Part shown: positions 1 to 25,761 of the stretch, in pieces
Layout of the letters: each line of letters starts with the position of its first letter
How positions within the stretch are numbered: the stretch's first letter is position 1
NCBI RefSeq assembly: GCF_006345805.1
Contig: NW_021835594.1
Span: 1 to 25,761, forward strand
Direction of reading: 5' to 3'
Length of the DNA stretch: 25,761 nucleotides
Source: Octopus sinensis
Taxonomy: Eukaryota
Position numbers and translations under genes: made by a program
Notes under the pieces: model-generated
The model's input: the letters and a program-made list of their open reading frames with translations, nothing else
Told to the model about the DNA's origin: nothing
Database searches by the model: none

Positions 1-617
1 TATATATATATAAATAATATACCTATACACGTATACATATATATGTGTGTGTGTATATATATATATAATATACCTTTATATATGTGTGTGTGTGTGTGTA
101 TGTGGGGACGATTAAACGAGCTTCAAAATGGATTACAAGGAATGTTGCTGTCAAATCTAATTCCGGTTCTTCAATATTTAAAGTACATTACACACTATAC
201 ACGATACGAAACTATTAATCACAACTACTCCCTACTTCTGCGTGTGTGTTTGTGTGTGTGTGTGTGTGTCTGTGTGCGTGAGAGAGAGAGAGAGAGAGAG
301 TGTGGGCCTGGGTGTGTGCGTATGCAAGAGCCATTATTCGTTATCGTACTCCATTTGTCTGTAATTATAGTCATACGAGTATGAAGTAGGTGTGTGTTTA
401 TCTTTTTATGTTTTCATATTTGTGCGTAAGTGTATGTATATTATATATATATCTATATATATATATATATAATATATATTATATATATATATAGGTACAG
501 TCGCATGACCGTGTACAAAAAAAAGGACGAAGCACGAGTACATGGAAAATGAACTATTCTTTGGGACAATGAAAGACACAAATGGAAAACAAAACAAACA
601 TAAGAACAACCCTATAT

Positions 618-650
<33 letters not shown>

Positions 651-961
651 GCATGTATAAGCAGAGAAGTAGACTAACAAATGAAATGCGAAATATGGGA
701 AGCTTCTAACTATGTAGAAAGTTCACAAAACCTATGTATAACCCGTGCAAAGCCCTATACACCGAAGTCTACCTTGGTCCTGCTTCTTTTGATAGCCGGA
801 TGAGCAATAACACAATTTCAATCTGGCGCTTGTTGGTGGTGTAGAGGTCACGCTGTTAAATACCTACGAGCGCGCGCATACACACACACACTCATACAAA
901 TACACACACACACATATATGTATGTATGCATGCATAAATAATTATATATATATATATAGTT

Positions 962-1097
962 AATCCCCCCAAAAAACGAAGAAAAAACACACGATGAAAA
1001 CAACGAAGCGAGGAATTGGTACATGCAAAATATTAGCAGACGCTCAAGGAAGGAAGGAAAGAAAGGTGGTTTTTACATTTCGAGCAAAGCTCTTCAT
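962..1097 (-). mobile_element. Short interspersed repeat (Penelope-like end / retrozyme-like), related to 14339-14450
   Basis: Minus strand reads ATGAAGAGC-TTT-GCTC-GAAATGT...cttccttGAGCGTctgCTAATA; the copy at 14339 reads AAGAGC-GTAG-GCTC-GAAACGT...cttcccGAGCGTtataCTAATA. Both begin at a (TA)-rich tract. The family assignment is inference. Confidence 0.55.
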
Positions 1098-1274
1098 ATA
1101 TAAATATGAATGAAAAACATGTATGCTAAATAAACATACAACATAACGTATGCTGATTGTAAAACCGGACAGGTGACAAACACAGAAGGCTCCTAATTTT
1201 TCCTCAGTTATCAACCAATTGCTAATAAACAGTTTCGCAATATCTAATAAGATTGAGAGCTTCACAATATATAT

Positions 1275-1815
1275 ATATAGTAATAATAACAATAAATCTT
1301 TGATGGAATTTATAAATATTTTAATGCATCGCTGCGCGCGTTTCCACAGATAGCATATTTCTTACGATCAAAGATCGTATTCCTGGTATGATTACGATGC
1401 AGTCCGTAGTATCCGTGGACATCGGTTTGGTTCATGTTCATGTATTCATTTCTTCGAGTGTTATAGCTTTAACGAATGTTTAACTGAGGGTTGTTAACCA
1501 ATTTTAACCAATGAGAATGTTGATTTGTGTATTTGGGCATTTGTGTGTAAATACACACAAAACTCGATCAAACTTGTTATTGGTCAAAATTGGTAAAAAA
1601 TTCTCAGTTAAACATCCATTAATGCTATATCGCCCGAAGAAATGAAGACAAGAAGGTGATCTACCCAATGTCCATGGATACTACGGAATGCACTGTAATC
1701 ATATCAGGAATACGGACTATGATCTTAAAACACTTGTGATCAGTGGAAACGCGCGTAGCGATGCATTAAAATATTTATAAATTCCATCCAAGGATTATTG
1801 TTATTATTACTATAT
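1275..1815. mobile_element. ~540-bp foldback (almost fully palindromic) MITE-like element, TA-flanked
   Basis: Left arm atatagtaataataacaataaatctttgatggaatttataaatattttaatgcatcgctgcgcgcgtttccac matches the reverse complement of 1743-1815. Inner blocks cgtattcctggtatgattac..gtagtatccgtggaca and ttcatttcttcg..tgtttaactgag..ccaatttt also have inverted partners. Centre near 1535-1550. Confidence 0.85.
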
Positions 1816-1925
1816 TTATGTCAATAATAAAAGTAATATAGTAATATACAGTGCTGGAACACAACCGTTGATATATATATATACACATATACATACCTAA
1901 AATGACTGACACACACACACATATA

Positions 1926-2012
1926 TAGGTAGGTAGGTATAGGTAGGTAGGTAGGTAGGTAGGTAGATAGATAGATAGATAGATATAGATAGATAGATAG
2001 ATAGATAGATAT

Positions 2013-2062
<50 letters not shown>
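1926..2062 (+). repeat. Compound (GGTA)n(GATA)n microsatellite
   Basis: Directly visible tetranucleotide runs. Confidence 0.95.
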
Positions 2063-2096
2063 GGGAAAATGGATAGATGTAGATATATATTATATA

Positions 2097-2316
2097 TATT
2101 GGGAGGACTGTTCTAAAGTTCTTGGGTCTGGGTAAGCATAATTACGAAAGGATCAGTTAATTATCCTTTTATTTAAAATATTCTCCTCTCAGATTCACAC
2201 GCTTTTTTTCAACGATCCTTCCCTTTTTCTAATCCCTGCAAATGAATTCGGAATGGTGAGCCTCCAGCCAAGCTTTCTGCGATACTCTTAAACCAAGAAC
2301 TTTTTACTCCACTTTT
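2097..2316 (-). mobile_element. Non-autonomous Tc1/mariner-derived miniature element
   Basis: Inverted repeat AAAGTTCTTGG (2115-2125) / CCAAGAACTTT (2293-2303). The minus strand, with one 1-nt frameshift, gives QGLEKGKDR*KKRVNLRGEYFK*, resembling the mariner transposase C-terminus (KL..RW.KC....GEY.E*). Confidence 0.7.
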
Positions 2317-2324
2317 ATCTACCT

Positions 2325-2502
2325 GTCTGTCTGTTTGTCTGTCTGTCTATCTATCTCTCTATCTCTCTATCTATCTCTCTGTCTATCTCTCTATCTATCT
2401 ATCTCTCTATCTATCATTCTTGTTGTTTTCTATTTCTCTCTCTCTCTCTCTCTTTCTCTTTCTCTTACACTCACTATATATACATACATACACACACACA
2501 CA

Positions 2503-2552
<50 letters not shown>
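2325..2552 (+). repeat. Compound (TCTG/TCTA/TC)n, (CA)n, (TA)n microsatellites
   Basis: Directly visible. Confidence 0.9.
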
Positions 2553-2994
2553 TGCTATCAATCTGTGTTAATGCTGGTTACGTATGTGTGTGTCTATATA
2601 TATTATTTCCCCATTTTCCAGTCTTACCATTCCGTGTGGCAATAATAATTAATGTTAGGGAAATGGCGGAGCTTGCTACCACGTAATAAAACTTATAACA
2701 TTCCAAACGTACGCACTCGCACGTACGCACACTTATATAAATGGCACGCTCACACCTACACTCATAAGCCTATTCGCACTCACGCAGAGCACATAAAACA
2801 CACACACACACACACACACACATACACCGGCTTGTTCGCGCACACTCACACATGTAGACAAACGCAAACTCTGAAAGGCACAATCACTAACTTACACCCA
2901 AATAAGAACTCCTAAACCATACGAGCTGACACACACACACTGACGTGCAAACCACAAACGGAAACACACACAGCCATACACAGACACTGCTGTC

Positions 2995-3117
2995 GCTGTC
3001 TCTCTCTCTCTCCCTCTGCCTTCCTTTCGGTATCACTCTCTCCCTCCTCTCATTCCCTCCATCTCTCTCTTCCTCTCCCTCTCCCTCCCCCACCCCCTCC
3101 ATCTCCCTCTCTCTCTA

Positions 3118-3203
<86 letters not shown>

Positions 3204-3320
3204 CCTACCTACCTATCTATCTCCCTCTTTCTCTGCTGCTGTGTATGTATCGGTACCTAAATCTCTACATATGGTTCTTCTCTCTCACTCTTTCTCTCTC
3301 TCTCTCTCTCTCTCCCCCAC
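2995..3320 (+). repeat. Pyrimidine-rich (TC)n tract with a long pure (TCTA)n at ~3115-3200
   Basis: Directly visible. Confidence 0.9.
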
Positions 3321-3619
3321 CCTCTCTCTCTCTAAACTTCCACACTCTGTTATTTCAAGTTCATATACACAGCGATGTCTGATTCCCGTGCTGTTTTCTC
3401 TCTCTCTCTCTTTCTTTGTTTTCTTCTTTCTTTCTCTCTTTTATTCATTCCTTCTGTCCTTTTTCTTCCTTCCTCTCTTTCTTTTAATATTTTCGTTCTT
3501 TCGTTCTTTCTTTCTTTTCATATCATTTTGTATTCGGGTAGTCCAATATCTTTATACGTGTGTGCATGTGTGTTTTATATGCAAGTAGGCATTTGTGTGT
3601 GCACCCGTACATGGTAAGT

Positions 3620-3620
3620 G

Positions 3621-3677
<57 letters not shown>

Positions 3678-3707
3678 ATATATATATATCATATATATAT
3701 ATATACC

Positions 3708-3768
<61 letters not shown>

Positions 3769-3913
3769 ATATATATATATATATAATTGCTAAGATGATC
3801 TGTTCTTGACTGATGACTGAGGGCTTCGAATGTCCGTCCTGTGGTTCTTGTGCGTCTCTGTGGTGTTTCATGTTCTTGTCCATGTCTGTAATTAATTTTA
3901 ACTGTTTACCTAG

Positions 3914-3953
<40 letters not shown>

Positions 3954-4191
3954 GTATATAATATATGTGTATATAGAGATAGATATATAGATAGATATTA
4001 GATGATAGATAGATGATAGATAGATATATAGATAGATAGATAGATAGATAGACAGATAGATAGACAGAACAGACAGACGACAGACAGCAGATAGACAGAC
4101 ACAGATATATAGATACATACAGACAGATAGATAGATAGATAGATAGATAGAAGATAGATAGATAGATAGATAGATAGATACATAGACAGAC

Positions 4192-4226
<35 letters not shown>

Positions 4227-4236
4227 ATACATAGAC

Positions 4237-4315
<79 letters not shown>

Positions 4316-4316
4316 C
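3620..4316 (+). repeat. (TA)n arrays (3620-3786, 3912-3940) and compound (GATA/GACA)n array (~3975-4316)
   Basis: Directly visible; explains the YIYI/IYLS ORFs in the track. Confidence 0.9.
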
Positions 4317-4439
4317 ACGTGCATTATATACACAAATAATATATATATAAAGAGAGAGACATATACAATGTGTAGATAGAGAAATATGCGTATAAATCGT
4401 TACTACTACTGCTGCTGCTGGTAGTGCTGTCACTCAAGT

Positions 4440-4700
4440 TGCATGTGTGTAGTGCATGTTTGTGTATGTGTATGTGCGTATGTATATGTACGTATGCTAC
4501 TATGTGTGTATGCCACTGTGCGTGTTCTTGTGTATTTGTGTGTGTGTGTTTGTGTGTGTGTGTGTGAGTGTGTGTGTGTGTGTGTATGTGTGTATAGGCG
4601 TACGCATGTGTTGTTGCATAAGTTTTTTTAACGGACATCTAATGAGAAAGAGAAGTCGAAAAAGTTACGGAACGAAAACGGATTAAAGTAGCGCGCGCAC

Positions 4701-4734
<34 letters not shown>

Positions 4735-4900
4735 GAGAGGAGAGAGGGAGAGAGAGACCGAGACGGAGAGAAGGTGCGAGAGAGAGGCCCTAGGGATGTG
4801 AGAAAGAGACTAAGAGGAAAATATAGAGAAGAAAAGAAAGCGTGTAACATGTAGAGGGGGAAGAATTGTGAGAGAAAGAGAGAATGAGAGAAAGTGGTTG
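4440..4900 (+). repeat. (TG)-rich and (GA)-rich low-complexity tracts
   Basis: Directly visible. Confidence 0.85.
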
Positions 4901-4936
4901 GTGTAATTTAGTTTCCATTCACATCAAAGTACATTG

Positions 4937-5286
4937 AATTTGTGGCATTCCGTCGGTTACGACGACGTGGGTTCCAGTTGATCCCATCAACGGCACAGTG
5001 TAAGTGGCTGAGCACTCCACAGGCACGTGTACCCTTATCGTAGCTCTTGGGAAGATTCAGCGTGACACAGAGTGTGACAAGGCTGGCCCCTTTGAAATAC
5101 AGGTACAATAGGAACGAGAGAAAGTTGTGGTGAAAGAATACAGCAAATTCGTCCCCTGCCCCGTCGGAGCCTCGTCGAGGTTTAGGTGCTTCCGCTCAAT
5201 AAACACGACGCCTGGTCTGGGAATCGAAACAGTGACCCCAGGACAACGAGTCCGCTAGCCTAATCACTGGGCCATTGCGCATCCAC
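4937..5286 (-). mobile_element. Near full-length tRNA-derived SINE with putative target-site duplication
   Basis: Minus strand begins gtggatgcgcaaTGGCCCAGTGAttagg (A box) and has GTTTCGATTCC (B box, 5220-5230). Flanked by AGTACATTG (4928-4936) and AGTACAGTG (5287-5295), a 9-bp TSD with one mismatch. Confidence 0.85.
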
Positions 5287-5412
5287 AGTACAGTGGGTAC
5301 ATAACAGGAATTGCTATAATACATTCTTGATGTTTCGCTTGTTGGTGAAAGAATTATGATAAACAATTTGTTAGATTGGCTGTTTACACACATACTCATA
5401 AACACACATACA

Positions 5413-5470
5413 CATACATACATACATACATACATACATACATACATACATACATACATACATACATACA
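5413..5470 (+). repeat. (TACA)n microsatellite
   Basis: Pure run, directly visible. Confidence 0.95.
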
Positions 5471-5949
5471 TCACATGGCAAAATGCGAGTATGAAAAGCA
5501 ATTTTCTTAAGATTATAAAACTGGAAAAAGTATAGGACAAACTATTACTTCTAGTAGAGTAAAGAGTAAGAAACTTTTTACTTAAAATATTGCAGCAAAG
5601 AATGCCATTTCTTCTAATTTGTCACTCTTTTAAATTTATTGTACAAAACTGTTCAGCTAATTTGTAAGTTTGTCTAATTAGTCACTTTTTACTGTATTTA
5701 AGGTAGTAAATTAGCCAAATTCTACATAAATACGTTTAGTGTTATTTGTAAACTATAATAAAATAAGTTTTACCATTTAAATTTTAATTTTATCTGCAAT
5801 ATTTTAAGTGAATCGTTTCTTATTCTTTACTTTAGTAGAAATAATAAGCTTGTCCTATAATTTTACAGGTGTAATAACTTGTCCTGTACTTTTCCAGGTT
5901 TATAATCTTAAGAATATTACTTTTCATGCTCGCATTTTTTCCATGTAAT
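5470..5949. mobile_element. ~480-bp foldback / long-TIR DNA-transposon derivative
   Basis: 5470-5595 (atcacatggcaaaatgcgagtatgaaaagc..cttaagattataaaactggaaaaagtataggacaa..gtaaagagtaagaaac..cttaaaatattgcag) matches the reverse complement of ~5794-5949. The right arm has an extra ~29-bp tandem unit (5850-5878 / 5879-5907). Confidence 0.8.
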
Positions 5950-6939
5950 CCATGATTTTTCCAGGCATTACTGTTATGAGATAATTAATAATGCGTCAAT
6001 TAATAATTTAAGATTTTATTTCACTTTTTCCATGTAAGTGATGATAATATTTTCAATTTTTTTCATGCGTAATTTAAATATTTGTTGTGATTGAATCATC
6101 TGATATTACCCATCTACACCAAATTAATACTTGGTTGCACCATGGCTCACCAAAAGTTACAAACAACCAGACTCCAAAATCATCAGTTACCAGGCTCACC
6201 TTAAGTAACCTAATTTTGCAAAATTAGGTCATAGGAATTCATTCAACGAAAAAAATTTCAAATGATTCCGGGATTGGCGGGGACCCCGCTACCTCATTTT
6301 TTCCGAACCAAAATAAGGGATTTGCAACATATTGGGAGGTCAGGACACTTGATTCCACGCAAGAAAATCAATTTTTTATTTTTATTTTTTTTATTTAGTG
6401 AAAATCATGCGGGTGTTAATACAGAAATTTACCATAATGTTGTTATTTAGCCACAAATCAAACCTGATACTGCAAATCTATCATCAAAGACATTCCAGCC
6501 TTTAGCAAGCCGTCTTTTCAGGAATAATCTAGGACATTACGTACAATGGGCGTGTGATTTAGGTAGGAGGATACTTTAGCTGCTATTTTTAGCGTGTCGA
6601 GCGACCAGGTGGTGGCTCTTTCATTGTTGCGATTGCATAATGAGATATTTTTACACATATAGGTAATATGTATGTAAATCATAGGCATATATGTATATAG
6701 ATCAATGTCCTTATTGCCCCCCCCCACTTGAGGTCGCAGATATTTTGATGTAACGTTTTTTCTACTGGACCAAATCTCAAACTATTTATGCCAAAGTGTA
6801 GCTGAGGAGGTGTCCCCTTTAAAACTGCTAACAGTATGCAATTTAGTTGAGAACTGAATTAGTGGTGAAGCTTGGAATCTGCTGCGATTGACGAAATGGT
6901 GAACTTAATATAGTCAACCACTGGCGTGATTGAATGATA

Positions 6940-6973
6940 CGTATATATGTATGTGTGTATATACATACATACA

Positions 6974-7041
<68 letters not shown>

Positions 7042-7262
7042 TACATATATTATTATGTATGATGTATATATATATATATATATATACACACAATATATAT
7101 ATATGTATGTATGTATATATTATATATATATATATATATATGTGTGTTATATATAATAATATATATATATATATATAATATATATACATATGCATATACA
7201 TACACATATATATATATATACATACATAAATGCATGCATATATACATACATACGTACGTACA
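6940..7262 (+). repeat. Compound (TACA)n/(TA)n/(CA)n microsatellite
   Basis: Directly visible. Confidence 0.9.
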
Positions 7263-7515
7263 TGCAGACAGACAAGTAAAGCGAGGGAGACAAGTATACA
7301 CAATTTTAGCCTATTAGTGCAGGGGTGTATACACATCGACATATGAGTACACATTCTCTGAATCCCTTATACTTATAAATGCCGAAAATACTCTTTGCAT
7401 AAAATGTCTTGTCACATTGTCAGAGATGAGCTTGAACCCAAGTAGGAGAGCTTAAATTTCAAAGAAATTTGCATACAAGTGTAGGTGTGCGTGTATGTGC
7501 AATTTTTTTATGGGG

Positions 7516-7550
<35 letters not shown>

Positions 7551-7883
7551 GTGGTGTGAGCAAAATCTAGCAATACACATAATGAAAAAAGGTAAATTCA
7601 GTCCCTAATATACATTCTCAGTTGCGTACCTATTATTACTGGTGCACAGGATACCTACAAACCAAATGGAGTGAAGTATGACTGAAGCTGGGATTTTGGG
7701 GAGAGAATGCAGATCCTTAATTCATACACTACAATGATCACAGTACCTAGGCAATAAAAATCTGGAAGAGTTCCTTAAGAGTTTAAGGATGATGTAGAAA
7801 ACAAAGTGTATTTCTTTACAAGCTTGACATCAAAAAAAGAAGTCCGGTTAAAATTAGCTCTGAATCAAAAAAGAAAGGATCAT

Positions 7884-8071
7884 GCAGGAGTGGCTCAGTG
7901 GTAAGAAACTTGCTTCCTAACCACATGGTTCCGAGTTCAGTCCCGCTGCGTGGCATCTTGGGCAAGTGTCTCCTACCATAGCCTTGGGCCGACCAATGCC
8001 TTGTGAGTGAATTTGGTAGACGGAAACTGAAAGAAGCCTGTCGTATATATATATATATATATATATATATA
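7884..8071 (+). mobile_element. CORE-type tRNA SINE (octopus OR-like), 5' half ending in (TA)n
   Basis: gcaggagTGGCTCAGTGGtaag (A box), GAGTTCAGTCCC (B box), then gcgtggcatcTTGGGCAAGTgtct (CORE-like). Clearly homologous to 19185-19350. Confidence 0.9.
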
Positions 8072-8119
8072 ATCCTTTATTTATCTAGTCTCGAAGTCTT
8101 ATTCTTTTGTTGTTAGTTT

Positions 8120-8121
<2 letters not shown>

Positions 8122-8171
<50 letters not shown>

Positions 8172-8197
8172 CATCATCGTCATCATCATGATCATCG

Positions 8198-8240
<43 letters not shown>
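8122..8240 (+). repeat. (ATT)n(ATC)n trinucleotide array
   Basis: Directly visible. Confidence 0.95.
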
Positions 8241-8936
8241 TATATATGTGTGTCTGTGTTTGTTCCCCAACCATTATATGAATACAGCAAAGCTGAAGCT
8301 GTTAAACGCATTCGGACAATATTTCTGGTTAGCAGATAATTTTCTTTCTCTCTACTACAAAATCAGAAACCTCTAAAATAATATTAAGTCATAGGGGATG
8401 CCTTTACTTTCCTGACAAAATGGAAAATACGACTATATATATATTTTTTTGCTTTGATTTATTTTACTAAAGTTGACGGCAGAATGTCTGCATATAGACC
8501 TTGAGAAATGCTAGCTTCTGCTTTCTGTAGTTAAAATACATCAATATCATTGGGCATTATTACTAAAACATCGGAGAAATACGATGAATATTTCGTTTTT
8601 AAGTTCTGATTTCAAATCCCAATATCTGTATTCAGCATTACTGTTCATACTTCGTGTGCATGCATACATATACATACATAAATATATACATGCATACATG
8701 TGGGTGTATGTATGTGTGTGTGTGCATTGTTTTATATTGAATAAATCAGAGAGGAGTCCTCAGTATATATTGTAGGGAATATGTTCATTTTAAAAAAAAT
8801 TCTAGGTGAGAGTGTGTGTCGCGACACGAGCTTCTCACCTGAAGATCGAAATGGTGTGAAACATGAGACAAACGCTCAGTCGTTTTCGTTTCAAAAAAAT
8901 AAAACTATATGTATAAACATATATATGCGTGTATGT

Positions 8937-8937
8937 A

Positions 8938-9033
<96 letters not shown>

Positions 9034-9302
9034 ATCTATCTATATGTATATATATATATATGTATATATATATATGCATATATACATACATATATATATG
9101 TGTGTGTGTGTGTGTGCGTGTATGTATATATATATATATATGCATACATATAACATATATATTTATTTATATTCATATATATATACATATATATTTCTAT
9201 GAATTATACGTATATCTATAAACATATTTGCATATATGTATGTATCGGTCGATTTCTATCTCGCCATATATATGGGTGTGTATGTGTGTGTGTGTGTGTG
9301 TG
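8937..9302 (+). repeat. Pure (ATCT)n (~8937-9030) followed by (TA)/(TG) tracts
   Basis: Directly visible. Confidence 0.9.
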
Positions 9303-9919
9303 AGTATGAGAGTATATACCCACCATCTTCCACACACTTCTTGTAGCACGACAGGCGATTAATATCCACTATAATACGTTTGACACGTCACCATCATCAT
9401 ATTAAAATAGATACATATGAATAAATAAAAATTAATGAATATATAAACAGACATCTTAAAATTCTCAACTCTCTTTGGTGTGACAGGAAGGACAGCGAGC
9501 AGTACATATCCATCCATACACACGTACAAACACATATACCTTCTAAAACTCTCTCTATCTCTCTCTCGAACACACATACTCTTATGCACTCTTACACACA
9601 CACACGTCATAATTCTACATAGGATTTCGAAAGCAGTAAATTGTTTTGCTTTCGCTATAACCATGGTTACAGTTATTAGTTCACACAAGCCTTCGCGCTG
9701 CGGTTTGTATCAGCAATGGCGTTATGATTGATGTAAAGACGTTCGGATGGCATCTCTTGGCCAAAAAGAAAAATGGTGGGGCGGAGTCGGGAGGGGGGAG
9801 GAGGTAAAAACAAAAAAAAAACAAAAAAAAAACAAAAAGAAGAAAAACGAAACAGAAAAGAAAATGACTTAGATATTATGACTAATGCAGCCCTTCTACA
9901 ATCTCTACCTTGCCCTTGC

Positions 9920-10008
9920 TGCTGCTGCTACTACTACTACTACTACTATTAACACCATTACCTCTACTATTACTACAACTACCATCTCCATCGCCATCAT
10001 CACCACCG

Positions 10009-10059
<51 letters not shown>

Positions 10060-10286
10060 TTACTACTACTATTTTTACTACTATAATAAATAATACTACC
10101 ACTACTACCACCACCACTACTATTACCACCACCACCACCACTACTACTATTACTACTATTACTACCATAATAATAATACCATCACTACAACCACCATTAC
10201 CACGACTACTAATTACATCCTCTCCACTACCACAATCACCACCACCATCATCATCACGACCACTACTACTACTACTACTGCTGCTT

Positions 10287-10347
<61 letters not shown>

Positions 10348-10350
10348 ACG
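9920..10350 (+). repeat. Compound (ACT)n/(ACC)n/(ATC)n trinucleotide array
   Basis: Directly visible; source of the poly-Thr/poly-Leu/poly-Val ORFs. Confidence 0.9.
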
Positions 10351-10691
10351 CTCACCATAGTCACCGCCACCCTTTAACTCTAATATTTCCGCTCCCGCCA
10401 TCACCAACATTGTAGGAATAGCAACGAGAGTTTGTTCCTGCTCAGCTTGGTTAAGCTTTGCCTTGTCTTAAGAAAGGAGAGGCATTAACGATTTGGTTTA
10501 ATGAGAAATAGCAATGGACTATTTTTGACATTTCACTTTGCAAAGAAAAGTGGCAGTGTGTGTGTGTGTGTGTGTGATGGATGAATCTGTATCTAAATAC
10601 GTTTACTTTTTTGTATCCATGATACAGTTCTACAAATATTTTCGTTTTGTTTTTTACAATATAAATTTACTCGTTCGAAATCTTTTAAACT

Positions 10692-10734
<43 letters not shown>

Positions 10735-10780
10735 GTGTTTTTTATACACAAATATACATACAATACCTACCACATATAAG

Positions 10781-10821
<41 letters not shown>

Positions 10822-10886
10822 TATATATATAGTATTTTTATATAGATTAAAGCTTATGGCGTTCAACGTGCGTTGACTAGGAAACT

Positions 10887-10978
10887 TCTAATAAAGGGGA
10901 TATAAACCCTCGACAGAAAAAGGCTTTCCCAAGAGAACTTTTTTTTTCTGTCGAGGGTTTATATGCCCCTTTATTAGA
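10887..10978. other. Near-perfect hairpin, 35-bp stem with one bulge
   Basis: TCTAATAAAGGGG-ATATAAACCCTCGACAGAAAAA (10887-10921) pairs with 10943-10978, with a single unpaired G at 10965. Confidence 0.95.
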
Positions 10979-11239
10979 CTATGTTCCTTAGTCATTGCAC
11001 GGTGAGCACCATAAGCTTTAAGCTAATAGAAAAAATAGCATTATTATTATTTACAGGATTGTAAATCACGACGCCGGAAAAATAGAACATTCGCACTGAA
11101 AGCATAAATACATACAAACATATATATATATATATATGTATGTATATATATATGTATGCATGTATATATACATACATGTATATATACATACATGTATATG
11201 TACATACATATGTCTAATACATATGTGAGAAACACTCTC

Positions 11240-11620
11240 TGTGGGTGTGTTTGTGGAGTTGTTAGCTAACTACTCCGATATCGTTTTATCGATTTTGATG
11301 AAACTTGACATGTGAGTAGAACTCATGTCTAGAAACCTCATGGCATACTCAGATTGTTGAAAAAGTAGCGATAATAGTGCCCCTGGAAGGGATTCTCATA
11401 TATATCTAATAAATTTTATTTTAAAAACCAAGGGAAATAACCCATTTATTTTCCTAAATTATGCTTATTTCTTAGTATTTGAACTGTTAGTGTTATTTTC
11501 GCAATTTATCCAGTCCAACCCTTAAACAAGTAAATAGTATTTTCCTAAACAATAGATCTACTTATTTTCGGTTAGTGACTTATTCACGAATATAGCAACA
11601 CTAGCGCCCCTGATGGAACG
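11240..11620 (+). mobile_element. Possible non-autonomous Helitron/HINE-like relic
   Basis: gtgtgtttgt..ctaactactcc..tatcgattttgatgaaacttgacatg resembles the recurrent CCGATTTTGATGAAA(C/T)TTG block of DINE-1/HINE-like elements (recalled). A short hairpin gacatgtgagt/actcatgtc and the motif tag(t/c)gcccctg at 11375 and 11602 are present. Boundaries uncertain. Confidence 0.4.
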
Positions 11621-12249
11621 CACAAAACCCCTTTACATGGTTATTTACTTTGAATTGTTATTATCTCATATCTGATTAGCATATGATTATGTAACATGCT
11701 TCACGATTTTAGTATACATACCTTATTAATATTAATAAATAGTATACATACCTTATTAATAAACCTGTGAAATAATTTAGCGATTTTAGCTAGAAAGAAC
11801 GAAAAAGTTGCTTCTGTATTTTTTTCCTTGAGACGGACAAAGTAAATGAGAAAAAGTATCAAGAACAATAACAACAGCAAGAATAATGACGACGACGATG
11901 TGGAGAGAATAAGCTCTTACGACAAGACCAGGAATGATAGATAAAATTACACACGCTGTCAGACATACACAAGCAAACGCAAATACGCACTTGGACTTGC
12001 ACGCGCACATACACCCCCAACTATTGTTCAATCTTGTTTATATTTTAACAGTACTGTTTAGTATGACGTGTCAAAATTGTTCGTTATATTTCTGTAACAT
12101 GGTTATTAGTCACACAACTCCATTGAATTTTATGCGTTATTGACCAGGTCATATACTATTGCGCGTTCTCAAATTATTTACTACCGACCAAACTCCTCCC
12201 ACTACCTTGTACCAATGTTAGCAATCAATATTTGATATTATAAGTATAT

Positions 12250-12882
12250 TCGGGGCCAGTGCCACCTGACTGGCACCCGTGCCGGTGACACGTAAAAAGC
12301 ACCATCGTAGCCGATGCCAGTGTCGCCCGACTGGCACCCGTACCGGTGGCACGTAGAATGCACCATTTAAGCGTAGCCGAATCCAGTGCCGCCCGATTGG
12401 CACCCATGCCAGTGGAACTTAAAAAGGCATAATTCGAGCGTGGCGATGACAGTGCCGCCCGACTAGCACCCGTGCCGGTGGCACATAAAATACACCATTG
12501 GAGTGTGACCGGTGCCAGTGCCACCCGACTGGCACCCGTGCCAGTGAAACTTAAAAAGCACCATTCGAGCGTGGCCGATGCCAGTGTCGCCCCATTGGCA
12601 TGCGTGCCGTTCGCGCCTAAAAAGCACCGTTTGTGCGTGGTTGATGCCAGTGCCACCTGTCCAACCCCCGTGTCGAAGGCAAGTAAAAATCACCCACTAC
12701 ACTCTCGGAGTGGTTGGCATAAGGAAGGGCATCCAGCTGTAGAAAGCTTGTCAAATCAGATTGAAGCTTTGGTGCAGCCTCCTGGCTTGCCAGTCCTCAG
12801 GCAAACCGTTCAACGCATGCCAGCATGGAAAGCGGACGTTAAACAACGACGACGATGATGGTGGTGATAATGATGATGATTC
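12250..12882 (+). mobile_element. 5'-truncated V/Ceph-like SINE with (GAT)n tail
   Basis: After the minisatellite: cacccactacactctcggagtggttggcataAGGAAGGGCATCCAGCTGTAGAAA..ccagcatggaaagcggacgttaaac and a GAT-rich tail. The GGAAGGGCATCC block resembles the V/Ceph-type SINE domain (recalled). Confidence 0.7.
12255..12700 (+). repeat. 66-bp minisatellite, ~7 units, inside a SINE
   Basis: Units start at 12255, 12316, 12382, 12448, 12514, 12580 and 12646. Consensus gccagtgccgcccgactggcacccgtgccggtggcacgtaaaaagcaccattcgagcgtggccgat. Confidence 0.95.
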
Positions 12883-12928
12883 GGTGTGACTTGTTTCATT
12901 TACTCTTACAACATCATTTCTTTCCTCT

Positions 12929-13150
12929 TTTATATTGGTTTCAAATTTTGGCACAAGGCCAGCAAGTTCATAGGAAATGGGATTAAGTCGATTACATCAA
13001 CCCCAGTGCTAAACAGGAACTTAATTTATCGACCGCGAAAGTATGAAAGGCAAAGACGACCTCGGTGGAATTTGAACCCAGGACATCAAGACGGACGAAA
13101 TACCGCGAAAACTTTTGCCCAGCATGCTATGATTCTGCCAGTTCGCCGTC
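12929..13150 (-). mobile_element. Full-length tRNA-derived SINE with Meta-like central domain and 12-bp TSD
   Basis: Minus strand reads gacggcgaacTGGCAGAATcatagc..GGGTTCAAATTCC accgaggtcgtctttgCCTTTCATACTTTCGCGGTCGATAAATTAAGT..ggccttgtgccaaaatttgaaacc. Exact direct repeat TTTCTTTCCTCT at 12917-12928 and 13151-13162. Confidence 0.9.
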
Positions 13151-13179
13151 TTTCTTTCCTCTCTAATGTAAAATCTTAT

Positions 13180-13437
13180 TTTACATTATTTACATTATTT
13201 ACATAACGGTTCGGCTGATATACCCTCCAGCCTTCATCAGGTGTCTTGGGAAATTTCGAACCTGGGATGTCATTCCTAAGGTATTTTTCAATGTTATTAT
13301 TATTATTATTATTATTATTATCATTATTATTATTATTATTATTATTATTTATGCCATTATTATTCAGGTCACTGCCTCGAATCGAACTCTGAATCTTGGG
13401 GTTAGTAGCCCGCGCTCTTAACCACTATGCCATATGA
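13180..13437 (-). mobile_element. tRNA-headed SINE with internal (AAT)n and a hammerhead-like 3' region
   Basis: Minus strand has TGGCATAGTGGTTAA (A box), an anticodon-like loop CTACTAA and GAGTTCGATTC (B box, 13379-13389). These are followed by (AAT)n, then gacac-CTGATGA-A-GGCTG-gagggtatat-CAGCC-GAAC-cgtt, ending in (TGTAAATAA)n. Confidence 0.8.
13200..13245 (-). ncRNA. Degenerate type I hammerhead-ribozyme-like motif
   Basis: CUGAUGA (13240-13234), perfect 5-bp stem II GGCUG/CAGCC, then GAAC (canonical GAAA). One core substitution and a weakened stem I suggest this copy is inactive. Confidence 0.45.
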
Positions 13438-13802
13438 GCTGAAATCATAGTTTGTCTTTCTTCGTAAATAAATCACCAGTTCGCTACTAGATGCAATCCT
13501 TATTTTCACTTCCTTCTTTCCGTCTTTCTCCCTCTCCTTGCTGCCTCCCTTCTTTCTCCTTCTCTCTGGAAGAAATCCACAAATATCAAATGCCATGTGG
13601 TTGAAGCTATATTACGTTTTAAATGCATCAAATATGACGTACATCGCGAAGTCATACCAACAGCTTCTCAGAGAAGTGATGGCACAGTGCAAATAAACTT
13701 TATGATGCAATCTCTCTCTCTCTCCCTCTCTCGCCCTCGCAATTTATCTCCCTATCTATCTACCACTATTTTTGTTGTTGTGCATCTTTCCTCCTCCTCT
13801 TC

Positions 13803-13897
13803 CTTCTTCTTCTTCTTCTTCTTCTTCTTCTTCTTCTTCTTCTTCTTCTTCTTCTTCTTCTTCTTCTTCTTCTTCTTCTTCTTCTTCTTCTTCTTCT
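13803..13897 (+). repeat. Uninterrupted (CTT)~31
   Basis: Directly visible. Confidence 0.95.
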
Positions 13898-14183
13898 ACT
13901 TCCTCTCCTCCTCGTCACCCTCCTTCTTTTAGTCATTTTAAGGCATTTCTCCTTTTGCCCTTCCCTCTCGTATTCTTTCGTCTCTCCAATTCCTCTATAT
14001 CTTGCTGTCTATGCGTTTCTAAATAAAGCCTTCTCGTTCATTAACAAGAATTACGCGGCTTCAGTCACTTTCTACTTCCCACCTCTCTCACTCTATTTCT
14101 CTGTTGCTTCGTTCTCTCTCTCTCTCTCTCTCACTCTGTATTTGTCTGCCTGTTGGCCTATTTGTCTGTGTTCCCCCTTTCCC

Positions 14184-14330
<147 letters not shown>

Positions 14331-14338
14331 ATGCATTT

Positions 14339-14450
14339 AAGAGCGTAGGCTCGAAACGTTCAAGACTTTTTCACTTCCCGAGCGTTATACTAATACATCT
14401 GTTTGTTGTCTACACCACCTGTCTTCCTTTGTTTTTTGTGAATTCTCCCT
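14339..14450 (+). mobile_element. Short repeat related to 962-1097, embedded between (TA)n tracts
   Basis: AAGAGC-GTAG-GCTC-GAAAC-GTTC..cccgagcgttatactaatac; shares blocks with the reverse complement of 962-1097. Confidence 0.55.
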
Positions 14451-14765
14451 ATATATATATATACACACACATATGCATATATATATACGTATATATAAAT
14501 AGATACATACATATACATACACAGACACACATATACACTCACTCACACACATACACTCACACATATATATATGAACACACATACAGGCACTTACCTTTCG
14601 CTTTATCACACACAGCTCTCTTACTGCTTAGAGGTTATTTTTAGTTTTTCTCTATTTTTTCCTTTATTTTTCAGTATTTTTCCTCCCCACCACCCACATC
14701 TACATTTTAATTCTAGTTTTACTTTCATCTTCAACTAACACTCACAACAGATACACCATACTAAC

Positions 14766-14806
<41 letters not shown>

Positions 14807-15730
14807 TCTGTCTCACTTTCTCTCACCCCTTTTCGCTGTCAATTTTTTTTCTCTATATATCTCTCTTTCAATCTCCTTCATAACACATTTACCTATTTTC
14901 TTTCGTTCGTTTTTATTTTTCGTTCGTTTTACTGCTGTTTTTGCTGTCGTCTCTTTTTTTCTTCACCTTTTCCAATATTCAGATTATACAAATCAGCCAT
15001 ATTTGTTTGATGGTTCTCGATTGCCAAACTTAAGATATCTTTCTCTCTTCACAATCAAAAGCCTCTCAAACTTCAGGACATTGTTGTTTTGCTTTATATT
15101 TTTATCCTTTATTTTCCATTATTTATTTTTTTTATTTAATTTAGCCATTGTCCGTCAAGGATTAAGATTGACTGATGATAAAGGAGTTTACCTGTTATTA
15201 TGTCTTTTATTTCTTAACAATTTCGACTAAAACAAACCAAAAAATTACGAGAGGGAATCGTATTTTCAATCTAGAAATAGAATAACATGTTAAGAAAAGA
15301 ATATAATACAAAAAATAGCCCAGAAACTAGTAAAGTAGAAATGAAAATCATCAACCAATAAAAAAAAACTGTACTAAGCTAAGTCGCATTGATGAAGTGA
15401 CATCTTTACTGAAAAAATATTTAACAAAATCCATCATGGCGTCAAGGATTTCTTTCGAGAACATTGAACGTCTCCGGGAAAATCCTTTCTCTTCAAATAT
15501 TCTTTAATTGTTACTATCAAATCAACATGAAATATTCCATTACATTTTTTTATAATTTAACATTTTTGTTTTTTATTTCATTTGCTTTGTTTTTTTTTCT
15601 TGTGTTTGCATTTTTTTTTAGTTTATTTTACTATCTGATGACCTTATCTGCAGACACATGTGGCTTTAAGCTTCATCATTGGCAGATAAAAGAACAATAA
15701 ATAGATAAATAAAATAAAAAGGTGGGGGAA

Positions 15731-15739
15731 ATAATAATA

Positions 15740-15824
<85 letters not shown>

Positions 15825-15880
15825 TAATAATAATAATAATAATAATAATATTGACGACGACGACGATGATGATGATGATA
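15731..15880 (+). repeat. (AAT)n(GAT)n(AAT)n(GAC/GAT)n array
   Basis: Directly visible. Confidence 0.95.
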
Positions 15881-15959
15881 ACATCAATAATTGTTACAAC
15901 AGCGAAGATGATGATAATGTAGAGGAAGGGGATAATTTTTCTATTGGCTACAAGGGTCT

Positions 15960-16100
15960 GATAATAATCTTTTCTACTCTAGGCACAAGGCCCAAAATTT
16001 TGGGGGAAGGGGCCTGTCGATTAGATCGACCCCAGTATGAAACTGGTACTTAATTTATCGACCCCGAAAGGATGAAAGGATAAGTCGACCCCGGCGGAAA
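15960..16100 (-). mobile_element. 5'-truncated Meta-like SINE
   Basis: aggcacaaggccc..gtcgattagatcgaccccagt..tggtacttaatttatcgaccccgaaaggatgaaagg..gtcgacc aligns by eye with 12950-13070. Confidence 0.85.
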
Positions 16101-16153
16101 GGGGTTTGATAATAATAAAATAATAATGATATTAATGATAAGAAGAACAATAG

Positions 16154-16350
16154 GGGAATATAAAGGAAACTGGAATAGAGTGCACATTAAAATTGTTACA
16201 AAAGGTTTGCCTCCTTGGCACGGCCAGAATAATCAGGAAAGTATTAGATAGACAAAAAGAACAAATAACATGGTACCGTAAGCTACAGGTAGTAAGTCTG
16301 TTACCCATGCAAGACTCCAACAGCTCCAACAAAACCTGAGATAAAGAGAT
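16154..16350 (+). mobile_element. 3' end of an R4/Dong-like non-LTR retrotransposon (subfamily A)
   Basis: Frame from 16157 gives NIKETGIECTLKLLQKVCLLGTARIIRKVLD; the LQK..LLGTA.I.R.VL motif is the C-terminus of R4/Dong-clade ORFs. Ends in (GAT)(AAT)n. Confidence 0.75.
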
Positions 16351-16354
16351 GATG

Positions 16355-16390
<36 letters not shown>

Positions 16391-16476
16391 TAATAATAAT
16401 AATAATAAAATAATAATAATAATAATAATATAAAATAATAATAATAATAATAATAATGATAATAATAATAGTAATA

Positions 16477-16507
<31 letters not shown>
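16350..16507 (+). repeat. Interrupted (AAT)n array
   Basis: Directly visible. Confidence 0.95.
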
Positions 16508-16508
<1 letters not shown>

Positions 16509-16511
<3 letters not shown>

Positions 16512-16803
16512 GACCTGGAAATAGAGGTAACTAGAATGTGGAATCTGAAAACAGAAACAATCCTATCATAGTAGGTGCATAGCATGATAAAAAAATATTC
16601 AGACAAATACATAACAAAAACACCAGGACTTACAAACACATATAACATACAGAAAATTGCACTACTAGGCACTGCACACATCCTACGCAGAACACTTTCC
16701 ATACAATAACCATCAGAGCATCACAACAAATCACAGCACATACCCAAGGCACACAGAGCTGCGCTCGGTAGTGAAGTGAAAGCACGCTATAAAAATAAAA
16801 CTA

Positions 16804-16848
<45 letters not shown>

Positions 16849-16852
16849 TATA
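16509..16852 (+). mobile_element. 3' end of an R4/Dong-like non-LTR retrotransposon (subfamily B), frameshifted
   Basis: With small frameshifts repaired: KDLEIEVTRMWNLKTETIPIIVGA.MIKKYSDKYITKTPGLTNTYNIQKIALLGTAHILRRTLSIQ* (stop 16707-16709). This matches the restriction-like-endonuclease C-terminal region. A ~100-nt 3' UTR and (TAA)n tail follow. Confidence 0.85.
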
Positions 16853-16862
16853 ATCGTTTCTT

Positions 16863-16975
16863 AAACACTAACATGAACTTCCAACTTGTTGTCTCTTGAG
16901 GTCTCTGGGTGAGACTTGGAGCCAACTTGTAGAAATGTAAAGCAAAAGTCAAACATAAGATAATAATAATGATGT
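16863..16975 (+). mobile_element. Probable third LINE 3' UTR tip ending in (TAA)n
   Basis: A unique segment (cttgaggtctctgggtgagacttggagcc..agtcaaacataaga) sits between (TAA)n tracts, with the same architecture as the two upstream fragments. No coding part is left to confirm it. Confidence 0.45.
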
Positions 16976-17451
16976 TGATGATGATAAGAAGAAAAAGAAG
17001 AAGAGGAAGAGGAAGAAGTAGAAGAAGAAGAAGAAAAATAATAACAACAACATCAACGAAAGCAACAAAAATAATTATAGGTAAATAGGTGAATGAATAA
17101 ATAAAATAAAACAAATTGTAACAAATATAAAACAAATCGTAAAAAAAGACATAAACGAAGTCAACATACAAATAAACCGCGATTCCGCCATTATTTGTGT
17201 TTCTTGTTTTGTTATTCATTTCCCTCCCCCAACCTCCCCCGCATTATCTTTCGTCTAATGCTTTTTAAAATAAATCAATTGACCTGCTTAGGCCAATCAC
17301 TAGAAGTTCAATAGATGACTTAGTCAAGAACTGTCACAATGAATTACTACTTAACACTTGAGCACTTTTCTGTTGAATCTTTTCATAGACGTTATTTAGG
17401 TTTTAAACTAGTTTTGTTGGGGAGGAGGGGGTTTCCTAAAATTTCCATAAG

Positions 17452-17644
17452 ATGCGCAGGCGTATCTGTGTGTTAAGAAGCTTGTTTTCCAACAACGTGG
17501 TTCTGAATTCAGTCCTACTGCTTGAGAACTTGGACAAGTGTCTTCTACAATAGCCTCGCGTTGACCAAAGCCTCATGCGCGGATTTCGTAAAACGAAACT
17601 GAAAGAAGCTCGTCGTATAACCATGTGTGTGTATTTTTGTGTGT
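17452..17644 (+). mobile_element. Diverged CORE-type SINE, 5' half
   Basis: gcgcaggcgtatctgtgtgttaagaagcttg..aattcagtcctactg..acttggacaagtgtcttctacaatagcctcg..gaaactgaaagaagctcgtcgtata is collinear with 19185-19350. Confidence 0.85.
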
Positions 17645-18040
17645 GGGGGGATTAATTAGCGTATCAAGGAATTGCCTTCGGATCCAGGGCGGAGGAGGCC
17701 ACTCAGGTCTTTAACTGTTCATTTAAGAGAAAATAGCTCCTTATATGTCCTTATCCTGATAAATACTGGGATCATGGTACTTGTTGACCAGACCAATTCA
17801 AAATTGAAGGTTAATATGAAGAGTATTTCACAATCAATCCATTCACCTGCTCCTATGTATACACACATTGACATCCAATGAGACACACACATAAACACAC
17901 ATGCACTACCAGCCAAAAAACACACACACTCACATATATGTGTATGTATATAAGCATGTAGTGCATAATGTATATGTGAGTGTGTATATATATATGTGTG
18001 TGTATGTGTATATATATGTATGTATGCAATGCATATATAT

Positions 18041-18076
<36 letters not shown>

Positions 18077-18360
18077 CTCACACACACACATATATACATA
18101 CGTGTGGAAATATTATGTATATGTGTGTATGCGCGTATATAGCTCTCATTTTAAGCAATTACAGGTGCTATTTTGCATCCTCATTTATTAATTTTACCTT
18201 CTTGGTTTAATTGCTAGGGCCACCTCTATTAGAATTCATTTGATATATCGTAATATCTTAATATATCATTATAATATCTTATTTTATTTATACATGTATA
18301 CATACATACATACATACATACATGCATACATACATACATACATACATATATATATATATA

Positions 18361-18718
18361 TACTCTTTTACTCTTTTACTCTTTTAGTTGTTTCAGTCAT
18401 TTGACTGCGGCCATGCTGGAGCACCACCTTTAGTACTTATTCTATCGGTCTCTTTTTGCCGAACCGCTAGTAACGGGGACATAAACACACCAGCATCGTT
18501 GTCAAGCAATGCTAGGGGGACAAACCAGACACACACATATACATATATATACATATATACGACAGGCTTCTTTCAGTTTCCATCTACCAAATCCACTCAC
18601 AAGGCATTGGTCGACCCGGGGCTATAGCAGAAGACACTTGCCCAAGATGCCACGCAGTGGGACTGAACCCGCAACCGTGTGGTTGGTTAGCAAGCTACTT
18701 ACCACACAGCCACTCCTG
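18361..18718 (-). mobile_element. Full-length CORE-type SINE with ~40-bp internal deletion and (AAAAGAGT)n tail
   Basis: Reverse complement aligns with 19185-19597 but lacks the tcgagcaactcgaccccgggacttattctttgtaagccc segment. Confidence 0.92.
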
Positions 18719-18732
18719 TATATATATATATA

Positions 18733-18806
18733 TGATTTTTGATTTTGATTTTGATTTGATTTTTCCAGTTTCAGCTAATGAGCTGTGGCCATGCTGGGGC
18801 ACCGCC
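18733..18806 (-). mobile_element. SINE 3'-tail fragment with (AAATC)n-type tail
   Basis: Minus strand ggcggtgccccagcatggccacagctcattagctgaaactggaaaa is a variant of the tail at 19537-19580. Confidence 0.75.
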
Positions 18807-18940
18807 ATTTGGTTTGCTACACGGTTTTACCTCACGGATGCTTTTTAGCAAACGCCATCTGATGCATGAGAGAGTTATATATATATATTCATGGACACAA
18901 CAAATACGTATCTCTCTGTGTTTCTGTATAAAAATATGTG

Positions 18941-18941
<1 letters not shown>

Positions 18942-19035
<94 letters not shown>

Positions 19036-19140
19036 GTCTGTCTGTCTGTCTGTTTGTTTGTTTGTCTATCTATTTATGTCTATACATACACACATGCGCA
19101 CACGCAAACACACACACACACATATATGTACATAAAAGCA

Positions 19141-19172
<32 letters not shown>

Positions 19173-19184
19173 TATATATATATA
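18942..19184 (+). repeat. (TCTA)n(TCTG)n(TTTG)n, (CA)n and (TA)n arrays
   Basis: Directly visible. Confidence 0.9.
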
Positions 19185-19597
19185 GGCGCAGGAGTGGCTG
19201 TGTGGTAAGTAGCTTGTTTACCAACCACATGGTTCCGGGTTCAGTCCCACTGTGTGGCACCTTGGGCAAGTGTCTTGTACTATAGCCTCGGGCCGACCAA
19301 AGCCTTATGAGTGGATTTGGTAGACGGAAACTGAAAGAAGTCCGTCGTATATATGTATATATATATATATGTATGTGTGTGTGTTTTTGTGTCTGTGTTT
19401 GTCCACCTAGCATTGCTTGACAACCGATGCTGGTGTGTTTATGTCCCCGTCACTTAGCGGATCGGCAAAAAGAGACCGATAGAATAAGTACTGGGCTTAC
19501 AAAGAATAAGTCCCGGGGTCGAGTTGCTCGATTAAAGGTGGTGCTCCAGCATGGCCGCAGTCAAATGACTGAAACAAGTAAAAGAGAGTAAAGAGAG
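19185..19597 (+). mobile_element. Full-length CORE-type tRNA SINE (octopus OR-like)
   Basis: ggcgcaggagTGGCTGTGTGGtaag (A box), GGGTTCAGTCCC (B box), CORE-like gtggcaccTTGGGCAAGTgtct, internal (TA)(TG) linker, 3' module ending ccagcatggccgCAGTCaaatGACTGaaacaagtaaaagag. Confidence 0.95.
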
Positions 19598-20224
19598 GTT
19601 GGCCGTAGCGGCAGTGCTGTCTTCATGATATAATGGCAGAAAAACGATAGCTAAATGAAGTGTAAGGCCTGGAGGTGATTTAAGAAAAATACGTATTGCT
19701 GGGAAAATAAAAGAGCGAAGGGAGGCCTTAATATACAAGGAGAGGGTTACAATGTATTCTTCCCACATCTCTCTGTCTGTCTCTATACATATATATATAT
19801 ATATATATTCTTAGACAAAGAGGTAAAGCGAGAGACATGTAGACTAAACACAAGCATATCACAATATTATTATATGTAAACACAATGGCATTCAGCGTTC
19901 ACTCTCTGTTTATTGGAGAACAAGAAGGAGAGAGAAAACCAACATATATGTAGTTTTATAAGTATGCATGTCAACAGCGTTTAAGATGCAATTACTGTGG
20001 CGTTTTACAATCGTTATTGATTTCTATATATTAAGATAATGCTCGAGTCAAGAGCGGACAGATTACATACCGTCAAGATCGATCGATTTCTTCTTTGTTT
20101 TGAGTGCAAATCCCATCTGGTTCCAAATTTTTGACATGCATTTTTCTTCTGTCGATATAATGAATTAGCTGTAATATAGTGGAACTGACATAATTGTGTA
20201 AATATATATTCTTGTATACTTTTA

Positions 20225-20247
20225 GTCTGTTGTCTATCTGTCTGTCG

Positions 20248-20288
<41 letters not shown>

Positions 20289-20313
20289 TCTATCATCTAT
20301 CTATCTATCTAAG

Positions 20314-20387
<74 letters not shown>

Positions 20388-20854
20388 CCTATCTAGCTCT
20401 CTCTATATATATGGCATTCAGTTTGTATGCCTGCCTGCTTGTCTATCTGTCTGTCTGTCTCTCTATCTGTCTATCGGTATAGTTGTCAATCTCTTTGCCT
20501 GCCTGACTGTCTGTTTGCCTACCTGCCAGTCAGTCAGTCTGTCTGTCTGCATATCTGTTTGCTTGTATCCATATATATTGCATGCCTGTCTGTCTATCAA
20601 TCTAATTAATGTATGTATGTATGTTTGTATGTATGTTTGTATGTATGTATGTATGTATGTGTGTGTATGTATATATATATGCATGTATAATATATACGTA
20701 TGTTTTTGTATCTGTATATGTCTATGTGTATGTATGTGTGTTTGCAAGTAGCATACGCAAAATATGTATAAGACCACCTGCGGGATTCATATACTACTGT
20801 TTCTATAAGCTCTATAGCTACACAAGTATCACACACACACACACACACACACAC

Positions 20855-20903
<49 letters not shown>

Positions 20904-20916
20904 ACACACACACACA
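20225..20916 (+). repeat. (TCTG/TCTA)n, (TGTA)n and (CA)n arrays
   Basis: Directly visible. Confidence 0.9.
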
Positions 20917-21182
20917 ATTTAATTATATTTTGATCAGAAAAAAGACGAGTTAAATTCCGTAGGCTGTATCCATGGAACCGCACAGGATGCTAGATATTGG
21001 ACAAATATAACCGTACATAACGGCCTTTCGGTCTCTCCCTACAGATTTTCTGTAGGGTTTATTCCTTAAGCCACTCATTTTTTTGGGGGGAAAACCCGCC
21101 ATAAACTATTCCACAAGGAAATGAAGATTTTCATTATTATAAACGACATAAAGGCAACGAGCTGGTAGTAATATATGTATGT

Positions 21183-21278
<96 letters not shown>

Positions 21279-21418
21279 TAGTTGAATGAATTATCTTATG
21301 GATAATTCGGTTAACCGATACCTGGGTAGCAAATTCACGTCAGAAAAACACGGTTGAAGCTACATGCCAAGAGCAGAGATCACGTGCTTTCGTGTGAAAT
21401 TTGTGTGTTTTTTAATAC

Positions 21419-21508
21419 AAATAAATGAAAGAATGGAGTTGAACGACGATTTAACAAAATTCCTTTATTTTGTTAAATCGTCGTTCAACTCCATTCTTTC
21501 ATTTATTT
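21419..21508. other. Perfect 42-bp inverted repeat with a 6-nt loop
   Basis: AAATAAATGAAAGAATGGAGTTGAACGACGATTTAACAAAAT (21419-21460), loop TCCTTT, exact reverse complement at 21467-21508. Confidence 0.97.
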
Positions 21509-21529
21509 ATATATATATATATTGTGTGT

Positions 21530-21745
21530 ATGTGTGTGTGTTTTGTCTGTGGTTGTCCCCCACCACCGACTGACAACCGGTTTTCCTTGTGTTACCGTAC
21601 ACATTGCACATATACAGGAAAGAATGACATAAATCCACGCTTTCCGGAGTCATCGCCTCTCCGCAGTCAGTACGTTCGACTAAACATTTCAAGTCGGTGC
21701 CTCTGCATGGCCGCAGTCTAATGAGTGAAACAAGTAAAAGATATA
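21530..21745 (+). mobile_element. Diverged 3' half of the CORE-type SINE family
   Basis: ttgtcccccaccaccgactgacaaccgg..cgttcgactaaa..ggtgcctctgcatggccgcagtctaatgagtgaaacaagtaaaagat is collinear with 19395-19585. Confidence 0.75.
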
Positions 21746-22009
21746 ACTTAAAATCTTGTATCTATTCTGTAGCATTGTAGGACGTTGAAACAAAAACCCT
21801 GTTCACGCACGTGTGAATCTATTAATCGAACAAGGTGCCAAGAACGCGTCAACAAGAACACTTGATAGTAAATTGAAGGCGGAGGAATTTTCTTGGGTGA
21901 TTATGACAAGCAAAGAAATATAATGAGAAGGACATGAAATAGATTGGTGTTAATGAGGTTTGAAGAAATGTGAGGATTTTGGTAGCTGTAACAACAACGA
22001 CGATGGCGG

Positions 22010-22520
22010 TGCAATGATGATGATGATGATGATGGTGGTGTGGTGGTGGTGGTGGTGGTGGTGGTGGTGGTGGTGATGGTGATGGTGGTGATGATGATGA
22101 CGATGATGATGATGATAATGATGGTGGTAGTGATGATGGTGATGATGACGATGATGGTGATGATGGTGGTGATGGTAAGTAGGAGGGGGAAAGATGGTGA
22201 GGAGGAGAGGGAGCAGGAAGAGGAGATGTGGAAGATGATGATGACGACGACGACGACGATGATGTAGAAACGGTGATGATTTTGAAGATAACGGTGGTAA
22301 TGTTGATGGTGTTAATGGTTGTGATGGAGTTAATGACGATGATGATGATGGTAGTGGTGGTGGTGGTGGTGGTGGTGCTGATGGTGAGGGGGGATGAGAG
22401 GTGTAAATGTGGGTGGACAATGATGATAACGACGACGATGTCGAAGAGAACAATGACGACGAGTTTTGAGGATAACGGTGATGACAGTGATGAGGATGGA
22501 GTTGATGATGATGACTGTGA
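22010..22520 (+). repeat. Compound (GAT/GGT/GAC)n trinucleotide array
   Basis: Directly visible; source of the poly-His/Val/Met/Asp ORFs. Confidence 0.9.
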
Positions 22521-22629
22521 TGGCGATGAAAGTTGCCTGTGACATTCGATACAGCTGGTTGAATATTCTTTAAATTAATCAATCATTTTCTATCTGGAAA
22601 GATCACCTTAAATAATGGCTTCAATTATT

Positions 22630-22803
22630 GCTAAAAGGACAACAAAATTCAGGCAAAGAGAAGGAGGCAAATCGATTACATCGATCCCACTGCTGAATTG
22701 CAATATCGATTTCGGTTGAATGCGAACTCAGAACGTCAAGAACAAGAAGAAATGCCGTAAATCATTTTGTCCGACGCACTTACGATTTTGTCAGCTCGTT
22801 GAC
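22630..22803 (-). mobile_element. Diverged, internally deleted Meta-like SINE
   Basis: aatcgattacatcgatcccactgctg..gcgaactcagaacgtcaag..gaaatgccgtaaatcattttgtccgacgcacttacgattttgtcagctcg is collinear with 12975-13148, with the Meta-like core largely missing. Confidence 0.7.
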
Positions 22804-22828
22804 TTAACAAAAATGACAAAATTACATT

Positions 22829-22980
22829 CAGGAGTGGTAAGTAGGCGCAGGAGTGATAGAATAAGTACCATACTTAAAACGAAAACTGGGGCCTATTTGT
22901 TCGCAAACACCCTTTAAGGTGGTGCCCCAGTATGACCGCAGACCAAAGACTAAATTAAGTACAGGAAAGTAAAAGAAACA
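22829..22980 (+). mobile_element. CORE-type SINE head fused directly to its 3' tail
   Basis: taggcgcaggagtg (22842-22855) is joined to atagaataagtacc..aaggtggtgccccagtatgaccgcag. About 280 bp present in the 19185 copy are absent. Confidence 0.65.
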
Positions 22981-23133
22981 CAGAACCATGGCACAAACCT
23001 ATCCAAACATGTCAGGCAGCTATTTTAGCAATCACTCAACGTGACAAATCACGATAAATCATTAAGTCAGTCCGTAAGTTTAAGTATTCGTCCTCTTATT
23101 TAACTAATGTAGCGACCAACTATTATGCAAATG

Positions 23134-23215
23134 ATCCAGCCAATCAGAACACACACAAACTACTTGTGCAAACAATCCAGCCAATCAGAAGACAGACCAA
23201 CTACTTGTGCAAACA
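23134..23215 (+). repeat. 41-bp tandem duplication, each unit with AGCCAATCAG
   Basis: atccagccaatcagaacacacacaaactacttgtgcaaaca / atccagccaatcagaagacagaccaactacttgtgcaaaca. Confidence 0.9.
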
Positions 23216-23455
23216 ACAAGCAATCCATACTCCAACCAGGCCACGTAGCTACGAAAGAACTCTTCGAAAGCGACGTGCTTATCAATGAAATTAATTCAAT
23301 TCCATGTCATTACCGGGGGCAAAACTTTAAAGAAAAATGGCGAATAACAAAAAATTAACTAAACAAATAGAAATAAAATAGAATTTGAAAAAGACCCAGA
23401 AAAACACTCTTACTACATTACATATATACCACATACATACACATGCTAAACATAT

Positions 23456-23493
<38 letters not shown>

Positions 23494-23548
23494 GCTTTCA
23501 CGAAATTACATATAAAATTATCCTCTTATATTTATGTGTTTGTGTGGT

Positions 23549-23588
<40 letters not shown>

Positions 23589-23898
23589 TGTGTGTGTATG
23601 TATGTAAATGTATGTATGTATTTACATACATACACACACATATATATATATATGACTGAATTAATAGGAGGATTACAGACGGTTAAATAAGATAATCATA
23701 TGCACACAGTTGCATCACCAATATGCATATACATATATGCGTATGCCTACGCACTTACATACATACGTACGTATATATGTAGACACAATATATATATAAC
23801 TATATATATACGTGTGCATAGGCATATGTATGTGTGTATGTATATGTATGTAAATGTACATGCATTTACACATATGAATATGTGTTACACAAAATAAT

Positions 23899-23956
<58 letters not shown>

Positions 23957-24249
23957 AAGAAAGACTTGTTCGACTGGGTCACAATATGTAGCGACCAATA
24001 ACCAAAAGTGTGAATAATACATGAAGAATCTTACGAAGAAGTTTTACTGGACGAGAAAGTTGGAAGAAAAAGAAAATGAGAAAACGTAATGTTGAACATA
24101 TGATAAGTACAAGAAGAAGAAGAGGAATCACTGAAACTATACGAATCATAAGAATATGGACAGCAGAATGTCGATAAAAAAAAGTTCAAAAAATTTTGAA
24201 GTTTTTCGTATAATGAATCAATGAATTGTTATGAGACGTAATGAAAAAT

Positions 24250-24409
24250 GAAAGAAAGATAGGAAGGAGGGAGTGAGAGAGGGAGGTAGGTAGGGTGGGT
24301 GGGTTCAAGTGGAAAGAACGAAGATAGGGAGGAAGGAAGGAAGGAATGGGAGACGCAAGGGAAGAAGGAATTAAATGAAGGAAGAAAGAAATAGTAGAAA
24401 GAGTAGGAA

Positions 24410-24442
<33 letters not shown>

Positions 24443-24682
24443 GGAAGGAAACAAGGAAACAGAGGAAGCAAGACGGAAAAAGGAGTGAAAGAAGGAAGAC
24501 AGAAAGGAAGAAAAAAGCTAATATATATCGATAGATATAGATATAGACAGACAGACAGACAGACAGACAAACAAATAGAAGACATACAGATAGATAAATA
24601 GATAGATGGCAGGAAAGAGTGTAAGAAAGAAAGAAAGAAAAAAGGAAGTCAGGAAGAAGAAAACTGAATGAAAGAAAGAAGA
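24250..24682 (+). repeat. Purine-rich (GGAA/GAAA/GACA/GATA)n low-complexity tract
   Basis: Directly visible. Confidence 0.85.
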
Positions 24683-25224
24683 TACAGTCATCTTCATAGA
24701 CTGGTTACAATTATTGGGGTTTGGCAGTGGCTTGCGGCCATGTTGACCTGGGAGTTATCAGGGTCATTCATCGATGTTTACATTTCTTTAAAATAAACAT
24801 TTCCTCACAAGAAAACCGATACATCATGCGTGTTGTCCGCACTCGTTGTACTCTTCCATATGTTAACATAGTCCTTCCTAACCTCCTTATCTGAGTGACC
24901 TGGTCTTACGAGTTGCTCCAATATCTACGCTCTAGTGTAGGCATGGGCTGACTATTTCGAAAAGCGTCGCATTAATGTAACTTACCATCAAGCAGGGCCG
25001 CCCCTCGAAAATACATTCAAGCTAAGTTTTTTTATTTTTTTTATTTTATACTCGTGCTAGTTAGAAAGTTCCTCGGTCTGCAGATTGCTCATTGCTGCTC
25101 TAGTGCCTCGTTTCAGAGATTACAAGAGTTGTTTGGAAGCTGAGGTTGACAGGTCGAGGTGTCGACCTCAAGCAATGTCCAATTATTCCGTATATCCAGG
25201 CTGAGTTGTATCTTTTCCATTGTT

Positions 25225-25320
25225 ATTAACTTGTTCATGCAGTCGGAATGCCAGCATGCCACAACCAACACTGCCTTGAAGGGTTTGGACGAACAAATCC
25301 ACCCCTGTACTTATTCTTTT
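25225..25320 (-). mobile_element. Degraded SINE 3'-tail fragment
   Basis: cactgccttgaagggtttggacgaacaaatccacccctgtacttattc resembles the reverse complement of the shared SINE tail (cf. 22860-22935). Confidence 0.55.
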
Positions 25321-25761
25321 TCAAGCTTCTAAACGGTCTTCTGAACCACATAACAATGTCTGCTTTGCGTAATTATTTTTCTGCTGTTGTGTGGAATGTT
25401 CAGACAGGTGCAGTGCAGTTCCTCTCCCCAAACTGCAGTGAGTGGAACAATTTTAGGCCATTATTTTCAATCCTGCCTTCGACTGGGGGTGAGGAATGTG
25501 ATCTTCAGATATAAACCTGCTGAGGTACACAGCTGTTCTAGTAAGAGAATCTTTTATTTGAACCCCGGCCCATTAGAGTAATCTGACTAAAAGCTCCAAA
25601 CGCACTCAGACCTGCTCCCGTTGCAAGACTCTCTCTCTCTCCTTCTCTCTCTCTCTTTCCTTCTCTCTCTCTCTCTCTCTCTCTCTCTGCTGTCTTTTAA
25701 AGTTACCAAATATGGAAGAAATTCTTTTTACTCTTGCATTTGCCTCACCAACGTCTGCAGC

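What the first reader, a model, noticed from the sequence alone, without database searches (positions are those of the whole stretch)
21419..21508. Perfect 42-bp-stem hairpin with a 6-nt loop in otherwise decayed sequence
There are zero mismatches over 42 bp of mostly non-repetitive sequence, while neighbouring elements are heavily diverged. It must therefore be very recent, homogenised by intra-strand repair, under selection, or an artefact. It has no recognisable TIR family or clear TSD. Candidates: template-switch inverted duplication (a proposed route to new miRNA/hpRNA genes), endo-siRNA precursor, cruciform site, or minimal MITE.
Basis: partly seen in the sequence, partly recalled or inferred. 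Interest (0 to 1): 0.7.

Follow-up and report, generated by a model that had tools for sequence, protein, structure and literature searches.

The report
Young perfect 90-bp DNA palindrome
A real, flawless 42-bp-stem hairpin sits in repeat-rich non-coding animal DNA; it is most likely a recent copying accident (or a tiny transposon) of a known kind, and nothing here shows that it has a function.

Summary
Arms 21419-21460 and 21467-21508 are perfectly complementary over 42 bp around a 6-nt loop (TCCTTT). The chance expectation in this window is about 1e-18. It is the only long perfect inverted repeat here that is not a microsatellite.

The window is non-coding, microsatellite-dense eukaryotic DNA carrying tRNA-derived SINEs; from memory it looks like octopus, which I could not test. 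The hairpin lies between a 142-bp unique stretch and a (TA)n(TG)n tract that begins an old SINE 3' half (67-69% identical to its relatives). Zero differences in 84 sites means at most about 0.036 substitutions per site. So the palindrome is young, or kept perfect.

Best explanation (about 0.5): a one-step local inverted duplication by snap-back or template-switch DNA synthesis next to a (TA)n tract.

Main rival (about 0.3): a Made1-like minimal Tc1/mariner MITE, or a deletion remnant. The unit 21418-21509 is flanked by TA on both sides, but its terminal bases mismatch and the right-hand TA lies inside a TA microsatellite.

No Rfam family is matched, and the 6-nt loop is atypical for a pre-miRNA.

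Copy number, orthologous state, read support and small-RNA output could not be tested, because no collection reachable here contains this host's DNA.

Ordinary; low-to-moderate interest.

The parts
21419..21460 (+). Left arm of the palindrome (42 nt, 26% GC, non-repetitive)
   Evidence: (I9)
21461..21466 (+). 6-nt spacer or loop, TCCTTT
21467..21508 (+). Right arm, the exact reverse complement of the left arm (0 mismatches in 42)
21415..21418 (.). Left outer edge, ATAC. C21418 is the first unpaired base. TA at 21416-17 is the possible left copy of a TA target-site duplication under the MITE reading.
   Evidence: direct reading; flanks printed
21509..21512 (.). Right outer edge, ATAT. A21509 mismatches C21418. 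TA at 21510-11 is the possible right copy of a TA target-site duplication, but it is already part of the (TA)n tract.
21277..21418 (+). Left flank, 142 bp, unique in the window, lying between a 106-bp (AT)n tract (21171-21276) and the hairpin. It is contiguous with the left arm under the template-switch model.
21509..21539 (+). (TA)n(TG)n microsatellite that abuts the right arm and begins the SINE 3' half. It is a candidate replication-stall or return site (template switch), or a TA-rich insertion target (MITE).
21540..21745 (+). Old, strongly diverged copy of the 3' half of the window's tRNA-derived SINE family (67-69% identical to the copies at 19385-19590 and 18379-18535). It serves as the local yardstick of decay.

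Best explanation
This is a young, local inverted duplication made in a single step by snap-back (intrastrand) or interstrand template-switch DNA synthesis, during replication or break repair beside a (TA)n tract. One arm, probably the left one because it is contiguous with the unique left flank, is ancestral. A nascent 3' end that had just passed ...AACAAAAT-TCCTTT(-AT) dissociated, most plausibly at the hairpin-prone TA microsatellite. It folded back on the AAAAT/ATTTT stretch and copied 42 nt of its own strand. It then returned to the original template inside the (TA)n run, leaving arm-loop-arm. The product is a neutral structural mutation that can extrude as a cruciform in DNA, or fold into a perfect 42-bp dsRNA hairpin if it is ever transcribed. 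Shown: the structure, its uniqueness in the window, its youth relative to its neighbours, and its position at a microsatellite. Inferred: the mechanism, which arm is ancestral, and neutrality.
For: (1) The inverted copy lies immediately next to its source with only a 6-nt spacer, and complementarity stops abruptly at both outer ends; no extended or decayed inverted repeat lies in the flanks. This is the geometry produced by template-switch mutations, which create perfect stems in one event, with documented events of 28-83 nt (PMC10710096). (2) The arm and the left flank occur nowhere else in 25.7 kb, by exact search with up to 3 mismatches, by blastn with word size 7, and by nhmmer --max. The arms are also not derived from the adjacent SINE (profile search). 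(3) The arm's 26% GC resembles the local background of 34%. (4) Zero differences in 84 sites beside a repeat at JC about 0.4 implies a recent event: at most 0.036 substitutions per site, about 10 My or less on the published octopus TE clock, if the host is an octopus. (5) The site lies between two TA microsatellites (21171-21276 and 21509-21522), which are self-complementary and known to stall forks. (6) If the right arm is treated as the inserted piece, the junctions carry 2 nt (AT) and 3 nt (TTT) of ambiguity, which is compatible with microhomology-guided switching. The reverse model, with the left arm inserted, has none (direct reading; one search prints the hypothetical ancestor). (7) The first bases outside the perfect stem do not pair (C against A). 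This is expected for a copying event that simply stopped, and less expected for transposon termini.
Against: No outgroup or allelic sequence could be obtained, so the single-arm ancestral state, which is the defining evidence for a template switch, is untested. The junction microhomologies are short, A/T-only and counted after the fact, so they could be chance (a few per cent to tens of per cent). A 42-nt event is at the long end of typical template switches. The unit 21418-21509 is flanked by TA/TA, and 'two TIRs plus 6 bp' is exactly the Made1 architecture. Recently active Tc1/mariner elements are reported in octopus. Genome-wide copy number is unknown.
Confidence: 0.48

Rival explanations
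1. It is a Made1-like minimal Tc1/mariner MITE, or the in-situ remnant of a DNA transposon after abortive gap repair. In this reading a 92-bp element (21418-21509) consists of two ~43-bp terminal inverted repeats and 6 bp of internal sequence, inserted at a TA at the edge of the (TA)n tract. The arms are perfect because the copy, or the family, is young.
For: The architecture matches Made1: two 37-bp TIRs flanking 6 bp, nearly perfect palindromes derived from the mariner Hsmar1 (PMC1784062). TA lies directly outside positions 21418 and 21509. Removing the unit and one TA gives a plausible empty site...TTTTTTAATA|TATATATATATTG. The element would start with 5'-CA. Octopus vulgaris is reported to have 73 recently active Tc1-Mariner families with 1553 insertions, and 65 singleton 'MITE' calls (PMC13282606). 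A microhomology-mediated route from Tc1/mariner elements to MITEs is documented; this rests on the title and abstract of PMC3814204, not on a full reading.
Against: The two terminal bases do not pair (C21418 against A21509), although termini are normally the best-conserved part of a TIR. With 0 changes in the other 84 positions, a single change landing on a terminus is a priori about 2%. The right-hand TA is inside a TA microsatellite and so carries no information, and the left TA has roughly a 10% chance expectation in this A/T-rich context. No other superfamily's target-site duplication fits (2-10 bp checked by reading). There is no second copy or diverged relative of the arm in the window, and no other MITE-like inverted repeat in the window. 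The termini (CAAATAAATG) do not resemble the usual Tc1 CAGT or mariner YYAGGT ends (from memory). No transposase is present in the window.
Confidence: 0.3
2. It is an assembly, polishing or library artefact: a fold-back chimera fixed into the consensus, so the organism's DNA carries only one arm.
For: Perfect palindromes are a classic product of snap-back synthesis in vitro, for example in MDA or end-repair (general knowledge). The site is bracketed by TA microsatellites that are hard to sequence and polish. No reads were available for checking.
Against: Read-level fold-backs have arms as long as the read and sit at read or contig ends. Here a 90-bp palindrome is embedded between different, non-palindromic flanks on the two sides. 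The arms resemble no sequencing adapter that I can recall. They match nothing in the plasmid collection and nothing in the prokaryotic or viral collections. A chimera would need majority read support to survive consensus calling.
Confidence: 0.07
3. Whatever its origin, it is a functional, selected hairpin: a hairpin-RNA, miRNA or endo-siRNA precursor, or a protein or cruciform recognition site, whose perfect pairing is maintained by selection or by intrastrand repair.
For: The hairpin is extremely stable as RNA and as DNA. Both candidate origins are documented sources of new miRNA genes: Made1 gave rise to mir-548, and template switching gave rise to at least 18 human miRNAs. Coleoid cephalopods are reported to have expanded their miRNA repertoire (PMC9699675; title and abstract).
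Against: No Rfam family reaches its gathering score. The best sub-threshold hits (mir-2513 at 48.9 against 89; mir-1781 at 47.3 against 68; plant MIR8562 at 49 against 211; bacterial sRNAs) fall on both strands and are generic hairpin matches. The 6-nt loop and the bulge-free 42-46-bp stem differ from the preferred pri-miRNA geometry. A run of six T lies immediately upstream on the + strand (21408-21413). There is no evidence of a transcription unit or of conservation. Selection for pairing would tolerate compensatory and G-U changes, so 100% identity points to youth rather than constraint.
Confidence: 0.06

Closest known systems
Template-switch mutation (TSM) hairpins (Ripley quasi-palindrome model; Löytynoja and Goldman; Mönttinen et al. 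2023, PMC10710096)
   Same: A perfect reverse-complement copy sits directly beside its source with a short loop and abrupt ends. It is made in one event in previously unstructured sequence. The stem length falls within the 30-55 window those authors use for miRNA-like products.
   Different: Here the ancestral state is not observed, so the four switch points cannot be placed. The event would be a net insertion next to a microsatellite. No transcription or processing is known.
Made1 / hsa-mir-548 (mariner-derived palindromic MITE; PMC1784062)
   Same: The layout is almost identical: two long TIRs (37 bp in Made1, 42-43 bp here) around exactly 6 bp, about 80-92 bp in total. TA dinucleotides are possible on both sides. 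It forms a near-perfect hairpin on either strand.
   Different: Made1 is a family of thousands of diverged copies with a known autonomous parent (Hsmar1). Here only one copy is seen, it is perfect, its terminal bases mismatch, no parent is known, and there is no sequence similarity to any known family.
Palindromic AT-rich repeats and other cruciform-forming short inverted repeats (non-B DNA)
   Same: It is an A/T-rich perfect palindrome with a very short spacer. It is predicted to extrude as a cruciform or hairpin and to be a fragile, recombination-prone site (review PMC12887540 listed).
   Different: PATRRs are hundreds of bp long. This one is 90 bp with a complex, non-dinucleotide arm sequence.
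Animal hairpin-RNA (endo-siRNA) loci and pre-miRNAs
   Same: It forms a perfect intramolecular duplex long enough for Dicer to cut (about two 21-nt units).
   Different: Known hpRNA loci have much longer stems. Pre-miRNAs have bulges and loops of 10 nt or more. There is no family match and no expression data.

Membership tests
Template-switch (snap-back) inverted duplication | The reverse-complement copy is adjacent to, or overlaps, its template, with a short spacer and sharp boundaries | tested here: met
   42/42 complementarity, a 6-nt spacer, and no extended inverted repeat in the flanks
Template-switch (snap-back) inverted duplication | The ancestral or orthologous sequence carries a single arm, and the derived sequence is explained by one switch-and-return path | not testable with these tools
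   The host genome is absent from every reachable collection. The arm and a high-copy SINE control both gave 0 hits in the metagenome and prokaryote-genome collections (the arm also in viral contigs), and ORF look-ups and protein searches were empty.
Template-switch (snap-back) inverted duplication | Microhomology at the switch points | tested here: inconclusive
   There are 2 nt (AT) and 3 nt (TTT) of junction ambiguity if the right arm is the insert, and 0+0 if the left arm is. The bases are A/T-only, and the ancestor is hypothetical.
Tc1/mariner-type MITE (Made1-like) | Terminal inverted repeats that make up most of a short non-coding element | tested here: met
   Two 42-bp arms plus 6 bp. 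No ORF carries a Pfam domain.
Tc1/mariner-type MITE (Made1-like) | A TA target-site duplication directly outside paired termini | tested here: inconclusive
   TA at 21416-17 and at 21510-11 flank the unit 21418-21509. However, the termini C/A do not pair, and the right TA lies within (TA)n.
Tc1/mariner-type MITE (Made1-like) | Multiple dispersed copies in the genome | not testable with these tools
   Only 25.7 kb of the host is available, and the arm occurs once there. This says nothing about families with fewer than about 1e5 copies per genome.
Tc1/mariner-type MITE (Made1-like) | The TIRs are shared with an autonomous transposase-encoding element | not testable with these tools
   There is no transposase in the window, and no repeat library is available. 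The supplement of PMC13282606 contains no sequences.
Known miRNA / small-RNA family (Rfam 15) | A covariance-model score at or above the family's gathering threshold | tested here: not met
   There were 0 hits at gathering thresholds. The permissive scan gave only sub-threshold hits to unrelated hairpin families on both strands.
Canonical animal pri-miRNA | A ~35-bp imperfect stem, an apical loop of 10 nt or more, and single-stranded basal flanks | tested here: not met
   The stem is 42-46 bp without bulges, and the loop is 6 nt.
Canonical animal pri-miRNA / hpRNA | Transcription and processed ~21-23-nt reads | not testable with these tools
   There are no expression data. The held supplements of PMC9699675 contain no miRNA sequences, since a let-7 control was also absent.
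SINE-derived sequence (the window's tRNA-derived SINE) | Similarity of the arms to the SINE consensus | tested here: not met
   An nhmmer profile of the SINE 5' half finds all four copies (E of 1e-54 or better) but nothing in 21150-21560. In the alignment, SINE homology begins only at the microsatellite after the right arm.

The most novel reading that the evidence does not exclude
The hairpin is a newborn small-RNA locus: a perfect 42-bp hairpin created in one step, by template switching or by a minimal mariner MITE, in a cephalopod genome, already transcribed and diced or A-to-I edited. That would catch the first stage of miRNA or hpRNA gene birth in a lineage noted for miRNA expansion and heavy RNA editing.
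Probability: 0.05. Interest if true: 0.55.

Novelty: new member of a known kind. Interest (0 to 1): 0.25.

Why it matters
If the single-arm ancestor were found, this would be a clean, datable example of a one-step template switch building a 42-bp perfect hairpin outside primates and rodents, in an invertebrate genome full of fork-stalling microsatellites. If it instead proves to be multi-copy, it would define a Made1-like minimal MITE and imply a recently active Tc1/mariner source in this genome. Either way it is raw material for hairpin RNAs and a likely fragile site. As a single unconserved locus with no evidence of expression, it is an ordinary by-product of known mutational processes.

Tried and rejected
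**Finding the locus or further arm copies elsewhere**
- Exact look-up of four ORFs spanning or neighbouring the hairpin, and two ORFs 9 kb away, found nothing on record.
- A homology search with the hairpin-spanning ORF returned no candidates.
- A homology search with a repeat-derived 128-aa ORF, intended to identify the host, returned 116 word-sharing candidates, none significant.
- An arm 21-mer gave 0 hits in metagenome, viral and prokaryote-genome contigs.
- A positive control with a 22-mer from the window's high-copy SINE also gave 0 hits in the metagenome and genome collections. These negatives therefore only show that the host's DNA is not in those collections.
- The plasmid collection gave no match, which argues against a vector origin.

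**Known miRNA**
- Rfam was negative.
- A search of the cephalopod miRNA paper's supplements was negative but uninformative, because a let-7 control was also absent.

**Host identity**
- SINE strings were not found in the paper library, so 'octopus' remains a recollection.

**Origins considered and rejected**
- Derivation of the arms from the adjacent SINE head.
- An extended older inverted repeat with a homogenised core: there is no flank complementarity.
- Target-site duplications of hAT, piggyBac, PIF, Mutator, Transib and P elements: none fits on reading.
- A Helitron 3' hairpin: too long, too A/T-rich, no CTRR end.
- A tRNA or other structured RNA.
- A protein-coding context.

**Searches not run**
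- No query from this non-coding window could be expected to reach the host genome.

Full report
**1. The observation**

Reading the sequence shows 21419-21460, AAATAAATGAAAGAATGGAGTTGAACGACGATTTAACAAAAT, followed by TCCTTT (21461-21466) and then the exact reverse complement at 21467-21508. The repeat finder reports the same pair, extended to 46 nt at 98% (I9). The extension is one mismatch (C21418 against A21509) followed by three more pairs (ATA/TAT). A search for the arm allowing 3 mismatches finds only the two arms, one per strand, with none expected by chance.

The strand folds at -67.4 kcal/mol as RNA (z = -15.4) and at -45.4 kcal/mol as DNA (z = -19.4). From base composition, 2.5e-18 perfect 42-bp inverted repeats with a loop of 60 nt or less are expected in the window. 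An exhaustive scan found 1957 perfect inverted repeats (stem >=14, loop <=60). Among the 400 longest, the only ones that passed my complexity filter were this hairpin and its sub-hairpins; the others examined are self-complementary microsatellites.

**2. The setting**

The window is non-coding eukaryotic DNA.
- It gives 79 tandem-repeat rows.
- It has no tRNA genes and no Rfam family at gathering score.
- Every long ORF is a translated microsatellite or repeat, and the ten most protein-like ORFs have no Pfam domain.

It carries a SINE family with a tRNA-like head, an internal (TA)n(TG)n tract and a 3' half ending ...GCATGGCCGCAGTCAAATGACTGAAACAAGTAAAAGAG.
- Full copies lie at 19184-19590 (+) and 18379-18733 (-).
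- Head-only copies lie at 7882-8051 and 17454-17622.

From memory this SINE and the microsatellite density are typical of Octopus genomes. I could not test this, so the host name is a lead only.

Around the hairpin, from left to right, the order is:
- a 106-bp (AT)n tract (21171-21276);
- 142 bp of sequence that is unique in the window (21277-21418);
- the palindrome;
- (TA)n(TG)n (21509-21539);
- a copy of the SINE 3' half (21540-21745).

That SINE copy is 67-69% identical (JC about 0.4) to the two other 3' halves, which are 97% identical to each other. A profile of the SINE head recovers all four heads at E of 1e-54 or better but finds nothing in 21150-21560. The arms are therefore not SINE sequence.

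**3. Age**

There are no differences in 84 paired sites. This bounds the per-site divergence since the arms became identical at 0.036 or less (95%), with 0.008 as the 50% point. A recent Octopus vulgaris repeat study equates JC 0.065 with 18 My (PMC13282606). On that clock the bounds are about 10 My and about 2 My. These figures hold only if the host is an octopus, the site is neutral, and there is no homogenisation.

**4. Origin**

Two known processes make exactly this object.

(a) *Template switching or snap-back synthesis.* A nascent strand folds back on itself, or jumps to the opposite strand. It copies a stretch in reverse complement and then returns. The result is a perfect stem in one event, with documented events of 28-83 nt (PMC10710096). 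Several features fit this:
- the 6-nt spacer;
- the abrupt ends;
- the absence of any wider inverted repeat;
- the uniqueness of the arm and the left flank;
- the background-like A/T richness of the arm;
- the position against self-complementary TA tracts.

If the right arm is the added piece, the hypothetical ancestor is ...AACAAAATTCCTTT|ATATATAT.... The insert then shares AT with what follows it and TTT with what precedes it. The converse model, with the left arm added, shares nothing. This is compatible with microhomology-guided switching and mildly favours the left arm as ancestral. However, the matches are short, A/T-only and counted after the fact.

(b) *A minimal Tc1/mariner MITE.* Human Made1 is two 37-bp TIRs around 6 bp, a near-perfect palindrome derived from the mariner Hsmar1 and the source of mir-548 (PMC1784062). 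Here the unit 21418-21509 would be two ~43-bp TIRs around 6 bp. It is flanked by TA (21416-17) and TA (21510-11), and its empty site would be ...TTTTTTAATA|TATATATATTG. Recently active Tc1-Mariner families are reported in O. vulgaris.

Four points count against (b):
- The terminal bases C and A do not pair, although everything else does.
- The right TA is part of a microsatellite, and the left TA is a roughly 10% coincidence.
- No other superfamily's target-site duplication fits.
- No second copy, other MITE-like inverted repeat or transposase is present in the window.

The local evidence is close to neutral between the two, with a slight edge to (a). I put (a) at about 0.5 and (b), including an in-situ deletion remnant, at about 0.3.

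**5. Other readings**

An assembly artefact is unlikely, at about 0.07. The palindrome is short and lies between two different, non-palindromic flanks. It has no match in the plasmid collection or the other collections searched. Only reads can settle this.

A selected small-RNA gene has no support. Rfam gives only sub-threshold matches, on both strands, to a mixed set of plant, animal and bacterial hairpin families. The geometry, a 6-nt loop and a 42-46-bp stem without bulges, is not that preferred by the Microprocessor. Perfect identity, as opposed to conserved pairing, points to youth rather than constraint.

The structure's physical consequences, namely cruciform or hairpin extrusion, fragility, and a Dicer/ADAR-grade duplex if transcribed, follow from the energies and from general knowledge. 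They are not demonstrated functions.

**6. What could not be done**

Every route to comparative data failed because the host genome is not in the reachable collections.
- ORF look-ups found nothing.
- Protein searches found nothing.
- Arm scans found nothing.
- The decisive control was a 22-mer from the window's own high-copy SINE, which also returned nothing. The negative arm scans therefore carry no weight on copy number.
- The cephalopod miRNA supplements held here contain no sequences, since a let-7 control was absent.

**7. Verdict**

The feature is real, non-random and young, and it is of a known kind. It is most likely a one-step snap-back or template-switch inverted duplication at a TA microsatellite, with a Made1-like minimal MITE as a serious rival. 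No function is indicated.

A single blastn of one arm against the source genome and a sister genome, plus read mapping, would settle the origin. Predicted empty alleles are about 42 bp shorter under (a) and 94 bp shorter under (b).

Interest is low to moderate (0.25). Novelty: a new member of a known kind.

Noticed in passing
window 18379-18733 (-) and 19170-19586 (+): Two near-full copies of the tRNA-derived SINE lie head-to-head as a large inverted repeat (80% identity over 417 bp, 437 bp apart). Their 3' halves are 97% identical to each other. If co-transcribed, they would form a long imperfect dsRNA hairpin.
   Followed up: partly
window 7882-8051, 17454-17622, 19184-19355, 18552-18721; 3' halves at 21540-21745 and about 22855-22973: The SINE appears modular. 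Four copies of the tRNA-like head end at a (TA)n tract, but only two continue into the 3' half. The 3' half also occurs alone, at the hairpin locus and at about 22855-22973. These may be two elements that are often joined at a microsatellite, or the result of frequent truncation.
   Followed up: partly
window 21202-21276: Inside the (AT)n tract about 140 bp upstream of the hairpin there is a second perfect palindrome (36-nt arms, 3-nt spacer). A phase-shifting AA at 21233-34 is mirrored by TT at 21244-45. This mirrored interruption suggests that hairpin-templated events have also shaped this tract.
   Followed up: no
window 12255-12657 (and on to about 12860): This is the most GC-rich kilobase of the window (48%). 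It holds about 6 tandem copies of a 66-bp unit (also scored as 132- and 198-bp periods, 75-77% matches), followed by a unique-looking tail. It is probably another dispersed repeat family of the host. A 128-aa ORF across it has no significant homologue in the protein collection.
   Followed up: partly
window 22014-22500: A long imperfect (GAT/GGT/GAC)n trinucleotide region yields 104-210-aa open frames (poly-His, Pro or Asp) on both strands. They look like coding sequence but are low-complexity, and the 210-aa ORF is not on record in the gene collection.
   Followed up: partly
window 10009-10347; 3621-3785; 3977-4315; 6942-7228: Microsatellites are exceptionally long and dense: (CTA)~112, (TA)84, (AGAT)85 and (TA)147, with 79 TRF rows in 25.7 kb. 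Strong local GC- and AT-skew swings follow them.
   Followed up: no
window 23118-23216: A 41-bp unit (AACTACTTGTGCAAACAATCCAGCCAATCAGAACACACACA) is repeated 2.4 times in tandem at 88% identity. Its nature is unknown.
   Followed up: no
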